In this document: positions 1 to 64,000 of the stretch, one piece after another
How positions within the stretch are numbered: the first letter of the stretch is position 1
How the letters are laid out: each line of letters opens with the position of its first letter
NCBI GenBank assembly: GCA_028286645.1
Contig: JAQBRF010000002.1
Span: 122,518 to 186,517, forward strand
Direction: 5' to 3'
DNA: 64,000 nucleotides
Origin: Candidatus Nomurabacteria bacterium
GTDB lineage: Bacteria > Patescibacteriota > Minisyncoccia > Phycocordibacterales > UBA5272
Notes under the pieces: model-generated
What the model was told of the DNA's origin: nothing
Seen by the model: only the letters and a program-made list of their open reading frames with translations
Database searches by the model: none
Position numbers and translations under genes: made by a program

Positions 1-280
1 TAAATTCTGTAACAGTATTTTTTTCTAATAGTCCTAGTGTCGCAGTAGGAGCGTCCTTCAAAGCTGCATAATTCTTGTCGGCAAGAGCTAGGAATTTTGT
101 TATGAAGATTCTCGCATGTTCCCCGCTTAATCCTCCTACTGAGGTGTAACTATCAGAAAAACCTTTTATAGTGGCTAAATCATTTGAAGTTATGGCAGCA
201 TAGGTTTTCTCTGGCGCAGAAAATACTAAAACAGATATAAATACCATTGATATAAAAGCAAATAACCCCAGTCTTTTCAT
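1..280 (-). CDS. Secreted hypothetical protein; start codon at 280, gene runs off the window edge
   Basis: Reverse-strand ORF starts ATG at 278-280. Translation MKRLGLFAFISMVFISVLVFSAPEKTYAA... carries an N-terminal signal peptide. Continues past position 1. Confidence 0.4.
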   Translation of the reverse strand, partial: MKRLGLFAFISMVFISVLVFSAPEKTYAAITSNDLATIKGFSDSYTSVGGLSGEHARIFITKFLALADKNYAALKDAPTATLGLLEKNTVTEF

Positions 281-341
281 GAGCCTAGTGTATCATGGGG
301 AAATTTTTCTAAATTTAAATTATCAACCAGTCTTAGCCTGG

Positions 342-2225
342 TTAATCCCCGCTTCTTGAAGAAGTATTATTAGTATTGTTTCGGATCCCTTCTTGCCTAA
401 TTCTTTCTTCTTCTTGGGCTCTTATTTGATCGCAGCTACTTCTAAAGACCGGAATATTTCCGTTTGGACCTAAATCATCCGATACCGTGCTTTTATATAA
501 AATATAGTCACCCTGTCTTGCGGGTGCGGAAACAGCCGTCGGAAGGTTCTCACGGTCTACTCTATTTTGATAGACGCTAAATATGGTTGATATTTCTTGA
601 GAAGAATTTGAAGCTCTTACCTGGCTAAGAGTGTTATTGATAAGTTCCCTTGTTACGTTTATTTTAGACATCTCGGTAGAGATGGAGGTTCTTAAAGAGT
701 CGGTGGCGGATTTTTTAGAAGAATAATATGCATTAAATGAGGTTATGCTGGCATTTCCGCTTATATTTGGGTAATCTCGCACTAGTCCGTCATAACAAGA
801 CTTAAGTGTTTCTAATTGGGAGGCATATCCATTTATTTCTCCCAAATAGTTCTGTTCTGTGGTTTGAAGATCACTGAGAGCGTTTAAATGTGATGTAAGA
901 TTTCTCTCTATAGGAGAAAGAAGGTTTGCCTTTCCTTGAGGATTGTTTGCCAAATCACGAACTGGAGTTGAAGATGCTATTGTGGCAACTGTTCCATAAG
1001 AGTTTATAGATCCGTATACCCCAGTAGTTCCAGATCTAGTCGGGGTGCCGGTGTTGATAATGCTGCTGATGCTGTTTAATAAACTTACAGTAGTAAAAGC
1101 AGTGCTTACCAAGGATCCCGCCCCTGTTCCGAAAGATGCCTGAAGAGTTCTTAATGGAGATACTATAGATTCCTCATATAATGTTTTAAGAGATCCCGCC
1201 GACTTTGTGATGCTTTCTCGTAAACAGGGCAAAGGATTTGAAAACGTCGTGGAGTTTTCAGTCTCTGAGGGTAAATCCGTACTGTCATTTAATTGGATGT
1301 CTGATTCGGACGGTAAAGTGGTGTCCCCGCTTCCGTCATTGGACGCGAACTGGTCACAACTTGTTTCGCTCTTTATTCCTCCTCCAATTGCCAACTCCTC
1401 CTTCTTCGTTTGCACCACTTTTGTAATTTGCTCATTTACTGCTATTTGGGCTAGTTGAGCCCTTGTATAAATATTATCTCCAGAAACATTAGCCAAAAGT
1501 GCGTCCCAGCCACCAATATCCGGACGTTGTATATTAATGTTATTTAATCTTTGAGCAAGGGTAGAGTCCTTAGTGGGGTCTCCTTTACAAAGACTGTCGA
1601 AGATCTCACTTCTTCTTTTGTTGTATGCATCAATTTCTATGGCGCCATCATTAGCATTTGCCACATCTTGTTCGGCTAACCTTGTGAGAGCTTCTTCTGA
1701 GCAGGCGTTTTTTTGAACAGTCGAAGGAATAGACGATTGGCTTAAAGCGTTTATTTTAGAAGCGGTAGTATTATTTTTATATTTATTCACAACAGAATTT
1801 AAAATACTGTTTCCATAAATACTGTTTTGGGGTACTTGGCTTAGAATTCCTCGAACTGCATTATTTTGGACATTGGCTAAATATTGTTCCGGATTTGTTA
1901 TAAGCAAGGCCTTGTTTCCGAGACTCCCTAAAATTAAATTTTGTATTTGATTGCCCGACTGCATTATCATCATAAGGGTAAGAGCGTCTCGAAGAGGAAT
2001 AAGGACATTACTGTTTACTGTGGCAAGAGTTTGTTGGGTGGCCGTAATGATGTTGGCGTTTGAGCTTACCAGGTCTGCCGCGTAGTCTTTTGTCATGAGG
2101 GCGTACTTTATCAAGTCTTGCATCCACGTGGCGCAATTTGTACAAGTAAGTTGAGCATATGACATTTGAAATCCCCCAAGGAAAATGATGAAGGCTAGAC
2201 CGAAAGATGAAATTCTTTTTCTCAT
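342..2225 (-). CDS. Large secreted Ser/Thr/Asn-rich hypothetical protein (627 aa)
   Basis: ORF track. N-terminal signal peptide MRKRISSFGLAFIIFLGGFQMSYAQ. Long low-complexity S/T/N-rich regions. No recognisable catalytic motif. Confidence 0.6.
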   Translation of the reverse strand: MRKRISSFGLAFIIFLGGFQMSYAQLTCTNCATWMQDLIKYALMTKDYAADLVSSNANIITATQQTLATVNSNVLIPLRDALTLMMIMQSGNQIQNLILGSLGNKALLITNPEQYLANVQNNAVRGILSQVPQNSIYGNSILNSVVNKYKNNTTASKINALSQSSIPSTVQKNACSEEALTRLAEQDVANANDGAIEIDAYNKRRSEIFDSLCKGDPTKDSTLAQRLNNINIQRPDIGGWDALLANVSGDNIYTRAQLAQIAVNEQITKVVQTKKEELAIGGGIKSETSCDQFASNDGSGDTTLPSESDIQLNDSTDLPSETENSTTFSNPLPCLRESITKSAGSLKTLYEESIVSPLRTLQASFGTGAGSLVSTAFTTVSLLNSISSIINTGTPTRSGTTGVYGSINSYGTVATIASSTPVRDLANNPQGKANLLSPIERNLTSHLNALSDLQTTEQNYLGEINGYASQLETLKSCYDGLVRDYPNISGNASITSFNAYYSSKKSATDSLRTSISTEMSKINVTRELINNTLSQVRASNSSQEISTIFSVYQNRVDRENLPTAVSAPARQGDYILYKSTVSDDLGPNGNIPVFRSSCDQIRAQEEERIRQEGIRNNTNNTSSRSGD

Positions 2226-2229
2226 ATGA

Positions 2230-3156
2230 TTATTTTATAGTATATCCTACGGTGAACTCGTAACCAGCATCTTTAGAAGAAAAGACCACATTTTTAGCAT
2301 TAAAGTATTGTGTAAAGACTTCATGCAATCTTATGTCCATTGTGACAATATTTTGATAATCCCCCATTGCGATGGTGGCTCGAATAGAATCTGATTTTGC
2401 TTTAGATAGATTATCCAGATTATCCCTGTAAGCGGCTACCCGGTTAATCGCAAGGAGATGATATGTTAAAGCAGAAGGAGGAACAGGCATATCAAGGAGT
2501 TTTTTAAGTAAATCATCTACCCTGTTTTTATTATTTACAATAGAAGAAAGATCTGTTTCATTTTTGGTCTGAGTGAAAGAATTTATAGCCGTTAAGTCAT
2601 CGGTAAGTACTTTTTTAGTGATCAGCTGCTGTAATATTGGAGCGATTTTATTCCCGTAAGCCTTTAATGTGGCGCTATCATCCGCCACTCCCACATGCAG
2701 ACTGTCTGTTGTATAAATAGTCGGTACTATTTTAGCCGCTTCTTGTGCCACAAGCTGGTCTAATACCTGTTGTTGGGAGCCCTGATCAGTAATCTGATTT
2801 TGTTTTAGATAATTAGCGGAAACATATAGGTTTTTGGTAAATGAAGCCGTCAAATTATTTGAATCATTTAATTCTGCAATAGCCTTAGGGTCCACTGGGG
2901 TATTTTGTACGTCAGTATTTCCTGATTTAAATGTTTCGTTTACTATTTCATTCCAGCTTAAAGCTCCATCATTGTTTATATCTGTCGCAATCTGATAAGG
3001 AGAAGAAACATCATTTAAGTCAAGCGTAGGATTACTATATCTCACAGGATGGATGCCAAACCACCTAGAGGGTATTAAGGAAACAAGCAAAATAAATACA
3101 ATTAAAAATCCTACCCCAAGAAGGGGGCGCAAATTATTTCTATCTGTCGGGTTCAT
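2230..3156 (-). CDS. Membrane-anchored hypothetical protein (308 aa)
   Basis: ORF track. A single N-terminal TM helix (LLGVGFLIVFILLVSLI) followed by a polar extracytoplasmic domain. 4 bp downstream of the 627-aa secreted protein gene, same strand. Confidence 0.55.
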   Translation of the reverse strand: MNPTDRNNLRPLLGVGFLIVFILLVSLIPSRWFGIHPVRYSNPTLDLNDVSSPYQIATDINNDGALSWNEIVNETFKSGNTDVQNTPVDPKAIAELNDSNNLTASFTKNLYVSANYLKQNQITDQGSQQQVLDQLVAQEAAKIVPTIYTTDSLHVGVADDSATLKAYGNKIAPILQQLITKKVLTDDLTAINSFTQTKNETDLSSIVNNKNRVDDLLKKLLDMPVPPSALTYHLLAINRVAAYRDNLDNLSKAKSDSIRATIAMGDYQNIVTMDIRLHEVFTQYFNAKNVVFSSKDAGYEFTVGYTIK

Positions 3157-3193
3157 GAGTACATTATACAGCTAAATCAGGGGGGATTTTTAT

Positions 3194-4006
3194 TTAATCA
3201 ACAACCTGGGCTTGTTTTTCTAGTAACTTCTTAGAAATATCCAGCCAATTTCCTAATTTTAAGTCCTCCGCCCTTACTTTCTCAGGCAGATTTAATTCTT
3301 TAAATAAAATTGGAAAGTCAAAATCTTTAAAAGATTCACGCAAATTTGATACCAAAATCTTTCTTTTATGAGAAAAGCCAGCTTTTACAACTTCAAAAAA
3401 AAGATTTTCATGTTTTTTGCTAATAAAGCTTTTTCTTTGAATGCTGTCTAACTTAAGAACAGCACTATCTACGTTAGGAATCGGATTAAAGCTGCCTCGC
3501 TTTACTCTGTACGGTATTGAAGGATCCCCATAAGCTTTTACAGAAAGCGACAAGATGCTTTCTTTCCCGTCTCTTGCTACCGCTCGTTCTGCTACTTCTT
3601 TCTGCAATAAAAGCACCATGACAGATGGTTGGAAAGAGCCTGAAAGAAACTTTCGAATGATTGCACCGGTTATGTTGTAAGGAATATTGGCGATGAGTTT
3701 GTAAGTAGAAGGAAGTACTTTATGGTCAGCCGGATCAAATTCTAGGATGTCTTCGTTAACTAACACTAATTGCTCCTTTTCAATTTCTGATTTAAATTTC
3801 TGATTTAAAACTTCAACAAGGTCCTGGTCTTTTTCAATTGCGACTACTTTTGCTCCGGTTTTAAGTATTTCCTCAGTCAAAAAGCCTTTTCCGGGCCCGA
3901 TTTCTAAAATCGTATCAGATTTCTCCACGCCCCCTGCTTTCACAATTTCTATGCGCGCAGGAACAGACGTAAGGAAATTTTGCCCAAGAGACTTTTTCGG
4001 TTTCAT
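3194..4006 (-). CDS. ksgA: 16S rRNA (adenine1518/1519-N6)-dimethyltransferase KsgA/RsmA
   Basis: Hallmark N-terminal LGQNFL motif and SAM-binding EIGPGKGFLT. Length of 270 aa is typical for the family. Confidence 0.9.
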   Translation of the reverse strand: MKPKKSLGQNFLTSVPARIEIVKAGGVEKSDTILEIGPGKGFLTEEILKTGAKVVAIEKDQDLVEVLNQKFKSEIEKEQLVLVNEDILEFDPADHKVLPSTYKLIANIPYNITGAIIRKFLSGSFQPSVMVLLLQKEVAERAVARDGKESILSLSVKAYGDPSIPYRVKRGSFNPIPNVDSAVLKLDSIQRKSFISKKHENLFFEVVKAGFSHKRKILVSNLRESFKDFDFPILFKELNLPEKVRAEDLKLGNWLDISKKLLEKQAQVVD

Positions 4007-4015
4007 TTTCCCACT

Positions 4016-4103
4016 CTAACACACATTAGATATTAGAAGTTAGATATTAGATTTTAAATAGATATGGCTCTTTCTATTTAGAAATTAGAAAGTTAGAAAT
4101 TCC
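4016..4103. promoter_or_regulatory. Tandem TTAGATATTAGA / TTAGAAATT direct repeats in the ksgA upstream region
   Basis: Reads cattagatattagaagttagatattagatttt ... ttagaaattagaaagttagaaattcc. Related copies at 29103-29133 and 32190-32215. Confidence 0.4.
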
Positions 4104-4115
4104 TTCTATATTTAT

Positions 4116-6059
4116 TTAAATATAGAAGGTGACCCCTCCCCCTTGTTTATAATACAAATCATTCATTTGTTTTATATGTTCAGGCACATCGTCTAAGAAA
4201 ATACTTGGAACATTAATTTGCTTTTGACCAAATATCGTTCGCAGCTCCGCATAAGTTAAATATAAATGTTTTCGGGCGCGCGTAACTGCCACATAAAATA
4301 ATCTCCTTTCTTCCTCTTCCTCCTCTTTTGTTTGCTTGTTATTTCCAATTCTTTTATGAGGAAATAAATCTTGTTCAAGCCCTACGACAAATACATGATC
4401 AAATTCTAGACCCTTGCTTGCGTGCACTGTCATTAGCCTTACCCCCTTCTTTTCTTCCGTGTCATTATCCTGGTCAGACTGAAGTGACGTTTCTTCTAAA
4501 AAGTCTTGTACAGCATCTACTCCTAATCTGTCGTCGTATCTAATCGTTAAAGAAACAAGTTCGCGAGCGTTTTCTAAGCGATCCCTGTCATCTGATGATC
4601 CTTCTAGCATTTCTTTTTCCATGCCAGAGTCTACGATAATCATTTGTATTACATGAGAGAGCGGTTCAGTATTTAAAGTCTCCGCTACTTTGTCTAAGAA
4701 GTTATAAACTTGCAGCACTTTTATTTCTGCTGCTTTTGGAAGTTCTAGTCCCCCAAATATTTTCGTAATCGTTGTTTTACCGATTCCTTTTTTCGGAGTT
4801 TCAAACACTCTTTTTAAATCTGGCTGGCACGATCTATTGATGGCGGATCTTAAGTAACTCATCACATCTTTTATTTCTTTTCTCTCAAAGAACTTTGTTC
4901 CTAATAAGTTATATGTAACATTAGCCCGGAGAAATGACTCTTCCAGAACTCGTGACTGGAAGTTCGCCCGATAAAGTACCGCTATTTCCTCGGGGTCTAC
5001 TCCTTCTTTAATGAGCGCTTTGCATTTTTCTGCCACCCATTCGGCTTCAGAAAGCTCGTCCCACGTCGGAGTGATCTCGATTTTATCCCCGTCGCCTTTT
5101 GAAGTAAAAAGATTCTTATCTTTTCTTACTGTATTTTTTTTAATAGTCTCGTTTGCGAGAAGCAATATATTACCCGAGGATCTATAGTTTTCTTCAAGTA
5201 AAACAGTCCGAGACCCTGGAAAGTCTTTTTCGAAGTTTAATATGTTCCGTAGATTCGCCCCACGCCACGAATAAATGTTTTGGTCCGCATCTCCCACTAC
5301 GCAAATATTTCTTTGTTCGTTTACCAGAAGTTTTACGAAGGCATATTGAGAGCCGTTAGTGTCTTGGTACTCATCCACATGGACATATTTAAATCTATTT
5401 TTATAGTAATTTCTCACCTCTTCATTTCCTTCAAGGAGCCGCACAGCGAGAACGATAAGGTCATCAAAATCTACCGCTTTTTGCTTGCGCAATTCCTCGT
5501 CATAAATCCTCCACACGGACGCAATGATGTCCATCTGAGCTGTTGCCACTTTTTGCTTGTAGTCGTTTAAGCTGGTAAAGTCCCCCTTTTCTCGGCTAAT
5601 AATGCTTCGGATTTTGGAGGGATCATTGATCTTCGGGTCTAGTCCTAATATTTCTAAAGCTCTTTTTATGATTGATAAGGAATCTGATGAATCTAAAATC
5701 GTAGGATGCTTGTGAAGATTAATTCTGTGAGACTGCTCAGATAAAATCATTAATCCTAATGAATGGAAGGTCTTGATAATAGGAGTATGATGAAATGGAT
5801 TTTCTTTTTCAATTATACGCTCCTCCTCCAAGCGGGTGATGATACGCTCTCTCATTTCTTTGGCGGCTTTATTTGTGAAAGTTACCGCAAGGATTGATCT
5901 TGGATCAGTCCCTTTTTTTACGATTTCAACGATTCTTTCAGTGATGGTTTTGGTTTTTCCAGCTCCAGCCCCAGCTAAAATTAGAAGCGGCCCCTCAGTA
6001 AGAAGAACGGCTTCTTTTTGTCTTTCATTTAAATTTACTTTTGTGCTTTTTTCTATCAC
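4116..6059 (-). CDS. uvrD: ATP-dependent DNA helicase, UvrD/PcrA family (SF1)
   Basis: Walker A GAGAGKT. Helicase motifs DEYQDTN, VGDADQNIYSWRGA and ENYRSS. Conserved TVHASKGLEFDHVFVVG near the C-terminus. Confidence 0.9.
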   Translation of the reverse strand: MIEKSTKVNLNERQKEAVLLTEGPLLILAGAGAGKTKTITERIVEIVKKGTDPRSILAVTFTNKAAKEMRERIITRLEEERIIEKENPFHHTPIIKTFHSLGLMILSEQSHRINLHKHPTILDSSDSLSIIKRALEILGLDPKINDPSKIRSIISREKGDFTSLNDYKQKVATAQMDIIASVWRIYDEELRKQKAVDFDDLIVLAVRLLEGNEEVRNYYKNRFKYVHVDEYQDTNGSQYAFVKLLVNEQRNICVVGDADQNIYSWRGANLRNILNFEKDFPGSRTVLLEENYRSSGNILLLANETIKKNTVRKDKNLFTSKGDGDKIEITPTWDELSEAEWVAEKCKALIKEGVDPEEIAVLYRANFQSRVLEESFLRANVTYNLLGTKFFERKEIKDVMSYLRSAINRSCQPDLKRVFETPKKGIGKTTITKIFGGLELPKAAEIKVLQVYNFLDKVAETLNTEPLSHVIQMIIVDSGMEKEMLEGSSDDRDRLENARELVSLTIRYDDRLGVDAVQDFLEETSLQSDQDNDTEEKKGVRLMTVHASKGLEFDHVFVVGLEQDLFPHKRIGNNKQTKEEEEEERRLFYVAVTRARKHLYLTYAELRTIFGQKQINVPSIFLDDVPEHIKQMNDLYYKQGGGVTFYI

Positions 6060-6083
6060 AGATACATTATTGTATCATGGGGG

Positions 6084-6374
6084 CTATTCGCCTTTTTTAA
6101 AGGCCTCCGCGACTTTTTTCCTAGATTCATTAAATACTTCTTCGCAATTAGGAAGCAGATGTTTTAAAGTTGTATTGTAGAAATCTTCCCCCATGTTTGC
6201 AGACGCTTGCAAGGCTTCAAACTTTTGCTCTCCTAAAATATCAAACACATCAAAGAGAAATTGTCTTTCAATTGTTTTTGCAACTTCCACCAGCATTTCC
6301 TCCCTATCTGTTTCTGGCAAGTCTTGTAAATTGAAATCCTTTATTAATTCATCACGTAATTTATTAACATCCAT
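6084..6374 (-). CDS. Small acidic helical hypothetical protein (96 aa)
   Basis: ORF track. 8 bp downstream of the 1013-aa protein gene on the same strand. Acidic, no TM, no recognisable motif. Confidence 0.45.
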   Translation of the reverse strand: MDVNKLRDELIKDFNLQDLPETDREEMLVEVAKTIERQFLFDVFDILGEQKFEALQASANMGEDFYNTTLKHLLPNCEEVFNESRKKVAEAFKKGE

Positions 6375-6382
6375 AAATTTAA

Positions 6383-9300
6383 TTATACCGCTTTTTGCGC
6401 ATTAGCTAGCGAGCTTTTTACCATAACTAAATAATCGCGAAGAGTTATGTCAGGTGGAACCGGCATATAAATTTTTGATCCTGGATTTGTGGGCAAGAAA
6501 ACCTCTCCAGTGTTTTGTGCAGCCTTTGTTGCCCATATTATTCTATTGCTTGCGCTGATTAAATCGCACGCCTGCTTTCTTTGGTCTATATTCACTCCGT
6601 CTATCTTTTCGGCAGGACCAAGGAGTGTGCTTGCTTTCATGTTTAATATATCCGGAAGCGCTGAAGTGTTTTCAGTAAAAGTGGTAAGGAAATTTTTAGC
6701 AATAGTATCTACAGTTTCATTCGGACTTTCAAATGATTTTAATATTTTCCTATTCTCGTCTGGGACGAGCATAGAATAGGTTTTCTTTGGCGCCTCTAGA
6801 GAATGTGTGGAATAATCTGGCGTAGTATTTTCTGCATCTTGTGTCATATATACCCCTCCTGCTAAAGCTGCCCCCGTTAAGACTGCAGCAGGAATTGATA
6901 CATTCCATCGAGGTACGATTGATCCCACCCTAGTCTTAAATGAGCTAAGGGTGCTAAGTAATTTATTTACTGCTTGCTTTTTCTTCTCCCACCATTCGCG
7001 TCTTTCCTCTTCGGCCAACTGATCTAATCGTAAGGCTTCCTCATTTTCTTTAATGGAAGAGTTCATTCTGGTTTCTAAACCGCTTCCCATTGGCTTATAT
7101 AATCCTGGCTGGGCAGTATCTCCCGTTGGGACTTTTCCAGTTTTATCTATTTCTAACTCCCACGCTTTCTTATTTTTTTGAGATGCATCTGCCCAGCTTT
7201 TAACATCTTTGTGCTTTCCCATTTCAGATTTTATTGCTGCTGCTCTCGCCTCTTTGTCGCGTTCATCGTACTTCTCTATTTCATGATTATAATTAAAGCT
7301 GGTGTCATCAAGGTACTTTCGACTTCCTTTCAGGGCTTGTGCTTCCTCCTTTCTAAGCCCTTTATCAGTCTTCAGAGAAGAAACCGAATCTCGTTCCCCT
7401 TCTGCCTGCTTTAAGCCAAGCTCCTTTTGAAGCTCTGGACTTATCTTTTCACGGATCATGTCCGCATTATTTATCATAGTGAACTGCACGGCTCGTTTGA
7501 GTTCTTCCTCTCCTGGTCGGAATGTTTTATTCGCATATATCTCTACATACTTTTGAGGATTTCTTAAAACCATCTCCTGATGTTTCGCCAGAATCTTTTC
7601 AAAATCCTCCTCTCCTTCTTTAAATAATGCCTCCTCATTTTCTTTCGCCATCCTTTCATCTCTGTCAGCTTTTTCTTCTAATGTAATAACCGTTCCGTCA
7701 GAAAGGCCGATAGATCCGACAGGGATAGCTACTGTGGTTCTTGGAATCTTCAGTCTGGGTGCCCCCCAGCGAGAACGTCTGTCTTCATCTAACTTTTTCC
7801 ACATGTCGGTCACAGATGATTTTAATTTCTCCGGAGGCGCCTGATTATATGTTGCCCCCACTAAACTTGATGGGTCCACTTGCGCGGTAGGCGCCTCTTT
7901 ATTTGAAGCAACTTGTCCTGCGTAAAGCTTCATAAAGTCTTCGCCACAGTTAGCTGCGCCCGCAAAATCAAACTGATTAAGAAGGTTTAAGATTTCATTT
8001 TTTTTCTCAATAGACTCTCTCGATTCTGCTCCCCTGGCCTTGATCGTCTTAAATTCTATTATTGCATTCCGAGCGATTTTGTATAATTTTAATTCTTCTG
8101 GAGTTAAATCTATCCACGCTCCTGTCTCGGCATCTATTTTATGTACGCCTGTTATATCTTCAACCACACAAACGCCATCCACGGTATCATCTTTTGGAGA
8201 TGGCGCCCCACGACGGAGTACTTCTAGGTTTAGCTCCGCAAGCGCCTTTTTTTCTTTATTGCGATTTTCTATCATTTCATGCAACTTCTTTGCAACGTCT
8301 TTTCCTTTCTTAAACTCTCCTGCCTCAAGCGCTTTTACTAAACTATTTTTTACCTCGTGATACATATGATAAGCCAGGTGAATTATTTGCTGCTTCTCGG
8401 GTGTATCTGCCGCAGTCAAAACATCATATTCCTTTATTATGGAAAGTATATTTGCATACTCGGCGTCTGTAAGTTCTTCGTCTGGAGTGAGCTCTTTTGA
8501 TCCTCTTTTCCCGCCACCAAAATACCATTTTCCATCTCTTTTAAAAATTCTCAATTTTGTTTTCTTAGATTTTTCTACGCTGGATTCTGGCGTCTTATCT
8601 TTTTGCTCTTTATCAGTAGCCTCTTCTTCAGTATCTTCATCCTCTTCACGGCTTCTGTAATATTCAATAAACTTAATTAGTTCTTTACGAAAGACTGCTG
8701 CATTTTCAATTTCTCCATGCTTAATAGCAAGTACAAGATTTTTCTTGGCCTTGATTAAGTCCCCATAAAGATAGCTGTCCCATGCCTCTGCTCCCGTTAT
8801 GTAGTTCTCACTTATAAAGTCTTTATATTTTTTTAAAGCCTCTCTAGATTCCGGAATCTCTTCCCGGCACATTTCCTGATTATTGAATTTAATCCACCCC
8901 TCCCTCCTCTTTCCTTTTCTACCTCTACTCTTTTTGTATGAGTAAACCTCCCTGCCTTTCCGCCCTTCGGACTTTATATGTAATGTAATACTTAAAAGCT
9001 GTTTCCTTTCTTGGCTTGATAAGGGTCTAAACCTTTCCTCACGTTCTCTTTCTTGATCAGGGAAAACATGCCCGGCTGGGGTGGAAGAGGGTTTGTTACG
9101 AAGGCTCTCGAGTTCTTCCATCGCTTTCTTTGCAAGGAGTTTAGCCTCCTCCACTTCTCTTATCAGCTTAATATTTTCTTCTGTAGTTAATTTCATCCCC
9201 CTTTCTATTTGATCCAAAAGGTCAACAGTTAATCCCTTTTCTTCTGCCTTTGTACCCAAGGCCAGTCTTCGGGCAATCAAAGTTTGAATTTCTTTTTGTT

Positions 9301-9424
9301 TCTCAAGATCTTTGGGTTTTATGTCATCCCCTCCCACGCGAAGTTTGTTAGGAGAAAATGAGCCAGGAGTTTTAGATGGAGGGCCAGAAGAATCTGGGCC
9401 TCCTGAAGTAGGTTCATCAGCCAT
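6383..9424 (-). CDS. Large highly charged hypothetical protein (1013 aa) with one C-proximal TM helix
   Basis: ORF track. About 800 aa of K/E/D-rich, probably coiled-coil cytoplasmic region. One TM (IPAAVLTGAALAGGVYM) followed by a C-terminal domain of about 190 aa. No signal peptide and no known catalytic motif. Confidence 0.7.
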   Translation of the reverse strand: MADEPTSGGPDSSGPPSKTPGSFSPNKLRVGGDDIKPKDLEKQKEIQTLIARRLALGTKAEEKGLTVDLLDQIERGMKLTTEENIKLIREVEEAKLLAKKAMEELESLRNKPSSTPAGHVFPDQEREREERFRPLSSQERKQLLSITLHIKSEGRKGREVYSYKKSRGRKGKRREGWIKFNNQEMCREEIPESREALKKYKDFISENYITGAEAWDSYLYGDLIKAKKNLVLAIKHGEIENAAVFRKELIKFIEYYRSREEDEDTEEEATDKEQKDKTPESSVEKSKKTKLRIFKRDGKWYFGGGKRGSKELTPDEELTDAEYANILSIIKEYDVLTAADTPEKQQIIHLAYHMYHEVKNSLVKALEAGEFKKGKDVAKKLHEMIENRNKEKKALAELNLEVLRRGAPSPKDDTVDGVCVVEDITGVHKIDAETGAWIDLTPEELKLYKIARNAIIEFKTIKARGAESRESIEKKNEILNLLNQFDFAGAANCGEDFMKLYAGQVASNKEAPTAQVDPSSLVGATYNQAPPEKLKSSVTDMWKKLDEDRRSRWGAPRLKIPRTTVAIPVGSIGLSDGTVITLEEKADRDERMAKENEEALFKEGEEDFEKILAKHQEMVLRNPQKYVEIYANKTFRPGEEELKRAVQFTMINNADMIREKISPELQKELGLKQAEGERDSVSSLKTDKGLRKEEAQALKGSRKYLDDTSFNYNHEIEKYDERDKEARAAAIKSEMGKHKDVKSWADASQKNKKAWELEIDKTGKVPTGDTAQPGLYKPMGSGLETRMNSSIKENEEALRLDQLAEEERREWWEKKKQAVNKLLSTLSSFKTRVGSIVPRWNVSIPAAVLTGAALAGGVYMTQDAENTTPDYSTHSLEAPKKTYSMLVPDENRKILKSFESPNETVDTIAKNFLTTFTENTSALPDILNMKASTLLGPAEKIDGVNIDQRKQACDLISASNRIIWATKAAQNTGEVFLPTNPGSKIYMPVPPDITLRDYLVMVKSSLANAQKAV

Positions 9425-9760
9425 ATATGTGACAAGTATACTTTATTTACAACGTTTTTGGCCGTTTTCTCCACATATTTTCTTATTGTTGTCCAGTTGC
9501 CAGCGTCCCACTCATTTGCTACCATATATAAGTACAAACACCCTGATTATTTTAATAATAATTATTTCGAAATAACTGATTTATATTAGTTAACTCCAGA
9601 CACTTCCTAGCTTGTACAACCTAAGAAAAAACATATCGCAGTAGATATTCCCAAACGTTTATTTAAAACGTCATATATCGTAATCGCTCTAGTTCTGTTT
9701 TTCGCGATTTTACAGCCCCGTATAACGTACGCAGGTTTTTTCTCTGATTTTACTAGTAAG

Positions 9761-10693
9761 GTGAAAGCAATATTTGCGATAGGAGGACCCGAAGAAGCTG
9801 ACAAATCAAGCGAAACATCCCAAACAATGCCTTTATTTAAGGCGGCCGTGGTAGAAAAAGCTAATACAAATGAGATTGTAGATAGCAGCTCATCGAGCGA
9901 CTCTTTGTCTGTTACTTCCGGCGCACTCAGGGTCTCTACTGAAGATGCTGCAGATCCAAATAACGATACTATTAGCGTCTACGAAGTAAAACAGGGAGAC
10001 ACCCTTGCAACGGTTGCCAAGCTTTTTGGGGTTTCAAAGAATACTATAATGTGGGCAAACAATTTAAAATCTGAAAATCTAACCCCGGGGACTACCATTG
10101 TTATATTGCCGATTACGGGTATAAAACATACAGTAAAGAAAGGAGACACAGTGGACTCTATTGCAAAGAAATATAAAGCAGATGCAGATGATATTTCGGT
10201 GTATAACGGAATTTCAAAGAATAAAGAACTCGCTGTGGGGGACGTGGTAATAGTTCCTGATGGAGAAGCCGCTTTAGCACCTGCGCCTTCAACCAAAGGA
10301 AAACCAAAAGGAGGATCTAAATCTCCGTCGTATCTTAAGACAACTCCAGCTGGTTTCCTTGTTCGTCCATTGGCAGGAGGAATAAAGACTCAAGGAATAC
10401 ATGGACATAATGCGGTAGATATTGGTACTCCCGTTGGAACAAGTATAGTAGCTGCGGCTTCTGGAAATGTAATCGTATCTAAATCATCTGGATATAACGG
10501 AGGATATGGACAAATGGTCATTATAGATCATGGAAACGGAATTCAAACAGTTTATGGCCACTTAAGCGCGGTCTATGTATCAGCGGGAATAGTAGTTCAA
10601 CAAGGCCAAGTTATCGGAGCAAGTGGAAATACAGGACATTCAACAGGACCGCATTTGCATTTCGAAGTGAGAGGCGCCGCCAACCCATTCTAG
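9761..10693 (+). CDS. LysM-domain M23 family metallopeptidase (peptidoglycan hydrolase)
   Basis: Two LysM-like repeats (YEVKQGDTLATVAKLFGVS and HTVKKGDTVDSIAKKY). M23 signature HGHNAVDIG...GHLS...GNTGHSTGPHLHFEV. The true start may lie downstream of the annotated Met. Confidence 0.85.
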   Translation: MKAIFAIGGPEEADKSSETSQTMPLFKAAVVEKANTNEIVDSSSSSDSLSVTSGALRVSTEDAADPNNDTISVYEVKQGDTLATVAKLFGVSKNTIMWANNLKSENLTPGTTIVILPITGIKHTVKKGDTVDSIAKKYKADADDISVYNGISKNKELAVGDVVIVPDGEAALAPAPSTKGKPKGGSKSPSYLKTTPAGFLVRPLAGGIKTQGIHGHNAVDIGTPVGTSIVAAASGNVIVSKSSGYNGGYGQMVIIDHGNGIQTVYGHLSAVYVSAGIVVQQGQVIGASGNTGHSTGPHLHFEVRGAANPF

Positions 10694-10863
10694 TTTTTCA
10701 AAGAAAATTACTTCATATACTGCGTTGCTCGAAATTTTCCTCCATGCGCCGTACTATAAGTACGCCTTAGTCGTAAAAATTTCTCGCGCCTTGTATCTAA
10801 AGCAATTTTCTTTGAAAAAATCTCGGAATTTCTTCTGAAGGACCCACCTGATATACTTCTCAT

Positions 10864-11262
10864 ATGCAAAAAACTGATAAATTTTCCTTTATTTTAAAAC
10901 CTTCAACTATTCCAAATGCTGGAGTTGGAGTATTTGCTCTTCATGATATAGATAAAGATACGTACATGGAATTATTTCTTCCTGACTTTGAAGAAGAGAT
11001 TTTAGATATAAAGGATATCCCCGAAGAACTTCAAATGTACTGTTTAGATAGACAAGATGATAAATTACAATGTCCAAAGTATTTCAATCGAATGGATATA
11101 GGAAATTATCTAAATCATTCCGAAAATGCCAATTTAAAATGGGAAGAAGGAAAAGGAAAAGGATATTTTGCTAGTCGGAATATTAAAAAAGGAGAAGAGC
11201 TATTTTCAAACTATAAAGAACTTGGGGAGCCAGAAAATAAAAGAGACAATTATATTGCTTAG
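10864..11262 (+). CDS. SET-domain protein (putative protein-lysine methyltransferase)
   Basis: GVGVFA matches the GxG motif. NHSENAN matches NHSxxPN. GEELFSNY matches the GEELxxDY C-terminal SET signature. The 132-aa length fits minimal bacterial SET proteins. Confidence 0.55.
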   Translation: MQKTDKFSFILKPSTIPNAGVGVFALHDIDKDTYMELFLPDFEEEILDIKDIPEELQMYCLDRQDDKLQCPKYFNRMDIGNYLNHSENANLKWEEGKGKGYFASRNIKKGEELFSNYKELGEPENKRDNYIA

Positions 11263-11295
11263 AAAATATTTCTACATCTAACACCCCTGCTAGTC

Positions 11296-12852
11296 TTACA
11301 GCCTATCCTGATACAGTTTTGGCCTATATTGAAATGCTTCTAAAATATCCGCGTCTGTTATGTTTACGGATTGCCGCAGATCAGCAATTGTTCTAGCAAG
11401 TCTTAGCACGCGATGATATGCGCGTGGTGAAAGCGTATAGCTAGTTGATAACTTTTTCATCAAGTCTGTTGTCTCGCGCGTTAGTTTGATATGCTTCTCG
11501 AGATCTATAGCTTTCATGTCTTTGTTTTTGGTGATATGTATATCGCCTGCTTTTGCGAATCTTTCTTTAGCAAAGTTTCGAGCTTTTAGTACTTTCATCC
11601 GGATGGCCTCACTCTCTTCACCTATTCGATTGTGAGTAAGCGCATCATAATCAATATGTTGCACCGGCACCCAAATATCTATGCGGTCCATTATGGGGCC
11701 GGATAACTTTCTGGCGTATCTATCAATGTCGGATGGCTTGCAAATGCACCTCTTTACTTTGCTCCCCATGTACCCGCAGGGACATGGGTTCATAGAAGCA
11801 ATGAGCGTACATGATGCGGGGAATAGAAATGTACCCTTGGCACGGGACACGCTTATAAATCCTTCCTCAAGAGGTTCTCGAAGCGACTCAATTACTTTCT
11901 TATCAAATTCAGGGAATTCGTCTAAAAATAAAACTCCATTATGAGCAAGCGTAACTTCCCCAGGCCTAGGATTTGTCCCGCCGCCTACTAAAGATACATA
12001 TGACGATGTATGATGCGGCGTCCGAAAAGGAGGGTGGGTTATAAGAGAAGTTTTCGCATGAGAAACAGAATGGATGCGCGTAACTTCAAGGGCTTCCTCT
12101 CTTTCAAGCGGCGGAAGTATTCCCGTAAAAGCCCTTGCAAGCATAGTTTTACCAGTCCCTGGCGGGCCGTAGAGTGCAATGTTATGTCCGCCGGATGCGG
12201 CGATAACTAGCGCACGCTTTGCAGTTTCTTGTCCGCGAATATCTTTAAAGTCTAAAAATGAATCAGGCCGAGAATAAATAATCTCAGTATGAGGCTGCGC
12301 TGGTATAGAAATAATATCTGAAACTCCATCAATGGTTCCTCCTAAATGCAAAATAAGTTCCTTCAAACTACTGCATCCATATATAGTGATTCCATCTATA
12401 AGAGCGGCCTCTTCTGCGTTTGCTTTTGGGACATATAAGGATTTAATTCCATTTTTCCTTGCGCACTCGGCTATAGAAAGCACCCCCATCATTGGCACGA
12501 TGTCACCAGTTAGGGAAAGTTCACCCACAAACCACCCAATGTCCGCGGGTATATTTAGTTGTTTTGATGCCACTAAATAAGTAAGGGCGATAGGAATATC
12601 AAAATGAGATCCCTCCTTTTTAATATGTGCAGGAGAAAGAGATACTGTAACTTTATGATTTTCTGTCTTAGGGTTTTTAAGTCCTGTATTTTTTAAAGCA
12701 GCAATTATCCGGTCTTTGCTTTCATCAATTGCTTTGTCCGGCAGTCCTACAATAGTAAATGAATAGAGTCCGGAAGAAATATCAACTTCAACTCCTATTG
12801 GGTCAGCGTGGAGTCCTAATATATGCGCACTAGAAAGTGTGGCAACACTCAT
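11296..12852 (-). CDS. comM: YifB/ComM family Mg-chelatase-like AAA+ ATPase
   Basis: N-terminal Lon-protease-like domain. Walker A GPPGTGKTM. The C-terminal region is conserved across the YifB family. Confidence 0.9.
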   Translation of the reverse strand: MSVATLSSAHILGLHADPIGVEVDISSGLYSFTIVGLPDKAIDESKDRIIAALKNTGLKNPKTENHKVTVSLSPAHIKKEGSHFDIPIALTYLVASKQLNIPADIGWFVGELSLTGDIVPMMGVLSIAECARKNGIKSLYVPKANAEEAALIDGITIYGCSSLKELILHLGGTIDGVSDIISIPAQPHTEIIYSRPDSFLDFKDIRGQETAKRALVIAASGGHNIALYGPPGTGKTMLARAFTGILPPLEREEALEVTRIHSVSHAKTSLITHPPFRTPHHTSSYVSLVGGGTNPRPGEVTLAHNGVLFLDEFPEFDKKVIESLREPLEEGFISVSRAKGTFLFPASCTLIASMNPCPCGYMGSKVKRCICKPSDIDRYARKLSGPIMDRIDIWVPVQHIDYDALTHNRIGEESEAIRMKVLKARNFAKERFAKAGDIHITKNKDMKAIDLEKHIKLTRETTDLMKKLSTSYTLSPRAYHRVLRLARTIADLRQSVNITDADILEAFQYRPKLYQDRL

Positions 12853-12853
12853 G

Positions 12854-12890
12854 AGGAATAGTTTACAGTTTTCAGTTGGCTGTTACTAGG
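12854..12890 (-). promoter_or_regulatory. Conserved leader motif (AGTTTACAGTTTTCAG...CAGTTAC) just upstream of the comM start
   Basis: The same motif recurs upstream of the next two minus-strand genes at 13571-13608 and 14301-14340. Confidence 0.45.
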
Positions 12891-12940
12891 GAATACAGGA
12901 GGATTTTTTGTATAAAAGAATCTTTGGAAATTAAGCAAGC

Positions 12941-13570
12941 CTAATGCACTATGGCACTTCGCAGCACTAAGATGCTTTCAGTTGATGTGGCGAAAAGTAG
13001 ATAAGTAGAATTCACAAATGCGTATACTAGAGTGCTTGATGCAGAATTTCCCACTCGCATATTTTGATTATTTATCGTTACATCAGTAAATATAAAAGTA
13101 TCTTCCCCGATAAGCGGCCTCTCTTCTCCTAATGCATATGCTACGTCTCCCGCATAGTTATTTTCATTATTAAATATGTATGTAAAAACAGGTGAATATG
13201 AATTTATTGTTAAAGTATATCCATCCGGACTTCTTTTTACATTTGATATGAATCTTCCAATATTTTCTGGGAAGCCTGGCGATAAGCTTGGAAGAAGCGT
13301 GGTGTCATTAGCTTGAGGAATTTGTATAGGAACGACAGGCTGTGGCGGATTTAGCTTATTAATATAATATTCATATCCGAAATATGCCGCACCCCCTGCG
13401 ATTATTAATATAATTAAACTTAAAAGGATAAATACAAAAGAAGGGGTCTTTTTATCAGGCCGATTTCCTAAATCTCCCCCAGCGGAAGCGATGTCTCCTA
13501 TAGAAGCCTCTTTTCTTTTTATTTCATCGGCAATGTCGTATTCAAATGTATCTATATGAGGAATAGCCAT
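12941..13570 (-). CDS. Membrane-anchored hypothetical protein (209 aa)
   Basis: ORF track. One TM helix (FVFILLSLIILIIAGGAAYFGY) after an N-terminal cytoplasmic tail of about 40 aa. Confidence 0.5.
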   Translation of the reverse strand: MAIPHIDTFEYDIADEIKRKEASIGDIASAGGDLGNRPDKKTPSFVFILLSLIILIIAGGAAYFGYEYYINKLNPPQPVVPIQIPQANDTTLLPSLSPGFPENIGRFISNVKRSPDGYTLTINSYSPVFTYIFNNENNYAGDVAYALGEERPLIGEDTFIFTDVTINNQNMRVGNSASSTLVYAFVNSTYLLFATSTESILVLRSAIVH

Positions 13571-13615
13571 AGAAGTAGTTTACAGTTTTCAGCTGTCAGT
13601 TACCAGTTAATATAT

Positions 13616-13652
13616 AAATACTAACGGCGGCCTTAGGCCGCCGTTAGTATTT
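13616..13652. terminator. Perfect 17-bp-stem palindrome (bidirectional terminator) downstream of the NYN gene
   Basis: aaatactaacggcggcc tta ggccgccgttagtattt, flanked by A-rich and T-rich runs. Confidence 0.6.
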
Positions 13653-13677
13653 ATATTTCTGAAAAACTGTTTACGAA

Positions 13678-14298
13678 TTAAACTTTATCTTCCCCAGTGA
13701 ATATACCTAAATCTTCATCAGAAAACTCTGAAGTCTTTGACGAGTCAGGCTTCTTTGAAGTTCCTTTTCTTTTCGGTCCACGATGAGATCTATAACCGAT
13801 TAGGAATTTCTCGGGAGTGTCGCACATATCAATAAAGTCTTCACATGCTTCTCGCAATTTAGTTGATGAAGAGCGTCCGAATGAAATTACTTCAACCTGC
13901 ACGCCGAAATGTTCTTTTAAGAAGTTTACAAGCGGTACGAAGTCCCCATCCCCAGTGGCCAACACTATAGTATCGACTTTTGGAGCAAGTCGTATAGCGT
14001 CCACTGCCAGTCCGACGTCCCAGTCCGCTTTTTTACTGCCGCCGTAGAAAATCTGGAGATCCTTAGTCTTGGTTTCTATTCCAAGCTTAGTAAGCGCTTC
14101 AAAGAAGTTGGTTTCATCCCCTGCTTCGGTGGTAATTACGTATGCAAGAGCGCGGATTAGCTTTCGCTTTCCGACGGACGCACTCATCACTTCCCCGAAG
14201 TTTACTTTTGAGTTATATAAATTTTTTGCACTGTGGTATAGATTTTGAGTATCTATAAATACTGCGACACGCTGGTCGCCATGTTTTATTACTGACAT
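13678..14298 (-). CDS. NYN/LabA-like (PIN-fold) domain protein
   Basis: VAVFIDTQNLYHS and IVLATGDGDFVPLV are typical of the LabA/NYN (DUF88) family. Confidence 0.75.
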   Translation of the reverse strand: MSVIKHGDQRVAVFIDTQNLYHSAKNLYNSKVNFGEVMSASVGKRKLIRALAYVITTEAGDETNFFEALTKLGIETKTKDLQIFYGGSKKADWDVGLAVDAIRLAPKVDTIVLATGDGDFVPLVNFLKEHFGVQVEVISFGRSSSTKLREACEDFIDMCDTPEKFLIGYRSHRGPKRKGTSKKPDSSKTSEFSDEDLGIFTGEDKV

Positions 14299-14393
14299 AA
14301 TTATGGGTAGTTTTTAGTTTCCAGTTATCAGTTTTTAGTTAAAAACGTACAACAGAAACAATTTAATATTAAAAAAGAAACTATAGTTAGTTT

Positions 14394-14493
14394 ACCCCCA
14401 CACCAAAGTTTATACAACAAGTAACTCTTTTAGTTAATATAATTGGAAAGATTATTATTTTAATAACAAAAATTCAAACTTTGGTGTGGGGGT
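14394..14493. repeat. Perfect 18-bp inverted repeat pair (ACCCCCACACCAAAGTTT / AAACTTTGGTGTGGGGGT) around 64 bp of AT-rich DNA
   Basis: Shares the core CCCCACACCAAA with the inverted repeats flanking the GIY-YIG gene at 51993-52288. Confidence 0.6.
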
Positions 14494-14632
14494 TTATCAC
14501 GATATTTAAGAACGACTTAAATTGTTCCGGATACGAGGCGTGCAGAGGTTTTAGAAGGAGGTGTAGATTATACTACTTCAACTAATAAAACTGATAGCAC
14601 AACAAAGTAGATGGGATAATTTTAGACGCTTC

Positions 14633-14896
14633 TTATTTTAGCCCGAGTTTTTTGACAACCGCATCATAACGCTTTTTGTTTGAAGTTTGCAAATATTTCA
14701 AATGTGTTCTTCGGTTGGCCACCATCTGAATAAGCCCTCTTCTTGAGTGGTTATCCTTCTTGTGCACCTTAAGATGATCCGTTAATTCCTGGATCTTTTT
14801 ACTTAAAAGAGACACCTGGACCTCGGGAGATCCAGTATCCTTTGCGTGAATTTGAGTATTTTTAATAGCAATTGCCTTTTTTCGAGTTGTAAGCAT
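14633..14896 (-). CDS. rpsO: 30S ribosomal protein S15
   Basis: [35 protein letters not shown] matches the S15 consensus. Length 87 aa. Confidence 0.95.
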
Positions 14897-14970
14897 AATA
14901 AAATTTAACTATGTCAATATTATATCATATATTCATAAAATTGCAAGCCCTTTTAAATACTTAAGGATAG

Positions 14971-15477
14971 TTAGGTTTTGGGAATTGTTAGCTTTAAGCC
15001 ACTTTTTTCGCAGTCGTTAAGTATGCTGTCTACCCAATCTTGAGTCACCATATAGGTGCTTCCGTAGATTTCTTCCGGAGTGCCTATATCAGTATCTAAA
15101 TGAGTGGTATCTCTAGGCAAGGTCCCGAGGGTTTCGGTCTCCCCTCCCCAATAAATAATTTCTTTTTTCGCAGACCAATAGATAAATGCATGGTCTAAAT
15201 CTTTCCCTTCTTTCTTCCTGTATCCAATAATACAAAATGAATTATCTTTCTTTCCCATTTTATTTTCGTGGATGAGATTGGAGATATATATCTTTAAATC
15301 AGAAAAAGAAGAATTATTTGATATATTTACAGTTTCAAAGTCTGTGGTTTCAGGATTGGAGGATGGTAACTTTTTGAAAGCCTGCTCCTTAAGAAAGAAA
15401 AATAAAAAAATGCCAGCAATCACTATAATAATAAATGCTGCAACTGTTCTTTTTTGGAAATAACGTCTACCAAACAT
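14971..15477 (-). CDS. Membrane-anchored hypothetical protein (168 aa)
   Basis: ORF track. N-terminal TM helix AAFIIIVIAGIFLFFFL, no recognisable domain. Confidence 0.45.
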   Translation of the reverse strand: MFGRRYFQKRTVAAFIIIVIAGIFLFFFLKEQAFKKLPSSNPETTDFETVNISNNSSFSDLKIYISNLIHENKMGKKDNSFCIIGYRKKEGKDLDHAFIYWSAKKEIIYWGGETETLGTLPRDTTHLDTDIGTPEEIYGSTYMVTQDWVDSILNDCEKSGLKLTIPKT

Positions 15478-15601
15478 GGCGAAAGTATATCATTATTAAT
15501 TATCATGAAATATTGTACGACAATGATATAATATAGATAGAGCAGTAGAGTATAGCGTTTAGAAATCTAATTTCTAACATCTACCCTACATACTTACCCC
15601 T

Positions 15602-16543
15602 ATGGACTCCCTTTTATCCCTAAAACAAGATTTTCTACAATATATTGAAATAGAAAAAGGAAGAAGTGCTCTAACTGTGCGAAATTATGATCATTACTTG
15701 AATCGCTTCCTGGAGTTTAGTAAAACAGACTCCCCTACTGAGATCACCGATCAGATGATGCGAGGTTATAGGGTGTATTTAAATCGTCTAGAAGCCAGAA
15801 AGCCGAAAAAAGGCCAAGCTGTAGAAACTTTAGATAAAAAGACTCAAAATTATCACTTGATAGCTCTTAGAGCTTTTTTCAAATATATGCGTAAACGTGG
15901 CGTGAAGTCGTATGATCCTGAACAGATAGAGCTTGCTAAAACTGGCGAGCGGGAATTAGATCTGATAAGCGACAAAGAATTAAATGAGCTTCTTAATGCG
16001 CCTGACCTTTCAAATATTTCTGGTCTTCGAGATAAAGCCATCTTAGAATTATTTTTCTCAACAGGCTTGCGTGTTTCTGAATTGTGTTCTCTTGATCGGG
16101 ACATGGATTTAACTAACGGAGAGATTTCTGTCCGAGGAAAGGGGGGGAAAATCCGCGTGGTATTTATTTCTGGAAGCGCTCGGGACGCGGTAAAGAAATA
16201 TATATCTTCTCGCGTTGATATTGATGAGGCTTTATTTATCGATCATTCCCCTCGCGCTCATTCTCGTATGGTGAAGGAAGAGTCGGTACGTCTCACTCCC
16301 CGATCTGTGGAAAGAGTAGTGAACAAGTACGCCGCTATTGCGGGGATTGCCAAGAAATGTACTCCCCACATAATTCGCCACAGCTTCGCGACAGATTTGC
16401 TGTATAACGGAGCAGACCTTCGTACGGTACAAATGATGCTTGGGCATGCCTCTATCGCCACTACGCAGATTTATACTAATGTGACGAACAAATTCCTCCG
16501 TGATCAGTATGAAAAGTTTCATTCGAAGCGTGGGAAGAAATAG
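15602..16543 (+). CDS. Site-specific tyrosine recombinase, XerC/XerD family
   Basis: N-terminal SAM-like domain. Catalytic region ...HIIRHSFATDLLYNGADLRTVQMMLGHASIATTQIYTNV includes the active-site Tyr. Confidence 0.85.
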   Translation: MDSLLSLKQDFLQYIEIEKGRSALTVRNYDHYLNRFLEFSKTDSPTEITDQMMRGYRVYLNRLEARKPKKGQAVETLDKKTQNYHLIALRAFFKYMRKRGVKSYDPEQIELAKTGERELDLISDKELNELLNAPDLSNISGLRDKAILELFFSTGLRVSELCSLDRDMDLTNGEISVRGKGGKIRVVFISGSARDAVKKYISSRVDIDEALFIDHSPRAHSRMVKEESVRLTPRSVERVVNKYAAIAGIAKKCTPHIIRHSFATDLLYNGADLRTVQMMLGHASIATTQIYTNVTNKFLRDQYEKFHSKRGKK

Positions 16544-16627
16544 TTTGAACTTCTGTAAAAGAGGAGTAATATTTACTGTGGACTTATAAATTACAAAGAA
16601 GCGTACGGAATCTATTACGGAGGCTCC

Positions 16628-16819
16628 ATGAACGTTACCGAAAGCGATAAGAATCAAGGTGGAGAAATAGAAACAGAATTGGCAATAGACTCGACACCGA
16701 GCGATGTTCCGCAATCCATTATCACTGTACCAAGTGCGGTGTATAAGCAGTGGGTTATTCAGTTTCCGCGATCTCCCATTCCTTCTGGCGGACCTCTCAA
16801 GCCCGGCGAAGATTTCTAG
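16628..16819 (+). CDS. Small hypothetical protein (63 aa) in the GC-rich segment
   Basis: GGAGG Shine-Dalgarno 5 bp upstream. Own rho-independent terminator directly downstream. GC content higher than the genome background. Confidence 0.4.
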   Translation: MNVTESDKNQGGEIETELAIDSTPSDVPQSIITVPSAVYKQWVIQFPRSPIPSGGPLKPGEDF

Positions 16820-16828
16820 AAGGAAAAA

Positions 16829-16855
16829 AGCGAGCGCTACCGCGCTCGCTTTTTA
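16829..16855 (+). terminator. Rho-independent terminator
   Basis: agcgagcgc tacc gcgctcgct followed by TTTTT. Confidence 0.65.
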
Positions 16856-16927
16856 CTTGTGTGTTTTCTTTAAAAGAGTACGCTTATAAATGAGCAGTAC
16901 ATGATCAATAGCTTACAAGGAGCGCCC

Positions 16928-17107
16928 ATGGCAGCTCATCAAGATTCACCAGATGGAAAGGTACACGTGGGCTACAAGGAAGTCCCTGTGTTCGATATCA
17001 AGAATGGCGTGAGTACTCCAGCTAAAAAACCGGAGGAAAAACCTGCGCCTGCGGCGCCGCAGGATATAACGCTCGTGACGCAGAAGCCTCCCGTCCTTAG
17101 GTTGTGA
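16928..17107 (+). CDS. Small hypothetical protein (about 59 aa; the start is probably the second Met of the tracked ORF)
   Basis: AGGAG Shine-Dalgarno 6 bp before the ATG at 16928. P/K/A-rich. Own terminator downstream. Confidence 0.35.
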   Translation: MAAHQDSPDGKVHVGYKEVPVFDIKNGVSTPAKKPEEKPAPAAPQDITLVTQKPPVLRL

Positions 17108-17124
17108 AAGTTTGAGGCTAAGTT

Positions 17125-17149
17125 AAGGCGGCTAACCCCGCCTTTTTTA
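17125..17149 (+). terminator. Rho-independent terminator
   Basis: aaggcgg ctaacc ccgcctt followed by TTTTTT. Confidence 0.6.
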
Positions 17150-17223
17150 TTTGTGTTTATTTCAATATGATGTAGGCTTTGGGATAAAGCATCATCCTGA
17201 AAACCCAAATGAAGGAGGGGGCA

Positions 17224-17432
17224 TGGCGATCATCGATACTAAGGACTCGCTTGAACCGTGGGACTTTCTTGGGCCGGATGTATCCGGGCCCGGCAGTCTG
17301 AAGGATGCAATACGGACGGACGAAGAAGGGGGTCGTGGGGTGGAGAGGGTTTCATTTCATGGGCAGTCTCCGCTCCATCCTGTGGATTCCGAAGACACCC
17401 TTCGCCCGCGCGATATTTTCGCAGGCGAATGA
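17224..17432 (+). CDS. Small hypothetical protein (about 69 aa) in the GC-rich segment
   Basis: AGGAGGG Shine-Dalgarno before the ATG at 17224 (internal Met of tracked ORF 17151..17432). Weak hairpin plus T-run downstream at about 17440-17470. Confidence 0.3.
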
Positions 17433-17465
17433 CGCGAGTAAGGCTGGGCCTAGTGCCCGGTCTTT

Positions 17466-18209
17466 TTATTCTTTACTTATTGACCACATTAGTTTAAACC
17501 AAGTACGAAATGTTTCTGCTATGTAAGGGTTTACTATAACTGTGAAAGACATCTTTTTATTTATTTCTCCTAATGGCAATTCCGGAAAAATCACAACATA
17601 ATCTCCAAATGTTTCTATAACTGCTGGTGCCGAATGCCCTTTGGGTAGAAATCGCCGGTTGCTTTTAACTTTTAATATTTCTAAATTCTTTTCTTTAACC
17701 TCACAATCAAATAAGAAGTTAAATTTAATTTCCTTCTTTCCCGCTTCACTCCAAAACCATTTCATAAAGCTTTCTAATTCTCCGCTCCCCCAGCCGCCCT
17801 TGGCCCCTATCGTGTAAACTTGCTCTCCGACCCTTATGATATCTCGTAAGTAATTTTTCCATCCTTCTATCCCACGATAAATAAAAACCGACTCATTATG
17901 AGGCTTTGAAGAATACTTTTCATAAAGTCCCGGCAAGACACTTTCTAATGCTTTCTCTTTTTCCTTAAGCATCTCCATTAACTTATTAGGATCTACTGCT
18001 TGGTATAGATTCTCATTGTGCTCGCGGATCTCAAATATTAAACCTTTTTCTATTAATCGGGATAAGGAGTCATATACGTTACGCCTGTTTATTTCCGCCT
18101 TATTTGCTATTACCGCAACAGAAGATTCTCCATTTTCTAATAAAGTTTCATAGATCTTCGATTCATTTTTTGATAACCCAACTTGGCTTAAAATATTAAT
18201 ATTATCCAT
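17466..18209 (-). CDS. TrmB-family transcriptional regulator (winged HTH + C-terminal domain)
   Basis: N-terminal LGLSKNESKIYETLLENGESSVAVIANKAEINRRNVYDSLSRLIEKGLI is a TrmB-type wHTH. Length about 250 aa. Divergent from a LivK-type substrate-binding protein gene. Confidence 0.75.
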   Translation of the reverse strand: MDNINILSQVGLSKNESKIYETLLENGESSVAVIANKAEINRRNVYDSLSRLIEKGLIFEIREHNENLYQAVDPNKLMEMLKEKEKALESVLPGLYEKYSSKPHNESVFIYRGIEGWKNYLRDIIRVGEQVYTIGAKGGWGSGELESFMKWFWSEAGKKEIKFNFLFDCEVKEKNLEILKVKSNRRFLPKGHSAPAVIETFGDYVVIFPELPLGEINKKMSFTVIVNPYIAETFRTWFKLMWSISKE

Positions 18210-18330
18210 TCTAGTTCGTTATGGCCTTGTATATCACCATATGGCCATATATGCCACTCGGACTAAATATACTACGCTTACCATGTTTATACAAGCGCTT
18301 ATTTTTAAAGGCGATTAACATCACAAAACC

Positions 18331-19377
18331 ATGAACAAAAAGTATCTTGCATTACTTATTATAATAATTGGCCTTATAGCCATTTGGCTTTCATATGGAA
18401 ACAAAAAAGCTGAAATTAAAATTGGCCTTGTAACCGATCTCTCTGGTCCGGTGGCCTATTACGGGGAATCTACAAAGGACGGAGCCGAGTATGCGATTAA
18501 AGTTTTAAAAGATAGAGGGATTAATATTAATTTAATAGTGGAGGACTATCAAACGGATCCTGCACAGGCAGCGAACGCCACGCAAAAGCTCGTGTACATA
18601 GATAAGGTAAATGCAATGTATGTGGATTTTAATCCAGGGGCAATTTCCGCTAATTCAATTTTGAAAAAAACTAATTTGCCGTTTATCTATGCCGCCGCTA
18701 TTGAATCCCCTCTTAAAGATAATCCTAATGCATATAAGACATACCTAGATTATAGAAGCGGCTGTGAAATGATCGCAAATGAATTTAAAAGCAAGGGAAT
18801 TCAAAAAGTTGGAATGCTGCGTCTTAATTTAGAGTTTGCTGATCTATGCCTAGAAGGTTTACAAAAGGTATATGGTAAAGATATTTCAGTAGAATCTTAT
18901 AATTTAGGAGATGATGATGTGCGCACACAAATAAATAAACTAGAAGCGGAGAATATTCAGGGAATCGTGAACGTGGGATTTGAAAGCGACACATTTAACG
19001 CGCTTAAAGTATTGACTGAAACAAAAAGCAATTTACTTTTTGGCACTGTGGGAGATACTGTGACCGACAAAGTTAAAGAAAATTATAAGAGTTATATGCC
19101 AAAGATTGTTTCATTTGGGTTTGCAAGTACTCTGGATAAAGACTTGATTAGAGAGATAGAAAGTAGTTCTGGGAAGGATCATTTAAGCTCAGAGTATGCA
19201 GCCACAATTGCTTATACGCATATTATCCAATTAGGAGAAGCTTTAAATATCTGCGCGAATGATATGGCTTGTCTAAAGAAAGAAATAGAGAAGCCTGTTG
19301 AGAAAAACTCGTTAGGATTTGAAAGATTTATAAACCAAGTAGGCAAACTAAACCAAGCGCTTGAAAGGTATAAGTAA
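18331..19377 (+). CDS. LivK/PBP1-type periplasmic substrate-binding protein, membrane-anchored
   Basis: N-terminal TM anchor, then IKIGLVTDLSGPVAYYGESTKDGAEYAIKVL, typical of the Leu/Ile/Val-binding type I PBP family. Confidence 0.8.
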   Translation: MNKKYLALLIIIIGLIAIWLSYGNKKAEIKIGLVTDLSGPVAYYGESTKDGAEYAIKVLKDRGININLIVEDYQTDPAQAANATQKLVYIDKVNAMYVDFNPGAISANSILKKTNLPFIYAAAIESPLKDNPNAYKTYLDYRSGCEMIANEFKSKGIQKVGMLRLNLEFADLCLEGLQKVYGKDISVESYNLGDDDVRTQINKLEAENIQGIVNVGFESDTFNALKVLTETKSNLLFGTVGDTVTDKVKENYKSYMPKIVSFGFASTLDKDLIREIESSSGKDHLSSEYAATIAYTHIIQLGEALNICANDMACLKKEIEKPVEKNSLGFERFINQVGKLNQALERYK

Positions 19378-20259
19378 ATGTCAAAAAATAACCCCACAAT
19401 GCACGATAAGCAAGCTTCTTTTGCGGGAATTACATTACACATTGACCCAGTTAGCAAAAAGAGAAGAGAAGGAAGCGATAATGTTATGGCCATATTTTGG
19501 GAAGAGCAGCCCATGTGGTGGTACTTTATTAAAGATATAGTTAAAAACACAATACAGAAAGTAAAAGCCCCTGTAGACTTTTTAGATGTAGGAACAGGCG
19601 GCGGAGTTATGGCTATACTCGCTAAAAAACATGCTGGAGCGAAAATTATTCTAGCAATTGATAAAAGTCTTCGCGCTGTAAAAGAGTCACAAAAGAATGC
19701 GAAAAGAAACAAAACTCCATTTAAAACAAAGTTAGAATTTTACAATACTAATACTGCCCCGTATAAGTCTGTAAAAGTGATAAGCATAAATGCTCCCTAT
19801 CATCTTTATCCGAAAGAAATGGAAATGGACATTCCTCAGCATGCGCGTGGAGGAATAGACGGTCAGCAAGTTTTTAAAGAGCAGCTAGCAATTGCTAACT
19901 ATCATTTAGCGGATCATGGAATCATTGTATTTAATCAAATGTGCTTAGGAAGAATGGGGCGGCCCGAGTTTATAAAATATATTCCAGAATTAATTGAAGG
20001 AGCGTCGCTCGTGTATACGAATATATTTCCTCCAATTAAATCCAAAGTCTTTTTTAGAAAGGTTTATGGAAATACTTTTACTTCATACCAAAATGAAATG
20101 TCAAAGAAATACCCGGAACTTTATTATTGTAATGGAGTTATTACACGTAATGGGAAAGGATCGGTAAAGAGAGTTGTTCATAGATTAGATTTAAAAGGAA
20201 GATCGTGGGAAGACAGGTTTGAGCTACATAGGCAAATCTCCAAACACGGAGTTAGGTGA
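19378..20259 (+). CDS. Class I SAM-dependent methyltransferase (NPPY-like INAPY motif)
   Basis: Motif I LDVGTGGGVMA. The later INAPYH resembles the NPPY of N6-adenine/N5-glutamine methyltransferases. Its start codon abuts the stop of the upstream substrate-binding protein gene. Confidence 0.65.
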   Translation: MSKNNPTMHDKQASFAGITLHIDPVSKKRREGSDNVMAIFWEEQPMWWYFIKDIVKNTIQKVKAPVDFLDVGTGGGVMAILAKKHAGAKIILAIDKSLRAVKESQKNAKRNKTPFKTKLEFYNTNTAPYKSVKVISINAPYHLYPKEMEMDIPQHARGGIDGQQVFKEQLAIANYHLADHGIIVFNQMCLGRMGRPEFIKYIPELIEGASLVYTNIFPPIKSKVFFRKVYGNTFTSYQNEMSKKYPELYYCNGVITRNGKGSVKRVVHRLDLKGRSWEDRFELHRQISKHGVR

Positions 20260-20322
20260 CTTTGATATACTAGATTAATGAAATTCAGCTCATTTAACTT
20301 AAACGGCATACGGGCAGCTGTT

Positions 20323-21069
20323 TTATTTCTTGGATGATCCTTCCCACACATACTCAAATAATGATCGCAAAGTAGTGGCGATCTCTTTTGAGCGGATTAT
20401 TACTCCTATAGGCTCGCTATCAGTTTTATAAACCGCAAAAGAAATATTATCTCCATATATATAACAATCGAGCGGAATCGGAAATTTCTTTTCGTCTATA
20501 ATCCTTACTTCCCGCAATGCTGCCATGTCGGTTTTAAGGTTTAGTAATGATGATCGAGTGTCCCCGCTTACTATAATCTTGATGTTTATCTTTTTATTTA
20601 TTCTTTGCGGGATATAATAATTTCTTGCATGAAATTCTATCTCTGGATGGATTTTCGACACACTTACAAATTCCAAGATAGGATTTTTTTGTCGTAGATT
20701 ATCCATATATAGGCGTTTTATTCCTTCTATTCCATTATAAAAGATAATTTTTGGCTTTACGGAAGCAGCTCTTAGTAAAAGCCTGAGTTCGGGGATGCTT
20801 TTTTCTAGAAGCTCCAGTTCGGACTGTTTTTTATTTAAAAAATTCTCTGGATCTTCTGCAATCAAATACCTTCGTTTTCCTTTTATAGTTTCAGAAAGCA
20901 GTCCTTTGTTCAACATTTCTGGAAGGATCTTATAAAGCGTAGGACGTTTTATTAAAGCCTCTTCCGATAGTCTTTTGGGCAGTGACTCACCTATTGTCAA
21001 TGCTGCCAAGTAAACCTTAGCTTCCGCTTCAGATAATCCCAAAGCTTTTATTATATTTAAGTAATCCAT
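20323..21069 (-). CDS. TrmB-family transcriptional regulator
   Basis: LGLSEAEAKVYLAALTIGESLPKRLSEEALIKRPTLYKILPEMLNKGLL is a TrmB-type wHTH. 248 aa. Confidence 0.75.
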   Translation of the reverse strand: MDYLNIIKALGLSEAEAKVYLAALTIGESLPKRLSEEALIKRPTLYKILPEMLNKGLLSETIKGKRRYLIAEDPENFLNKKQSELELLEKSIPELRLLLRAASVKPKIIFYNGIEGIKRLYMDNLRQKNPILEFVSVSKIHPEIEFHARNYYIPQRINKKINIKIIVSGDTRSSLLNLKTDMAALREVRIIDEKKFPIPLDCYIYGDNISFAVYKTDSEPIGVIIRSKEIATTLRSLFEYVWEGSSKK

Positions 21070-21214
21070 AGTGTTGTCTTTTGTGACACTTTATATACTA
21101 CATTATTTACATTGTAAATCCAGCATATTAGGGTAAGTCTAGGCGTAAAGTTATAAGCGGCATGCTTTTATGACAGTTTTTTAGAAAGATTATTAGTATA
21201 TTAATTATTTAAAT

Positions 21215-22342
21215 ATGAAAAGAACAACTTGGGTTATAATTGCAGTCTCGCTAATTCTCGGCGGGCTTTATTTTGCAAATGAAAATCAAAATCAGGAGAC
21301 TGGCCCTCTAAAGATAGGAGTACTCGGAGCTTTTACTGGAGAAGCCGCTGTATACGGTGAGCCGTTTAGGAATGTAGTAATGCTGGCAGTAGATGAGATT
21401 AATAAATCAGGCGGAATAAATGGACAAAAAATAGAGGCTATTTATGAAGATGATAAGTGTAGCGGAGCAATAGCGACGAGTGCGGTAACTAAACTAATTA
21501 ATGTTGATAAGGTAAAAATAATTATAGGAAGTGTTTGTAGTAGTGCAACACTGGCTGCTGTGCCTATCGCGGAAAAAGCAAAAGTTTTAATTTTATCACC
21601 AGCTGCGAGCAGTCCGGATTTAACAGGCATAAGTCCCTTCTTTTTCAGAACGTACCCAAGTGACGCCGAACAAGGAAAAGTTCTTGCCGAGCTTGCAAAT
21701 AAAAAGGGTTATAAAAAAGTTGCCTTTATACAAGAGAATAAAGATTTCCCCTTGGGGATCCTAAAGTCTTTTGAATCAGGATTTACAAAGTATGGAGGAG
21801 TTGTAATCAAAGAAGAGTTCCTTACAGAAACTACGGATTTCCGATCTTCGCTAATTAAATTAAGAAATCAAAATCCAGACGCGCTCTATGTAGATACGCA
21901 GACTCCAGGAGGAACTGAGAGGATTCTGAAGCAATTAAGTGAAATTGGATGGAAGCCTCAGCTTTTTGTTAATGATGTGGTCTCCGGAGACCCTGTAACA
22001 GTATCTAATAATAAAGCCTTTTTAGAAGGAACCTTTGCTGCGGAGTTTGGAATTGATGAAAATAATCTTATTTTCCAGAACATGCTCAAATCATATAAAG
22101 GTAAATATGGTGACGAAGTTGCATATCAAAGTTATGCCCAAACTGAGTACGATAGTATTTATTTGATATCCGATGGAATTAAAGAAGTGGGATATGATGG
22201 GGAGAAATTAGCTCTATGGTCGCGCACCGTAAAAGACTGGAAAGGGGCATCAGGAGAGACTACAATCAGCAAAGATGGGGATAGGCTGGGAGGACCTGTG
22301 GCAAAAGTTATACATAACGGAAAGACTGAGGTCTTGAAGTAG
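21215..22342 (+). CDS. LivK/PBP1-type substrate-binding protein, membrane-anchored
   Basis: LKIGVLGAFTGEAAVYGEPFRNVVMLAVDEINKSGGINGQKIEAIYEDDKCS is the LivK-family signature region. Confidence 0.8.
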   Translation: MKRTTWVIIAVSLILGGLYFANENQNQETGPLKIGVLGAFTGEAAVYGEPFRNVVMLAVDEINKSGGINGQKIEAIYEDDKCSGAIATSAVTKLINVDKVKIIIGSVCSSATLAAVPIAEKAKVLILSPAASSPDLTGISPFFFRTYPSDAEQGKVLAELANKKGYKKVAFIQENKDFPLGILKSFESGFTKYGGVVIKEEFLTETTDFRSSLIKLRNQNPDALYVDTQTPGGTERILKQLSEIGWKPQLFVNDVVSGDPVTVSNNKAFLEGTFAAEFGIDENNLIFQNMLKSYKGKYGDEVAYQSYAQTEYDSIYLISDGIKEVGYDGEKLALWSRTVKDWKGASGETTISKDGDRLGGPVAKVIHNGKTEVLK

Positions 22343-22373
22343 ATCAAGGCGCCTTTTTTGCTATAATAGGCAA

Positions 22374-23141
22374 ATGAAACTCATCTCATTTAACGTAAAT
22401 GGCATTCGCGCATGCCATAAAAAGGGAGCGTTAAAAGATTTGTTAGCTCTCGGCGCTGACATCGTAGGAATTCAAGAAACAAAGTCAGTCCCGGAGCAGC
22501 TTGTAGAAGAAATAATAGCCCCTCCTGGATATTTTTCATTCTTCGATAGCGCTAAAGAAAGGAAAGGATATGCGGGTACTGCAGTGTACACAAAGGTTGC
22601 TCCGCTAAAAGTTGAATATGGACTAGGCGCGGATAAATACGATACTGAAGGCAGATGCCTTACTTTACACTTCAAAGACTTCGCATTTGTTACAGCATAC
22701 TTTCCAAATGGCGGACGAGACGCCGATCACTTTAAATATAAACTCGAATACTACAAAGAATTTTTAAAGCATGTACAAAAGCTCGAGAAAAAGTATAAGA
22801 AGGTTATTTTCTGTGGAGACTTAAACGTAGCGCATAATGAAATAGACATTGCTCGTCCGAAAGAAAATGCGAACTCCATCGGATTCCTCCCCGTCGAACG
22901 CGCTTGGGTGGATAAAGTCAAGAAGGCAGGATTTATAGACACCTTTAGGCATTTGCACAAAGAAGAAGTTAAATATTCCTGGTGGGATATGAAAACCGGA
23001 TCACGCGGACGAAATGTCGGTTGGAGAATTGATTATTTTTTCGTAAGCAAAGCTTTAGAGAAGAACATTAAGAGCGCGGATATTTTAACTGAATTTATGG
23101 GCAGCGATCATGCCCCTGTAATTCTAGATATTGGCGTGTAG
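22374..23141 (+). CDS. xth: Exodeoxyribonuclease III (AP endonuclease)
   Basis: MKLISFNVNGIRA, QETK, CGDLNVAHNEID and a C-terminal SDHAPV are the ExoIII/APE1 family motifs. Confidence 0.9.
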   Translation: MKLISFNVNGIRACHKKGALKDLLALGADIVGIQETKSVPEQLVEEIIAPPGYFSFFDSAKERKGYAGTAVYTKVAPLKVEYGLGADKYDTEGRCLTLHFKDFAFVTAYFPNGGRDADHFKYKLEYYKEFLKHVQKLEKKYKKVIFCGDLNVAHNEIDIARPKENANSIGFLPVERAWVDKVKKAGFIDTFRHLHKEEVKYSWWDMKTGSRGRNVGWRIDYFFVSKALEKNIKSADILTEFMGSDHAPVILDIGV

Positions 23142-23162
23142 TAAACACAAATTCAAATACCT

Positions 23163-23585
23163 ATGAATGTAAATTTAAGAGATGCAACTGAAAATGATTT
23201 TAATTTCGTATTTGAATTGAATAAGACAAATATGCGAAAGTATGTAGAAGAAACAAGAGTTTGGGATGATGAAAAAGAAAAAAAGGAAATGAAGCAGCAT
23301 TTTACTCCAGGATTGGATAAAATAATTACTGTGGATGGGAAAGATGTGGGAGTATGGAGAGTGGTAGAAAAGGGCAAAGCCTTAGATTTAGCACATATAG
23401 AAATACTTCCAGAGTACCAAGGAAAAGGAATTGGAACTCAGTTGATTAAAGATTTAGTTTCTCAAGGAAAACAAGTAATCTTACAGGTAAGGAAAAATAA
23501 CCCCGCTTTGAAACTTTATCAGAAGCTTGGCTTCAAAATTATAGTAGAAAATAAATTGAAGTATTTTATGAGTACAAGTAAGTAA
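23163..23585 (+). CDS. GNAT family N-acetyltransferase
   Basis: Acetyl-CoA binding motif Q/RxxGxG/A appears as YQGKGIGTQL. The beta-strand pattern fits a GNAT fold. Confidence 0.75.
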   Translation: MNVNLRDATENDFNFVFELNKTNMRKYVEETRVWDDEKEKKEMKQHFTPGLDKIITVDGKDVGVWRVVEKGKALDLAHIEILPEYQGKGIGTQLIKDLVSQGKQVILQVRKNNPALKLYQKLGFKIIVENKLKYFMSTSK

Positions 23586-23586
23586 A

Positions 23587-24663
23587 TTACTCCACAATTT
23601 CCCCACCTTTTACTTGTTTAATTACAGTGTCTTGTATACGCACGCCATTTTCATCAAATGAAATCTTTCCGGAAGGTCCATCCACTTTTGTCTTTTGAAT
23701 ATTATTTATCCAATCTTTGTTATTGATAGCATATGCATTCATAAGTATATAGAAGCTGTCATATCCGTATTCAGAAAAGGGTAATGGGTCAGAAGAAAAT
23801 TTAGTCTTGTATTTGGAAGCAAATTCTCCGTATGAATCCCCTTGTTTAAGGGCAAGTGTTATAGATCCGTTTAGCAAATTTGTATCACCTAGTACTTTCT
23901 TATATTCAGACCAGCCGGTTTGTAATTGTATATCGAAAACGAAGTGCGGAGGAGTCTTTGTAAAAGTGAGAATATCTTTTACAATAAGAGCTCCATCAAT
24001 GGGAGTATTTAGAAATACTATGGCGTCATATTTCTTAGATACTATAGTTGCCGCAACGGTCCTTATATCTCCCTGATCTTTAATCTGATAATCATAATGA
24101 GTTCCAGTGAATTTAGAAACAAAGGAATTATAAAATCCAATTGTTCCGGGGATATTGCTGTAAACTATCGCTATACGCTTGTAGGGTGTATTTTCATTTA
24201 CATGTTTAGCTAAATCATATATTGGCAAGTCAGGAGATGCGCTGGTTTGGAAAATATTATCTTTTGCAATGCCGTTATTTTGCAGACCAATGGAAATTAT
24301 GGGTATTCCATCCTTTTGCATTTGTTCATGAAGTGCGTCTAATACAGGAGTAGACACCATGATAATGGCTTGTACGTGGTCTAGCTCAATTAATTTTTTA
24401 TAGGCGCTTATTCCCTTTTTGGTATCAAAAGCATCATCTTCTGTAACAAAAGTTATATTCATATTTGGATGAGCTTTTACGTATTCTTCTTTTGCGAGTT
24501 CGATAGAGTTTGCTATTCCCTCGCCTACTGCTCCGAACTGCCCAGTAAGCGGCATCATAATTCCTACCTTAATAGACTTAGTAGAGTTATTTTCATGTTT
24601 AACATATAAGAAGGATCCAGCTACTAATAACAATAAGACCGCGATAATTATTTTTATTTTCAT
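23587..24663 (-). CDS. LivK/PBP1-type substrate-binding protein, membrane-anchored
   Basis: IKVGIMMPLTGQFGAVGEGIANSIELAKEEY plus an N-terminal TM anchor. Confidence 0.75.
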   Translation of the reverse strand: MKIKIIIAVLLLLVAGSFLYVKHENNSTKSIKVGIMMPLTGQFGAVGEGIANSIELAKEEYVKAHPNMNITFVTEDDAFDTKKGISAYKKLIELDHVQAIIMVSTPVLDALHEQMQKDGIPIISIGLQNNGIAKDNIFQTSASPDLPIYDLAKHVNENTPYKRIAIVYSNIPGTIGFYNSFVSKFTGTHYDYQIKDQGDIRTVAATIVSKKYDAIVFLNTPIDGALIVKDILTFTKTPPHFVFDIQLQTGWSEYKKVLGDTNLLNGSITLALKQGDSYGEFASKYKTKFSSDPLPFSEYGYDSFYILMNAYAINNKDWINNIQKTKVDGPSGKISFDENGVRIQDTVIKQVKGGEIVE

Positions 24664-24812
24664 GGTATCAGTCTACCTGAAGCATCATTGACAGCAAAAG
24701 ATATTGTTGCATTCAGTAGAAAGCATAACGAAAGCTTGTTAAATAAGGGAATTAGTTATTAAGAAATGTCGGAGAAACTTTACATAATTTAAAGAAAGAG
24801 TACAATTTAGGC

Positions 24813-25619
24813 ATGGAAACACCTACAATTCCTTTACGCATACTCGGGCTGACTAAAAAAGAAACACAAGTATTTAAAGCTATAAAGATGGGGTTTTCAA
24901 CTCCCCTTGTTATCAGCCATAAAGTAAAAGTGTCCAGGCCGGCAATATATGAAATAATTATCAGACTGAAAGAGCGTGGATTAATAAAATCTCATATTAA
25001 AAATGGAAAAAAGTTATGGGAAGTAGAAAAGGGAGAGGCTATTGATCATTTGCTATATGAGGCAAAGAAAGAAATTCTAAACATTCACTCTGGGTCTGAA
25101 GAAGTGAAAGGAACCAGTGATTCCACGGTTATCGTTCATCGCGGGAAAGATGCGATTAAGAGCCTTTTGGATAATGTTTTTAAAGATTATAAAAATGAAC
25201 GCTGCTATGGATTTCAAGGGGATCTCCCCGCTTCGGGCTGGGGTTCTGTTTATGGTATAGAAGCAACTAATGCTATAAATAAACTTATAAAGAAAAATGG
25301 GATTATTACTGAAGCTGTTATGCCTGCGGGATGGTTTGAGAGGCAGTACAAAGTAATGGGGAAAGACTGGGCAATTGACTTCGAAGGGAGAAGCACCAGA
25401 ACTCATGTAATCCCCGAAGAATATTTTCAGCATGGCGGGCAGCTCTTTATTTTCAAAAACGCACTTTATCTACTCGCGATGAATGAAGAGGTTGTGGTAG
25501 AGATTAGAAATTCAGAGCTTCAGAAAATGATACTTGCTATGTTTAGATATGTTCAGGACCAGTCTGAAAAGATTGATCCAAATAGAATTTTAAGGGAACT
25601 AATTGAGAAAGGAAAATAA
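24813..25619 (+). CDS. TrmB-family transcriptional regulator
   Basis: ILGLTKKETQVFKAIKMGFSTPLVISHKVKVSRPAIYEIIIRLKERGLI is a wHTH. Divergent from the substrate-binding protein gene at 23587-24663. Confidence 0.7.
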   Translation: METPTIPLRILGLTKKETQVFKAIKMGFSTPLVISHKVKVSRPAIYEIIIRLKERGLIKSHIKNGKKLWEVEKGEAIDHLLYEAKKEILNIHSGSEEVKGTSDSTVIVHRGKDAIKSLLDNVFKDYKNERCYGFQGDLPASGWGSVYGIEATNAINKLIKKNGIITEAVMPAGWFERQYKVMGKDWAIDFEGRSTRTHVIPEEYFQHGGQLFIFKNALYLLAMNEEVVVEIRNSELQKMILAMFRYVQDQSEKIDPNRILRELIEKGK

Positions 25620-25671
25620 AATCTGCAAAAGAGTATCCCCTTTCGTGGGTCTATCTACAATCTAATCTTTT

Positions 25672-26235
25672 CTATTTCTTAAAAAATCCCATCACTGCGC
25701 TGAAGATATCTTTTATATTATCTCCTATAGTTTTATTTTCCCCTTTATCATTCTTTACAATTGCGTCTGTCTTTAGGGCTGTTTTGGATACGTTTCCATC
25801 TCTTACGTCTCGGCACGCTTTAGCATCAGATTCGAACTGAGACCAAGCCGCTTTCCTAGCGCTTGATAGATTGTCCTGTGCATCATTAACTGCTGACTTA
25901 TAAGTATCTGCTGCTTTAGTTAGAATTGTTTTTTTGTCATCATCATTTTCTGCTGATACGGCAGATTTTTCTGCGTCTTTTCGAGAAGAAAGCGCCGCAT
26001 TCATTGCTGTGTTATATGTTGTGCGTGATGTTGCTATCGCGTCATCTCTTTTTTCGATCGCTGCTTGGGAACATGTTGTAAATGATTGTAACGAGGTCAT
26101 CGGCGTACTTGATGCTGTAGAAGTAGCAGTCAAAGGAGTGGTAGGCGCAGCTTTATTATCGAGCGCAAATGCAGACTCGGCGTATATTCCGGTGGAAGCG
26201 ATAATGCAGAAGGTTGTGATTAAAAGTTTTTTCAT
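25672..26235 (-). CDS. Secreted hypothetical protein (187 aa)
   Basis: Signal peptide MKKLLITTFCIIASTGIYAESAFA. Ala/Ser/Thr-rich mature region. Confidence 0.5.
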   Translation of the reverse strand: MKKLLITTFCIIASTGIYAESAFALDNKAAPTTPLTATSTASSTPMTSLQSFTTCSQAAIEKRDDAIATSRTTYNTAMNAALSSRKDAEKSAVSAENDDDKKTILTKAADTYKSAVNDAQDNLSSARKAAWSQFESDAKACRDVRDGNVSKTALKTDAIVKNDKGENKTIGDNIKDIFSAVMGFFKK

Positions 26236-26251
26236 AAGTATTTAAAGATAG

Positions 26252-26599
26252 TTACATGCTAACAAGATTGTTATAGTTTAACAACATATCATTATAGTCC
26301 GCGTCATTTATCCCCGCTTCAAAACGTTCCACTTGCTGGTCGGTCGCATAAAATGGATCATTCCTGTGGATGTACATATCACGGAAACTAGGGAAAACAG
26401 AAATTATGATAAAGGAAAATGCTGCAACCTGCATAATAGCAAGCCATCTATAGGGGGAGCGTATCGCCTGCTTTCGCCACTCTAGATTTTCTTTCTCTGG
26501 TATTTGATTAAGAATTGATAAAAGAGTTGATTTAGGCGGCGACACGGTCTCCTTATACATTAACAACACCTCTTCTATTGTAGTTTTAGTTTTATCCAT
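26252..26599 (-). CDS. Putative anti-sigma factor-like membrane protein
   Basis: Directly downstream of, and overlapping by 8 bp, the sigma factor gene, with the start taken at the internal Met MDKTKTT. One TM helix (WLAIMQVAAFSFIIISVF). Confidence 0.4.
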   Translation of the reverse strand: MDKTKTTIEEVLLMYKETVSPPKSTLLSILNQIPEKENLEWRKQAIRSPYRWLAIMQVAAFSFIIISVFPSFRDMYIHRNDPFYATDQQVERFEAGINDADYNDMLLNYNNLVSM

Positions 26600-27179
26600 G
26601 AAGATGTTTGGTGAGGGCTCGGAGTTTTTTAAGTGCGCGTTCTTTGATCTTTCGTACAGAAGCCTCTTCTTTATCCAGTACTTCAGAAATTTCTTTGTAA
26701 CCAAGTTCTGAATAGAAATAAAGCCGAATCACTTCCTGCTCATCGTGAGTGAGCGATGGGAGATACTCGTTTATGGTTTCTGCTAAAAGATGTATGTGCG
26801 TGGTTTCTATAATGTCTACAGAATCATCGCTTGTTGTTTCAAAGATCGATTCATCTACTTCCACACTTCCTTGCTTAGTTCCCTCATTTATAAGCAAGTG
26901 TTTAGCTATTGTGAAAAGATACGCGAGCGGCGACTTGTTTGGCTGGTATCCGCCCAAGGCCTCATAGAACTTTAAGAATGTTTGCTGGCAGATATCCTCT
27001 GCAAGCTCCACGTTCTTGCTCCGTGAAATAACGTATCTGTACAAGGGGGTGTATAACTCCGTGTATACCTTTCCGAAGGCTTCTTTGTCACCTTCTTTGG
27101 CGAGCAAGATAAGCTTTTTTATTTCTTCGGTGTCCCCTACACCATATATAACAGGCTTATTATTGTTTTGTGACAGCAT
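26592..27179 (-). CDS. RNA polymerase sigma-70 family (ECF-type) sigma factor
   Basis: Region 2 LYRYVISRSKNVELAEDICQQTFLKFY. Region 4 EQEVIRLYFYSELGYKEISEVLDKEEASVRKIKERALKKLR. Confidence 0.8.
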   Translation of the reverse strand: MLSQNNNKPVIYGVGDTEEIKKLILLAKEGDKEAFGKVYTELYTPLYRYVISRSKNVELAEDICQQTFLKFYEALGGYQPNKSPLAYLFTIAKHLLINEGTKQGSVEVDESIFETTSDDSVDIIETTHIHLLAETINEYLPSLTHDEQEVIRLYFYSELGYKEISEVLDKEEASVRKIKERALKKLRALTKHLHG

Positions 27180-28299
27180 CGATACCAGGTAGTGTACCAG
27201 AAGCCAGGTAGGCGAGCATGGCCCCGCCCCCTAAAGAAACAAAGGTAAACTTCTTAAGCAGGTGAAGTGAATGAGCCACGTCTACCGTATCCCCTCCACC
27301 CAAATAAGTCTTTGCTTGGCTCTCCGTAACTTGTACTAAAACTTGCTCAGTTCCATGAAGCCACCCTTTTTCATATAGACCTAAAGGTCCATTAAAGATA
27401 ATTGTTTTTGAATTTTTAATAAAGTTTACAAGCATCTTTACTGTTTCTTCTCCACAATCTACCACTACAGCATCTGCTGGTATTTTATTATAAGGCGCTG
27501 TTTCTCTTGTTTCTAATACGACATCAGCGGGTGTTAAAAGAAGCGGATGATTAATTATAGATTCTGGAACGGTATAGTTTTTATCATAAAAGCTTTTGCC
27601 TATTGAAAGCCCTCGAGCAAGCCACACATTATGCGCCATAGCTCCGCCGATAAACACATGAATACCCTGATCTAAATAATGTTTGATGAGCGGAAGCTTG
27701 GTGGAAATTTTCGCTCCACCTATTATTAATATTGCGGGCTTTACAGGCTTAAGAGCGTCAGTTAAATGCTCTAGCTCTCTTTTAAAAGTGGGACCGAAGT
27801 ACGAAAGAGAATTTCTGGCGACCCCAACCACGCTTGCGTGTTCTCTGTGTGAAACAGAAAAGGCATCATTAATGAAAACGTCTCCTAACGATGAAAATGC
27901 AGTAGCAAGTGAGGGAATATTATCTTCCTCACCGGGGAACATCCGTACATTTTCTAGTAGCACTGCGTCTCCAAGAGGTAATGTGTCGACTTCCCCTCTT
28001 ATTTCTTCAAAATTCAATGATGGCAAAAATTTAATGAACGGAAGTGCTCGGCATGCGTGATCGGCAACAGGCTTTAAACTCTCGCCTTTTCCTCCGAAAT
28101 GAGTTAGTAAAATTATTTTTGCCCCAGCAAAGGATAGTTCTTTTAAGAATGGGACGCTTACATCAAACCGACTAGTGTCTTCTATCTTCCCGTCTATGAC
28201 TGGCATATTCCAATCTACTCTAACTATTACCCTTTTGTCTTTAAAAGTTGTAAGAGGCGGGAGAAAATGTACATTTAGATTTTCTGATAATGTCTCCAT
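27160..28299 (-). CDS. pgk: Phosphoglycerate kinase
   Basis: RVDWNMPV is an RVDFNVP variant. The C-terminal GGGA(M)LAYL...LPGIDA region is the PGK signature. Confidence 0.9.
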   Translation of the reverse strand: METLSENLNVHFLPPLTTFKDKRVIVRVDWNMPVIDGKIEDTSRFDVSVPFLKELSFAGAKIILLTHFGGKGESLKPVADHACRALPFIKFLPSLNFEEIRGEVDTLPLGDAVLLENVRMFPGEEDNIPSLATAFSSLGDVFINDAFSVSHREHASVVGVARNSLSYFGPTFKRELEHLTDALKPVKPAILIIGGAKISTKLPLIKHYLDQGIHVFIGGAMAHNVWLARGLSIGKSFYDKNYTVPESIINHPLLLTPADVVLETRETAPYNKIPADAVVVDCGEETVKMLVNFIKNSKTIIFNGPLGLYEKGWLHGTEQVLVQVTESQAKTYLGGGDTVDVAHSLHLLKKFTFVSLGGGAMLAYLASGTLPGIDAVTKQ

Positions 28300-28301
28300 A
28301 G

Positions 28302-29108
28302 CTATTTACTGTAGCAATTTTTAATCACTTCAAAAAAAGATGTTGCGTCTTGGGATGCCTGTCCAATTAAAAGTCCATCCACTCCGCCTTCATCTAAAAA
28401 TATCTTGGCATCATCTTTATGTACTCCTCCTCCATATAAAATATTCACTTTCTTTGCATAGTCCATTCCCACTAATGACACTAAAGATCGCCTTATGGAG
28501 ATAACTACCTCGAAACATTCCTGTGGAGTAGCAGGAACTGACTGACCTATTGCCCAGACTGGTTCATACGCTATGATTAAATAATCAAAGAGATTCTTCG
28601 GCGCGAGAGTCAGAGACTCTTTTAAATCTTCCTCTAAGAAACTTAAGTATTTGCCTTCTTTGTCTCTCTTACTTTCACCTATGCAGAGCACTGTTGTAAA
28701 TTTGGATTGAAGAGAAAGTGCTACCTTATGCATTCTTTCTTCCTCACTTTCTCCTCTTTTCCTAACTTCGCTATGCCCAACTAATGTAAAGTCTGCTCCG
28801 CCCGTTAAAAGCTGAGATGGAATAGTTGCTCCAGTGGTTTGACCTAAAGATATTCCTCCTATATTCTGCGACCCTATAAATCCGGAGGAGATTTCTTTTA
28901 TATGTGGAATAAAGATTTCTGGGACAGCCAGATAATATGGCTTCTTTGGCAGCTTAGGATGGGCAGACAAAACTTTCTTTTCTAAAAGCTTTACGATTTT
29001 AATCGCATTTTGTAATGTGTCCGGAGTTGATTTCCAGTTCCCGATTAATATTGGCAAGGTGCGTTTATTCATTACAAAATTATACCAGAAGAACCAAACA
29101 TTAGACAT
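28302..29108 (-). CDS. tpiA: Triosephosphate isomerase
   Basis: IGNWKS, catalytic CIGESKRD and AYEPVWAIG, and YGGGV. The start may be the internal Met MNKRT. Confidence 0.9.
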   Translation of the reverse strand: MSNVWFFWYNFVMNKRTLPILIGNWKSTPDTLQNAIKIVKLLEKKVLSAHPKLPKKPYYLAVPEIFIPHIKEISSGFIGSQNIGGISLGQTTGATIPSQLLTGGADFTLVGHSEVRKRGESEEERMHKVALSLQSKFTTVLCIGESKRDKEGKYLSFLEEDLKESLTLAPKNLFDYLIIAYEPVWAIGQSVPATPQECFEVVISIRRSLVSLVGMDYAKKVNILYGGGVHKDDAKIFLDEGGVDGLLIGQASQDATSFFEVIKNCYSK

Positions 29109-29251
29109 TAGATTATAGATGTTAGATTATACTTTCTTCAAAAGAAAATGACACTGTTTGCGCTTATAAGCGAGTGATCCCTATTTGATATTGATGTGCT
29201 TGGGATATAGCGAAATAAAAACAGGCGACGCTTGCGCGCCGCCTGGCTGAC

Positions 29252-29833
29252 TTAGAGGTTTTCGAAATCCGAAGGCCGTAAGGGCGGGATTCTCCAGGGG
29301 GAAGGCCACCTCAATTCTTTGTAGACGAAGCCATAGAAAGCCCTTCCTTCGTCTTGCGCCAGAAATTGGCACATGAATAAGTCGGCGAGATCGGAATGAA
29401 GCTGGGATAGGGGCTCGCACCCCAGTATTCCGCTCAACATCCTGTACTCGCCATACCGCCCGATTTGGTTTTCGATGGCCCAAGTGGCTACCGCTACTTC
29501 GGCATTACCAGGGTGGTGGTCTTCTCCGAGATAGGTTTGACCAAGAATGCTTTCGTAAAGCTCCCGCCCTCGCTCGCTTACCCCCCAGAGGACAAGCGTA
29601 GTGAGCACGCTCCCACTGTATGAGGTGAGTCCATCGGGAACATTAGAGAGCGTCGCGATGAGCGGGCAAGTGGCCTCTCCCATGCCTACGGACTTCATCG
29701 CGTATACGGCCCAAGCTTTTAGACATTTCACTTGTGCGATGTTTTCCTGATCCACGGGATGGAGTGGTATGGTCCACTCGTCCGTCACTTCGACATCTTG
29801 CGCTCTTGGGTAATCCGCTTCGAAAGCCGCCAT
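29252..29833 (-). CDS. Hypothetical protein (193 aa) in a GC-rich, probably horizontally acquired island
   Basis: ORF track. GC content clearly above background. No recognised domain. Downstream partner of the 2H phosphoesterase gene. Confidence 0.5.
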   Translation of the reverse strand: MAAFEADYPRAQDVEVTDEWTIPLHPVDQENIAQVKCLKAWAVYAMKSVGMGEATCPLIATLSNVPDGLTSYSGSVLTTLVLWGVSERGRELYESILGQTYLGEDHHPGNAEVAVATWAIENQIGRYGEYRMLSGILGCEPLSQLHSDLADLFMCQFLAQDEGRAFYGFVYKELRWPSPWRIPPLRPSDFENL

Positions 29834-29970
29834 GGCGTTTTCCTTAATAATGTTCAGTTATCTGGCTCAAAGGCCAGGATTAAATTACTCTACCACAGCA
29901 GAAAAAATAAATCCCTATACGAAGTTTTGACACTTAGTGTAGGGATAAAGCACGGTCTCCATTTGCTGAT

Positions 29971-30570
29971 TTAAACACGGGGAATGATTGGTCGCCACGA
30001 GTTTCCACGCCTCTCGCATATTGTAGAACATGCCAGTTGGAAAGTAACAGGCGGACTTGTGGGTGCACTTTCCACAACTCTCCTCAGCGCATCCCTCCCC
30101 GCCTGCGTGAGCTCCTCCTTTTTGATGATATCAGCTGTCACGTGGGGTTTTACTTTGGTGGGGATATCTTTTTTCCAGCTGAATCCATCCAGTGTGGTAA
30201 CCCTCTGCCGCTGCTCTGTGACCCACTCCTGAAACGCTATTTCCAGTCCTCTTTTGGTTCTCACCTCAAAGTACGTGGCAACTTCATCATCAAACTCCAT
30301 TAGTGTAGGCTGACGGATGGAGAATGTGAGATACCGAATGATGTTATCGCGTTCGTACTGAAGTTTCAGGTAAAGCCGGTTAAGTGCAACCGCTGCTTCG
30401 TGGGAGCAGTAATATGGCGGAATGATTGTGATATGCAGGTCTTCTTGCCGGATGATGACCGCGTCCCTTCCCGTTACCATTCTCGCGGCTATGGAATATT
30501 TTTGTACGCGAGCAAGTACGGTAGGAGAAAGGATTCTCACCCCTAAGTAAAACAGTCCAATCTCAGACAT
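29971..30570 (-). CDS. 2H phosphoesterase superfamily protein (LigT / 2'-5' RNA ligase / cyclic phosphodiesterase-like)
   Basis: Two H-x-T/S-x motifs in a GC-rich gene: HITIIPP and KPHVTADII. Confidence 0.5.
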   Translation of the reverse strand: MSEIGLFYLGVRILSPTVLARVQKYSIAARMVTGRDAVIIRQEDLHITIIPPYYCSHEAAVALNRLYLKLQYERDNIIRYLTFSIRQPTLMEFDDEVATYFEVRTKRGLEIAFQEWVTEQRQRVTTLDGFSWKKDIPTKVKPHVTADIIKKEELTQAGRDALRRVVESAPTSPPVTFQLACSTICERRGNSWRPIIPRV

Positions 30571-30782
30571 GGTTTCCCCCTTTAATCTAAGTTTAGCTTT
30601 ATCCTATCAAATACCCCCAAACTTAACACTTGCAAAAAATGGAAACTATTATATAATAAAGAAGTTACTGGATGTGTACTGTTTAACCGGCCCCGAAATG
30701 GCCGGTCGAATTTTTATAAAATTAGGATTTATTAATTGAATTAGCTTATGGCTATAAAGCTATCGGCTAACAACTATTCACT

Positions 30783-32183
30783 ATGTTAGATATTAAAGCT
30801 CTAAAAGTTGCCTTAGAACAACTTGAACAAGAAAAGAAAATAAGCCACGAAAAAGTGGTAGATGCAGTAGAAAAGTCTCTTGCTGCGGCATATCAGAAAG
30901 AATATGGAAAGCGCGGACAGATTGTTCGTTGCCGTATTAACTTTGATACAGGAGAAACTACTTTTGAACAAATAAAAGTTGTTGTCGATGAGACTACTGT
31001 TCGTATGCCTGTAGAAGGAGAAGAAGAGGTTTATGAACCAATTCCGAAAGAAGGCGAAGAAGACGGACTTCTTCCTCGTTACAATGAAGAGCGTCATATT
31101 TTATTAAATACAGCGAAGCTTTTAAAGAAAAATGCTGAGCTTGGCGAAGAAATTGTCTTCCCTCTTGATGACCAAGACGACTTCGGAAGAATTGCCGCAC
31201 AAACAGCAAAGCAGGTTATCGTTCAGAAACTTCGCGAAGCAGAACGTGAATCAATCGTTGGAGAATTTAGCGATAAAGAAGGAACCATTGTTTCTGGTAT
31301 CGTTCAAAGAATCGAACGTGGCACAGCATTCATCGACCTTGGACGCACAACAGCGATCCTTCCTTTCGAAGAGCAGATCGCGTCAGAAAGACTGCGCCCC
31401 GGAGAAAGAATCCGCACTTACCTCTTCTCAATAGAAGAAGGGTTCCGCGGACTTTCTATTCGCCTGTCACGCACACATCCAAAATTCCTTATTGAATTAT
31501 TTAAAAATGAATCAGCCGAAATCGCTCAAGGTGTAGTAGAAATCGTTGCTGTTGCTCGTGAACCAGGTTCCAGATCAAAGATCGCTGTGAAATCAAATGA
31601 TGAAAGAATAGATCCAATCGGAGCATGTGTAGGTCAGCGCGGTTCCCGCGTATCGGCCATCACTGATGAACTTTCTGGTGAAAAGATTGACGTGATCGAA
31701 TGGTCAGGAGATGCAAGACGATTTATAGCAACTGCCCTTTCTCCGGCTAAGGCAATATCAATAGAATTAAATGAAGAGGATAAGAAAGCGATTGTAACGG
31801 TAGATAAAGGAGAACAATCTCTTGCTATAGGTAAAGGAGGACAAAACGTTCGTCTTGCTGCGAAATTAACTGGATGGAAAATTGATATTATTTCTGGAGG
31901 AGAAACAATCGCGGAAGCCGATCAGCAAGGAGCATTTACAGAAGCGCAAAGAAGTGAGCAGCTAACTGAGGAAGCTGAACAGATGCTAACTGATATTAGT
32001 CAGTCGGGTACTGAGCCAACTCCTATACTAGATGAATCCGTTGCTGGAGTATTAGATACAACGTCCGAGCCACAGAAAATTGCTGATAAAATAAACAGTG
32101 ATGACGGAGATGAAACGATGAATACGGAAAAAGCTCAGGACGTAAAAGAAATTTCAGTTACTCCAGAAGAAGCAGAGAAATAA
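30783..32183 (+). CDS. nusA: Transcription termination/antitermination factor NusA
   Basis: NusA N-terminal domain (KKISHEKVVDAVEKSLAAAYQK). S1 region. KH domains (GACVGQRGSRVSAITDELSGEKIDV... and AIGKGGQNVRLAAKLTGWKIDI). Confidence 0.9.
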   Translation: MLDIKALKVALEQLEQEKKISHEKVVDAVEKSLAAAYQKEYGKRGQIVRCRINFDTGETTFEQIKVVVDETTVRMPVEGEEEVYEPIPKEGEEDGLLPRYNEERHILLNTAKLLKKNAELGEEIVFPLDDQDDFGRIAAQTAKQVIVQKLREAERESIVGEFSDKEGTIVSGIVQRIERGTAFIDLGRTTAILPFEEQIASERLRPGERIRTYLFSIEEGFRGLSIRLSRTHPKFLIELFKNESAEIAQGVVEIVAVAREPGSRSKIAVKSNDERIDPIGACVGQRGSRVSAITDELSGEKIDVIEWSGDARRFIATALSPAKAISIELNEEDKKAIVTVDKGEQSLAIGKGGQNVRLAAKLTGWKIDIISGGETIAEADQQGAFTEAQRSEQLTEEAEQMLTDISQSGTEPTPILDESVAGVLDTTSEPQKIADKINSDDGDETMNTEKAQDVKEISVTPEEAEK

Positions 32184-32257
32184 TAAACTAGATATCAGAT
32201 GTTAGAAATTCAATTCAAAAATTACCAATAACTATTAACCATTAACGACTAACTTTT

Positions 32258-32794
32258 ATGTTACTTAACTTAACTGACGGTGTCTCTTTAGGAGATAATG
32301 CTCCACAGGAAATAAATGTCATTATTGAAATTCCAAAGGGATCTCATAATAAATATGAGATCAATAAGGAAAATGGTCTTCTTGAACTAGATAGAGCCAA
32401 TTACTCAGATGCGGCCTATCCAGTTGAATATGGCTTTGCTCCACAAACTTTATGGGAAGACGGAGATCCTCTTGACGTTCTTGTGCTTGCTACCTACCCT
32501 ATTCCGCCGCTGACTTTAGTTAAAGTACGCCCTGTTGCAGTCATGGAGATGACAGATGAAGGAGAATCAGATTATAAGATTCTTGCCGTTCCTGTAAAGG
32601 ATAAGCGCTGGGAGGATGTGAATGATTTAGAAGATCTTAACAAGCATACTCTTAAAGAAATACAGCATTTTTTTGAAACCTATAAACAACTAAAAGGTAC
32701 AGCGGAGGTAGTTATTTCAGGATTCAAAGGAAAAGACGCTGCATATGAGGCGGTAAAGAAGTCCATTGAGTTATACAAAAATAAAAATAAATAA
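32258..32794 (+). CDS. ppa: Inorganic pyrophosphatase
   Basis: IIEIPKGSHNKYE...YPVEYGFAPQTLWEDGDPLDVLVL is a family I PPase signature. Confidence 0.9.
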   Translation: MLLNLTDGVSLGDNAPQEINVIIEIPKGSHNKYEINKENGLLELDRANYSDAAYPVEYGFAPQTLWEDGDPLDVLVLATYPIPPLTLVKVRPVAVMEMTDEGESDYKILAVPVKDKRWEDVNDLEDLNKHTLKEIQHFFETYKQLKGTAEVVISGFKGKDAAYEAVKKSIELYKNKNK

Positions 32795-32796
32795 GT

Positions 32797-33870
32797 ATGA
32801 AGATAGAAAAGAAGGATCTGCCCAAATCAGAGGTAGAATTTAAAATAGTTTTAGATGAAAAGGAATTCGAAAGTTACCACAATAAAGGGTTTAAGAAAGT
32901 GCAGGAAGTTATAGAAGTTGATGGATTTAGAAAAGGCAACGCCACTGAGGATGCCATAGTGAAAAAGTACGGTGATATGATCATCTTGGAAGAAATGGCA
33001 AACCTCGCCATTCAAGATGCTTATATAAAAGCAATCGACGAGCACAAGATCTCCCCTATTACACAGCCCAGAGTTACTATTACAAAAATCGCAAAAGGAA
33101 ATCCGCTAGAGCTTACTATTACTGTTCCTGTTATTCCAGAAGTTACTCTTCCGAAGTACAAAAAGTTAGCCCAAGATGCTGTAAAAGACGATGAAAAGAT
33201 AGAAGTAACAGATAAGGATATCCAAGATGTTTTAGAAGAGCTTAGAAAGGGCCGAACACACCAGCATGAACACGAACATGCTCACCAGCATGATCATTCA
33301 CATGAAGGTCACGATCATGCTCACGACCAAATAGATGCGAAGCTTCCAGAATTAAATGATGACTTCGCAAAAAGCTTTGGTGAAAACTTTAAATCGATTG
33401 ATGATTTGAAAACAAAAGTCGGAGAAAATTTAAAGCTTGAAAAGGAGCAAAAGCTTCGCGAAAAAAGACGACAAAGAATTATGGAGAAGTTAATAGAAGA
33501 AACTAAATGCGATCTCCCGGAAGCTGTGGTAGAAAGCGAATTAAATAACATGCTTGCTCAGATGAAGGCAGATGTTACGAGATTCGGTGGTACATGGGAA
33601 GAATATCTAACTCATTCTAAAAAAACCGAAGACGAAATTAAACAAGGTTGGAAAGAAGACGCTCGTAAGCGCGCATTAAGCCAGCTTATATTACAGAGAA
33701 TTGCAGAGGCAGAGAAAATCGCGCCGACCGACGAAGAAATTGAGGTCGAGCTAGTAAGGTTGCTAACTCAAGTACAAGATGCAGATGAAGAAAGGGCAAG
33801 AACTTATCTACATCAAGTGTTGACTAACGAAAAAGTCCTCAAATTCCTTGAAGGAGAAGAGAAGAAATAA
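32797..33870 (+). CDS. tig: Trigger factor (truncated form lacking the PPIase domain, with a His-rich insert)
   Basis: N-terminal ribosome-binding domain with GFRKGN (compare GFRKGKVP). The C-terminal TF domain follows directly. 357 aa versus about 430 for canonical TF. His-rich stretch HQHEHEHAHQHDHSHEGHDHAHD. Confidence 0.75.
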   Translation: MKIEKKDLPKSEVEFKIVLDEKEFESYHNKGFKKVQEVIEVDGFRKGNATEDAIVKKYGDMIILEEMANLAIQDAYIKAIDEHKISPITQPRVTITKIAKGNPLELTITVPVIPEVTLPKYKKLAQDAVKDDEKIEVTDKDIQDVLEELRKGRTHQHEHEHAHQHDHSHEGHDHAHDQIDAKLPELNDDFAKSFGENFKSIDDLKTKVGENLKLEKEQKLREKRRQRIMEKLIEETKCDLPEAVVESELNNMLAQMKADVTRFGGTWEEYLTHSKKTEDEIKQGWKEDARKRALSQLILQRIAEAEKIAPTDEEIEVELVRLLTQVQDADEERARTYLHQVLTNEKVLKFLEGEEKK

Positions 33871-34008
33871 TTATTGAGCTTTGAATAAAACGCTTAGGAA
33901 TAGGCGTTTTATTCTTATTATTTTGGATATTGACAACCTTAACAATTAATGCTATAATAATAAAGAATGTGGGTTTTCTCATAAAACGTTCTACGAAAAG
34001 GAAAAATC

Positions 34009-34797
34009 GTGAAGAAATTCGATCGAGACTACGCAGCGTCGCTGGCTCACACGGTGGGCGAGCTTTCCTGCGAAGAGTTTCAGCATGCAGGAGTTGGAAC
34101 CGTCTGGAAGGAGGATGAAACCCCCTTTACGGTGGGTGACAAGATCGCACATGAGTTCCTGGTGAACTCAGTGCGGCGCGATTTCCCGCGGATGAGCATC
34201 ATCAGCGAAGAGGGGCTCGACACAATCGAGTACCCGGAGTACACCTTCCTCTGCGATCCGATCGACGGGAGCATCCCCTTCAATCAGGGGATCCCGATCT
34301 GGACCAATGTGTTCTCGGTCCTTCGCGAGGGTGAGCCGATCCTCGCGGCGATCAACGATCCGGTGATGAAAAGGCTTTTCATCGCCGAGAAAGGCAAGGG
34401 CGCCACATTGAACGGCCAACCGATTCGGGTTTCCCAGAAGTCGGAGCTGAAAAACGCCGAGATCGTCGGTGTCTGGTGGAGGGGCTCTAAGTTTCGCCTC
34501 CATAACATCTTCGGCGAGCTGATGGAGCGCGGTGCGGGCTGGGCGAACCCCTGCTCAATCGCGCACCCGGCGGCAAACGTCGCGCGCGGTGTGATCGAGG
34601 CTACCATCTTTGCGGGCGACAAGCCGTGGGAGACGGCAGCGATCAAGCTCATCGTCGAAGAAGCTGGCGGACGAGTCACCGACATCTACGGTGACGAGTT
34701 CAAACGTCTCGATGGCCCGATCAAAGGCCACATCGCAAGCAATGGGCTCATTCACGAGGAACTCGTCAAGATCTCGCAGTCTTTCAACTGTGCCTGA
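34009..34797 (+). CDS. Inositol monophosphatase (IMPase/SuhB/CysQ) family protein, GC-rich, horizontally acquired
   Basis: Metal-binding motifs ISEEG and DPIDGS, plus the WxDP-like region. About 58% GC against a background of about 38%. GTG start. Own terminator downstream. Confidence 0.85.
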   Translation: MKKFDRDYAASLAHTVGELSCEEFQHAGVGTVWKEDETPFTVGDKIAHEFLVNSVRRDFPRMSIISEEGLDTIEYPEYTFLCDPIDGSIPFNQGIPIWTNVFSVLREGEPILAAINDPVMKRLFIAEKGKGATLNGQPIRVSQKSELKNAEIVGVWWRGSKFRLHNIFGELMERGAGWANPCSIAHPAANVARGVIEATIFAGDKPWETAAIKLIVEEAGGRVTDIYGDEFKRLDGPIKGHIASNGLIHEELVKISQSFNCA

Positions 34798-34814
34798 CTC
34801 GCAATGAGTCGATC

Positions 34815-34852
34815 ACCCTGCTTCGGGCAACTGGAGCAGGGTGTGTTTTTTT
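34815..34852 (+). terminator. Rho-independent terminator after the IMPase gene
   Basis: accctgct tcgggcaactgg agcagggt followed by GTGTTTTTTT. Confidence 0.65.
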
Positions 34853-34877
34853 AGAAGCATAGTATAATCATTAAAAT

Positions 34878-35885
34878 ATGAACTATTCTCAAAAACCTCT
34901 TATTGATTTGATGAAAGAAGGTAAATTCCCCGGAGAAATAATTAAGCCAAAGCATATAGAAACTGTTATTTCTAATGTTTTTATTTTTGATACAAAAGTA
35001 TATAAAATATACAAAAATGATAACGAATTTTTTAATAGAGAGTTCCGAGATGTTTCAGGAAAAGAGGCCAGGTTCTCTTTCACTAAGAGAGACTTCGAGT
35101 GGAACCACTCCCTTAGTCCATCTATCTATACAGACATTGTAGGTGTGCGAGTTAGGGATGGTATAATAGAAGTAATTTCTCCAGATGAAAAGGCTGAGGA
35201 TCTGGTTATTGTAATGAATAGGGCCAACACAAATGATGTTCTGTTTGAAAAGTTAATCAGTAACCAAATATCTAAAGAAGATAGTTATGTTATAGGTAAG
35301 GAGCTAGCTAGAAGTTTAAAAACGGTGCAAAAGAAAATTTTCAACCAGAACTACTTCGATCTTTATAAAGGAAGAGTGGATGATCTCCGTAGCTGGATTA
35401 AACTTGTGCCTGAATACATAAGCGAAGAAGAGTCCGGCGCTTATTGCGACTTCTTAGAAAGGTCTATGGAAAAAAATAGGGAGTTATTTGAAAACGAATT
35501 ATCAAATGAACTCGTTGCAGACGGAGATTTTCATAGTCATAATGCCATTTACTCCGGTGGGGAATTTCTTCTGATGGACACATTCCCTCCAAAAGAAGAG
35601 TGGGGAATTGGGCATCATCACATACCCGTGTATAGAATAGGTACAGATATTTGGGCTTTATCAGGAAAGAAAGATTTTTTTAATGAATTCATTCGTGGGT
35701 ACGAAGAAATAAGCGGTAAAAAGATAGAGAAGAGATTAGAAGATTTATATGTTGTGTACGCTTCCGGAATCGCCGTGTCTTATTTGTACATGCTACAGAA
35801 GACAGATAAAGAAAAGAAACCATTTGCGGAGAGATTCCATAAATTCCTAAGAGACTTCGTAGAAGAAAGAAAGCTACTTAGCTAA
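34878..35885 (+). CDS. Phosphotransferase-family (APH/choline-kinase-like) protein kinase-fold enzyme
   Basis: Catalytic loop DGDFHSHN matches HGDxHxxN. The following LLMDTF is a DFG-like metal-binding motif. Confidence 0.55.
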   Translation: MNYSQKPLIDLMKEGKFPGEIIKPKHIETVISNVFIFDTKVYKIYKNDNEFFNREFRDVSGKEARFSFTKRDFEWNHSLSPSIYTDIVGVRVRDGIIEVISPDEKAEDLVIVMNRANTNDVLFEKLISNQISKEDSYVIGKELARSLKTVQKKIFNQNYFDLYKGRVDDLRSWIKLVPEYISEEESGAYCDFLERSMEKNRELFENELSNELVADGDFHSHNAIYSGGEFLLMDTFPPKEEWGIGHHHIPVYRIGTDIWALSGKKDFFNEFIRGYEEISGKKIEKRLEDLYVVYASGIAVSYLYMLQKTDKEKKPFAERFHKFLRDFVEERKLLS

Positions 35886-35886
35886 T

Positions 35887-36990
35887 CTATTTAACTTCGA
35901 CTGACTTACCATCTTTAACTTGGAAAATTTTCTCAACTCTTTCAGAAAAGTTTCCTCCATTCATATTAACGGGAAATGTAGTGGCATTTGTTTTTAGGTT
36001 TTTTAAGGCTTCTGTAACTGTTGTGTTATTTTTTATCGCTTTTATCTTTGCTTCGGTTAATGTAACGGCTGAATCATAACCGACTGACACGAATGAAGGA
36101 TTGCCAGTTTCTTCTCCGAACATTTCTTTGTATTTCTTTTTCATCTCCTCTGGCTTTTCAGTAAAAATGCTTGAGTAATATAATCCTTCGGCTGCATCGC
36201 TGCCATCTTTTATTTCATAGTCCTGTACTGCGTCTGCACCAAATAGCTTCGCATTTAAATTTAGTTGATCCGCTTGCTTTAGGAACACCTCGTTAGAAGG
36301 AGGAAGGAAAATAAAATACACTCCTTCTGCCCCGTCTGCTTTCATCTTTGTGATATAAGAACGGAAGTCCTTTGTAGACACTTGTACCCTGTCACGCAGT
36401 ACTATCTGGCCTCCTAAAGAAGAGAATTCTTTTGAGAATGTATCTGCGAGCACATCTGCTACAGGATCTATATGTCCTAATATAGCCATTTTACGCAAAC
36501 CCAAATCAGTATATGCAAAGTCGGCTGTCTTTTTTGCATTTGCTTCTGAAGTAAAACCAATCGTAAATATGTAATTTCCAGAAGTTTTTAATTCTTCATT
36601 GCTGTCCCAACCAATAAGCAAAGGGACTTTTGCTTTGTTAAATATCTGTCCTGTTGGGCGCGCTTCTTCTCCAGCCGCTCCAAACACTGCATCAACTTTA
36701 TCTGCCTGAGTAAGTTTTTGCGCAGCCGATACCATCTTTACAGAATCAAATTGATCATCCTCGACAATATAATTTATATTATAGCCTTTATCTTTATACT
36801 CCTTTACTGCTATTTGGGCACCACGATTTATTTCTTCTCCGGCGCTGCTAAAGTCACCAGACAAAGGTAAAATCGCTCCTATTTTAATGGTTTCTGTATA
36901 TGATACCCCTGGCTTTCTATCTTTATAGATCAGAGCAGCAAGAATAATTACGAACCCAAGTAAAAGTATAAAAAGACGGTTTTTAAGCAT
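35887..36990 (-). CDS. LivK/PBP1-type substrate-binding protein, membrane-anchored
   Basis: IKIGAILPLSGDFSSAGEEINRGAQIAVKEYKDKG plus an N-terminal TM anchor. Confidence 0.8.
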   Translation of the reverse strand: MLKNRLFILLLGFVIILAALIYKDRKPGVSYTETIKIGAILPLSGDFSSAGEEINRGAQIAVKEYKDKGYNINYIVEDDQFDSVKMVSAAQKLTQADKVDAVFGAAGEEARPTGQIFNKAKVPLLIGWDSNEELKTSGNYIFTIGFTSEANAKKTADFAYTDLGLRKMAILGHIDPVADVLADTFSKEFSSLGGQIVLRDRVQVSTKDFRSYITKMKADGAEGVYFIFLPPSNEVFLKQADQLNLNAKLFGADAVQDYEIKDGSDAAEGLYYSSIFTEKPEEMKKKYKEMFGEETGNPSFVSVGYDSAVTLTEAKIKAIKNNTTVTEALKNLKTNATTFPVNMNGGNFSERVEKIFQVKDGKSVEVK

Positions 36991-37165
36991 ATATTAAAAT
37001 TGTAGTGTTCATTCTCCGTAAATAAGAAAATACTGTCAATATAAGGGACATAATTTACCCTTAAAACCTTATATGTAATAACATTTATTCATAACAAAGG
37101 GTAAACAAACAACTAACTGTTGTCCGGATAGTTGACAGTAAGGTAAATTCTTATAGAATAAGACT

Positions 37166-37909
37166 ATGGATGTCGAAAAAGAACTTATTAATTATGGCCT
37201 CGATGATAAGGAGGCAAAGATCTACTACGCACTGCTTCAGGTAGGTAAAGAAAGCGTATTTAATATAGCCAAAAAATCAGAAATAAAAAGAACAACGGCA
37301 TATGTTATTTTAAAATCTTTGGTAGATAAAGGTTTAGTGGGCACAGAAAAGACCAGAAAAGCACTGCTCTACTTTTCTTTGCATCCTAAGAAACTTCTCA
37401 CTCAGTTGGAACAAAAGAAAAGAAATCTTGAAGAGGTAATGCCAGCTATTATGGCGGTCTACAATACTTTGCCTGAGAAGCCTTCCATTCAGATTTATGA
37501 AGGGATCGAAGCAATGAAAGAGTTATACAAAGAATCTTTTGATTATATGAAGAAACGCAAGGAAATAGTTTATTTTGGAGATGCTCATCATTTGGAAAAG
37601 TATCCCGAATTAATAAATATGTTTATTCGGGAGATGAAAAATAAAAGCTATAACGCTCGCGAGCTGCTTCCAGATGATAATTTCCACCGAGAGTATGCAA
37701 GGCGTCAAATGGAAGGAGGCAATCCTAAGCACAAAATCAGATTCCTGCCCAAAGATTTACTTTTTCTTAATGATAACGGGGTATATGATAATCGTTTAAT
37801 TATTTACTCCACACAGAAAGAGCTCTTCGCAATTGTAATAGAAAGTGAACCCATAGCCAGAACCTATAAGTCTATGTTTGAAATGGCGTGGCAAATGGCT
37901 AAAGGATGA
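37166..37909 (+). CDS. TrmB-family transcriptional regulator
   Basis: YGLDDKEAKIYYALLQVGKESVFNIAKKSEIKRTTAYVILKSLVDKGLV is a wHTH. Divergent from the substrate-binding protein gene at 35887-36990. Confidence 0.75.
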   Translation: MDVEKELINYGLDDKEAKIYYALLQVGKESVFNIAKKSEIKRTTAYVILKSLVDKGLVGTEKTRKALLYFSLHPKKLLTQLEQKKRNLEEVMPAIMAVYNTLPEKPSIQIYEGIEAMKELYKESFDYMKKRKEIVYFGDAHHLEKYPELINMFIREMKNKSYNARELLPDDNFHREYARRQMEGGNPKHKIRFLPKDLLFLNDNGVYDNRLIIYSTQKELFAIVIESEPIARTYKSMFEMAWQMAKG

Positions 37910-37910
37910 T

Positions 37911-39017
37911 TTATTTCACTTCTATAATCTGGCCGTTTTGAATTTTGTATAGCTTCTCTATCTTTTCCGAGAATTGCTTTCCATTAAAATTAATCTTTGT
38001 ATCGGTTCCTGAAATGTTTACTTTTGTCATCGCGTCTCTGATGGTGATATTATCTGATTTAGCAATTCTAGCGGCTTCTATAATTGTACGAATTCCATCG
38101 TAACCGAAGGAAACGAAAACCGAAGCCCCTGGCTCTTTTCCAAACATGCTTTTATATTTAATGTTTAAATCTCTCGTATCATTTGCGTAAAGATTAGTAA
38201 AATAAACCCCTTCTGAGGCTGTTCCGGCAGCATTTGCTTCATCTTGTGTAAATGAATCAGCAGTCATGAAGATGGCGTTAGAATTAAGCTCTCTTAATTG
38301 ACGCACAAAAGGAGCAATAGTGGTTGGGAATAATGGCGCGTATATTCCGTCAGCATTTGTGCTTTTAATTTTTGCTATTTGTGTCCTAAAATCCTTTTGA
38401 TCCGGAGCAACCTGTTCGTTAAAAGTAATATTGCCACCAACTTTTTTGAATTCATCAATAAAAGAATTTGCAATGATACTTGACCAGTCATCTAAGACAT
38501 TTATAACTGCTACGTTTCTTAACTTTAAAGTATTAAATGCATAATCCGCCATTAGCCTCCCCGCACTTTCTGTAGAAAAACCGATTGTGAAAATATTTTT
38601 ACTTGAATTTTTTATGTAATCATTACTATCCCAGGTAACAAGTAGTGGAGTGCTCCCGCTTTTAAATGTATTTTCTATTGGCTTCATTTCTTGCATGGTG
38701 GCAGTCAATACTGCATTCACTTTATCATTTCTTACTAGCTTATTCGCAGCACTTACGGAGTGGTTCGGAGCTGACTGATCATCTTCACTAAGAAATTCAA
38801 CATTTAATCCTGCGTTTTTTGCCTCGGCGAGAGCAATCTGCTCCCCTCTAAGTATCTCTTCTCCAAAAGGTGCGAAGTCTCCGCTTAATGGTAGTATGGA
38901 GCCCACTTTAATTATACTTATTGCTATTTCCTCTTTATGTTTTATCTTCCAAATAATTAAACCAGCCAAAATAACTATAACCACCAGCCCCCATATAATT
39001 GGTTTTTTCATTAGCAC
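37911..39017 (-). CDS. LivK/PBP1-type substrate-binding protein, membrane-anchored
   Basis: IKVGSILPLSGDFAPFGEEILRGEQIALAEAKNAG. Paralogous to the substrate-binding protein at 35887-36990. Confidence 0.8.
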   Translation of the reverse strand: MLMKKPIIWGLVVIVILAGLIIWKIKHKEEIAISIIKVGSILPLSGDFAPFGEEILRGEQIALAEAKNAGLNVEFLSEDDQSAPNHSVSAANKLVRNDKVNAVLTATMQEMKPIENTFKSGSTPLLVTWDSNDYIKNSSKNIFTIGFSTESAGRLMADYAFNTLKLRNVAVINVLDDWSSIIANSFIDEFKKVGGNITFNEQVAPDQKDFRTQIAKIKSTNADGIYAPLFPTTIAPFVRQLRELNSNAIFMTADSFTQDEANAAGTASEGVYFTNLYANDTRDLNIKYKSMFGKEPGASVFVSFGYDGIRTIIEAARIAKSDNITIRDAMTKVNISGTDTKINFNGKQFSEKIEKLYKIQNGQIIEVK

Positions 39018-39034
39018 TAGTATATCACCGGGGA

Positions 39035-40132
39035 TTATTCCACCTCTACCGCTTTCCCTTTCTGTATTTGCTTCATCACAAAGTAATTACTTCCTGTAGA
39101 TACACCGCCTAGAGCATCAAATGTAATATCGCCAAATGTTGCTGTCTTAAATGTAGCAGATCTCATGTATCCATCAATATCTTTTGGATTATCGGACCAA
39201 GCTTTTGAGATTATATACACTGAGTCATAAGTATTGCCCGCTCCGAATATAGGAGGCTTGCCATAGATGTTCATGTAGGCATTATAAAATGACATATCTG
39301 GAGCTTTCGGAGAGTAGAAATAAATCCCATTAAGAAGACTCACTAGATCTTTGTTCTGGTAGCTTTGTTCTACGAATTCATCTCCATACCCAGAAGTGCT
39401 TGAGCTTAGGAATGTTGGTTTTTTCTTTAAGAATTCTAAATTTAATTTCTCATCATAGAAAGCAAAGAATACGGCATCAGGATTTTTTGCTCTCACTTTT
39501 AGTAAGATACTTTTTATGTCAGTTCCTGGATTTAAGAAATCTACTCCCACGATCTCTACCCCATATTTCTTTGCAGCTTTTTCCATAAACTTTGCAACAG
39601 TTATATAGTATGAATCATTTTGGGTGATTATATAGAGTTTTTTCTTGCCTGATTCTGCCATGTGCTTGACCGCGACATCAGACTTTACTTCAGTTCTGTA
39701 CCATGTTGAAAATACTCCCGGGTATTTCTTTTCTCCATTTATTGCTTCAACTCCAGCATCCGGTGAGATCATAATCACTCCTGGCTTTAACATGCTTTCT
39801 GGGCCATGATATACGTCAAGCCACGTAATTATAATCCCTCTCACCTTATCAACGTCTTGGAGCTTAGACACCGCAAGTACAGAATCCTTTGACGTACTCT
39901 TTGTGTCTTCTACGACCAGTTCTAACTTCTTCCCATCTATTCCTCCTTTTGCATTGATTTCTTCTACTGCAAGCTTCGCTCCATTAAGGGAAACCTCACC
40001 CCATGCGGAAGCATCGCCCGTTAAACCTAATGCCATTCCGATTTTAATAGTGTCTTTCTGGCTTTGTTTATATGTAGCGAATAATAAAATTCCTATAGAG
40101 ATTATAAGTATTACAATAATTATTTTTTTCAT
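39035..40132 (-). CDS. LivK/PBP1-type substrate-binding protein, membrane-anchored
   Basis: IKIGMALGLTGDASAWGEVSLNGAKLAVEEINAKGGIDGKKLELVVEDTKS. Confidence 0.8.
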   Translation of the reverse strand: MKKIIIVILIISIGILLFATYKQSQKDTIKIGMALGLTGDASAWGEVSLNGAKLAVEEINAKGGIDGKKLELVVEDTKSTSKDSVLAVSKLQDVDKVRGIIITWLDVYHGPESMLKPGVIMISPDAGVEAINGEKKYPGVFSTWYRTEVKSDVAVKHMAESGKKKLYIITQNDSYYITVAKFMEKAAKKYGVEIVGVDFLNPGTDIKSILLKVRAKNPDAVFFAFYDEKLNLEFLKKKPTFLSSSTSGYGDEFVEQSYQNKDLVSLLNGIYFYSPKAPDMSFYNAYMNIYGKPPIFGAGNTYDSVYIISKAWSDNPKDIDGYMRSATFKTATFGDITFDALGGVSTGSNYFVMKQIQKGKAVEVE

Positions 40133-40239
40133 GCTCTAAGAGTACTCTCCCTATTGACGTATATCAAAAAGAGTGGTACTTTTAGTGCCAAAGTAAAGAA
40201 AAACTTTACTTTACTATAAATAAGACTTATATTACATAA

Positions 40240-41085
40240 ATGTTACTTCTCTCGCACACAGTAGAAGATTATATATGTGAAGCTTTAAAAGAAGGCCCTA
40301 TTTCCACTATTTCTCTCATTGAGAAAATAAAGGCTAATAAACCAGGTATAACTAAACAAGCGGTATATTTAGCCCTTAGAAAATTAAAACAAGCAGAAGT
40401 TATAGTCATCCATAATAAAAAAGTTTCATTTAATATACGATGGCTTAAAAATATGAATGATTTTCTAAGAGTTTCCGAGATGAGACATTCACTGGGAGAT
40501 GTAAGTAAAGATAATTTCCTCAATCTATCGGACGGCGAAAAGATAACATATTCATTTAATAATGCTCATGAGACAGATGCATTCTGGTGGCAGGCGCTTT
40601 ATATGATATCTGAAATGGTAAGTAAAGAAGCTGGGCCTATTTATCTATATAATCCGCATGAGTGGTTTCTGTTTGCTCGTCGTGAAAGTGAGCTTGAATT
40701 GTTGCGAATTATAGCCGTGAAAAGGCGACTGCTTATACTTTCAACACATAAAACTCCTCTTGATCTGGCAGTAGCTAAGGATTTTGATGGAAACAGGACT
40801 CAATACTATATGCATGATAAACCTTTATTCCCAAAAAATAATTATTATTACAATGTAATGGGAGATTTTATTATAGAAGTCTATATTGCCAGGCAAGTCA
40901 TTGATGCCATCGAGGAAATATATTCCTCATCTTTAAGTGTGAACGAAGAGGTAATTGAAAAGCTTAAAAAAACTATAAATATTAAAGGGAAAACTCTTCT
41001 TTCTATATCACGGAATAAAAAGAAAGCAGAAAAGTTAAAAAAGGAGTTTTATAAGCACTTCTACATTCCAGAAATGCATAAATAA
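40240..41085 (+). CDS. Winged-helix transcriptional regulator (TrmB/MarR-like N-terminal HTH)
   Basis: ISTISLIEKIKANKPGITKQAVYLALRKLKQAEVIVI is HTH-like. Divergent from the two substrate-binding protein genes upstream. Confidence 0.5.
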   Translation: MLLLSHTVEDYICEALKEGPISTISLIEKIKANKPGITKQAVYLALRKLKQAEVIVIHNKKVSFNIRWLKNMNDFLRVSEMRHSLGDVSKDNFLNLSDGEKITYSFNNAHETDAFWWQALYMISEMVSKEAGPIYLYNPHEWFLFARRESELELLRIIAVKRRLLILSTHKTPLDLAVAKDFDGNRTQYYMHDKPLFPKNNYYYNVMGDFIIEVYIARQVIDAIEEIYSSSLSVNEEVIEKLKKTINIKGKTLLSISRNKKKAEKLKKEFYKHFYIPEMHK

Positions 41086-41141
41086 AGTTTAAATAATAAA
41101 ACCGCCACAGAGTGGCAGTTTTATTATTTAAAGAGACTCTA

Positions 41142-41507
41142 TTATTTGTGTCTCACACACTTGCAAGCGCCAATTGTCGCAATAAGACCTCCGATTATAG
41201 CAATATTTTTAAGTGCCATAGTCATATTCATTGCATTTGACCAATCTCGGTGAGCGATAAGGATAGTTAATAATGCAAATATTGCTAGTATCCATCCTGT
41301 TGTGCAAACCTTATATCCCCATGCGTAAGCAAGAGCTATAGGAATTTCCACAATAATTGCAATTAATGCTGCGATTACTGGAAGAGGAAGGCCTAGAGAT
41401 CCCATGTAATCTGTTGTTCCTGCGAAGTCCATAAGCTTCTGAACACCAGCAACAACGAAAACGAGAGCGATTAATATGCGTGAAGTAAGAGCGTAGTTTA
41501 TTTTCAT
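41142..41507 (-). CDS. DoxX family membrane protein
   Basis: ALVFVVAGVQKL...four TM helices; typical DoxX size of 121 aa. Confidence 0.8.
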   Translation of the reverse strand: MKINYALTSRILIALVFVVAGVQKLMDFAGTTDYMGSLGLPLPVIAALIAIIVEIPIALAYAWGYKVCTTGWILAIFALLTILIAHRDWSNAMNMTMALKNIAIIGGLIATIGACKCVRHK

Positions 41508-41657
41508 ATTTTTTACGCGATTTAGGATTTAAGATTCAGGAATTAAGAATAATTCTTAAATCATAACTCGTAAATCATGAATCGTATTTAATAATAGTGC
41601 CCTTTCGGGTTGGCAACAGTATACCACCCTTAATTCAAAGAAATACTAGTGTTTCAA

Positions 41658-42359
41658 CTAGTTTTGGAGCATTAGAGCCGCTCCTACAATTGCCGCAGTT
41701 TCTGCTCTTAGGGTCGTTTGCCCTAAAGATAAAGCCTTAAAATTATTTTCCTCAAATAGTTTAATCTCTGATTCAGCCCACCCCCCTTCAGGTCCCACGA
41801 AAAATAGTAATGAAGAGTCAGAAGACAGCCCCTCCCTTTTTTCTATGAAATCTTGCCCATCTTTTTGCAAAAAATACTTATTATAACCGTGCTCTAAGCC
41901 TTTTAAAGCAGAAGACAGCTCTATCGCAGGCAAAATATCTGGAATATCCCCCCTTCCACATTGCTCCGCAGCCTCGGTGGCTATTTTTATGAGCCGTTCG
42001 TGATTTAAGTCCTTCCTTGTTGATCTTTCTGAGATTACAGGAGTTATGGAATAAATGCCTATTTCAGTGGCCTTCTGTACTACGAGCTCGAAAAGGTCTT
42101 TCTTTATAAGCGAAAGATACAGGCTCACCCTTTTACCTATCAGTACAGATTTTTCTTTGCTTATAAATTTAAGCCCACAGGCTTTTGGAGATAGATTTTC
42201 AATGGAATATGTTCTATCTTCCCCGCTTCCATTAAAGAGAACAACTAAATCGCCTTTCTTATATCTAAATACATTTGACCACTGTTTAATTGTAGAAACA
42301 TCATTTACGACAACTTCTTCACCAAGGGGAAGTGACATATAAAAGCGATGTAATCGCAT
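41658..42359 (-). CDS. rsmE: 16S rRNA (uracil1498-N3)-methyltransferase RsmE
   Basis: N-terminal MRLHRFY (internal Met of the tracked ORF). C-terminal GPEGGW..E and SLGQTTLRAETAAI are RsmE signatures. Confidence 0.8.
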   Translation of the reverse strand: MRLHRFYMSLPLGEEVVVNDVSTIKQWSNVFRYKKGDLVVLFNGSGEDRTYSIENLSPKACGLKFISKEKSVLIGKRVSLYLSLIKKDLFELVVQKATEIGIYSITPVISERSTRKDLNHERLIKIATEAAEQCGRGDIPDILPAIELSSALKGLEHGYNKYFLQKDGQDFIEKREGLSSDSSLLFFVGPEGGWAESEIKLFEENNFKALSLGQTTLRAETAAIVGAALMLQN

Positions 42360-42712
42360 GTTTCCTACACTACTGGAGGAGAAAAGACATTGCAACAAAA
42401 GTAAAAGGACGATATTTTACAAGGACAGAAAGTAGATATAAATATAAAAGACAGTTATCCACAGTTAATTACTTGCACATAAAAGACAGTGGTTGTAATA
42501 TAAAGGACGTAGGTAAGTGAATTGTCAAAGACGCTCGCCGGGTGTACCGGTAAAAACAGTTTGTACAAATTTCTTACCCCATTGATCTTTCCATCTCCGG
42601 CACGTGAAGTTATCATTAAGTTGCCGGACTAGACCCCTTTTAAGTTTACGTTTCTGCTTCTCATTACTAGTTATCTAGGTTGTGAAACCAATGTAGCTAA
42701 CCTCTTTTTGAG

Positions 42713-42776
42713 ACATCCCCTACAATATGTGTACGAAGCTGTTGCTCGCACACATATTGTAGGGGATTTCTTTTTG
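42713..42776 (+). terminator. Strong hairpin (17-bp stem) plus T-run; plus-strand terminator with no annotated upstream CDS
   Basis: tcccctacaatatgtgt acgaagctgttgctcgc acacatattgtagggga followed by TTTCTTTTT. Confidence 0.5.
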
Positions 42777-42832
42777 CTCAAGCTTGTCCTTTAGAAATAA
42801 ATCAGGGCGGCTCGCATAGCGAGCCGCCCTTT

Positions 42833-43036
42833 TCACTTCTTGTAAAATGAATCTACCGCGGCATCCGTTCTCGGCTTTATGACCGCCACAACAAACATCA
42901 CTCCGAGAATCAGAACGCCCACGACGGTGATCCAGACTGCGATCCACCGCGCTTGGTTTCCAGCAGGGATGACATAGAACCCCAAGATACCGAGAGCGAA
43001 CAGCGTGGCACCCGTAATCCCAAACCCTTTTGCCAT
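42833..43036 (-). CDS. Small two-TM membrane protein (67 aa), GC-rich
   Basis: ORF track. Two hydrophobic helices. GC-rich hairpin terminator downstream at 42797-42822. Confidence 0.4.
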   Translation of the reverse strand: MAKGFGITGATLFALGILGFYVIPAGNQARWIAVWITVVGVLILGVMFVVAVIKPRTDAAVDSFYKK

Positions 43037-43265
43037 GATGGTTCCTTATTCGGATGAAGTCCGACTTAATGGCAGTATAACACGATATATCGAAATAGTC
43101 AATGCTCACATCTTAATAAAATCATGATATAGTGCGCATATACAGATAAGAAAGTATTGCTATCACGAAAGGAATTCAGAATTACCTCTTATAATTATCG
43201 AAATTTTAATAGTTTCGTATCTGGTGGATATACGCTACCCGCTACAAACTACCCGCTATTTATTT

Positions 43266-43853
43266 ATGTTAATCCCTACAGTTATTGAAAAAAGTCAGTT
43301 TGGTGAACGTGCGTATGATATTTACTCAAGGCTTCTAAGAGAAAGAATTATTTTCTTAGCGGGCTCTATTGATGGCAATGTGGCAAACATTGTCATCGCT
43401 CAGCTTCTTTTTCTTGAAAGTGAAGACCCGAAGAAGGATATTACTCTTTATATAAACTCCCCTGGCGGTGAAATACAGTCCGGGCTTGCTATTGTGGATG
43501 CTATGCATCATATCAAGCCAGACGTAGCTACTGTCTGCGTGGGCATGGCAGCTTCTATGGGCGCTATCATTCTTTCACAAGGGAAAAAAGGAAAGAGATA
43601 CGCCCTTCCTAACTCAGAAGTTATGATCCATCAGCCTTTAACTGGTGTAGAAGGTCAAGCGTCCGACATAGAAATTACAGCGAAACATATATTAGCTCTT
43701 AAGAAGAAACTTTATACTATTCTTTCAGAAGCAACGGGCAAAGCAGAATCCCAAGTAGAAAAAGATGGAGATAGAGATTACTGGATGAATTCTGATGAGG
43801 CGAAGAAGTACGGAATCGTGGATCAAATTCTTAAGCCTAAAGTGGTTAAATAA
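43266..43853 (+). CDS. clpP: ATP-dependent Clp protease proteolytic subunit
   Basis: YINSPGG, active-site GMAASMGA and MIHQP. The start is taken at ATG 43266; the tracked ORF begins at GTG 43224. Confidence 0.9.
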
Positions 43854-43930
43854 CATTAGATTAATGATTTATAATTCAAGAATTAAGAGGAAATTCGTAA
43901 ATCATACTTCATAAATCTGAGCCATTAGTT

Positions 43931-45424
43931 ATGAACACATTTATTCTCATAATAGCTTTCATTGCAGGTGCCATAGGCGCTTTGTTCGGCTATGTAGCGC
44001 GGCACTTCATCGCTCGTGCTCAGCGAGGAAATATCGAGCATGAAATGGAAGAATTAGTTCTACAGGCAAAGAAAGAGGCAAATAGAATAGAAGCAGAAGC
44101 TCTTCAAAAGGCCAAGGAAATCCGCTCAGAAAGCGAAAAGATAGAAGAAAGAATCCAAAAGCAAGAAGAAAGAATAGAAAAAAGAGAAGCAGAACTAGCC
44201 CGTGATCAGGAGTCTTTAAAGAAAAACAGGATTGAACTCGAATCTTTCCGTGAAACTGTAGTAAAAAAAGACAAGGATATTGTTACCGCATATGAAAAGC
44301 TCTCTGGTCTTTCAAAAGAAGAAGCAAAGGAATATGTCTTAAACAAAGCTCTTCGGGATGGAGAAGGCGACATCCAGTCACGCCTCTTAAAGCTTTCTCG
44401 AGATGGAGAAGTGCGTTTAATGGATAAAGCTCGCGATATTTTAATGAACACGATCTATAGAATAGCAAATGGCCCTATCGCCTCGTTTATGACTTCTACG
44501 GTAGAGATAGAAGATGAGGAAATAAAGGGAAAGGTTATAGGAAAAGAAGGAAGAAATATAAAAACATTTGAAAAGATGGCAGGAGTTGAGCTTTTAATAG
44601 ATGAAAACCCAAATAATATTGTAATTTCCTGTTTCGATCCAGTGCGCCGTGCTATCGCCACGAATGCTCTTCAGATGCTTATAAAAGATGGGCGTATAAA
44701 TCCTGCAAAGATAGAAGAAAGCATAGATAAAGCAAAGAAAGATATTGGTATTTTTATAAGAAAGAAAGGTGAAGAAGCGGTTTTAGAATGCGGACTGCTC
44801 ACAGTGCCCGAAGAATTGATTCCGATTATTGGGCGTCTCTATTTCAGAACGAGTTACGGGCAAAATGTTCTGGATCATTCTATTGAGATGGCGCATATTG
44901 CAGGGTTGCTTGCTTCTGAGCTTGGGGCTGATGTGCATGTCGCAAAGGCCGGCTCACTCCTTCATGACATTGGTAAGGCTGTAGATCACGAAATACAAGG
45001 TACTCATGTGGAAATAGGAAGAAAGATTTTAGCAAAGTATGGCGTGGATGTGAGAATTATTCAGGCCATGCAAGCGCATCACGAAGAATATCCTTATGAA
45101 ACCCTCGAATCAGTTATCGTCCAAGTCGCTGACGCTATTTCTGGAGGACGTCCTGGGGCACGCCGAGATACAGTAGATAGATATATAAAAAGGTTGGAAG
45201 ATCTGGAAGCTCTTGCCTTATCATTTGCTGGAATTGAAAGAGTCTATGCCCTTCAAGCGGGACGCGAAATACGAGTATTCGTCTCCCCTGCTTTAGTTAG
45301 TGATTTAGAAGCAAGAGATTTAGCAAGAAATATTGCGATACGAGTAGAGCAGGAATTGAGATTCCCGGGGGAGATAAAGATACATGTGATCAGGGAGTCT
45401 AGGGTTATAGAGTTTGCAAGATAA
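43931..45424 (+). CDS. rny: Ribonuclease Y
   Basis: N-terminal TM helix. Coiled coil. KH domain (GKVIGKEGRNIKTFEKMAGVEL). HD domain (HSIEMAHIAGLLASELGAD...LLHDIGKA). Confidence 0.9.
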   Translation: MNTFILIIAFIAGAIGALFGYVARHFIARAQRGNIEHEMEELVLQAKKEANRIEAEALQKAKEIRSESEKIEERIQKQEERIEKREAELARDQESLKKNRIELESFRETVVKKDKDIVTAYEKLSGLSKEEAKEYVLNKALRDGEGDIQSRLLKLSRDGEVRLMDKARDILMNTIYRIANGPIASFMTSTVEIEDEEIKGKVIGKEGRNIKTFEKMAGVELLIDENPNNIVISCFDPVRRAIATNALQMLIKDGRINPAKIEESIDKAKKDIGIFIRKKGEEAVLECGLLTVPEELIPIIGRLYFRTSYGQNVLDHSIEMAHIAGLLASELGADVHVAKAGSLLHDIGKAVDHEIQGTHVEIGRKILAKYGVDVRIIQAMQAHHEEYPYETLESVIVQVADAISGGRPGARRDTVDRYIKRLEDLEALALSFAGIERVYALQAGREIRVFVSPALVSDLEARDLARNIAIRVEQELRFPGEIKIHVIRESRVIEFAR

Positions 45425-45442
45425 ATTTGCTATTATTTTTAC

Positions 45443-45658
45443 ATGATAAAACTTATTGAGACAGGAGACGAGGGTGGAGCATTATATATTAAGGGCTTAT
45501 TAGAATCTCAAGGAATGAAGGTGGTTATATCAAGTAGTAACAATAGTTACATGCCCGGTGTTATGGGGGTCTACAATGGAATGGTTCCATATGATGTGTA
45601 CATCCGTGATACAGATATAGAAAAGGCTAAAGAAATCCTCAAAGAAAATAACATATAA
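45443..45658 (+). CDS. Small hypothetical protein (71 aa), co-directional with rny
   Basis: ORF track. 10-bp-stem hairpin (ccgcgaagct gtg agcttcgcgg) at 45665-45687 immediately downstream. Confidence 0.45.
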   Translation: MIKLIETGDEGGALYIKGLLESQGMKVVISSSNNSYMPGVMGVYNGMVPYDVYIRDTDIEKAKEILKENNI

Positions 45659-45711
45659 AAAATCCGCGAAGCTGTGAGCTTCGCGGTGTTGCAAGGAGGA
45701 GGCAAAAACGA

Positions 45712-45915
45712 TTACTTTTTTTGCCCAGGACATGGATATGCAAGCATCCCCATGTTTCCCGGAACATGATCTCGGGCCCCACACATGGTGCAGATTTCAT
45801 CGGACACACTTGAGTCTGATGAGCGTGTTTTATGAGAATGGTGGACTTTATACATATCTATCCCCCCACTTACATCAGCTCTTGCCGCCTTGTAATCACT
45901 TTGAGCGTTTATCAT
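45712..45915 (-). CDS. Small Cys-containing hypothetical protein (67 aa), GC-rich
   Basis: Lies downstream of the Gam-like gene on the same strand. CTMCG...YPCPG could be a zinc-ribbon remnant. Weak. Confidence 0.2.
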   Translation of the reverse strand: MINAQSDYKAARADVSGGIDMYKVHHSHKTRSSDSSVSDEICTMCGARDHVPGNMGMLAYPCPGQKK

Positions 45916-45943
45916 AAATCTCCTGTTTATGAGTAGTTTCTCC

Positions 45944-46507
45944 TCAGCACTTATTTACCGGCATCGTGATCACTTTCGGGACTTGACTGTTTCTCGGTGA
46001 GGGTGAGATGAAAAATTCTTCTTCACCCTTACTCCCCCTGATCGAAATCCCCTTAATAGATTTGAACTTCCCGTCTTGGTAGTCCTGAAGGATTACCTGA
46101 CGGTTGAGGCTTGGAGTGAAGCGCAAGTATTTCTTTTTACGCTTGAGGAACTTGGCGATCATGCCTTTTTCCGTGAACCCTTCAGCGATTTCAACTTCTG
46201 CTTTCACTTTTCGGAAGCCGACCTCCCCTGCTGCAAATACGACCGATTTTTTATCGCCGAACTCCTCTCTTCGCACTCGGACGAAGTCGAATATCTTCCC
46301 AACGATTTCGTCACGGACTTTTTTCTTTGCGGCGAGTTTTTCGTCGCGCTCTTTCTGTAAGTCCGTAATTTTCTGCTTGTAAGAGTTTTCTATGCGCATG
46401 TGTGCAAAGATATTACTTGCAAGTTGTTTTAGGAGTCCGGCCACCTCCCAGAGGGCTTTCGGCGGACGAACGCGTTTCACAACTGTACCTACAACTTGGG
46501 TATCCAT
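45944..46507 (-). CDS. Phage Mu Gam-like (host-nuclease inhibitor / DNA-end binding) family protein, GC-rich
   Basis: N-terminal coiled coil. Central ...DKKSVVFAAGEVGFRK... resembles the conserved Gam-family block KKS(I/V)xLPxGT(V/I)xWR. Recognised from memory only. Confidence 0.4.
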   Translation of the reverse strand: MDTQVVGTVVKRVRPPKALWEVAGLLKQLASNIFAHMRIENSYKQKITDLQKERDEKLAAKKKVRDEIVGKIFDFVRVRREEFGDKKSVVFAAGEVGFRKVKAEVEIAEGFTEKGMIAKFLKRKKKYLRFTPSLNRQVILQDYQDGKFKSIKGISIRGSKGEEEFFISPSPRNSQVPKVITMPVNKC

Positions 46508-46597
46508 CTTTCTTTCTCCTTGTGTCTTAATGTGCTGCCTGCACTTACTTTACTGGCGTTAGAGCTATATGTTAAACTGTCGGCGAATACCGACAAC

Positions 46598-47362
46598 ATG
46601 TCATCATTAGAGAATATATTACAAGAACTTGATCTCCCTCCCTCATCTCAAAAGATATATAAGGAGCTTTTAGAGCGCGGGGAGGCAACAGCTCGCACGC
46701 TATCTTTGCGATTGCGTTTAACCCGCCCTTCTACCTATGATCATTTATCACTTCTTAAGAAAAAAGGATTAGTGGTTGAGTTTAAAAGAGAAAGCACGAC
46801 CTATTTCGCGGTAGATGATGTGCGCCATGTCGGGAATGCATTAAAGGAACGCATAGAAAAGCTTACGGAACATGAAAAGATGTTCAGCACGATGCTTCCT
46901 CAGCTGCTTAAGGAAAGTAAGACAGAAACTCCAAAGATAAAGTTCTTTGAAGGAAAAGAAGGTCTAACTTATCTTTTATATGATGTTTTGTGGAATAAAG
47001 GAGAAACTATTTATACAATGTGGCCGCACAAAGAAATGGAAAAAGTTTTGGATAAAGAGGCCATGGTGCGTTTCAACGAAAGGCGTATACAAGAAAAGAT
47101 CATAGTTCATGCTTTATGGCCCCATCAATCAAAACCAAATAAAAGTAATAGCAAAGATTATATCTGGCAAGGCAAAGATCAGTTTACAAAGAGAAAATAC
47201 GCCCCAAAAGATATGTCATGGAGCATGGGCTATACGATTTATGATGACAAGGTTTCATTTATCTCATCCGAGAAAGAAGTTTTCGGATTTATTGTTCAAT
47301 CTAGCGAGTTTTCTAAACTAATGCGCATGCAATTTGAAGTTCTTTGGAATTTAAGTAAATAA
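46598..47362 (+). CDS. TrmB-family transcriptional regulator
   Basis: Internal start MSSLENILQELDLPPSSQKIYKELLERGEATARTLSLRLRLTRPSTYDHLSLLKKKGLV is a wHTH. The tracked ORF begins at 46496. Confidence 0.7.
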   Translation: MSSLENILQELDLPPSSQKIYKELLERGEATARTLSLRLRLTRPSTYDHLSLLKKKGLVVEFKRESTTYFAVDDVRHVGNALKERIEKLTEHEKMFSTMLPQLLKESKTETPKIKFFEGKEGLTYLLYDVLWNKGETIYTMWPHKEMEKVLDKEAMVRFNERRIQEKIIVHALWPHQSKPNKSNSKDYIWQGKDQFTKRKYAPKDMSWSMGYTIYDDKVSFISSEKEVFGFIVQSSEFSKLMRMQFEVLWNLSK

Positions 47363-47378
47363 ATAATCGAAACCGCCC

Positions 47379-48170
47379 TTAGGCGATTTTTGATTTGTCC
47401 TCCCCTTCTTTATTCCATACATATTCAAAGATTTTCTTTATCGTATTGGAAATACGTTCGTCTTCAATAATAACGGCCACAGGATCTTCGTTTGAAAAAG
47501 AAGTTAAAGAAATTTTATTTTCATATGCAATTATTTCTGTATCAAATGAATATTCTTTCGGAATTATTTTCGTAGTACGGAAGAATTGTTTATCTTTATT
47601 TTTAGTTGCATGGCCACCCGGAGTATCTGTGGTGATAACCGATGCTTTTATCCCCATGTCCCTTCTTTTCGTTAAGTAATAATGCACCCATTCTTGATCT
47701 GCCACGTTATATATTGCGTCTGCCCCGGTAAATGTGCGTATTTGCTTTTGAGTATTGTGGTCTAGCGTATCTTCATAGGCCTGCTTGATACCATCTAGAC
47801 CTTTAAAGAATTGAATTTTTGGGAAAATATGTTTCTGGGCTCTCTTGCTTTCAATTTCAGGAAGTATTTCTTTATAATAGTCTGCATTTTGAGAAAGGAC
47901 AGCTTTTTGTCTTTCCATGTAATCTAGGAGTAGGTGAGGCTCTATTGATCGGAATATAAGCACCTTCTTTTCATCCATGGATGTAACCAATCCTTTCTCA
48001 ATGAGATTATTAATGGCGCTGTAGACGGTCGTGCGATTTAGTTTTGTTTTTCGTGAAATTTCAGTAGCCCGGAGTAATTTATGTTCTAGCAAGGATTTTA
48101 ATATTACTGTTTCGGTATTATTTAGGCCTATGGCTTCTAAAATAGAATTGATTTTTTCTTTTACGGCCAT
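47379..48170 (-). CDS. TrmB-family transcriptional regulator
   Basis: IGLNNTETVILKSLLEHKLLRATEISRKTKLNRTTVYSAINNLIEKGLV. Divergent from the substrate-binding protein gene at 48251-49417. Confidence 0.75.
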   Translation of the reverse strand: MAVKEKINSILEAIGLNNTETVILKSLLEHKLLRATEISRKTKLNRTTVYSAINNLIEKGLVTSMDEKKVLIFRSIEPHLLLDYMERQKAVLSQNADYYKEILPEIESKRAQKHIFPKIQFFKGLDGIKQAYEDTLDHNTQKQIRTFTGADAIYNVADQEWVHYYLTKRRDMGIKASVITTDTPGGHATKNKDKQFFRTTKIIPKEYSFDTEIIAYENKISLTSFSNEDPVAVIIEDERISNTIKKIFEYVWNKEGEDKSKIA

Positions 48171-48250
48171 TAGGAGATATTATACTTTTTGTTGTAATTA
48201 GTCAACATTATTCATCTTTATTTGACAATAACCCTTGTTTTTATAGAGTT

Positions 48251-49417
48251 ATGATATCTTTACTAGCTAACAATATTAAACAACCTATTATGAATAACAA
48301 AGTAATGCTATGGATTGCTGGGATAATAATTGTAATCGGAGTGATTTTTTATTTCCAGAGTAACTCTAAAGAGAATCAGTCAAACACTTTAAAAATTGGC
48401 CTCATAGCCCCCCTTTCTGGAGATGCTGCTGCATATGGCGAAATGGGTAAAAATGGTGCATCAATTGCTGTGGAAGAGATAAACACGGCGGGAGGCATAA
48501 ATGGAAAACAAATAGAAATTATCTACGAAGATGGAAAATGTGACGCGAAGGCAGCATTAAACGCCGCGCAAAAGCTTATTAACGAAGACGGTGTGAAATA
48601 TATAGTAGGAGGAGCATGTAGTAGTGAAACATTCGCTTTTGTTCCGCTCGCAACCGCTTCAAAGGTATTTGTGATCTCTTTTAGTGCGTCAGCGCCTAAG
48701 CTTTCTGGCATAAGCAAATACTTCGTCAGGAACTATCCGAATGATAATCTGGTGGGAATAGCTCTGGCGGGACATTTAAGTAAGAAGTATAAGAAAGTTG
48801 CAGTTATTTCTGAGAAAACAAGCTATGCTCAGGGAGTAAAAGACTCTTTCACAGCAGAAGCAAAGAATTTGGGTATAGAAATTGTTGGAGCGGAAGATTT
48901 TGATTCAACTACTGTGGATTTTCGTACAATAATACTAAAGATTAAAAGTGAGAATCCGGAAATTATTTTTATTAATCCACAGTCTGGCTCAAACACGGCG
49001 CGTATTGCAAAACAGATTAGGCAGAACGGCATAACCATTCCTTTATCTGGAGTAAATTATACAGGTCCTGATGTAATTAGTGGGGGAAGCGCTGTTGAAG
49101 GAATGGAATTTGCAGTTCCGGCTGATGTGCCAAAAGAAGGTAAAGGTCAAGAGTTTCTCCAAAAGTATAATGAAACTTATGGTCGAGATCCTTTATATGC
49201 CTATGTTGCTGCCGCCGGGTATGACGATGTGTACATATTAAAGAAAGCCATCGAATCTGTGGGAGAGGATACAAACAAGGTTCAAGATTACATACATAAC
49301 CGTCTCAGCTTTGAGGGGACTCTGGGTAAATACAGTTTTGATATAAATGGCGATCTTGTGGGAGTGGGGGTTATTATACAAAAAATAAAAAATGGAAAGG
49401 TAGAATTATTAAAATAA
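48251..49417 (+). CDS. LivK/PBP1-type substrate-binding protein, membrane-anchored
   Basis: LKIGLIAPLSGDAAAYGEMGKNGASIAVEEINTAGGINGKQIEIIYEDGKCD. Confidence 0.8.
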   Translation: MISLLANNIKQPIMNNKVMLWIAGIIIVIGVIFYFQSNSKENQSNTLKIGLIAPLSGDAAAYGEMGKNGASIAVEEINTAGGINGKQIEIIYEDGKCDAKAALNAAQKLINEDGVKYIVGGACSSETFAFVPLATASKVFVISFSASAPKLSGISKYFVRNYPNDNLVGIALAGHLSKKYKKVAVISEKTSYAQGVKDSFTAEAKNLGIEIVGAEDFDSTTVDFRTIILKIKSENPEIIFINPQSGSNTARIAKQIRQNGITIPLSGVNYTGPDVISGGSAVEGMEFAVPADVPKEGKGQEFLQKYNETYGRDPLYAYVAAAGYDDVYILKKAIESVGEDTNKVQDYIHNRLSFEGTLGKYSFDINGDLVGVGVIIQKIKNGKVELLK

Positions 49418-49515
49418 AGAAAGTAAAAAACAAAACCAGTTTATGTTTTATTGACGGCTCAGGATAATTCAGGTAGGTTTTACTTAATGTTAACTGTTCA
49501 TTCAAGGGGTGCCCG

Positions 49516-50125
49516 TTGAAGATTACTAAACGCCACGCGGTTGCGTTTCTCTATACAGCCATATTGATGGGTGTGGCGGTCCTCTACTGCCACTTAATTT
49601 TCACAGGAAAAGTAAAGCCCACGCTCCTTACCTGGCTGATTTTTCTTGTGGCCGTATGTCTTGGCCTCTTTACATATATGCGAGCAAAAAGGAGTTCGCA
49701 TAGCTTGCTTTCGAATATCATCAATACGGCCGATATCGCATTTCTGATATTGATCGTTGGATTCGCCAGCATCTTCGGAAAAGGATTTCCTCTGCACTTT
49801 TCCAGCTTTGATTTATTTATTGTGCAGTGTGATGGCAGGGTTGATAGTGATAGTTTACTTTGTTAGCAGAAATGCCGATTTAGCAAATCTTTCTGTTAAC
49901 CTGCTACTTGTTGTGGGATATCTGCCTCTCTATGAACGTTTAATCACAACAAAGGAGAACACAGAGTCTTTGCTCTGCTGGGTTCTTTCTTTCGTAGCGG
50001 TGGTGATAGGTTCTTACAACGCCTTTTCAAAAGGAGGTGATATTCTCACTAAGATTTATGCAATCCGAGCGCTCCTTTGTTCGGCTGTCGTCATTGGGCT
50101 CATAATTTGGATCGAGCTCGGGTAG
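49516..50125 (+). pseudogene. Multi-pass membrane protein split by a frameshift (ORFs 49516..49866 and 49757..50125)
   Basis: Two overlapping ORFs in different frames, each encoding consecutive TM helices. The frame switch lies near 49780-49800 (ggaaaagg). Hairpin terminator at 50155-50186 downstream. Confidence 0.45.
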
Positions 50126-50245
50126 CATGAATCTGGTCCACTCTCTATATAACCACGGCAGTGTCCCTGCCGTTTTTGTTTTTTTAACCTAAATTTATTA
50201 TTCCTAAATCTTGAATTATGAATCATAAATCCGGGTTATACTACT

Positions 50246-51115
50246 ATGATGGATATCGTAGTCCAAATCGCATTAAATGCTGTCATTGCCGGTGCGATTT
50301 ACTCTCTCGTAGCTATTGGGTTTAACTTGATCTATAGTACCGCTCGATTCTTTGATATAGGTTATGGCGCCCTGGCAACTGTTGGAGGATACTCAGTATT
50401 TTATTTTTATAAAATGCTTAACCTCCCTATTTATGTTTCTATTATTTTAGCAATTGTAATATCCGGAGCGATAGGCTGGCTTGTAGAAAAACTGGTTTAC
50501 AAAAAGTTAAGGAAAGAAAAAGCATCAAACGTCGTGCTCCTCATCGCATCGCTGGGAGTTCTTACAGTGATTCAGGCGATAGTTGCTATTTTGTTTACTA
50601 GTCAATTCCAAACTCTTTCAAAGGACATTGGCGGACAAACAACATATGAGATCTTCGGCGGCGTGATTACTCAGACACAAGTTTTGATCCTCGTCTCTGG
50701 ACTCCTTATAATGACCGCACTGAGTCTTGTTCTTAAGTACACGCTATTTGGTAAAGCTATTCGTGCCGTGTCAGATGACGAAGAAGTGGCGAGAATAGTG
50801 GGAATAAATTCAGGGCGCGTCATGGGGTGGGTATTTTTTATCGGTTCGGCTATTGCTGGAATCGCAGGCATGTCTGTAGGCTTTGATACAGGTATAGAGC
50901 CGGTAATGGGGCTGTCGCTTTTACTTAAAGGAGTGATCGCAGTAATAGTGGGAGGAATTGGAAATATTTATGGCGGAGTTCTAGGGGCATTTTTACTCGC
51001 AATTATCGAAAACCTAGGAGCATGGCAATTTTCCGGTGAGTGGAAAGACGCAATTTCTTTCTTTGTTCTTATTATCTTTTTAATCTTCCGCCCTCAGGGC
51101 ATTTGGCCGAAATAA
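50246..51115 (+). CDS. livH: Branched-chain amino acid ABC transporter permease (LivH-like)
   Basis: Multi-TM protein. AIGFNLIYSTARFFDIGYGALATVGGY is typical of the LivH/BraD family. Confidence 0.85.
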   Translation: MMDIVVQIALNAVIAGAIYSLVAIGFNLIYSTARFFDIGYGALATVGGYSVFYFYKMLNLPIYVSIILAIVISGAIGWLVEKLVYKKLRKEKASNVVLLIASLGVLTVIQAIVAILFTSQFQTLSKDIGGQTTYEIFGGVITQTQVLILVSGLLIMTALSLVLKYTLFGKAIRAVSDDEEVARIVGINSGRVMGWVFFIGSAIAGIAGMSVGFDTGIEPVMGLSLLLKGVIAVIVGGIGNIYGGVLGAFLLAIIENLGAWQFSGEWKDAISFFVLIIFLIFRPQGIWPK

Positions 51116-51118
51116 TAT

Positions 51119-51985
51119 ATGGAATACTTAGTACACATTTTAATCTTCGTTTCGATTTATGGAATCATCGCCCTCTCCCTTGACCTAGTAGTAGGAGTCG
51201 CAGGCCTCCTCTCTGTTACTCAAGCAGCGTTTTATGGAATAGGAGCGTACGTTACCGCGCTTTTATTATTAGGAACTGGGATGAATTTCTTCTTAGCCGC
51301 AATTATCGGGATGATAGTCACGGCTGTGATCGCTCTTGGGGTGGGAGTTGTATTTTCTAGATTTAAATCAGAATTTTATGCGTTAGGATCTTTTGGATTC
51401 AATATCATTGTCTTTAGCATTTTCTTAAATTGGCAATCAGTCACTCGTGGACCGCTAGGGATCCCTGGAATCCCCCGCCCAGAAATATTCGGATTTCAGT
51501 TTTCTGAAAATTCAGCATTCCTTGTTCTTACTTTAGTTATTTTGGCTATTGCTTATGGAGTTTATACATGGATTGAAAAGTCATCATTTGGAAGAGTATT
51601 AAAGGCCATTCGCGAAGATGAAGAGGCGATAAAAGTATTTGGTTATACAACGAGCTATTACAAGTTGGTCATTTTTGTAATTTCTTCAATGCTGGCAGCT
51701 CTTGCAGGATCACTGTTTGCTACTTACATCACTTTCATTGATCCATCGAGCTTTTCATTAAATGAATCGATCTTTATGCTTTCGATAATTATCCTTGGCG
51801 GTCTTTCTTCTAAGCGCGGCGCATTACTTGGGGCATTCTGTTTAATCGTGTTGCCAGAAGTATTGCGATTCGTAGGCTTTCCATCAGATATCGCGGCACA
51901 AATGAGACAAGTTACGTATGGACTTATTTTAATTCTTCTTATGTTGTATCGCCCACAAGGATTGATGGGCGAATTCCGTTTATGA
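51119..51985 (+). CDS. livM: Branched-chain amino acid ABC transporter permease (LivM-like)
   Basis: Multi-TM protein. LSLDLVVGVAGLLSVTQAAFYGIGAYVTAL is a LivM/BraE family signature. Confidence 0.85.
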   Translation: MEYLVHILIFVSIYGIIALSLDLVVGVAGLLSVTQAAFYGIGAYVTALLLLGTGMNFFLAAIIGMIVTAVIALGVGVVFSRFKSEFYALGSFGFNIIVFSIFLNWQSVTRGPLGIPGIPRPEIFGFQFSENSAFLVLTLVILAIAYGVYTWIEKSSFGRVLKAIREDEEAIKVFGYTTSYYKLVIFVISSMLAALAGSLFATYITFIDPSSFSLNESIFMLSIIILGGLSSKRGALLGAFCLIVLPEVLRFVGFPSDIAAQMRQVTYGLILILLMLYRPQGLMGEFRL

Positions 51986-51992
51986 TGTTTTA

Positions 51993-52288
51993 TCCCCACA
52001 CCAAATAAAAATGTTTTATCTTTACATTTTACGCAGCTTGAAAGACAAAAAACTTATACATAGGCTCAACCAATGATCTCAAACGCCGGTTTAGTTTACA
52101 TAATAATAAAAAAGTAAATTCTACCAAATCTCGTGCACCGTTTGAGTTGCTCTACTACGAAGCTTACAAAAGTGAAAAAGATGCACGAGTTAGTGAAAGT
52201 AATTTAAAATTAAGAAGCAGAGCATTGTCGCAACTCAAACTACGTCTAGTGGAGACATTAAAATAACCGTCTATTTGGTGTGGGGGTG
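51993..52288. mobile_element. Putative miniature element: GIY-YIG nuclease gene bounded by terminal inverted repeats ATCCCCACACCAAATA / TATTTGGTGTGGGGGT
   Basis: Inverted repeats of 14-16 bp at 51993-52008 and 52273-52288. A related inverted repeat pair with no cargo occurs at 14394-14493. Confidence 0.45.
52011..52266 (+). pseudogene. GIY-YIG nuclease family (UPF0213/YhbQ-like) gene with a +/-1 frameshift in an A6 run
   Basis: Frame 1 gives MFYLYILRSLKDKKL then a stop. The adjacent frame continues YIGSTNDLKRRFSLHNN...SRAPFELLYYEAYKSEKDARVSESNLK. Together this is a complete GIY-YIG domain. Shift at 52046-52052 (gacaaaaaactt). Confidence 0.7.
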
Positions 52289-52394
52289 TATCGACCACAA
52301 GGATTACTCGGAGAGTTTAAATTATAGATTACATATTGACGGTATTGTATTGGTATTGTAGATTGAGAAGGAAGCATTTAAACTTGGTGTATCC

Positions 52395-52964
52395 TTGAAA
52401 AGGAAAACGACTATGAAAATGACCTTGACTATCCTAGAAGGCCTCTTCGTATTGGGCTTAATTATGTTATGGGTTGCGTATGAATGGGTGCACCACCTTA
52501 TTGAAAAGAAATTCAAAAGCCCCATACGTTCGGCTGTCCGCAGAGCTGCAGTGTCAATCCAACCCACGACATGTATCTCAGAAGCCAAGGCGGTGATTCG
52601 CGACGTCGCACAATTCGAGCATCTCCTCTGGGTTTTTGGTGCAGGAAACGAGAAATGGGACGTGGCGCATAAGCTTTTATTCAACCGGACAAGAGCTCTG
52701 AAGTATCTTGCACAAGTTCATGAGCAAGAGTTGACGGCGCGTCTGATACTTGCCCAATCCGCACGTTTGGAAATCTCTGCCGAGGAAGTGGAAATTGATC
52801 CACTTGAAAAAGTAATCCGCTTCCTGGAAGAAGCAAACACACTTCCGATGAGCTTAACCGAGCATGTTTATGAATGGCGGAAGACCAAGGCGGAACTCGA
52901 TAAACTGAAAGGGACGGACCCTATGTTTCACCCTTGGCGATATCTTACCGCCTCCACCATCTGA
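52395..52964 (+). CDS. Hypothetical protein (189 aa), N-terminal TM helix, moderately GC-rich
   Basis: ORF track. Own terminator at 52990-53016. No recognisable domain. Confidence 0.5.
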   Translation: MKRKTTMKMTLTILEGLFVLGLIMLWVAYEWVHHLIEKKFKSPIRSAVRRAAVSIQPTTCISEAKAVIRDVAQFEHLLWVFGAGNEKWDVAHKLLFNRTRALKYLAQVHEQELTARLILAQSARLEISAEEVEIDPLEKVIRFLEEANTLPMSLTEHVYEWRKTKAELDKLKGTDPMFHPWRYLTASTI

Positions 52965-52989
52965 CCGTCCTCACAAATCCCTCACAGGT

Positions 52990-53016
52990 AGCGCTCGCAA
53001 GAGCGCTTTTCTTTTG
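52990..53016 (+). terminator. Rho-independent terminator
   Basis: agcgctc gcaa gagcgct followed by TTTTCTTTTG. Confidence 0.6.
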
Positions 53017-53045
53017 TTTCATTCATTATAGTTGCATGCTAGTAT

Positions 53046-54191
53046 TTGGGTATGAAAAAACCAATTGTTTGGGGGTTGGTGATCGTAGTTATCTTATTAG
53101 TAATCTGGGTAATAGTAGATAAGAATAAAAGTAAGCCCGCAACAGGAGAACCTATAAAAATTGGTGTAGCGACATTACTTACAGGAGACTATGCAGCATT
53201 AGGCGAAAATATCTCCAACACAGCTAAGCTGGTAATTGAAGAAGTAAATAAAAATGGTGGGATAAATGGCAGACCACTTGAACTTTATATAGAAGATTCT
53301 AAAGTCGATAGTAAAAGTGGCCTAGACGCAATACAAAAACTTGTGAATGTAGATAAAGCACACTACATAATTGGCGGGATGACAAGTAATGGAACTATTG
53401 CAGGAGCTCCTATCGCAAACAAACAACATGTGATTATTCTTACCCCGGTTACTGGAGGCTCAAACGTTGATAATGCGGGAGACTATGTATTTCGTATTGC
53501 TAACTCTGACGTCCTTGCCGGGAGAGATTTAGCAAATGCCATGATAAAAATGGGATATACAAAAGTCGGAGTAATTTCCGCTGTAACGGAATATACGCTC
53601 GACATAAAGAATACATTCGAAAGTACGATGAAAAATCAAGGCGAAGAAATTGTCATTTCAGAGGAATTCCAACCCGGCACTACAGATTATCATACGATGG
53701 TATCGAAAGTGAGAACTGCAAATCCGCAAGCTGTACTGGTTCTTTCTAATCTGGGAACTGATGCTGCTTATTTCATCAAGCAAGGAAGAGAAATGGGGTA
53801 CACACCACCCATATTTACAGATTTTAATACAGCTGCTAATGGAAGTGTAAAGAATATTCTAGGAAGTCTCGACGGGATTTACTTTACAGATCCAAAATAT
53901 GATGAAAGCAGTAAAGAGAGGCAAGCTTTTTTCAATAAATATAAAGAAGTATATGGGAAAGATCCAGCGATCCCCTTCCACAGTGCATCAACATATGATG
54001 GAATTATGATGCTCACCAAAGCTTTGCAAACCGAAGGAGACGATAGCGTAAAAGTGAAAGACTGGCTTCTTGCGAATGTGAAAAATTATCATGGCTTTAT
54101 GGGGACGTATTCCCTCGATGAAAAAGGAAATTCAGATCTAGGGTTTAATATTAAAGTGTTTAAAAATGGAAAGGCAGAATTGGTAAAGTAG
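53046..54191 (+). CDS. LivK/PBP1-type substrate-binding protein, membrane-anchored
   Basis: IKIGVATLLTGDYAALGENISNTAKLVIEEVNKNGGINGRPLELYIEDSKVDS. Confidence 0.8.
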   Translation: MGMKKPIVWGLVIVVILLVIWVIVDKNKSKPATGEPIKIGVATLLTGDYAALGENISNTAKLVIEEVNKNGGINGRPLELYIEDSKVDSKSGLDAIQKLVNVDKAHYIIGGMTSNGTIAGAPIANKQHVIILTPVTGGSNVDNAGDYVFRIANSDVLAGRDLANAMIKMGYTKVGVISAVTEYTLDIKNTFESTMKNQGEEIVISEEFQPGTTDYHTMVSKVRTANPQAVLVLSNLGTDAAYFIKQGREMGYTPPIFTDFNTAANGSVKNILGSLDGIYFTDPKYDESSKERQAFFNKYKEVYGKDPAIPFHSASTYDGIMMLTKALQTEGDDSVKVKDWLLANVKNYHGFMGTYSLDEKGNSDLGFNIKVFKNGKAELVK

Positions 54192-54230
54192 CTCATTTTC
54201 TTTCCTATTTCAAAGTGCTAGTATAAGGGC

Positions 54231-55364
54231 ATGAAAAAACCAATTGTTGGGGTATTGGTGTTAACCTTAATAGTTTTGGTCGTTTGGTTGTTTGTAGAAG
54301 AAAGAAAATCATCACAGTTTAGTGAATCTATAAAAATAGGCTACGTGGTCCCTCTTACAGGAGATGCCGCCACTTATGGCGAGCCAATGAAAAATGCAGC
54401 GTCATTAGCAGTGGAGGAAATTAATAACTCAGGTGGAGTAAATGGAAGAAAGCTAGAAGTTATTTATGAAGATAGTAAATGTTCTGGGAAAGATGCTTTA
54501 ACAGCAACACAAAAGTTAATTTCGATTGATAAAGTCCAGGTTCTAGATGGTTTTACTTGCGCAGAAGACCTGCTGAACTCTGCTTCACTAATAGAAAAAA
54601 ATAAAATAATAACTCTTTCGCCGGGAGCGTTGGGTCCAGGAGTCAGTGCTGCAGGAGATTATATTTTTCAGACTAATCCCTCCGCAACTGTCGCCACCAA
54701 GAAGCTGACGTCATTAATTTTTAAGAATCATACGAATGTGATTGTGGTAAGTGAAAATACAGGATTTGCTATAGATATAAGAGATTTCTTCTCAAAGGAG
54801 TTCGAATCTTTAGGTGGGAAAGTAACTTTATCAGAAACATATAATCCAAATACTAAAGACTTTAGAGCAATTTTACAGAAAATAAAAAAAGAGAATCCAT
54901 CAGCGATTTTTATAAATCCTCAGACTGAAATAACGGGCGGACTATTTATTAAACAAGCTAGAGAGCTAGGAATTACGGCTGATCTTTTTAGTTTAGATAC
55001 ATTAAGCGGTCCTACTACTCGTGAGATTAGCGGGGATGCTTCTGAAGGGCTTACATTAGTTACGGTTCCAGATTTAGATACTCAAAATCAAAAGGCAAAT
55101 GAGTTTTTGAAAAAGTATAAAGAAAAATATGGAGATCCAGTATTTCCTTTGTATCTAGCATCTGCTTACGATTCTATTAATATAATTGCGCAAGCTATAC
55201 AAATAGCGGGAGATGACTCACAAAAGATAAAGGATTACCTTTATAAGATGTCTGATTATCATGGAGCAGTTGGAACATACCATTTCGATAAAAATGGAGA
55301 TATTGAAGGAATTGATTTTGTAGTAAAGAAGATGGTGTCTGGTAAACTCATAAATATTAAATAA
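54231..55364 (+). CDS. LivK/PBP1-type substrate-binding protein, membrane-anchored
   Basis: IKIGYVVPLTGDAATYGEPMKNAASLAVEEINNSGGVNGRKLEVIYEDSKCSG. Confidence 0.8.
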   Translation: MKKPIVGVLVLTLIVLVVWLFVEERKSSQFSESIKIGYVVPLTGDAATYGEPMKNAASLAVEEINNSGGVNGRKLEVIYEDSKCSGKDALTATQKLISIDKVQVLDGFTCAEDLLNSASLIEKNKIITLSPGALGPGVSAAGDYIFQTNPSATVATKKLTSLIFKNHTNVIVVSENTGFAIDIRDFFSKEFESLGGKVTLSETYNPNTKDFRAILQKIKKENPSAIFINPQTEITGGLFIKQARELGITADLFSLDTLSGPTTREISGDASEGLTLVTVPDLDTQNQKANEFLKKYKEKYGDPVFPLYLASAYDSINIIAQAIQIAGDDSQKIKDYLYKMSDYHGAVGTYHFDKNGDIEGIDFVVKKMVSGKLINIK

Positions 55365-55365
55365 C

Positions 55366-56100
55366 ATGCCCCTTCTTCAAACCAAACAAATAGTTAAATC
55401 TTTCGGTGGAGTTCACGCGGTGGACCATTTAGACATTACATTTGATGGCGGAAAGATTTACGGACTTATTGGTCCGAACGGTTCTGGAAAAAGCACTCTT
55501 ATAAATCTTTTAACCGGGCTTCTCCCGTTAACTGCAGGAACAGTTGTAGTGGGCGATTCGCTCTCTATTAGTAATATTAATTCTAGCGATATGGCGACAT
55601 ACGGCATCACTCGCACTTTTCAGAATGTGCGCTTGATAGGTCAGCTAAGCGTGCTAGATAACATCTTAGTCGTCTTAACAGAAAGAAACGTATGGGGAGC
55701 CCTTTTTGAGCGCCACGGAAAGCTTCACTTAGATCAAGCAGAAACTGTTTTGAAAAAGGTTGGACTTTGGGAAAAAAGAAATGAACATGCTGAAAATCTT
55801 TCTTATGGACAAAGAAAGTTACTTGAAATAGCGAGAGCTGTATCCATGAAAGCAAACATTTATTTATTCGACGAACCCTTCGCTGGGCTATTTCCTGAAA
55901 TGATAAAAATAGTTTCTAATATTTTAGAAGAATTAAAAGGCTCTGGAGTTGCGGTAGTCCTTGTAGAACATAATATGGATCTCATCCGAGGATTAACAGA
56001 CTATTGTTATGTGCTGGATAGCGGGAAATTAATCGCTGAAGGAACGCCGGGAGAGGTTTTGAGCAAGGAAAATGTGGTAGAGGCATATCTCGGGAAGTAG
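55366..56100 (+). CDS. livG: Branched-chain amino acid ABC transporter ATP-binding protein (LivG-like)
   Basis: Walker A GPNGSGKST. ABC signature LSYGQRKLLEIARAV. Walker B IYLFDEP. Confidence 0.85.
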   Translation: MPLLQTKQIVKSFGGVHAVDHLDITFDGGKIYGLIGPNGSGKSTLINLLTGLLPLTAGTVVVGDSLSISNINSSDMATYGITRTFQNVRLIGQLSVLDNILVVLTERNVWGALFERHGKLHLDQAETVLKKVGLWEKRNEHAENLSYGQRKLLEIARAVSMKANIYLFDEPFAGLFPEMIKIVSNILEELKGSGVAVVLVEHNMDLIRGLTDYCYVLDSGKLIAEGTPGEVLSKENVVEAYLGK

Positions 56101-56136
56101 CTTGACTTTAGACCAATAGGTATATACTTTAGGCAT

Positions 56137-57249
56137 ATGAAAAAGATCACATGGTTTGTAGTGGCTTTAATTATCATTATTGGAGGAATATGGGCTTATC
56201 AAAGTAAAAGTAATAGTACCCCCATAAAAATAGGAGTCATTACAGCTCTTACAGGCTCTGGAGCAGGAGTGTACGGGGAACCGCTTAAGAATTCGATAAA
56301 TCTCGCACTAAACGAAATAGACTCGAAACATGTAAAGTATGAGGTGAGATTTGAAGACTATCAGCTTGATACTAAACAGGCTCTTCCAGCGTATTTAAAA
56401 CTTAAATCAGAAGGTGTAAAGATATTTATAATAGATGGCAGCCCCGCCCTATCCGTTCTTGCGCCAGAAGTGAGGAAAGACGGATTCCTTTCTTTTAATT
56501 CTTCTTCATTTATTCCTGCATATAAAGATGGGAACCCCCTTACATGCAGAATTGCTATTACCGCAGATAATTATGCGCCAGCATATTCAGACCTCTTATT
56601 AAATACTTTGCATAAAACAAAAGTGGTGGCTTTGATCCCAAACTATGAACCAGGAGTGGCAATTCTTACAGCCTTCAAGGAAGAATTCGAGAAAAGAGGA
56701 GGCCAAGTAGTATTTGAAAGTTTATATTCAAAAGATGGAAATGATTTTAGAACAGAAATCCAAAAAATAAAATCATATAATGCAGATGCCATTATAGCGG
56801 TAAATTATTTCACGTCTGCCCCAACTATGTTTAAGCAAATGAAAGAGCTTGGTCTCACGACTCAACTAATTACTGACGATTGGACAGTAGGAAATGCCGC
56901 TGTTACCGATAAGACATTGCTAGATGGAGCCTATCTAGTGGGTTATAGTTTTTCAACTATTAATCCAAAGACTGATAAGGAAAAAGAGTTTATACAAAAG
57001 TTTAAAAATGCATATAGTACAGACCCATCAGTTATGGCTGTACAAGGATATGATCTTATGAATATTCTAAATACTGCAGTACAAGGCACTTCTTCACAAG
57101 ATCCTGCCACATTAGCGGCGTATCTCACGACAAAGATTAATAATTATCAAGGCGTGGGAGGTAGCATTACATTAAATAGCGACTGCGAAGCCAAAAGAGA
57201 GGTTACAGTAAGAAAGGTGGATGCCGGGCAGTTAGTTGATATAAGGTAA
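56137..57249 (+). CDS. LivK/PBP1-type substrate-binding protein, membrane-anchored (more divergent)
   Basis: IKIGVITALTGSGAGVYGEPLKNSINLALNEI. Sits between the LivG-like and LivF-like ATPase genes. Confidence 0.7.
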   Translation: MKKITWFVVALIIIIGGIWAYQSKSNSTPIKIGVITALTGSGAGVYGEPLKNSINLALNEIDSKHVKYEVRFEDYQLDTKQALPAYLKLKSEGVKIFIIDGSPALSVLAPEVRKDGFLSFNSSSFIPAYKDGNPLTCRIAITADNYAPAYSDLLLNTLHKTKVVALIPNYEPGVAILTAFKEEFEKRGGQVVFESLYSKDGNDFRTEIQKIKSYNADAIIAVNYFTSAPTMFKQMKELGLTTQLITDDWTVGNAAVTDKTLLDGAYLVGYSFSTINPKTDKEKEFIQKFKNAYSTDPSVMAVQGYDLMNILNTAVQGTSSQDPATLAAYLTTKINNYQGVGGSITLNSDCEAKREVTVRKVDAGQLVDIR

Positions 57250-57971
57250 TGCAAAAAGAAATACTTCTCACACTTAAAAATGCCTCAGTTCAATATGGCG
57301 GTATTCAAGCGCTCAATAATGTAACCATAAATATTGATGAAGGTGAGATTGTGGCACTGATGGGACCAAATGGCTCTGGGAAAACAACTACGCTTAAAGC
57401 ACTCTTCGGCATCTCCTCTCTTTCTTCCGGCGAGGTATTGTGGCAGGGACAGAAAGTAGATCCAAAGCCTTATGAAATGGTTTCTCGCGGCATTACATAT
57501 GTTCCACAAGGGCGCCAGGTTTTTAAAAATCTTACAGTATATGAAAACTTAGAGCTTGGCGGGTATGCACTGCCGAATAAGAGCGATGTAAAAAATAATA
57601 TTGAAGAGTCCCTTAAGTTTTTCCCGGCACTTCGAGAAAAATTAAGTGTAAAAGCCGGGCTTCTCTCCGGTGGACAGCAGCAAATGCTTACAATAGCACG
57701 AGGGCTAATAAGTGATCCCAAGGTTTTATTGCTTGATGAACCGTCTTTAGGGCTATCTCCAAAGATTGTGAAGGAGGTATTTGAGAAAATTAAGGAAATA
57801 AATGAATTAAGGAAGATTGCAGTGGTAATCGTAGAACACAGCATAAAGTCAGTTTTATCGGTATCTAGTAAAGTTTTCGTTTTATCTCAAGGATCAATAG
57901 CTTTTTTTGGGAATAAGGAAGAATTGGAAAGCGGGAATGTACTGGAAAATGTATTTCTTGCAAAGAAGTAG
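57249..57971 (+). CDS. livF: Branched-chain amino acid ABC transporter ATP-binding protein (LivF-like)
   Basis: Walker A GPNGSGKTT. Signature LSGGQQQMLTIARGL. Walker B VLLLDEPS. Confidence 0.85.
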   Translation: MQKEILLTLKNASVQYGGIQALNNVTINIDEGEIVALMGPNGSGKTTTLKALFGISSLSSGEVLWQGQKVDPKPYEMVSRGITYVPQGRQVFKNLTVYENLELGGYALPNKSDVKNNIEESLKFFPALREKLSVKAGLLSGGQQQMLTIARGLISDPKVLLLDEPSLGLSPKIVKEVFEKIKEINELRKIAVVIVEHSIKSVLSVSSKVFVLSQGSIAFFGNKEELESGNVLENVFLAKK

Positions 57972-58223
57972 GACGATCCACAATTTAAGATTCATGATTT
58001 ATGAATGGGGTGTATTAATATTCTTAATTCTTTAATCCTGAATCGTAAATCATTAAAAATTGACAAATCTTTAATCTATTATGTCTCTACTTGCTAAAAA
58101 ACCCAAGCGGGATATAATGATTTTATCCTTTCGTGGGCTATTAACAGCTTGCGAGGAAATTAATAAATTAATTTTTCTAATGTCGGCCGCTCAGAAAAAA
58201 CGACATTATAAATATATAACTCT

Positions 58224-58496
58224 ATGAACAAAGCTAGTCTCGTTGACGCAGTAAACCAAGTGCTTGGGTCAACAAAGGTACAGGCCGAAGAAGTGGTAGA
58301 TACAGTCTTTGGTACTATTACCAAAGCTCTCTCACAAGGAGATGAAGTAGCTATTGCAGGCCTTGGAAAGTTTACAGTGAAAATGCGAAAGGCAAGAGAT
58401 GCTCGCAATCCAAAAACTGGTGAAACTGTTAAAGTTCCAGCAATGAAGGTGCCGAAGTTCTCAGCAGCAAAAGCCCTTAAGGATGCAGTTAAGTAA
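58224..58496 (+). CDS. hup: DNA-binding protein HU
   Basis: MNKASLVDAVN...GDEVAIAGLGKFTVKMRKARDARNPKTGETVKVPAMKVPKFSAAKALKDAV is a canonical HU/IHF fold sequence. Confidence 0.9.
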   Translation: MNKASLVDAVNQVLGSTKVQAEEVVDTVFGTITKALSQGDEVAIAGLGKFTVKMRKARDARNPKTGETVKVPAMKVPKFSAAKALKDAVK

Positions 58497-58515
58497 TTAA
58501 TTTCCTTCTTAAAAT

Positions 58516-58546
58516 AAAAACCATCCCTACGGATGGTTTTTGTTTT
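58516..58546 (+). terminator. Rho-independent terminator after hup
   Basis: aaaaaccatcc ctac ggatggttttt followed by GTTTT. Confidence 0.65.
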
Positions 58547-58808
58547 AATGGATAGTTATTTGGTGATCTTTTGGGTCACCTCCCGAAGCTCTAATCTCCT
58601 CTTCAAGTTCCTTTCTTCTTGCGGCATCTTTTACCCATTCCTCTTGCCCGCTTAAGTCTCCTTCCTTTATCTTGGCGTATAATCCATGCATCTTTCTTAA
58701 TAAAGTCTGGTACTCATAAATCAAAGCAGGAGCAGGCTCTTGGGGGTTTTCATCCAACCAAAATGCGTTCTCCCCCTTCTCTCTTTCTCTTTTGCCAGGC
58801 TGTTCCAT
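58545..58808 (-). CDS. Hypothetical protein (87 aa), charged
   Basis: ORF track only. Confidence 0.35.
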   Translation of the reverse strand: MEQPGKREREKGENAFWLDENPQEPAPALIYEYQTLLRKMHGLYAKIKEGDLSGQEEWVKDAARRKELEEEIRASGGDPKDHQITIH

Positions 58809-58826
58809 GCCCTTAGTATAGCAATG

Positions 58827-59231
58827 TTAGGAAATATCTTTTAAAATCAATTCCTTTATTTTCTCTGGGTATAAATTTATTTGTTTCATGTGTGCAAGCG
58901 GAATCCATACAGGTGTATAAGGAGATGTGTCGTCTCTTTTCGCAGGCGCTCCGAATTTATAATCACAGATATAACAGTCATCCTCGACCCCTTCTCCTTC
59001 GGAGATATCGTCACTACTTAAAAATAGATCTCTAATAGAAACGTTTACGCAGGTGTCTTTTTCAAATTCGCGAGTAAGCGCTGCTTCTATGCTTTCGTCC
59101 TCGGACGCCCTCCCCCCTGGTAATACAAAATGTTCTGCTTTGCCATTTGATGCGGGAACATGGATTAATAGTATATTCCCCTCATTAATGCATATCCCCC
59201 GGACAATAACCTTTTTTTGCTCGTCCATCAT
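58827..59231 (-). CDS. NUDIX hydrolase
   Basis: GGRASEDESIEAALTREFEKDT is a Nudix box (GX5EX7REUXEEXGU). Confidence 0.75.
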   Translation of the reverse strand: MMDEQKKVIVRGICINEGNILLIHVPASNGKAEHFVLPGGRASEDESIEAALTREFEKDTCVNVSIRDLFLSSDDISEGEGVEDDCYICDYKFGAPAKRDDTSPYTPVWIPLAHMKQINLYPEKIKELILKDIS

Positions 59232-59241
59232 TGTAATTTAA

Positions 59242-59556
59242 GTGTACTCTGTAGGGAGAAAGGTGCAAGGAGGGTTATTGACGTGGATGTGGGAATGCGG
59301 TAGGTTTAGGGAGAAGAGTACCCAGGAGGACGCAATGAACCAATACATTTCAGAACCAGGAAAACCAGATGAGAGCATCGAATTGACCAGTATGGGTTGC
59401 CTGAAAGATGGAAGTCGTAGTGAGATCTGGTCAGGCAGTAACGGAAAGTTCTACAAGACCGATGAACACAACGGAGAAACCACTTTTTGGAGAAGCTGGT
59501 ATTGCATCCCCAAAGATGATGTCGCGGGTTATGTGGAGAAATTAAAACAAAAGTAA
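59242..59556 (+). CDS. Hypothetical protein, GC-rich (likely start at the internal Met MNQYISEPG)
   Basis: ORF track. Elevated GC content. No recognised domain. Confidence 0.3.
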   Translation: MYSVGRKVQGGLLTWMWECGRFREKSTQEDAMNQYISEPGKPDESIELTSMGCLKDGSRSEIWSGSNGKFYKTDEHNGETTFWRSWYCIPKDDVAGYVEKLKQK

Positions 59557-59852
59557 TAACATCTCTCCAGTTTCAAAAACCTTTTCATAAGGCCTTGGGT
59601 AAACCAAGGATTTTTTATTTTAATTCTAAGATCATCCACACTGGGAATAGGAATTGCAGGACAGAGTAAGGGAATCTCTGACAAATAAATTCCTCTCTCT
59701 ACTGATTTAATGTGCAAGAGACGCCTCGCTATCTCACAACCTTCATTCGCTGCACTCATTCCGGTTTTAGAAGCCCCTCGGTTTCTAACGTTCGCAAGCT
59801 CACTGTTTTCCGCCACGGAAAAACTTCCGTTTTCCCGACCCCTTTCCCTGTT

Positions 59853-59873
59853 CGATTCCCTTACTTCCATACT
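59853..59873 (+). repeat. Inverted partial copy of the tRNA-Gly 3' end (ctgTTCGATTCCCTTACttcc)
   Basis: 14-bp inverted repeat with the T-arm/acceptor region of the minus-strand tRNA-Gly(UCC) at 59928-59941. Palindromic hairpin at 59886-59912 lies between them. Confidence 0.5.
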
Positions 59874-59920
59874 AGAAAATATAAAAGTCCTGACATGAAG
59901 TCAGGACTTTTATATTTTTG

Positions 59921-59991
59921 TGCGGCGTAAGGGAATCGAACCCTTGTCCCCTGCTTGGAAGGCAGGTATTCTACCACTAAACCAACACCGC
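59921..59991 (-). tRNA. tRNA-Gly (anticodon UCC)
   Basis: Acceptor gcggtgt/acgccgc. Anticodon stem cctgc/gcagg with loop cuUCCaa. T-arm aaggg TTCGATT ccctt. 71 nt. Confidence 0.85.
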
Positions 59992-60324
59992 TTGCTCAGA
60001 CACTCTATCATATTTTTATTTCATTTTCTAGACTACTAGATAATTTAAGATCATAAGTACTACTATTAGTACCCCAAGAGATAAAAGCTTGTTTTTCCAA
60101 ACAATCAAAAAAAAGTCTTTAAACATAAGCATTAATATTGAATATACTGTTCCCATAATATGTAGACGATTTGGAAGATGAAATATTTAGTACTTTGTGC
60201 AGAGAGTTTCTCCAACAAATAAACTTTTACCGTGTAAAAGTTTTTTGCTTTGGCCTCACGGCATGATTTACTAATCAGCCGACGCTCGCGATTTCTAATG
60301 CTTTAGAAATAATGCTCCGCCCTT

Positions 60325-60345
60325 CGAATCCCTGACGCAAGGCAA
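60325..60345 (+). repeat. Inverted partial copy of the tRNA-Pro 3' region (cccTTCGAATCCCTGacgc)
   Basis: 12-bp identity with the T-arm of the minus-strand tRNA-Pro. Palindromic hairpin gcaaaatagcc cttta ggctattttgc at 60375-60401 lies between. Confidence 0.45.
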
Positions 60346-60407
60346 GCAGATTCCTTGCTCACCCCTCCTTCAAAGCAAAATAGCCCTTTAGGCTATTTTG
60401 CTTTCAG

Positions 60408-60480
60408 TCGGAGTGCAGGGATTCGAACCCTGAGTCACCTGGTCCCAAACCAGGTATGTTAGCCGTTACACCACACTCCG
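60408..60480 (-). tRNA. tRNA-Pro (anticodon UGG)
   Basis: Acceptor cggagtg/cactccg. Anticodon stem cctgg/ccagg with loop uuUGGga. T-arm caggg TTCGAAT ccctg. 73 nt. Confidence 0.85.
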
Positions 60481-60614
60481 ATATTCTACTAATTTCATCA
60501 TCAGAAAATATTGAGAAGACAGAAACGAGCTATCCCGTACTGTTTTCTTACAAACCCTCTGAATACTTCAAACGTATTTGGTATTCTAGCACACTTCCCT
60601 CTTTCTGCATTCCC

Positions 60615-61004
60615 CTATTCACTATGGATATTCTCAATTAATTTAACTTTTGCTTCCCTTGTTTCTGGATTTATGTAAACACAAGCTAAATCTATTTGAT
60701 ATTTTGTTTCATGAGAAACGTTTTGATGGTTTAGGTAAACTTCTATACTTACTTTTAGTTTTGCTAGTTTACTGGATGTTAGGTTATCCTCCGGTCGGAC
60801 GCCTAACTTGTCTAAATTATCAAAGCTTCTGACTTTTATACTCTTTACCTCTATAAAACGCATTCTAGTGTCCTTTTTAGTGATAATGTCTAACTCCCCG
60901 TATCTGGTTAAGTAATTTGTGCCTAAAATAGAAAAACCCTGTTTCATAAGAAACGCTTTGGCTATAGATTCACCTATTTTGCCTACATCATTGTGTTCTG
61001 CCAT
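60615..61004 (-). CDS. yraN: YraN family (UPF0102) endonuclease-like protein
   Basis: GKIGESIAKAFLMKQGFSILGTNYLTRYGELDIITKKDTRMRFIEVK matches the YraN pattern GExxAxxxLxxxGxxIL..N.R...GEIDII.....LVFVEVK. Confidence 0.8.
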   Translation of the reverse strand: MAEHNDVGKIGESIAKAFLMKQGFSILGTNYLTRYGELDIITKKDTRMRFIEVKSIKVRSFDNLDKLGVRPEDNLTSSKLAKLKVSIEVYLNHQNVSHETKYQIDLACVYINPETREAKVKLIENIHSE

Positions 61005-61395
61005 GTTGTTTCACGTGAAACGTTTGTCTTTATTTTCCTTTATAATTAATGACCCTGACCTTTTATAAAACCGTTATATATCAATGCTATTTTACAATTA
61101 AAGCCACCATTTGTACAATGTGCCCTCTAGGTACTTTACTGTCTCTTATGCACACAACCCACAGGTTTATCCACAGTTAACAAATCTGTCTCTTGGTGTC
61201 GATTTGTTTTGAGAACCTCTCGGTTCTCAACGCTATGCTCTCTCCTCCACGGAAAACCCATATGTGCTTGGTTTTCCGACCCTTTCCGAGCCTTCCCGAA
61301 TTCTTCAAGTTGCTGGTATTCGGGAATAGTCTAGAGGAGGGGACAGCCCTTTAAATTTCCCTTATTTTATTGCTCATGTTAGAATTTAAGCCAAT

Positions 61396-61466
61396 GCGGT
61401 GTTGGTTTAGTGGTAGAACACGTCCTTGCCAAGGATGAGACAGGAGTTCGATTCTCCTACGCCGCA
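61396..61466 (+). tRNA. tRNA-Gly (anticodon GCC)
   Basis: Acceptor gcggtgt/acgccgc. Anticodon stem cgtcc/ggatg (one G-U pair) with loop uuGCCaa. T-arm aggag TTCGATT ctcct. 71 nt. Confidence 0.85.
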
Positions 61467-61513
61467 CAAAAAGCGAAAGCTATTGAGCTTTTTGTGCGGC
61501 GTAAGCGACTGAA
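61450..61513. repeat. Inverted repeat formed by the tRNA-Gly(GCC) 3' end and a decayed inverted tRNA-Gly 3' copy
   Basis: TACGCCGCACAAAAAGC gaaagctattga GCTTTTTGTGCGGCGTA is a 17-bp perfect inverted repeat. It continues ...agcgactgaactgc, which resembles the reverse complement of a gttcgattccctt T-arm. Confidence 0.5.
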
Positions 61514-61711
61514 CTGCTTCAGTTGCGTGGAGGAATCGAAGGCCGCAGCCATGTTTTTCTAGCATGAAAAACGGGCGAGGGGCGGGCTGCAAACCACAAG
61601 CACGGCGGTGCGAAGTGGACTTGTAGCCGATTCTACCTATTGTTTCTAATAGTTAGGGAAGAGCTCCGTCGTCAATCAGCATTCCATGTTAATATAAGCA
61701 TTATAAGTCAA

Positions 61712-61783
61712 GCTTCCATGGTGAAATGGATATCACAACGGTCTTCGGAACCGTCGTTCCAGGTTCGAGTCCTGGTGGGAGCA
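61712..61783 (+). tRNA. tRNA-Arg (anticodon UCG)
   Basis: Acceptor gcttcca/tgggagc (one G-U pair). D-arm gtga aatggata tcac. Anticodon stem acggt/accgt with loop cuUCGga. T-arm ccagg TTCGAGT cctgg. 72 nt. Confidence 0.85.
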
Positions 61784-61800
61784 CAACATTTAGCATCTTC

Positions 61801-63306
61801 ATGCCACAAATACAGGAAATTAATAGCATCAACATACCCAAAGAAGTAAGAATGGCTCTTGCTGTGCTTCAAAATGCCTCTTTCGAGGCGTTTCTGGTAG
61901 GGGGGTGTGTAAGAGATCTTTTCTTAGGAGTAAAGCCTAATGACTGGGACATTACTACGACAGCCACCCCAGAAGAGATTATAGAGTTATTCCCTAAGAC
62001 TTTTTATGAAAATAACTACGGAACGGTAGGGATAGTAACCTGCGGGGAAGAATTAGGTACCATTTGCAGTGATGAGAGTGTGAAAATAGTAGAAGTTACT
62101 CCTTATAGATTAGAGTCGGATTACTCTGATAATAGACATCCAGACGCAGTGTCATGGAGTAAAAACATAGAAGACGATTTAAGCCGGAGAGACTTCACAG
62201 TAAATGCCATTGCATATAATCCCGCAACGGGGGAGGTGATAGACCCATTTGAGGGCATAAAAGACATAAAGGACAGACTAATTAAATGTGTAGGAAGTGC
62301 TGACAAAAGATTTAATGAAGACGCGCTCAGACTAATGAGAGCTATCCGGCTAGCTAGCCAACTAGATTTTGATATTGATGCCGTTACACGTGAAAGCATA
62401 GAGAAAAATGCTAATTTACTTGTTAATGTTTCACGTGAAAGGGTGCGAGATGAGTTCACCAAGCTTATAATGACGGATTTTCCTATGAGAGGGCTTTCTT
62501 TAATGAAAGAAACTGAGCTTTTAGAGTATGTAGTGCCAGAACTTCTTGAAGGAGTGGGGATTGAGCAGAATCAAGCCCATTCATTTGATGTTTGGGAGCA
62601 TAATTTACGAACTTTACAGCATTCTGCAGATAAAAAGTGGCCGTTACACGTGAGACTCTCTGCTATCTTCCATGATATTTCCAAACCAGAGACCAGAAGG
62701 TATTCAAAAGAAAAGAATGACTATACATTTTATGGACACGATGTAGTAGGCGGACGCGTAGCCCGACAAATCATGGAAAGACTTCGTTTTCCTAAGGAGT
62801 TAACGGAAAAAGTATCGATGTTTGTTCGATGGCATATGTTTTTTAGCGATACAGAGCAAATAACTATTTCCGCAGTAAGAAGACTTATAACTAACGTGGG
62901 TAAAGAAAATATATGGGATTTGATCAATCTCCGCATTTGCGACCGCATAGGAACTGGGCGACCCAAGGAAGAGCCGTATAGATTAAGGATGTATGAATCA
63001 ATGGTGGAGCAGGCCCTCCAAGATCCTGTAACTTTAAAAATGCTTAAAACTAATGGGAAACGCATCATGGACGTTACACGGGAAACGCCGGGACCTAAGG
63101 TTGGGTATGCACTTCACGCATTATTTGATGAAGTTTTGGAAGATCCGAGCAAAAACGAAGAGAAATATTTAAATAATAGAGCCATTGAGCTTATGAAGCT
63201 ATCAATCGAGGAGTTAAAAAAGAAAGCAGATTTAGGAAAACAGGGGATGGAAGAGAAAAATGTAGAGCAAGTTAAGAAAATCAGATCGAAGTTTAAAGTA
63301 AAATAG
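61801..63306 (+). CDS. cca: CCA-adding tRNA nucleotidyltransferase / poly(A) polymerase family with a C-terminal HD domain
   Basis: Head domain GGCVRDLFLG...DWDI. RRDFTVNA. HD domain (HSFDVWEHNLRT...HDISKP). Start set at ATG 61801 because tracked ORF 61726..63306 overlaps tRNA-Arg. Confidence 0.85.
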   Translation: MPQIQEINSINIPKEVRMALAVLQNASFEAFLVGGCVRDLFLGVKPNDWDITTTATPEEIIELFPKTFYENNYGTVGIVTCGEELGTICSDESVKIVEVTPYRLESDYSDNRHPDAVSWSKNIEDDLSRRDFTVNAIAYNPATGEVIDPFEGIKDIKDRLIKCVGSADKRFNEDALRLMRAIRLASQLDFDIDAVTRESIEKNANLLVNVSRERVRDEFTKLIMTDFPMRGLSLMKETELLEYVVPELLEGVGIEQNQAHSFDVWEHNLRTLQHSADKKWPLHVRLSAIFHDISKPETRRYSKEKNDYTFYGHDVVGGRVARQIMERLRFPKELTEKVSMFVRWHMFFSDTEQITISAVRRLITNVGKENIWDLINLRICDRIGTGRPKEEPYRLRMYESMVEQALQDPVTLKMLKTNGKRIMDVTRETPGPKVGYALHALFDEVLEDPSKNEEKYLNNRAIELMKLSIEELKKKADLGKQGMEEKNVEQVKKIRSKFKVK

Positions 63307-63338
63307 TGTGTACTCTAAAAGACATAGAATATATAAGG

Positions 63339-63428
63339 TTTTATTTCTGTCCTTTATAAAGGACAGAAATAAAAATGTAACGTTGCTGGTATACCTTGTA
63401 GTAATATAAATTTACTACAAGGTATACT
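63339..63428. terminator. Two consecutive long perfect palindromes (17-bp and 16-bp stems) between cca and recJ
   Basis: First: tttatttctgtccttta taaaggacagaaataaa. Second: gtataccttgtagtaa tataaa tttactacaaggtatac. Confidence 0.5.
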
Positions 63429-64000
63429 GGCTCACATGTCGCAATTTAAGGTAGCTTCAGAATATTCAAATGAAGAATTAAAGAAAATGTTTGATGGACT
63501 AGATGTTCATCCTCTTACGCTTGGGCTTTTAGCAAATAGGGGGGTAAAAACAAAAGAAGACGCAGAAAAGTTTCTGAATCCTTCATATGAAAGAGATATT
63601 GGAGATCCGTTTTTAATTCATGGAGTAAAGAAAGCGGTGGAAAGAATAGTGAAAGCGATAGAAAATGAGGAGAAGATAGCAATTTATAGTGATTATGATT
63701 GCGACGGGATACCGGGCGGAGTACTTCTTCGGACTTTCTTTGATGATATAGGTTATCCGGTACAAATGTACATACCGCACAGGCATAATGAAGGATATGG
63801 AGTTCATAATCACGCGATAGATTCACTGAAAGAAAAAGGGGTTACTCTTGTTATTACGGTAGACCTGGCCATCACAAATATAGATGAAGTCGCATATGCT
63901 AGAGATATGGGAATAGATTTTATAGTTACTGATCACCATTTGCCGATAACTAAAATAGGGGCCAAAGATAAGAAATTGGGAACCATTAATACAGTACAAA
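63426..64000 (+). CDS. recJ: Single-stranded-DNA-specific exonuclease RecJ (DHH family), N-terminal part; runs off the window
   Basis: IAIYSDYDCDGIPGG (DHH motif I). VITVDLAI (motif II). FIVTDHHLP (motif III, DHH). No stop codon before position 64000. Confidence 0.8.

What the first reader, a model, noticed from the sequence alone, without database searches (positions are those of the whole stretch)
6084..9424. 1013-aa hyper-charged single-pass membrane protein with a 96-aa acidic partner
The large ORF has no signal peptide. About 800 residues of K/E/D-rich, coiled-coil-like sequence precede a single TM helix and an extracytoplasmic C-terminal domain of about 190 aa. No catalytic motif is recognisable. 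A small acidic helical protein follows 8 bp downstream on the same strand, a chaperone-like or immunity-like arrangement. This is the largest gene in the window and is functionally opaque. It could be an envelope-spanning scaffold or a cell-cell attachment component. The divergently transcribed LysM-M23 peptidoglycan hydrolase next door hints at a cell-wall connection.
Basis: partly seen in the sequence, partly recalled or inferred. Interest (0 to 1): 0.6.

Follow-up and report, generated by a model that had tools for sequence, protein, structure and literature searches.

The report
Fast-evolving orphan modular protein with partner
The two genes are real and always occur together in a small group of ultra-small (Paceibacteria) bacteria, but the large protein is a fast-evolving string of undescribed modules that probably sits inside the cell with its small partner rather than spanning the envelope, and its job is still unknown.

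Summary
Both ORFs exist as described: 1013 aa at 6383-9424(-), 96 aa at 6084-6374(-), 8-nt gap, largest gene in the window. The window comes from a Candidatus Nomurabacteria MAG.

The pair sits at one fixed site (ComM / LysM-M23 <-> big-small-UvrD-KsgA) in all 36 related species genomes found.

The large protein matches no Pfam, NCBIfam, PHROG, PADLOC or PDB entry. A HMMER search of 1.84 billion proteins found five relatives.

It is not a long coiled coil. It is a mosaic:
- N-terminal short motifs (PG[TS]F, VGGE[LIV]K)
- three ~95-aa repeats
- a central domain
- a weak Gly/Ala-rich hydrophobic stretch
- a 115-aa helical C-terminal domain, confidently modelled, with no fold match in PDB or BFVD

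Orthologs range from 372 to 1787 aa. One species pair is 34% identical in this protein where UvrD is 98% identical.

The proposed topology is doubtful:
- The hydrophobic stretch scores like soluble proteins of the same window.
- It has been lost repeatedly while the C-terminal domain stays conserved.
- That domain is a separate signal-less ORF in two lineages.
- It is fused to the small protein in one species.

The small protein weakly resembles DUF5663.

Best reading: a lineage-specific cytoplasmic, perhaps membrane-associated, modular hub plus partner. Function is unknown.

The parts
9435..9476 (-). Conserved upstream DNA element, TGTGGAGAA-N-AAAAACGTTGTAAATAAAGTATACT. It is promoter-like and contains the palindrome AGTATACT. 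It ends about 10 nt before the ATG.
   Evidence: It is nearly identical in about 30 of 37 related loci. It occurs once per locus and always lies 5' of the large gene or its first part. It is unique in the window. It has no Rfam match. Promoter function is inferred only.
6383..9424 (-). Large ORF, 1013 aa (JWN37_163, Candidatus Nomurabacteria MAG)
   Evidence: Positional orthologs of 372-1787 aa occur in all related loci.
9215..9376 (-). N-terminal motif region, residues 17-70: KTPGSFSPNK, LRVGGDDIKPK, LIARRLALGTKAEEKGLTVDLL
   Evidence: G[TSIVA]F lies in the first 130 residues of 33 of 39 family proteins. Together with a strict second motif it occurs in 15 of 39, against 0.045 in shuffles.
8657..8908 (-). 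Repeat module copy 1, residues 173-256
   Evidence: Iterated HMM on the family: 1-6 copies per protein in 23 of 40 proteins. Alignment A2.
8264..8557 (-). Repeat module copy 2, residues 290-387. This is the weakest copy; only its last helix passes the HMM threshold.
7916..8173 (-). Repeat module copy 3, residues 418-503. This is the best-conserved copy.
   Evidence: The stretch 194-533 that contains the repeats is what the HMMER search of 1.84e9 proteins recognises.
7400..7723 (-). Central conserved domain, residues 568-675, including NPQKYVEIYANKTF
   Evidence: Iterated HMM hits 21 family proteins strongly, plus one marginal hit, out of about 43.
6845..6901 (-). Gly/Ala-rich uncharged hydrophobic segment, residues 842-860. 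This is the 'TM' of the finding.
   Evidence: KD19 is 1.58. An equivalent segment lies 28-81 aa before the C-terminal domain in 22 of 32 orthologs. It is absent or reduced to ~10 aa in most of the rest.
6404..6751 (-). C-terminal helical domain, residues 892-1007
   Evidence: HMM found in 34-35 of about 43 positional orthologs. AF2 with a 25-sequence alignment gives pLDDT 85.2 and pTM 0.79. No Foldseek match in PDB or BFVD.
6375..6382 (-). 8-nt spacer between the two ORFs
   Evidence: The spacer is 1-16 nt in nearly all orthologous loci. Translational coupling is inferred.
6084..6374 (-). Small acidic helical protein, 96 aa (JWN37_162), weakly DUF5663-like
   Evidence: 35 homologs at 58-73% identity, all 94-101 aa. 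Alignment A1. 6 of 18 members give collinear sub-threshold hits to PF18908.

Best explanation
The locus encodes a two-protein unit specific to one clade of Paceibacteria (Nomurabacteria-like CPR bacteria).

The large protein is a modular hub. Most of its length drifts almost freely in sequence and length. A few islands are held constant:
- short linear motifs at the N-terminus
- one to six copies of small folded modules (here three ~95-aa hairpin-plus-helix repeats)
- a central domain
- a C-terminal 115-aa helical domain

I infer that the C-terminal domain and the small acidic protein act together in the cytoplasm as the conserved core. I also infer that the N-terminal motifs recruit a conserved client at the other end of a long flexible spacer.

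The Gly/Ala-rich hydrophobic stretch is an optional element. It may hold the complex at the membrane, but it is not a compartment-separating anchor that the system needs.

Shown: the anatomy, the conservation pattern, the gene fissions and the fusion, and the lack of any known homolog.
Inferred: cytoplasmic location, physical binding of the C-terminal domain to the small protein, and the scaffold role.
Not established: the cellular process served.
For: - Pair and position are conserved in 36 of 36 species loci and in metagenome loci.
- Conserved islands are defined by iterated HMMs: repeats, central domain, C-terminal domain and N-terminal motifs.
- Plasticity is extreme. Length ranges from 372 to 1787 aa. 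In the pair L019/L035 identities are: ComM 97%, M23 93%, UvrD 98%, KsgA 94.5%, small 78.5%, large 34-37%. No blastn similarity is found across ~2.1 kb, while the flanks are 85-89% identical.
- Other members carry different modules: beta modules, winged-helix-like modules, and a PP2C domain at 24.3 bits against a cut-off of 20.3.
- Evidence for a cytoplasmic C-terminal domain:
  (i) The hydrophobic segment is missing or vestigial in about 9 of 32 orthologs. Their C-terminal domains score among the best. The losses are scattered over a UvrD tree.
  (ii) The domain core is its own ~110-aa ORF, with no hydrophobic N-terminus. It has a real stop, a spacer of varying length and an ATG. This occurs in L028, L033/L059, L053 and L057, and independently in L052. 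The break always falls between helix 1 and helix 2.
  (iii) In L036 the domain is fused in frame to the small protein and the hydrophobic segment is gone. That exact 266-aa protein is held by NCBI, JGI and Logan.
- The window's own segment scores within the soluble range of this genome.
Against: - 22 of 32 orthologs do have a 14-25-residue uncharged segment. Several reach TM-like hydrophobicity (KD 1.9-2.1).
- Flanking charges follow the positive-inside rule for N-in/C-out: K+R 106 on the N side against 73 on the C side, and D+E 40 against 75. A true membrane-spanning helix in those species is therefore not excluded.
- No dedicated topology predictor could be run.
- The fusion is seen in one species only.
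- No direct evidence exists for binding between the C-terminal domain and the small protein, or for any client of the N-terminal motifs.
- 'Scaffold' is a default reading for modular, partly disordered proteins, and nothing ties the pair to a process.
Confidence: 0.4

Rival explanations
1. A bitopic N-in/C-out membrane protein has a large cytoplasmic region coupled to an extracytoplasmic C-terminal domain. That domain contacts the cell wall or another cell, possibly working with the neighbouring LysM-M23 hydrolase.
For: - A hydrophobic segment sits at a fixed position in 22 of 32 orthologs, with basic residues and Trp on its N side and acidic residues on its C side.
- The M23 gene is divergent and adjacent in all loci.
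Against: - The segment is marginal in the window protein.
- It has been lost repeatedly with the C-terminal domain retained.
- Signal-less stand-alone C-domain ORFs occur in two lineages.
- The domain is fused to the cytoplasmic small protein.
- The M23 adjacency is part of a fully conserved ~12-kb block, so it is not specific.
- The domain has no similarity to known wall-binding folds.
Confidence: 0.2
2. A nucleoid or DNA-transaction tether. The hub links DNA or DNA-repair/uptake proteins (operon partner UvrD/PcrA, nearby ComM) to a cellular site.
For: - The small gene is followed after 24 nt by uvrD on the same strand, with no terminator-like site predicted on that strand.
- Outer-clade relatives carry winged-helix-like modules, with weak hits to Ribosomal_S25 and MksE.
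Against: - The winged-helix hits are sub-threshold and absent from the window protein.
- Synteny with uvrD and comM is block-wide.
- No DNA-binding or ATPase motif was found in 20+ family members scanned.
Confidence: 0.1
3. An exported, host- or competitor-directed effector with a dedicated small acidic chaperone. The conserved N-terminal motifs would serve as a non-Sec export signal, and the variable body would be under diversifying selection.
For: - The architecture matches: a large variable protein plus a small acidic adjacent protein.
- Conserved motifs sit in a disordered N-terminus.
- The divergence rate is extreme.
- The lineage is thought to be episymbiotic (general knowledge).
Against: - No secretion-system genes were seen in the parts of the conserved block that were annotated.
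- The fusion links the small protein to the C-terminal domain, not to the N-terminus.
- Synonymous sites between the compared genomes are saturated, so the divergence is also explained by weak constraint (my estimate).
- There are no toxin or enzyme domains apart from one PP2C.
- It is absent from phage and viral collections.
Confidence: 0.08
4. A polymorphic toxin with a downstream immunity protein, or an anti-phage defence pair.
For: The gene arrangement, a large variable gene followed by a small one.
Against: - The small protein is much more conserved than the large one.
- The most conserved part of the large protein is its C-terminus, which is the opposite of polymorphic toxins.
- The pair is single-copy and fixed in a housekeeping block.
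- No meaningful PADLOC hits: none for the window proteins, only two weak partial hits (16-19 bits) for relatives. No PHROG hits.
Confidence: 0.02

Closest known systems
Pfam PF18908 (DUF5663), for the 96-aa protein
   Same: Similar length: the profile is 84 positions. In 6 of 18 family members the match is collinear and nearly full length, residues ~10-88 against profile 1-80.
   Different: All hits are below the curated threshold: 13.6-15.1 bits against 23.7, with E 0.02-0.1. The window's own protein gives no DUF5663 hit at E<=10. DUF5663 itself has no known function, and the held literature does not mention it.
Bitopic morphogenetic landmark proteins (MapZ/LocZ of streptococci, RodZ)
   Same: Works-like analogy only, based on general knowledge of these proteins. 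Both have a long, partly disordered cytoplasmic N-terminal region, one hydrophobic segment and a C-terminal domain.
   Different: No sequence or profile similarity. The hydrophobic segment is dispensable across orthologs, and the C-terminal domain is probably cytoplasmic. There is no HTH as in RodZ.
HubP/FimV-type polar hub proteins
   Same: Analogy, based on general knowledge of these proteins. Both are very large hubs of variable length, built of repeats and acidic low-complexity linkers.
   Different: HubP/FimV have an N-terminal signal peptide, a periplasmic LysM domain, a TM and a cytoplasmic C-terminus. None of these is present here. No Pfam LysM or FimV hit was found.
Effector plus small acidic chaperone pairs (type III class I chaperones, type VI Eag, type VII LXG-Lap)
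   Same: Gene arrangement and the charge and size of the small protein.
   Different: No homology. No secretion apparatus was seen in the annotated parts of the conserved block. The small protein is linked by fusion to the C-terminal domain rather than to the N-terminus.
SMC/SbcC-type coiled-coil ATPases (one source labels an ortholog 'SbcCD ATPase subunit')
   Same: Length and K/E-rich helical stretches.
   Different: No Pfam or NCBIfam ATPase hit. By eye I saw no Walker A motif. There is almost no heptad signal.

Membership tests
DUF5663 (PF18908), small protein | Score at or above Pfam's gathering threshold (23.7 bits) against the family HMM | tested here: not met
   Best hit is 15.1 bits. 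6 of 18 homologs give E 0.02-0.1. The window protein gives no hit.
DUF5663 (PF18908), small protein | Collinear match over most of the profile | tested here: met
   Residues 10-91 match profile positions 1-83 of 84 in four of the ten members scanned individually. This suggests a remote relationship only.
Single-pass (bitopic) membrane protein, N-in/C-out | One hydrophobic helix of TM-like hydrophobicity | tested here: inconclusive
   KD19 is 1.58 and the summed Hessa scale is about +4.3 kcal/mol for 842-860. TM anchors in the same window score 2.0-3.1 and soluble proteins reach 1.75. Some orthologs reach 1.9-2.1. No dedicated predictor was available.
Single-pass (bitopic) membrane protein, N-in/C-out | Anchor conserved among orthologs, with the C-terminal domain always behind it | tested here: not met
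   The anchor is absent or vestigial in about 9 of 32 orthologs. The domain is a stand-alone signal-less ORF in two lineages. It is fused to the cytoplasmic partner in one species.
Long coiled-coil proteins (SMC/SbcC/EzrA-like) | Extended heptad periodicity; for SMC/SbcC also Walker A/B ATPase head motifs | tested here: not met
   One ~30-aa heptad stretch, barely above shuffles, using a home-made score. No ATPase family hit.
Polymorphic toxin / immunity pair | Variable C-terminal toxin domain with a co-varying, poorly conserved immunity gene; an N-terminal trafficking domain | tested here: not met
   The C-terminus is the best-conserved part. The small gene is 58-73% identical across the clade. 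No trafficking or toxin domain was found.
Anti-phage defence systems (PADLOC) | Match to a PADLOC model | tested here: not met
   No hit for either window protein. Only weak partial 16-19-bit hits for two relatives.
UVR-type helical hairpin (an idea I had by eye for the repeat's 'AL..GDF..A' helix) | Match to Pfam UVR (PF02151) in the repeat units | tested here: not met
   UVR is not among the families listed for the 36 repeat units at E<=10. All 25 of 39 families shown matched only one unit each, so no family recurs.

The most novel reading that the evidence does not exclude
The pair is a host-directed effector system of an episymbiotic CPR bacterium. The large, fast-diverging mosaic protein would be exported by a non-Sec route, recognised through its conserved N-terminal PG[TS]F / VGGE[LIV]K motifs. 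The small acidic protein would be its dedicated chaperone. The optional hydrophobic segment would serve for insertion into a target membrane.
Probability: 0.08. Interest if true: 0.8.

Novelty: categorically new. Interest (0 to 1): 0.4.

Why it matters
Candidate Phyla Radiation bacteria are full of lineage-specific genes of unknown role, and very few have any dissected anatomy. This cassette now has several defined features:
- a fixed chromosomal address
- a near-invariant upstream DNA element
- conserved motifs and modules
- a confidently modelled domain with no fold match in the two libraries searched
- natural gene fissions and one fusion that indicate which parts work together

That makes it a tractable target for interaction modelling, heterologous topology tests and metatranscriptomics.

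If it proves to be an organiser of cell architecture or a host-interaction factor, it would fill a gap in how these minimal cells are built or attach.

'Categorically new' here means only that every test against known families failed. No new mechanism has been demonstrated. The sequences are already in public databases as hypothetical proteins.

Tried and rejected
- Word-index homolog search with the full protein found only itself. With the C-terminal-domain alignment it returned nothing, not even the window protein, so it is uninformative.
- Single-sequence AF2 of the full protein gave pLDDT 43. I used it only as a rough secondary-structure guide.
I solved this by registering orthologs through exact look-ups.
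- UVR-like hairpin idea for the repeat: no support.
- Small protein as a stand-alone copy of the repeat or of the C-terminal domain: hhalign probability below 1%.
- Homology of the outer-clade C-terminal tail to the C-terminal domain: hhalign 27%, E 7e-4, inconclusive.
- The conserved upstream element as an upstream ORF (MWRS..K.L*): rejected. Third codon positions are invariant, and the start and stop are not conserved.
- The same element as a known RNA: no Rfam hit.
- The splits in L028 and L033 as sequencing frameshifts: rejected. Four species show a real stop, spacers of different length and an ATG.
- Recombinational allele replacement as the cause of the divergence: not needed. Synonymous sites of the flanking genes are already saturated (my estimate). 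Positive selection and weak constraint cannot be told apart here.
- Phage or mobile origin: no hits.
- Literature: nothing on DUF5663 or on this cluster.
Full report
**1. What is there**

The window holds ORF 6383..9424(-) of 1013 aa. Eight nucleotides downstream on the same strand lies ORF 6084..6374(-) of 96 aa. Both are recorded as hypothetical proteins JWN37_163 and JWN37_162 of a Candidatus Nomurabacteria MAG.

The large ORF is the longest in the window. It has 34% charged residues and net charge -2. The window mean is 25.5% (sd 6%), which makes it third highest rather than an extreme outlier. Its N-terminus is polar and has no signal peptide. The small protein is acidic (net -9).

uvrD/pcrA starts 24 nt after the small gene. 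ksgA and two Pfam-less genes follow on the same strand. A LysM-M23 peptidase gene lies divergently upstream, followed by a SET-domain gene and comM.

**2. No known relatives**

The large protein has no significant match in any library tried:
- Pfam, NCBIfam and PHROGs gave nothing significant, and PADLOC gave no hit.
- PDB sequences gave nothing.
- Phage genomes and viral contigs gave nothing.

A full HMMER search of 1.84 billion representative proteins found five relatives, with E from 5e-12 to 1e-4. All matched through residues ~194-533. Sixteen further family members scanned against Pfam were blank. One outer-clade member has a PP2C phosphatase domain.

**3. The pair is conserved, at one address**

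The small protein has 35 homologs at 58-73% identity, all 94-101 aa.

A scan of 185,579 species genomes with its alignment found 36 loci, all Paceibacteria-type MAGs. Every one has the same block: ComM / M23(-) / large / small / UvrD / KsgA / hyp308 / hyp627. In nearly all, a large ORF ends 1-16 nt before the small gene. Metagenome contigs add 24 more loci of the same kind.

Because the whole block is syntenic, the adjacency to LysM-M23 says nothing specific about function.

**4. Anatomy of the large protein**

Iterated profile searches within the family define the following parts:
- (a) An N-terminal motif region. PG[TS]F is present in 33 of 39 proteins. It is followed by [VI]GGE[LIV][KR] and an ELGxLAxxAGIxI-like segment. 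The combination occurs in 15 of 39 proteins, against 0.045 in shuffles.
- (b) A ~95-aa repeat: a beta-hairpin, then helix 'W..I...L..Y..FIN', then helix 'LI.LKN.IL.AL..GDF..A'. There are 1-6 copies per protein and three copies here.
- (c) A central ~108-aa domain containing 'NP..Y.EIYA.K.F'.
- (d) A Gly/Ala-rich uncharged segment (842-860 here).
- (e) A C-terminal 115-aa domain (892-1007), found in 34-35 of about 43 positional orthologs.

None of (b), (c)... more precisely, neither (b) nor (e) has a Pfam or PDB-sequence match. The central domain (c) was not searched separately.

AF2 on (e) with a 25-sequence alignment gives a confident all-helical model (pLDDT 85.2, pTM 0.79). Foldseek finds nothing in PDB (best E 2.1) or BFVD (best E 0.55).

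My crude heptad score finds almost no canonical coiled coil.

Other family members substitute different modules:
- beta-rich units in L019, L035 and L021
- winged-helix-like units, and a two-gene layout, in L038-L042
- PP2C in L040

**5. Evolutionary behaviour**

Ortholog length runs from 372 to 1787 aa.

In the closely related pair L019/L035 the identities are:

| Protein | Identity |
|---|---|
| ComM | 97% |
| M23 | 93% |
| UvrD | 98% |
| KsgA | 94.5% |
| small protein | 78.5% |
| large protein | 34-37% |

blastn detects nothing across ~2.1 kb of the large gene, while the flanks are 85-89% identical.

The flanking genes differ by about 15% at the DNA level but only about 2% at the protein level, so synonymous sites are saturated (my estimate). 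The large gene's divergence therefore fits very weak constraint outside the conserved islands. Diversifying selection is neither needed nor excluded. The reading frame is nevertheless kept open in essentially all species, so the gene is functional.

**6. Topology: the key correction**

The window's hydrophobic segment has KD19 of 1.58 and a summed Hessa value of about +4.3 kcal/mol. Real anchors in the same window score 2.0-3.1, and soluble proteins reach 1.75.

Across orthologs:
- 22 of 32 have a 14-25-residue segment, located 28-81 aa before the C-terminal domain. Their flanking charges suit an N-in orientation.
- About nine have none, or only ~10 residues. Their C-terminal domains are nevertheless among the best-scoring. 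These cases are scattered over a UvrD neighbour-joining tree, which implies several independent losses.
- In L028, L033/L059, L053 and L057, and independently in L052, the domain core is a separate ~110-aa ORF with no hydrophobic N-terminus. It is preceded by a genuine stop, a spacer of 7-22 nt (an ATGA overlap in L052) and an ATG. The break always falls between helix 1 and helix 2. Helix 1 remains on the tail of the upstream protein, after its hydrophobic segment.
- In L036 the hydrophobic segment is gone and the domain is fused in frame to the small protein. That exact 266-aa product is on record from NCBI, JGI and Logan.

The small protein never has an export signal. The simplest reading is that the C-terminal domain and the small protein work together in the cytoplasm. 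On that reading the hydrophobic stretch is an optional membrane-association element, not an obligatory transmembrane divider. A true TM in some species is not excluded.

**7. The small protein**

It has no PDB match. It is not related to the repeat or to the C-terminal domain. Six of 18 homologs give collinear, near-full-length but sub-threshold hits to DUF5663. That family has no known function and does not appear in the held literature.

**8. Mechanism proposed**

I propose a lineage-specific modular hub. Its conserved core is the C-terminal domain plus the small protein. Conserved motifs at the far N-terminal end recruit a client. A freely evolving spacer of exchangeable modules lies between them.

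Confidence is 0.4 for the architecture and location, and lower for the scaffold role. The process served is unknown.

Rivals, with confidences:
- bitopic envelope-spanning protein: 0.2
- DNA-transaction tether: 0.1
- exported effector plus chaperone: 0.08
- toxin/immunity or defence pair: 0.02

**9. Verdict**

This is a real, conserved, previously undescribed cassette, with three new conserved modules and a domain that has no fold match in the libraries searched. It is not a long coiled-coil rod, and it is probably not envelope-spanning.

It is new because nothing known matches, not because a new mechanism has been shown. Interest is moderate.

Noticed in passing
window 9435-9476 (- strand); same position in L001-L042: A ~42-nt element (TGTGGAGAAGT-N6-AAAAGTCTTGTAAATTAAAGTATACT, containing the palindrome AGTATACT) is conserved almost base for base upstream of the large gene in about 30 of 37 loci. 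It occurs once per locus with fixed internal spacing. It is more conserved than the gene it precedes. It has no Rfam match. It may be a promoter plus operator.
   Followed up: partly
window 10864-11262 (+): A SET-domain gene (Pfam E 2.5e-12) sits between M23 and comM only in this window. tblastn finds it in none of the 37 related loci. One relative has a histidine-phosphatase gene at that spot instead.
   Followed up: partly
window 342-3156 (-): Two Pfam-less genes (627 aa and 308 aa) are syntenic in nearly all relatives that extend that far, but only 24-49% identical. The 308-aa protein has a strong N-terminal TM (KD 2.66). They are a second pair of fast-evolving orphan envelope proteins in the same block.
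   Followed up: no
L040:7393-9999, also L065 and L066: In an outer-clade relative, the protein occupying the position of the large gene carries a PP2C/SpoIIE-type phosphatase domain (24.3 bits, above the cut-off). This is the only recognised enzymatic module in the family.
   Followed up: partly
L038-L042: In these relatives the large gene is represented by two consecutive genes. The N-terminal part carries the PG[ST]F motif in L039 and L040. The second part has a strong TM and a ~195-aa tail. Both parts are built from winged-helix-like units separated by Pro/Thr/Ala-rich linkers.
   Followed up: partly
P0037, C-terminus: The protein ends in CLLYTSPSPRD. This is the translation of the Nextera adaptor CTGTCTCTTATACACATCTCCGAGCCCACGAGAC, so that database entry is truncated by untrimmed adaptor.
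   Followed up: yes
P0047, P0034; L009-L042 record titles: Source annotations are unreliable. One ortholog of the large protein is named 'SbcCD ATPase subunit', and one ortholog of the small protein 'biotin synthase-like enzyme'. Many MAGs are titled Saccharibacteria or Gracilibacteria, although their ComM and UvrD are 62-83% identical to this Nomurabacteria window.
   Followed up: no
window 13678-14298 (-), 15602-16543 (+): A NYN-domain protein gene and a tyrosine recombinase (Xer-like) gene lie a few kb from the locus. I saw no link to the finding.
   Followed up: no

What the first reader, a model, noticed from the sequence alone, without database searches (positions are those of the whole stretch)
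14394..14493. Empty copy of the same inverted repeat pair between the NYN gene and rpsO
A perfect 18-bp inverted repeat, ACCCCCACACCAAAGTTT ... AAACTTTGGTGTGGGGGT, encloses only 64 bp of AT-rich non-coding DNA. Its core CCCCACACCAAA is identical to the repeats flanking the GIY-YIG cassette 37 kb away. That is what a cargo-less or excised copy of the same element would look like. It could also be a protein-binding palindrome.
Basis: seen in the sequence. Interest (0 to 1): 0.55.

Follow-up and report, generated by a model that had tools for sequence, protein, structure and literature searches.

The report
Mobile hairpin repeat tied to GIY-YIG nuclease
The 100-bp palindrome between rpsO and the NYN gene is a gene-less, recently inserted copy of a hairpin repeat whose conserved arms enclose a tiny GIY-YIG nuclease gene in many candidate-phyla-radiation bacteria, so it looks like the passive member of a minimal, little-described mobile element.

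Summary
A perfect 18-bp inverted repeat (14394-14411 / 14476-14493) encloses 64 bp, and its core recurs only around the 84-aa GIY-YIG ORF at 51994-52286.

The link to GIY-YIG is general. In 48 of 84 homologous GIY-YIG loci, from Patescibacteria, Omnitrophota, Margulisiibacteriota and others, the same core CCCCACACCAA / TTGGTGTGGGG flanks the ORF. Gene-less pairs are common: 20 in those loci and at least 120 metagenome contigs.

The window copy is an insertion, not a relic. Four related genomes lack it at the orthologous rpsO-NYN spacer. Removing the 98-bp element plus one TTTA makes the spacers colinear. Four-nt direct repeats abut the arms far above control (12/20 and 13/48 against 4.3%).

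The inner stem covaries. An arm variant (CCTA) co-occurs with two residue changes in the nuclease.

The closest known system is Ssn/SRM (small GIY-YIG ssDNA nucleases with hairpin repeats, 2025). Differences here: the published SRM pattern does not match, the gene sits inside the hairpin, and there are insertion signatures. Sequence membership in Ssn could not be tested.

Verdict: a non-autonomous member of a nuclease-associated mobile hairpin family; a new variant of a known kind.

The parts
14395..14492 (.). Stand-alone (gene-less) hairpin element of 98 bp: C5ACACCAAAGTTT ... AAACTTTGGTGTG5 with a 64-nt AT-rich loop.
   Evidence: It is absent from the orthologous spacer in L087, L094, L090/L091 and L092/L093.
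14395..14411 (+). Left arm: conserved core CCCCACACCAA at 14396-14406, followed by the locus-specific inner stem AGTTT.
14476..14492 (+). Right arm: AAACT followed by TTGGTGTGGGG(G).
14391..14394 (.). Left copy of the 4-nt direct repeat TTTA, a putative target-site duplication.
14493..14496 (.). Right copy of the 4-nt direct repeat TTTA.
51992..52006 (+). Left arm of the GIY-YIG cassette, ATCCCCACACCAAAT.
52011..52266 (+). GIY-YIG nuclease ORF. It gives 84 aa once one A is removed from the A6 run at 52047-52052; as assembled it is frameshifted.
   Evidence: frames; PF01541, E=5.7e-17; hundreds of homologues at 65-76% identity.
52273..52287 (+). Right arm of the GIY-YIG cassette, ATTTGGTGTGGGGGT. 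It starts 6 nt after the stop codon.
14633..14896 (-). rpsO (ribosomal protein S15), the upstream neighbour of the insertion.
13678..14298 (-). NYN-domain gene, the downstream neighbour. It is 100% identical to a protein of a Candidatus Nomurabacteria MAG.

Best explanation
The feature at 14395-14492 is a non-autonomous, gene-less member of a family of mobile hairpin elements. The family is defined by inverted arms with the core (A)C4-5ACACC(A/T)A ... T(T/A)GGTGTG4-5(T). The gene-carrying form of the family holds an 84-aa single-domain GIY-YIG nuclease ORF in the loop of the same hairpin, and the window has one such cassette at 51992-52287. The element inserted into the rpsO-NYN spacer in this Nomurabacteria lineage and duplicated TTTA.

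Shown: the arms are conserved across phyla and are positionally locked to this GIY-YIG subfamily. The stem is maintained by compensatory change. The window copy is an insertion relative to related genomes. Short direct repeats flank many copies. An arm variant co-occurs with specific residue changes in the nuclease.

Inferred: by analogy with SsnA/NTS, the nuclease recognises the arm or hairpin when the DNA is single-stranded or extruded. It cuts at the foot of the stem, and this activity, together with host repair or replication, mobilises both the cassette and the gene-less copies in trans. Whether the host also exploits the repeats, for example to restrict ssDNA or recombination as in Neisseria, is unknown.
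For: (1) The core flanks the GIY-YIG ORF in inverted orientation in 48 of 84 loci from many phyla. The median distance from arm to ATG is 9 nt and from stop codon to arm is 1 nt.
(3) The orthologous rpsO-NYN spacers measure 226, 227, 148 and 143 bp against 334 bp in the window. Deleting the 98-bp element plus one TTTA gives a gap-free alignment across the junction.
(4) Exact 4-nt direct repeats abut the C-run and G-run in 12/20 gene-less copies and 13/48 cassettes, against 4.3% in the cross-locus control (binomial P 4e-12 and 9e-8). The metagenome set gives 44/124 against 9%.
(5) On the arm alignment, 81.5% of cells pair, against about 45% when partners are slid. The covariation score is 0.32 against 0.08-0.09, and 0/500 shuffles reach it. 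All 10 inner-stem pairs change on both sides. The inner stem extends by 6 bp or more in 50% of elements against 4.6% in the control.
(6) The CCTA/TAGG arm variant goes with Ala70/Asn71 in the nuclease (8/8 Asn) instead of Ser/Arg (31/32 Arg). Seven of 8 CCTA proteins are each other's nearest neighbours.
(7) The protein is a confident GIY-YIG fold (pLDDT 94.5), closest to UPF0213 and the Slx1 nuclease domain. Catalytic-type residues are invariant and the ORF is intact in 45/48 cassettes.
(8) There is published precedent: Ssn nucleases bind and cut ssDNA next to hairpin repeats that flank their own genes (PMC11893778).
Against: No biochemistry exists for this subfamily. A GIY-YIG domain is not known to perform strand transfer, so how an 84-aa nuclease would achieve insertion with a duplication is unexplained. 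About half of the copies have no detectable direct repeat, and repeat length varies from 4 to 11 nt. The window's own nuclease gene is frameshifted as assembled, and I could not check this in another assembly. The arm-to-protein covariation may reflect a single clade, that is, one evolutionary event. Loops of gene-less copies are unrelated between genomes (110/136 singletons), so a simple master-copy model does not fit across lineages. No cognate nuclease gene lay within the flanks of the 120 metagenome copies; only one window of the source genome was available for counting copies.
Confidence: 0.62

Rival explanations
1. The arms are terminal inverted repeats of an ordinary DDE-type insertion sequence encoded elsewhere. 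The window copy is its MITE, and the GIY-YIG ORF is merely a passenger captured between the repeats.
For: The 4-bp direct repeats are mostly of the form TNNA or CNNG, and the 98-bp AT-rich body looks like a classical MITE produced by a DDE transposase.
Against: In about 1.8 Mb of fetched sequence no arm pair encloses anything but this GIY-YIG ORF or a short non-coding loop. The association with one narrow GIY-YIG subfamily persists across phyla. Arm and nuclease residues co-vary. Direct repeats are of variable length.
Confidence: 0.13
2. The hairpin is a pre-existing host repeat, and the GIY-YIG gene is a homing-type selfish gene that inserts into hairpin loops. On this reading the window copy is an unoccupied homing site, not a mobile element.
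For: The gene always sits in the loop. Inner stems are locus-specific, as expected if different hairpins were invaded. Gene-less hairpins far outnumber cassettes.
Against: The gene-less window copy is itself an insertion with a flanking duplication. Cassettes also carry direct repeats outside the arms (13/48). The compact form CCAATTATGTTT...AAACATAATTGG recurs in unrelated genomes, so arms and gene travel together. The 84-aa protein has no separate DNA-binding domain of the kind homing GIY-YIG enzymes use.
Confidence: 0.12
3. It is an RNA-level element, such as a terminator, a stabilising 3' hairpin or a small RNA acting on rpsO or NYN expression.
For: It lies between two co-oriented genes and forms a very stable stem. 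In 11 cassettes the stem includes the start codon and in 29 the stop codon, which could mask translation.
Against: There is no T-run and no terminator call. No Rfam family matches; the only hits are microRNA precursor models far below their gathering scores. The loop is unstructured and not conserved. The element is absent from relatives that share the same operon. The arms read the same on both strands, and direct repeats flank the element.
Confidence: 0.05

Closest known systems
Ssn nucleases with Ssn-related motifs (SRM/NTS) - Chenal et al., Nat Commun 2025 (PMC11893778)
   Same: Both have a small single-domain GIY-YIG protein (94 aa in N. meningitidis, 84 aa here). In both, the gene is bracketed by hairpin-forming inverted repeats that are also scattered through the genome without the gene. 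Those authors already noted the IS-like look of NTS-ssnA-NTS.
   Different: The published SRM search pattern finds nothing here: 0 matches within 500 bp of 84 loci and 0 in the hairpins. Here each side of the gene carries only one half of the hairpin, so the gene lies in the loop; in Neisseria complete short hairpins flank the gene. The hosts are Patescibacteria and other uncultured phyla that the paper does not mention. Flanking direct repeats and an insertion polymorphism are seen here and are not reported there. Sequence membership (cd10448, or blastp to SsnA CAX49033.1) could not be tested.
REP/BIME repeats with RAYT (TnpA-REP) transposases; REPINs
   Same: A single enzyme gene is flanked by inverted copies of a short repeat, and the repeat also exists as many gene-less inverted doublets that form hairpins.
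   Different: The enzyme here is a GIY-YIG nuclease, not an HUH/Y1 transposase. The copies here show short flanking direct repeats.
Classical bacterial MITEs (for example Correia elements, or MITEs derived from the IS5 or IS630 families)
   Same: All are about 100 bp with terminal inverted repeats, an AT-rich body, short target-site duplications, an intergenic location, and a longer partner with the same ends.
   Different: The longer partner encodes no recognised transposase, only an 84-aa nuclease. Loops are unrelated between genomes, while the 11-13-nt arm core is conserved across phyla.
IS200/IS605 family (hairpin-recognising ssDNA transposition)
   Same: Both depend on DNA hairpins at the element ends, and the encoded protein is small.
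   Different: IS200/IS605 elements have no terminal inverted repeats spanning the element and no target duplication, and they use an HUH enzyme.

Membership tests
Ssn / SRM system | Single-domain GIY-YIG protein under 150 aa | tested here: met
   The protein is 84 aa. It matches PF01541 over residues 1-71. The AF2 model is one GIY-YIG domain plus a C-terminal helix, pLDDT 94.5. The nearest solved structures are UPF0213 and Slx1.
Ssn / SRM system | Protein falls in CDD cd10448, or gives blastp E<1e-10 to N. meningitidis SsnA | not testable with these tools
   Neither CDD nor the SsnA sequence was available. NCBIfam has no model for it. No supplementary files are held for the paper. A plasmid tblastn found only a Bacillus yazA.
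Ssn / SRM system | Gene flanked on both sides by the hairpin repeat | tested here: met
   48 of 84 loci have the core on both sides in inverted orientation. However, each side is a half-hairpin. Complete hairpins on both sides were seen only in L013.
Ssn / SRM system | The same repeat is dispersed in the genome without the gene | tested here: met
   The window copy at 14395-14492; 20 gene-less pairs in genome loci; at least 120 metagenome contigs.
Ssn / SRM system | Repeat matches the published SRM degenerate sequence | tested here: not met
   0 matches in the flanks of 84 loci, 0 in the hairpins and 0 in the window.
Ssn / SRM system | Site-specific cleavage of ssDNA only | not testable with these tools
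   This needs purified protein and oligonucleotide substrates.
MITE (non-autonomous TIR element) | Short, non-coding, with terminal inverted repeats | tested here: met
   98 bp with 17-18-bp perfect arms. The only ORF of 40 aa or more listed over it is the N-terminal tail of a 59-aa reading frame (14069-14248, plus strand) lying antisense to the NYN gene; nothing coding lies within the element.
MITE (non-autonomous TIR element) | Target-site duplication and presence/absence polymorphism | tested here: met
   TTTA lies on both sides, and the element is absent in four related genomes.
MITE (non-autonomous TIR element) | Autonomous partner with the same ends that encodes a transposase | tested here: inconclusive
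   A partner with the same ends exists, but it encodes only a GIY-YIG nuclease. No DDE, HUH or serine/tyrosine enzyme was found between arms.
REP / RAYT | Associated HUH (Y1) transposase | tested here: not met
   The enclosed protein is GIY-YIG.
GIY-YIG homing endonuclease (I-TevI type) | Nuclease domain tethered to a separate DNA-binding domain; no inverted repeats at the gene's ends | tested here: not met
   The protein is 84 aa with a single domain, and conserved inverted repeats are present.
Intrinsic terminator | GC-rich short-loop stem followed by a T-run | tested here: not met
   The loop is 64 nt and no T-run follows. The scan did not call it.

The most novel reading that the evidence does not exclude
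These are autonomous, minimal transposable elements of a kind not catalogued for prokaryotes. Each is a roughly 290-bp unit whose only gene is an 84-aa GIY-YIG nuclease nested in the loop of its own hairpin-forming terminal repeats. They make short (mostly 4-bp, TNNA/CNNG) target duplications, spawn gene-less hairpin derivatives, and are spread across Patescibacteria, Omnitrophota and other uncultured phyla. When they land in the 5' end of a tRNA gene that starts with a G-run, the element's terminal G-run regenerates the tRNA 5' end.
Probability: 0.4. Interest if true: 0.85.

Novelty: new variant of a known kind. Interest (0 to 1): 0.7.

Why it matters
If the nuclease mobilises these hairpins, this would be one of the smallest self-contained mobile elements known. 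It would also be the first prokaryotic transposon-like element built on a GIY-YIG nuclease. That bears directly on the open question left by the 2025 Ssn work: are nuclease-plus-hairpin pairs selfish elements, or host tools?

The family offers a natural specificity pair (CCAA with Ser-Arg, CCTA with Ala-Asn). That pair makes DNA recognition by an 84-aa enzyme directly testable, which is relevant to programmable ssDNA cutting.

For genome annotation of candidate-phyla-radiation bacteria, it explains a recurrent G/C-rich palindrome in AT-rich intergenic DNA, and it explains many orphan 'GIY-YIG family protein' genes.

Tried and rejected
- **Rfam.** Gathering-threshold and E-value modes found no family; only generic microRNA precursor hairpin models matched, far below threshold.
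- **Terminator and promoter scan.** Nothing was called at the element.
- **Deletion-derivative test.** An nhmmer profile of 47 cassette interiors found nothing in the gene-less loops. The 'excised cassette' idea was dropped.
- **Conserved-loop or small-RNA idea.** Loops are unrelated between genomes and are not unusually structured: mean z -0.8, window +0.1.
- **tRNA 3'-end mimic.** The arm resembles CCCCCAC-A-CCA, but it sits on the 5' side of the hairpin on both strands. Rejected as a structural mimic.
- **Strand-bias test.** G·T mismatches (15) against A·C mismatches (11) show no bias. This cannot separate RNA from DNA, or one strand from the other.
- **Neighbouring paralogous GIY-YIG genes.** They have no inverted repeats of their own.
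- **Viral contigs.** No stand-alone pairs were found.
- **Plasmid tblastn.** It returned only a Bacillus yazA.
- **NCBIfam.** No informative model.
- **Naming more distant relatives.** The cluster look-up returned only 'GIY-YIG nuclease family protein' from a Nitrospirota MAG.
- **Re-checking the frameshift.** Three attempts to fetch another assembly of the cassette region failed because the neighbouring proteins are not on record with those start codons.
- **Search syntax.** I used N{11,41}WN{11,41} instead.

Full report
**What is there.**
The window is 39% G+C. It comes from a Candidatus Nomurabacteria MAG: the NYN protein is 100% identical to JWN37_168, on a 251-kb contig.

At 14394-14411 and 14476-14493 there is a perfect 18-bp inverted repeat with 64 nt between the arms. 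It sits in the 334-bp spacer between rpsO and a NYN-domain gene, both on the minus strand.

The 12-mer CCCCACACCAAA occurs four times in 64 kb, as two inverted pairs. The expectation is 0.26, and 0 of 100 shuffles reach four.

The second pair brackets a GIY-YIG ORF. The left arm is 51992-52006, the ATG is at 52011, the stop codon is 52264-52266, and the right arm is 52273-52287. That ORF is interrupted by one extra A in an A6 run (52047-52052). With five A's it encodes an 84-aa protein matching PF01541 at E=5.7e-17.

**The link to GIY-YIG is general.**
The repaired protein has hundreds of homologues at 65-76% identity, mostly from Patescibacteria. The first contexts I fetched already showed ACCCCCACACCAA ... 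TTGGTGTGGGGGT a few nucleotides outside the start and stop codons.

A scan of one genome per species with a profile of the family gave 80 further loci, from Patescibacteria, Omnitrophota, Margulisiibacteriota, Elusimicrobia and others. Allowing one mismatch, the 11-nt core flanks the ORF in inverted orientation in 48 of 84 loci.
- The median distance from core to ATG is 9 nt; in eleven cases it is exactly 2 nt.
- The median distance from stop codon to core is 1 nt.
- The gene therefore fills the loop of a hairpin and has no room for signals of its own.

The same loci hold 20 pairs without a gene, including the window's. Their loops measure 4-14 nt (nine cases), 36-55 nt, 74-80 nt (six cases, window 74) and 101-117 nt.

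None of those contigs had the cognate nuclease gene within the fetched flanks. Gene-less copies are thus normally far from the gene, as in the window (37 kb).

**The stem is selected or copied as a pair.**
I built a gap-free alignment of 57 elements, each with 4 outer, 11 core and 10 inner positions per arm.
- 81.5% of cells pair, against 44-46% when partners are slid.
- The covariation score is 0.32, against 0.08-0.09 for the slid controls. 0 of 500 shuffles reach the observed value.
- All ten inner-stem pairs show changes on both sides, and the outermost two flank positions do not pair.
- Independently, the inner stem extends by 6 bp or more in 50% of elements, against 4.6% when left and right arms come from different loci.

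In a widespread compact form the inner stem is CCAATTATGTTT / AAACATAATTGG. The start codon pairs with the sequence next to the stop codon.

Core variants change on both arms together: CCTA/TAGG in eight cassettes, CACC.../...GGTG, and ...ACTAA/TTAGT....

**The window copy is an insertion.**
The rpsO-NYN synteny is conserved in relatives whose NYN proteins are 85-88% identical. Their spacers are 226, 227, 148 and 143 bp, and none contains the motif.

After removing the 98-bp element (14395-14492) and one copy of TTTA, the window spacer is 272 bp. It then aligns with L087 and L094 with no gap at the junction...ATCGTGATAAAC-TAACTATAGTTTCT against ...GTCGCGGGGTATAC-TAACTATAGTTTCT on the gene strand.

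The loop is unrelated to the GIY-YIG gene. It is also unrelated to loops in other genomes, where 110 of 136 are singletons. Copies within one genome can be similar, as in the SDBU01 contigs and L013.

**Flanking direct repeats.**
I took the 4 nt immediately outside the C-run and the G-run and asked how often they are identical.
- 12 of 20 gene-less copies and 13 of 48 cassettes match, against 4.3% in a cross-locus control (binomial P 4e-12 and 9e-8).
- In the metagenome set, 44 of 124 match, against 9%.

The repeats are diverse: TTTA, TAAA, TGGA, TTGA, TCAA, TAGA, CTTG, CAAG, CACG and CGCG. Almost all have the form TNNA or CNNG.

Some are longer, 7-11 nt, and many copies have none. The signature is therefore real but not that of a strict fixed-length duplication.

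**Insertions at tRNA genes.**
Five cassettes, at four independent sites, have the right arm running straight into the 5' end of a tRNA gene. The first 7-11 nt of that tRNA are repeated to the left of the left arm.

For L016, L030, L041 and L047 this is what a 4-bp duplication would produce after insertion behind position 7-8 of a tRNA that begins with G's. The element's terminal G-run plus the duplicated 4 nt rebuilds the tRNA 5' end. This reading is my inference from the sequences. L043, with a longer duplication, does not fit a 4-bp model.

**The protein.**
- The family alignment has invariant Tyr5, Tyr16, Gly18, Arg26, His30, Asn31, Glu50 and Glu62.
- The AF2 model (pLDDT 94.5) is a GIY-YIG core followed by a long C-terminal helix.
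- The nearest solved structures are UPF0213 BH0048 and the Slx1 nuclease domain, a structure-selective nuclease.
- In a library of 1.84 billion cluster representatives, the profile finds 17,200 proteins at E<=1e-3 but only 14 at E<=1e-30. This is a narrow subfamily of a large group.
- All eight cassettes with CCTA arms have Ala70-Asn71 in that helix (N in 8/8), whereas CCAA cassettes have Ser-Arg (R in 31/32). Seven of the eight are each other's nearest neighbours. This fits co-evolution of nuclease and site, but it may represent a single event.
- Paralogous GIY-YIG genes next to some cassettes have no inverted repeats.

**Comparison with what is known.**
The closest described system is Ssn/SRM (PMC11893778). 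It consists of 94-aa single-domain GIY-YIG nucleases that bind a hairpin repeat and cut ssDNA just upstream of it. Their genes are flanked by the repeat, and hundreds of further copies lie in the genome.

That paper points out the IS-like architecture and the parallel with REP/RAYT. It reports neither target duplications nor Patescibacteria.

Its degenerate SRM pattern matches nothing here. Here the gene lies inside one hairpin rather than between two. I could not obtain the SsnA sequence or CDD, so membership by sequence is open.

Full-text searches found no other description of prokaryotic GIY-YIG elements with terminal repeats and duplications.

**Mechanism and rivals.**
I consider it most likely (about 0.6) that the nuclease recognises the arms in hairpin or ssDNA form and, with host functions, mobilises cassettes and gene-less copies. 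The recognition and cutting steps are inferred.

The rivals are:
- A trans-acting conventional transposase with the nuclease as a passenger (0.13). No such gene was seen between arms in about 1.8 Mb.
- A homing gene that invades pre-existing hairpins (0.12). The gene-less copy is itself an insertion.
- An RNA element (0.05). There is no T-run, the element is not conserved in relatives, and the arms are the same on both strands.

**Verdict.**
This is a new variant of a recently described kind, with a reasonable chance of being a distinct, minimal class of mobile element.

Noticed in passing
window 52047-52052: The GIY-YIG ORF is frameshifted by one extra A in an A6 run. With A5 it reads through as an 84-aa protein. 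This could be a real pseudogene or an assembly error in a homopolymer.
   Followed up: partly
window 51985-51994 and 52011-52020: A 10-bp direct repeat, ATGTTTTATC, brackets the core of the cassette's left arm. The first copy overlaps the stop codon of the livM-like permease, exactly where the GIY-YIG start sits in the syntenic locus L002, which lacks a left arm. This suggests a nested insertion, gene conversion or deletion between repeats.
   Followed up: partly
L002 3220-3474 versus window 51119-52287: A GIY-YIG gene sits directly after the same permease gene in a distant relative. The permeases are 61% identical but the nucleases 74%, so the nuclease is better conserved than its neighbour. 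L002 keeps only a degenerate right arm (ATTGTGTGGGTATC).
   Followed up: partly
L016 10260-10339, L030 10259-10351, L041 1989-2074, L047 2497-2582, L043 10268-10351; L007 13337; L033 9804-9977: Cassette right arms are fused to the 5' ends of tRNA genes (Ala, Tyr, Ile, Ala), with the first 7-11 nt of the tRNA repeated at the left flank. A solo arm sits at a tRNA-Ala 5' end, and one gene-less element overlaps the CCA end of a tRNA-Met.
   Followed up: partly
L013 9317-9415 and 10260-10358: Two complete hairpin elements of about 100 bp, roughly 88% alike over 33 nt and in inverted orientation, flank the GIY-YIG gene. This is the only locus seen that resembles the NTS-ssnA-NTS layout of Neisseria.
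   Followed up: no
L035 1272-1688 and L058 7410-7740: The arrangement is [short complete hairpin][GIY-YIG gene][single minus-orientation arm]. The first plus-orientation arm could therefore pair with either of two partners.
   Followed up: no
Omnitrophota-type loci L028, L049, L063, L065, L068, L070, L071: The inverted repeat extends outward (GAATTnAC before the core). It is embedded in a longer conserved flank (…GCTGGCCGAATT… / …AATTCGCAGACGG…), as if the cassette sits inside another repeat.
   Followed up: no
window 13612-13656: A perfect 22-nt palindrome, ATATAAATACTAACGGCGGCCT A AGGCCGCCGTTAGTATTTATAT, lies just downstream of the NYN gene and is probably its terminator hairpin. Further strong hairpins lie at 42711-42771 and 41088-41132.
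   Followed up: no
window 10694-10819: Another inverted repeat with a long spacer: 27-nt arms, 89% complementary, 72 nt apart. It is unrelated in sequence to the element studied.
   Followed up: no
window 59915-60011 and 61376-61472: A 97-nt inverted repeat at 78% complementarity, formed by two tRNA-Gly genes (anticodons TCC and GCC) on opposite strands.
   Followed up: no
L002 1935-2336: A gene with 23S_rRNA_IVP / bAvd family hits is inserted between the two permease genes of the relative. It is absent at that position in the window.
   Followed up: no

Follow-up and report, generated by a model that had tools for sequence, protein, structure and literature searches.

Locus layout and composition

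Two co-directional minus-strand genes, ORF199 and ORF193, occupy positions 29180-30580 of the window, the whole 64 kb stretch of DNA analysed here. They lie between tpiA and nusA, as an earlier note on this DNA had described:

28302-29108, minus strand: tpiA, flanking the two-gene segment.
29252-29833, minus strand: ORF193 (JWN37_189), an acidic (pI 4.6), Trp-rich protein modelled as all-alpha; ribosome-binding site (RBS) AAGGAAAACGCC ahead of the ATG.
29971-30570, minus strand: ORF199 (JWN37_190), a predicted divergent LigT-like 2H phosphoesterase of 199 aa (pI 9.3); RBS AAAGGGGGAAACC ahead of the ATG.
30783-32183, plus strand: nusA, flanking the two-gene segment.

The segment has a GC content of 50.5%, against 39.0% for the 64 kb, and ranks highest among 1252 sliding 1401-bp intervals (mean 39.3%, sd 3.0). 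The compositional break reported earlier is therefore real, but the GC content of about 55% given for the segment is reached only by ORF193 (54.5%; ORF199, 49.2%), and the three spacers are AT-rich (33-41% GC). GC at third codon positions (GC3) is 51.5% in ORF199 and 60.3% in ORF193, where the median gene has 33.7%; the corresponding robust z-scores are 3.7 and 5.6. Other GC3-rich single genes are also present in the same 64 kb.

Chance open reading frames are unlikely, since a frame of 193-199 codons at this GC content has a probability of ~1e-4 (estimated from base composition) and both ORFs have same-length homologues. No Rfam family matches the region at gathering or E-value thresholds, and no tRNA or tmRNA is found in it; these results and the protein homologues of both ORFs rule out an RNA gene beneath the GC-rich stretch. 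Direct and inverted repeats flanking the segment amount to short, chance-level matches, and neither an integrase nor a tRNA flanks it.

ORF199, a predicted 2H phosphoesterase

The two catalytic motifs expected of a 2H phosphoesterase can be read directly from the ORF199 sequence:

30424-30435, minus strand: first 2H motif, H46-I-T48-I, followed by P-P-Y; strand 45-56 of the model.
30133-30144, minus strand: second 2H motif, H143-V-T145-A; strand 143-150 of the model, aligning to PHITLLR of E. coli ThpR.

Neither HxT motif is disrupted, and each has hydrophobic neighbours. In the family alignment their consensus is HxT[LIV][LIV]PPF for motif 1 and PHITV for motif 2. Most family members keep the motifs but some do not; two syntenic homologues have lost both catalytic histidines.

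Taken alone, ORF199 finds no match among Pfam, NCBIfam, PHROGs and PADLOC models or PDB sequences, and the curated 2H profiles (PF02834, PF13563, PF10469, PF07823 and others) give 0 Pfam/NCBIfam matches at E <= 1. An exhaustive HMMER search recovers ~17 distant relatives (E 6e-17 to 4e-4). Weak Pfam matches appear among the 18 aligned family sequences: eight match PF13563 (best E 3.9e-6), five PF02834 and three PF10469. One relative, P0041, carries a precomputed PF02834 match and the JGI name 2'-5' RNA ligase.

The AF2 model of ORF199 (pLDDT 92.1) has the two-lobed alpha+beta architecture of 2H proteins, and both HxT motifs fall on central beta strands. When it is compared with the PDB by Foldseek, 22 of the 25 top matches are 2H proteins, among them penguinpox cGAMP PDE, Usb1, Arabidopsis CPDase, AKAP18, ASCC1, T. 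thermophilus LigT and ms64 (E 7e-5 to 3e-2, TM 0.44-0.61). The penguinpox enzyme ranks first in a near tie with Usb1, and the scores do not discriminate RNA-end enzymes from cyclic-nucleotide phosphodiesterases. Its predicted fold, its relatives and their Pfam matches, and its HxT motifs identify ORF199 as a LigT-like 2H phosphoesterase that has diverged strongly, and the earlier assignment holds even though the protein itself escapes every profile library.

Its closest bacterial counterparts are LigT/ThpR-type enzymes (PF02834, PF13563; E. coli ThpR, T. thermophilus 1iuh). Like these, ORF199 is a single domain of ~200 aa with a predicted 2H fold and two HxT motifs that are spaced by ~97 residues and both lie in beta strands, and members of its family weakly match PF02834 and PF13563. 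It differs in that the profile-to-ThpR comparison is marginal (E 0.022, probability 2%), in the family signature HxT[LIV][LIV]PPF ... PHITV ... YPTLYAKY..GW, and in the restriction of the family to one Paceibacterota lineage, with some members devoid of the histidines. The best structural matches are eukaryotic and viral: Usb1, the AKAP7/AKAP18 central domain, ASCC1, plant CPDase and poxvirus cGAMP PDE all reach a Foldseek probability of 1.00, with E values of 7e-5 to 1e-2, TM 0.44-0.61 and sequence identities of 9-19%. Three members of the ORF199 family also match AKAP7_NLS, and the family profile aligns weakly with the AKAP7_NLS-type ms64 (E 0.024). This likeness is one of structure and does not speak for any of their specific substrates (U6 snRNA tails, Appr>p, cGAMP), and the host and context of ORF199 are bacterial. 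A literature search returned no paper connecting 2H phosphoesterases with Patescibacteria.

ORF193, a protein of unfamiliar fold

ORF193 belongs to a family of ~8 sequences, its seven relatives being recovered at E 1e-16 to 2e-4. The alignment is most conserved around a single short motif:

29468-29482, minus strand: W118-A-I-E121-N122, where conservation across the family peaks.

Residues W118, E121, N122, W20, W41, G89, R164 and P183 are invariant in all eight sequences. ORF193 has no match in Pfam, NCBIfam, PHROGs, PADLOC or PDB sequences, and its family opens no route into Pfam or NCBIfam either. The AF2 model (pLDDT 84.4, pTM 0.85) consists of alpha helices apart from a single beta hairpin, and it matches no structure in the PDB (Foldseek, best E 1.9, TM 0.2) or in BFVD. 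WD40-repeat proteins matching residues 36-96 were rejected as repeat-summed artefacts. A neighbouring gene in locus L001, considered as an ORF193-type gene, was likewise set aside: hhalign against the ORF193 family was negative, and the gene is nusA.

The earlier note had left this protein unrecognised, which holds, and had proposed macro, Tpt1/KptA and similar families as places to look. Profile searches for these were empty, and macro, Tpt1/KptA and archease-type folds are excluded because the model is all-alpha. Judged from sequence and model, ORF193 founds a tiny family that has no recognisable fold or relatives. We would guess at a binding role, for a protein or a small molecule, and not at an obligate partnership with the 2H enzyme.

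A variable slot beside nusA

Comparison with related genomes places both genes in an interval that differs in DNA sequence from the loci compared:

29067-30780, no strand: variable slot, from the 5' end of tpiA to that of nusA, in which blastn finds no homology to 8 related loci.

Against these eight loci, homology extends through nusA to 30734-30782 and picks up again in tpiA from 29042-29066, so that the borders, which the earlier note had proposed to check, fall at the nusA start and inside tpiA. Some 14 related Paceibacterota genomes (NusA 82-91% identical) have a nusA-to-ABC/tpiA slot with a 2H gene, an ORF193-type gene or both. The pair is present in three genomes, the 2H gene alone in six and the ORF193 type alone in five (one in another context), although most contigs are short and the 'alone' genomes could therefore carry the other gene elsewhere. 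Where paired, the genes keep the same order, in the window, L005 and L010 (L010/L011), with a spacer of 115-137 bp. HMM scans detect 2H homologues divergent from nusA in L001, L010, L013, L016, L017, L018/19, L020 and L021, and ORF193-type genes in the nusA-adjacent slot of L004, L010 and L012. In L007 the ORF193-type gene P0022 lies in another context, mreB-P0022-holB, with no 2H neighbour. The slot of L020 holds a tandem degenerate 2H copy. Further small variable genes are also found in the slot, such as a DUF2726/DUF559 nuclease-like one in L021.

The slot proteins are the least conserved of the neighbourhood, with identities of 23-52% against 78-94% for NusA (r = 0.22); overall, the compared genomes share 59-66% identity in TpiA and 52-55% in Ppa. 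In both families the window's member has diverged furthest: slot proteins of the related genomes are 23-33% identical to it, and the closest relatives found reach 31-34%. A 2H sub-alignment search yields 3 loci in GTDB genomes and none in JGI metagenome contigs or IMG/VR, and a hand-made degenerate DNA pattern found no related loci. In a word-indexed homologue search ORF199 and ORF193 retrieve only themselves, being singletons at the 90% identity level; a fused two-family profile run with the word-indexed tool, which clearly under-reports, returned only P0041.

Predicted transcription signals

Four putative signals surround ORF193:

29902-29944, minus strand: terminator-like hairpin (CCCTACAC...GTATAGGG) and T-run directly 3' of ORF199 (minimum-free-energy fold).
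29887-29892, minus strand: conserved -10-like box TAGAGT upstream of ORF193 (alignment of upstream regions).
29862-29877, minus strand: 5'-leader hairpin CTGG-N8-CCAG of ORF193 (predicted fold).
29212-29245 (hairpin 29245-29222), minus strand: strong intrinsic terminator after ORF193, a 10-bp stem with 8 GC pairs followed by TTTTTATTTC.

A hairpin and T-run occupy the same place upstream of the ORF193-type genes in L010, L005 and L012. The T..TAG..T columns of the box do not vary among the six aligned upstream regions of ORF193-type genes, some with a 2H gene ahead of them and some without. A leader hairpin of the same kind, CTG(G)...C(C)AG, is found in L010, L005 and L012, and its first arm only in L004. 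From the terminator and promoter predicted between the two genes, we infer that ORF199 and ORF193 are transcribed separately.

Origin of the GC-rich alleles

The compositional shift extends to the amino-acid level, since the GARP/FYMINK ratio of ORF193 is the highest in its family and that of ORF199 the third highest in its own. Atypical GC3 and amino-acid composition thus agree with the horizontal acquisition previously suggested, but the presence of homologues of both genes in the same slot of relatives argues against a new insertion of foreign gene content, and searches turned up no phage, plasmid or viral relatives (tblastn, IMG/VR). ORF193-type genes and some 2H homologues are GC-elevated in other genomes too. 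Gios et al. 2025 (PMC12455944) report that most single-gene transfers in Patescibacteria run between Patescibacteria.

Most likely, alleles from a GC-richer relative within the lineage took the place of the resident ones, rather than an unrelated donor having inserted the genes de novo. Composition is the basis of this reading, as the searches found no donor or near-identical allele. The AT-rich spacers within the segment do not look imported, which speaks against replacement; GC3 could also have risen with no transfer at all, through some local bias such as GC-biased gene conversion at a recombination hot spot.

Interpretation

With a confidence slightly above even, we regard the segment as the local version of a variable slot kept by one Paceibacterota (Parcubacteria/Nomurabacteria) lineage, with nusA on one side and an ABC-transporter cluster or tpiA-pgk on the other. 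Its usual resident would be a subfamily of LigT-like 2H phosphoesterases that is peculiar to this lineage and diverges fast, and of which ORF199 is probably a member. ORF199 itself would act as a cytoplasmic phosphodiesterase on 2',3'-cyclic phosphate or 2'-5'/3'-5' phosphodiester substrates, candidates being RNA ends and small nucleotides, whether cyclic or linear. ORF193 would be a second accessory gene of the slot, independently transcribed, and the high GC of both alleles would stem from the replacement described above.

Several other readings were weighed against this lineage-specific slot. The first, advanced by the earlier note, is a horizontally acquired RNA-repair or RNA-end-modification module in which ORF193 and the 2H enzyme act on the same RNA substrate. 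RNA-repair operons with 2H or end-healing enzymes include Pnkp/Hen1, RtcB-RtcA and the Tpt1-CPDase-macro pathway. The locus resembles them in placing a 2H enzyme beside a second small gene, Foldseek agrees with the 2H fold, and the two genes are compositionally atypical together. The 2H-then-ORF193-type order is repeated in L005 and L010/L011, and its presence in three genomes leaves room for a functional link. The locus differs from such operons in that ORF193 has no partner fold or profile match and is unlike any known RNA-repair protein by sequence or fold; the linkage is not strict, and transcription signals intervene between the genes. Single genes outnumber pairs (6 and 5 loci against 3), and in L007 the ORF193-type gene lies elsewhere altogether. 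Every co-occurrence falls in one syntenic slot of one lineage, so that shared ancestry explains the adjacency. The acidity of ORF193 and the histidine loss in two syntenic 2H homologues also weigh against such a module. Functional coupling of ORF199 and ORF193 is weakly supported, and we consider an RNA-repair module unlikely.

Distinctly unlikely, too, is the view of the slot as a hot spot of conflict or host interaction. Private 2H alleles, with immune or signalling nucleotides or toxin-damaged RNA as substrates, would be swapped between lineages, and the new-fold ORF193 family (invariant W..EN and R) would be swapped alongside and act with or against the 2H enzyme, possibly as a counter-defence or immunity-type factor; an arms race would turn the slot over. 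Phage Acb1, poxvirus cGAMP PDE and viral 2'-5'A phosphodiesterases are analogues that degrade nucleotide immune signals, and the poxvirus type supplies the top structural match of ORF199, though in a near tie with Usb1. The poor conservation of the slot proteins relative to NusA, their presence/absence variation, the degenerate copy in L020, the histidine loss and the nuclease-like gene of L021 all fit such turnover. Neither protein matches PADLOC or PHROGs, though, and viral and plasmid relatives are missing; identities near 30% could be the slow-constraint tail of ordinary divergence, because the compared genomes are fairly distant, as TpiA and Ppa indicate.

In another reading the locus is a toxin-immunity or toxin-antitoxin pair: the 2H enzyme would be the toxin, and the acidic ORF193, encoded downstream, would confer immunity. 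This would account for an enzyme gene followed by one for a small acidic helical protein, for the fast divergence of both, and for the lone ORF193-type genes of L004 and L012 as orphan immunity genes. It is very improbable: in L001, L013, L017 and L021 a 2H gene whose HxT motifs are intact lacks any ORF193-type neighbour; the two ORFs do not overlap and have a terminator and promoter-like box between them; and no secretion signal or toxin-delivery domain is present. Least credible is an artefact, whether a chimera with a co-occurring GC-richer organism or ORFs that are not genes: although the source is a metagenome-assembled genome and both ORFs are singletons, the order nusA, 2H-ORF193-type, tpiA agrees with related genomes on both sides, the spacers are host-like in composition, other genes of the 64 kb are GC3-rich, and both ORFs have full-length homologues, confident models, RBSs and terminators.

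Biological significance

For the search for genomic islands the locus is a caution, as a sharp GC break here reflects divergent alleles in a conserved variable slot and not freshly inserted genes. The biology is otherwise modest, ORF199 and ORF193 not being demonstrably one system. ORF199 gains a fold-level assignment though missed by every profile library, and the ORF193 family, with a confident model and no structural or sequence relatives, becomes a candidate new fold. Together with its relatives, ORF199 defines a private 2H subfamily in the ultra-small Patescibacteria.

Gene content and base composition of the segment

The segment at 29180-30580 has a GC content of 50.5%, against 39.0% in the rest of the window (39.2% for the whole window), and ranks top of 1252 sliding windows of 1401 bp. 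The compositional break described in the earlier note is also evident in codon usage, with a GC3 of 60.3% for ORF193 and 51.5% for ORF199 (robust z-scores of 5.6 and 3.7; median of 58 ORFs, 33.7%). Its estimate of about 55% GC fits ORF193 alone (54.5%), and not the segment or ORF199 (49.2%); the three spacers are AT-rich (33-41%). The two ORFs lie co-directionally between tpiA and nusA, as had been described. The source organism, a Candidatus Nomurabacteria bacterium, falls within the Parcubacteria group of Patescibacteria.

Genes of the segment and its flanks
27160-28299: pgk, downstream of ORF193, past tpiA
28302-29108: tpiA, downstream of ORF193
29252-29833, minus: ORF193 (193-aa partner protein, identical to JWN37_189)
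29971-30570, minus: ORF199 (199-aa LigT-like protein, identical to JWN37_190)
30783-32183, plus: nusA, divergent, upstream of both ORFs on their strand

RBS-like sequences precede both ORFs, a strong terminator lies 3′ of ORF193, no Rfam family, tRNA or tmRNA was found beneath the segment, and both ORFs have full-length homologues. They are therefore taken as genes.

ORF199 belongs to the 2H phosphoesterases

Even at E <= 1, neither Pfam, NCBIfam, PHROGs, PADLOC nor PDB sequences offer a match to ORF199, and when 5.8 billion proteins were searched by a word index, ORF199 itself was the sole return. One exhaustive HMMER search was run with ORF199 and ORF193 concatenated, each match being assigned to a half by its range on the query; it yielded about 17 relatives of ORF199 of about 200 aa (E 6e-17 to 4e-4, 21-31% identity). 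Their alignment is marked by HxT[LIV][LIV]PPF, GFxWR..IP....PHITV and YPTLYAKY..GW. Weak Pfam matches occur among 18 aligned family sequences, to 2_5_RNA_ligase2 (8/18, best E 3.9e-6), LigT_PEase (5/18) and AKAP7_NLS (3/18). P0041, a further member, carries a precomputed LigT_PEase match and the JGI name "2'-5' RNA ligase".

The AlphaFold model, built from 20 sequences (pLDDT 92.1, pTM 0.83), places H46-I-T on strand 45-56 and H143-V-T on strand 143-150. Its Foldseek matches in the PDB are almost exclusively 2H proteins (E 7e-5 to 3e-2, probability 0.92-1.0, TM 0.44-0.61): penguinpox cGAMP PDE, human and yeast Usb1, Arabidopsis CPDase, AKAP18, ASCC1, T. thermophilus LigT and trypanosome ms64. 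The family profile reaches E. coli ThpR marginally (E 0.022), with the second motifs aligned. The relatives' profile matches, the fold and the motif strands thus bear out the 2H call, which had been made from two motifs alone. ORF199 can thus be recognised as a 2H phosphoesterase through its modelled fold and its relatives, though not by direct profile matches. It represents a new lineage-restricted subfamily within an established superfamily.

ORF193 founds an undescribed family

The same search gave seven relatives of ORF193 (182-205 aa, E 1e-16 to 2e-4); large WD40-repeat proteins also returned are repeat-summed artefacts. Eight residues are invariant (W20, W41, G89, W118, E121, N122, R164, P183), the family is Trp-rich (6-11 per protein) and ORF193 is acidic (pI 4.6). 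No family member matches Pfam, NCBIfam or PHROGs, and the family profile has no match among PDB sequences, in keeping with the description of the partner as unknown. The macro and Tpt1/KptA families, named earlier as comparisons, gave no profile match, and secondary structure excludes these folds and that of archease. ORF193 founds an undescribed family, and its fold is possibly new.

A variable slot beside nusA

Contigs encoding homologues were fetched and scanned with HMMs from both family alignments. The conserved neighbourhood reads tig, ppa and nusA (leftward), a variable slot (rightward), ABC, FtsX and HlyD-like transporter genes (leftward), then tpiA and pgk (rightward); the window, L004 and L020 lack the transporter block.

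Slot content at loci of related Paceibacterota genomes
2H then ORF193-type: window, L005, L010/L011 (nzgw472)
2H without ORF193-type: L001, L013/14, L017, L018/19, L020, L021
ORF193-type without 2H: L004, L012, L002/3, L006
ORF193-type in another context (mreB-P0022-holB): L007-9
Content cut by contig end: L016

Identity of related proteins to those of the window
NusA 82-91%; Tig 68-74%; TpiA 59-66%; Pgk 59-68%; Ppa 52-55%
2H (ORF199) 23-33%; ORF193-type 25-32%

Flanking proteins are well conserved, whereas slot proteins are not. Across nine genomes, NusA N-terminal regions are 78-94% identical against 23-52% for syntenic 2H proteins (r = 0.22). DNA homology to relatives extends across nusA as far as the start codon (30734-30782) and resumes inside tpiA from 29042-29066, which delimits a variable stretch of about 29.07-30.78 kb.

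In two of the syntenic 2H proteins, P0010 and P0037, neither histidine is left. In L020 (3341-3940 and 4001-4648), a degenerate, truncated second 2H copy (125-aa gene, PHTTV kept) sits directly upstream of the full-length, histidine-less P0037, which demonstrates duplication and decay within the slot. Other small genes also occupy the nusA-adjacent slot (L013 3447-3890, L017 3484-3945, L021 2293-3067): one encodes a predicted membrane protein of 147 aa and overlaps the 2H start by 4 bp, another a 154-aa protein rich in Cys, and there are also two tiny ORFs and a nuclease-like gene (DUF2726/DUF559). They are all unrelated to ORF193.

The nusA leader

30623-30716, plus: sigma-70-like promoter (TTGCAA-16-TATAAT), then terminator-like hairpin ACCGGCCCCGAAATGGCCGGT and T-run

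Upstream of nusA, this hairpin is kept in 7/8 related genomes, and the stem changes seen in L020 are compensatory. It is a candidate NusA autoregulatory attenuator. Tandem CTAATAA / AGCTAA-like repeats lie directly 5′ of the nusA start codon in L013, L017, L021, L001 and the window (30740-30782); those of L013 and L017 read ACTAATAACTAATAACTAATAAC.

One transcription unit or two

Four elements follow the ORF199 stop.

29944-29902, minus: hairpin (in the predicted fold) and T-run
29892-29887, minus: TAGAGT box
29877-29862, minus: CTGG...CCAG hairpin
RBS of ORF193

The same layout precedes ORF193-type genes elsewhere, including loci without a 2H gene; the TAGAGT-type box recurs in 5/5 other aligned loci, most of which also have the hairpins. 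From these signals, ORF193 probably forms its own cassette of promoter, leader, ORF and terminator. Because of this layout and the presence/absence pattern, obligate coupling with ORF199 is unlikely. A looser link may exist, given that three genomes share a fixed order.

Origin of the GC anomaly

Horizontal acquisition had been proposed for the segment. The composition shift is real and extends to protein level: the GARP/FYMINK ratio of ORF193 (1.43) is the highest in its family and that of ORF199 (1.08) the third highest, and within its family each of the two proteins is the most divergent member. However, homologues occupy the same slot in relatives, no phage, plasmid or IMG/VR relatives were found, and neither were flanking repeats, an integrase or a tRNA at the segment. 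As the gene content is not new to the site, a simple foreign insertion is unsupported.

ORF193-type genes are GC-raised elsewhere (L004 47% vs 37%, L010 45% vs 37%, L012 51% vs 44%), as is the L018 2H gene (47% vs 39%). Numbers in NCBI Nomurabacteria isolate names, which we take to be binned %GC by the usual naming convention, span about 30 to 47. According to Gios et al. (2025, PMC12455944), most single-gene transfers in Patescibacteria are between Patescibacteria. The anomaly is best read as allele replacement, in which versions from a GC-richer lineage member took the place of the resident ones; GC-biased conversion at a recombination-prone slot would be an alternative.

Other compositional outliers in the window
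15602-17450: XerC/D-type recombinase gene (15602-16543), then about 900 bp of 47-48% GC
34009-34797, plus: inositol monophosphatase family gene, 262 aa (PF00459, E 3.7e-40)
42720-43109, minus; 45944-46507, minus; 52395-52964, plus: small GC3-rich ORFs (z = 3.3-4.3)

The inositol monophosphatase family gene (58% GC; GC3 75%, z = 8.7), the strongest outlier of the window, is probably a foreign single-gene insertion. It lies just downstream of tig, where L016 and L020 instead have a DoxX-like gene. One small ORF is phage Mu Gam-like (PF07352, E 1.9e-14), and the remaining two drew no Pfam match. Together, these single genes indicate that patchy acquisition is general in the genome. The stretch after the XerC/D gene contains no ORF above 93 aa and only sub-threshold Rfam sRNA matches; it may represent what is left of a mobile element, or else an unannotated RNA.

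Proposed roles

A resident slot holding independent genes is, by a modest margin over even odds, the reading we favour. An active 2H phosphodiesterase of the cytoplasm is the most likely role for ORF199, with predicted catalysis via H46/T48 and H143/T145. The 2H fold and HxT motifs are in evidence. The putative substrate that ORF199 would hydrolyse is a 2',3'-cyclic phosphate or a phosphodiester related to it, either at RNA ends or in small nucleotides. For ORF193, an independent accessory function in the same slot is most likely; the cluster of invariant Trp/Glu/Asn/Arg residues and the acidic surface tentatively suggest that it may bind a ligand or protein.

The "RNA-repair island" of the earlier note is not established: each gene also occurs without the other and transcription signals separate them, so a cooperative RNA-repair module is unlikely, even with the order shared by three genomes. 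A conflict or nucleotide-signal degradation locus is decidedly unlikely. Ppa and TpiA show the genomes to be fairly distant overall; identity of about 30% puts the slot genes in the fast-evolving tail, which on its own does not prove an arms race. A toxin-immunity pair is very improbable, and an artefact scarcely credible.

Overall, the locus is of moderate to low interest. What most merits follow-up is the structure and function of ORF193, together with the substrate on which the 2H subfamily acts.
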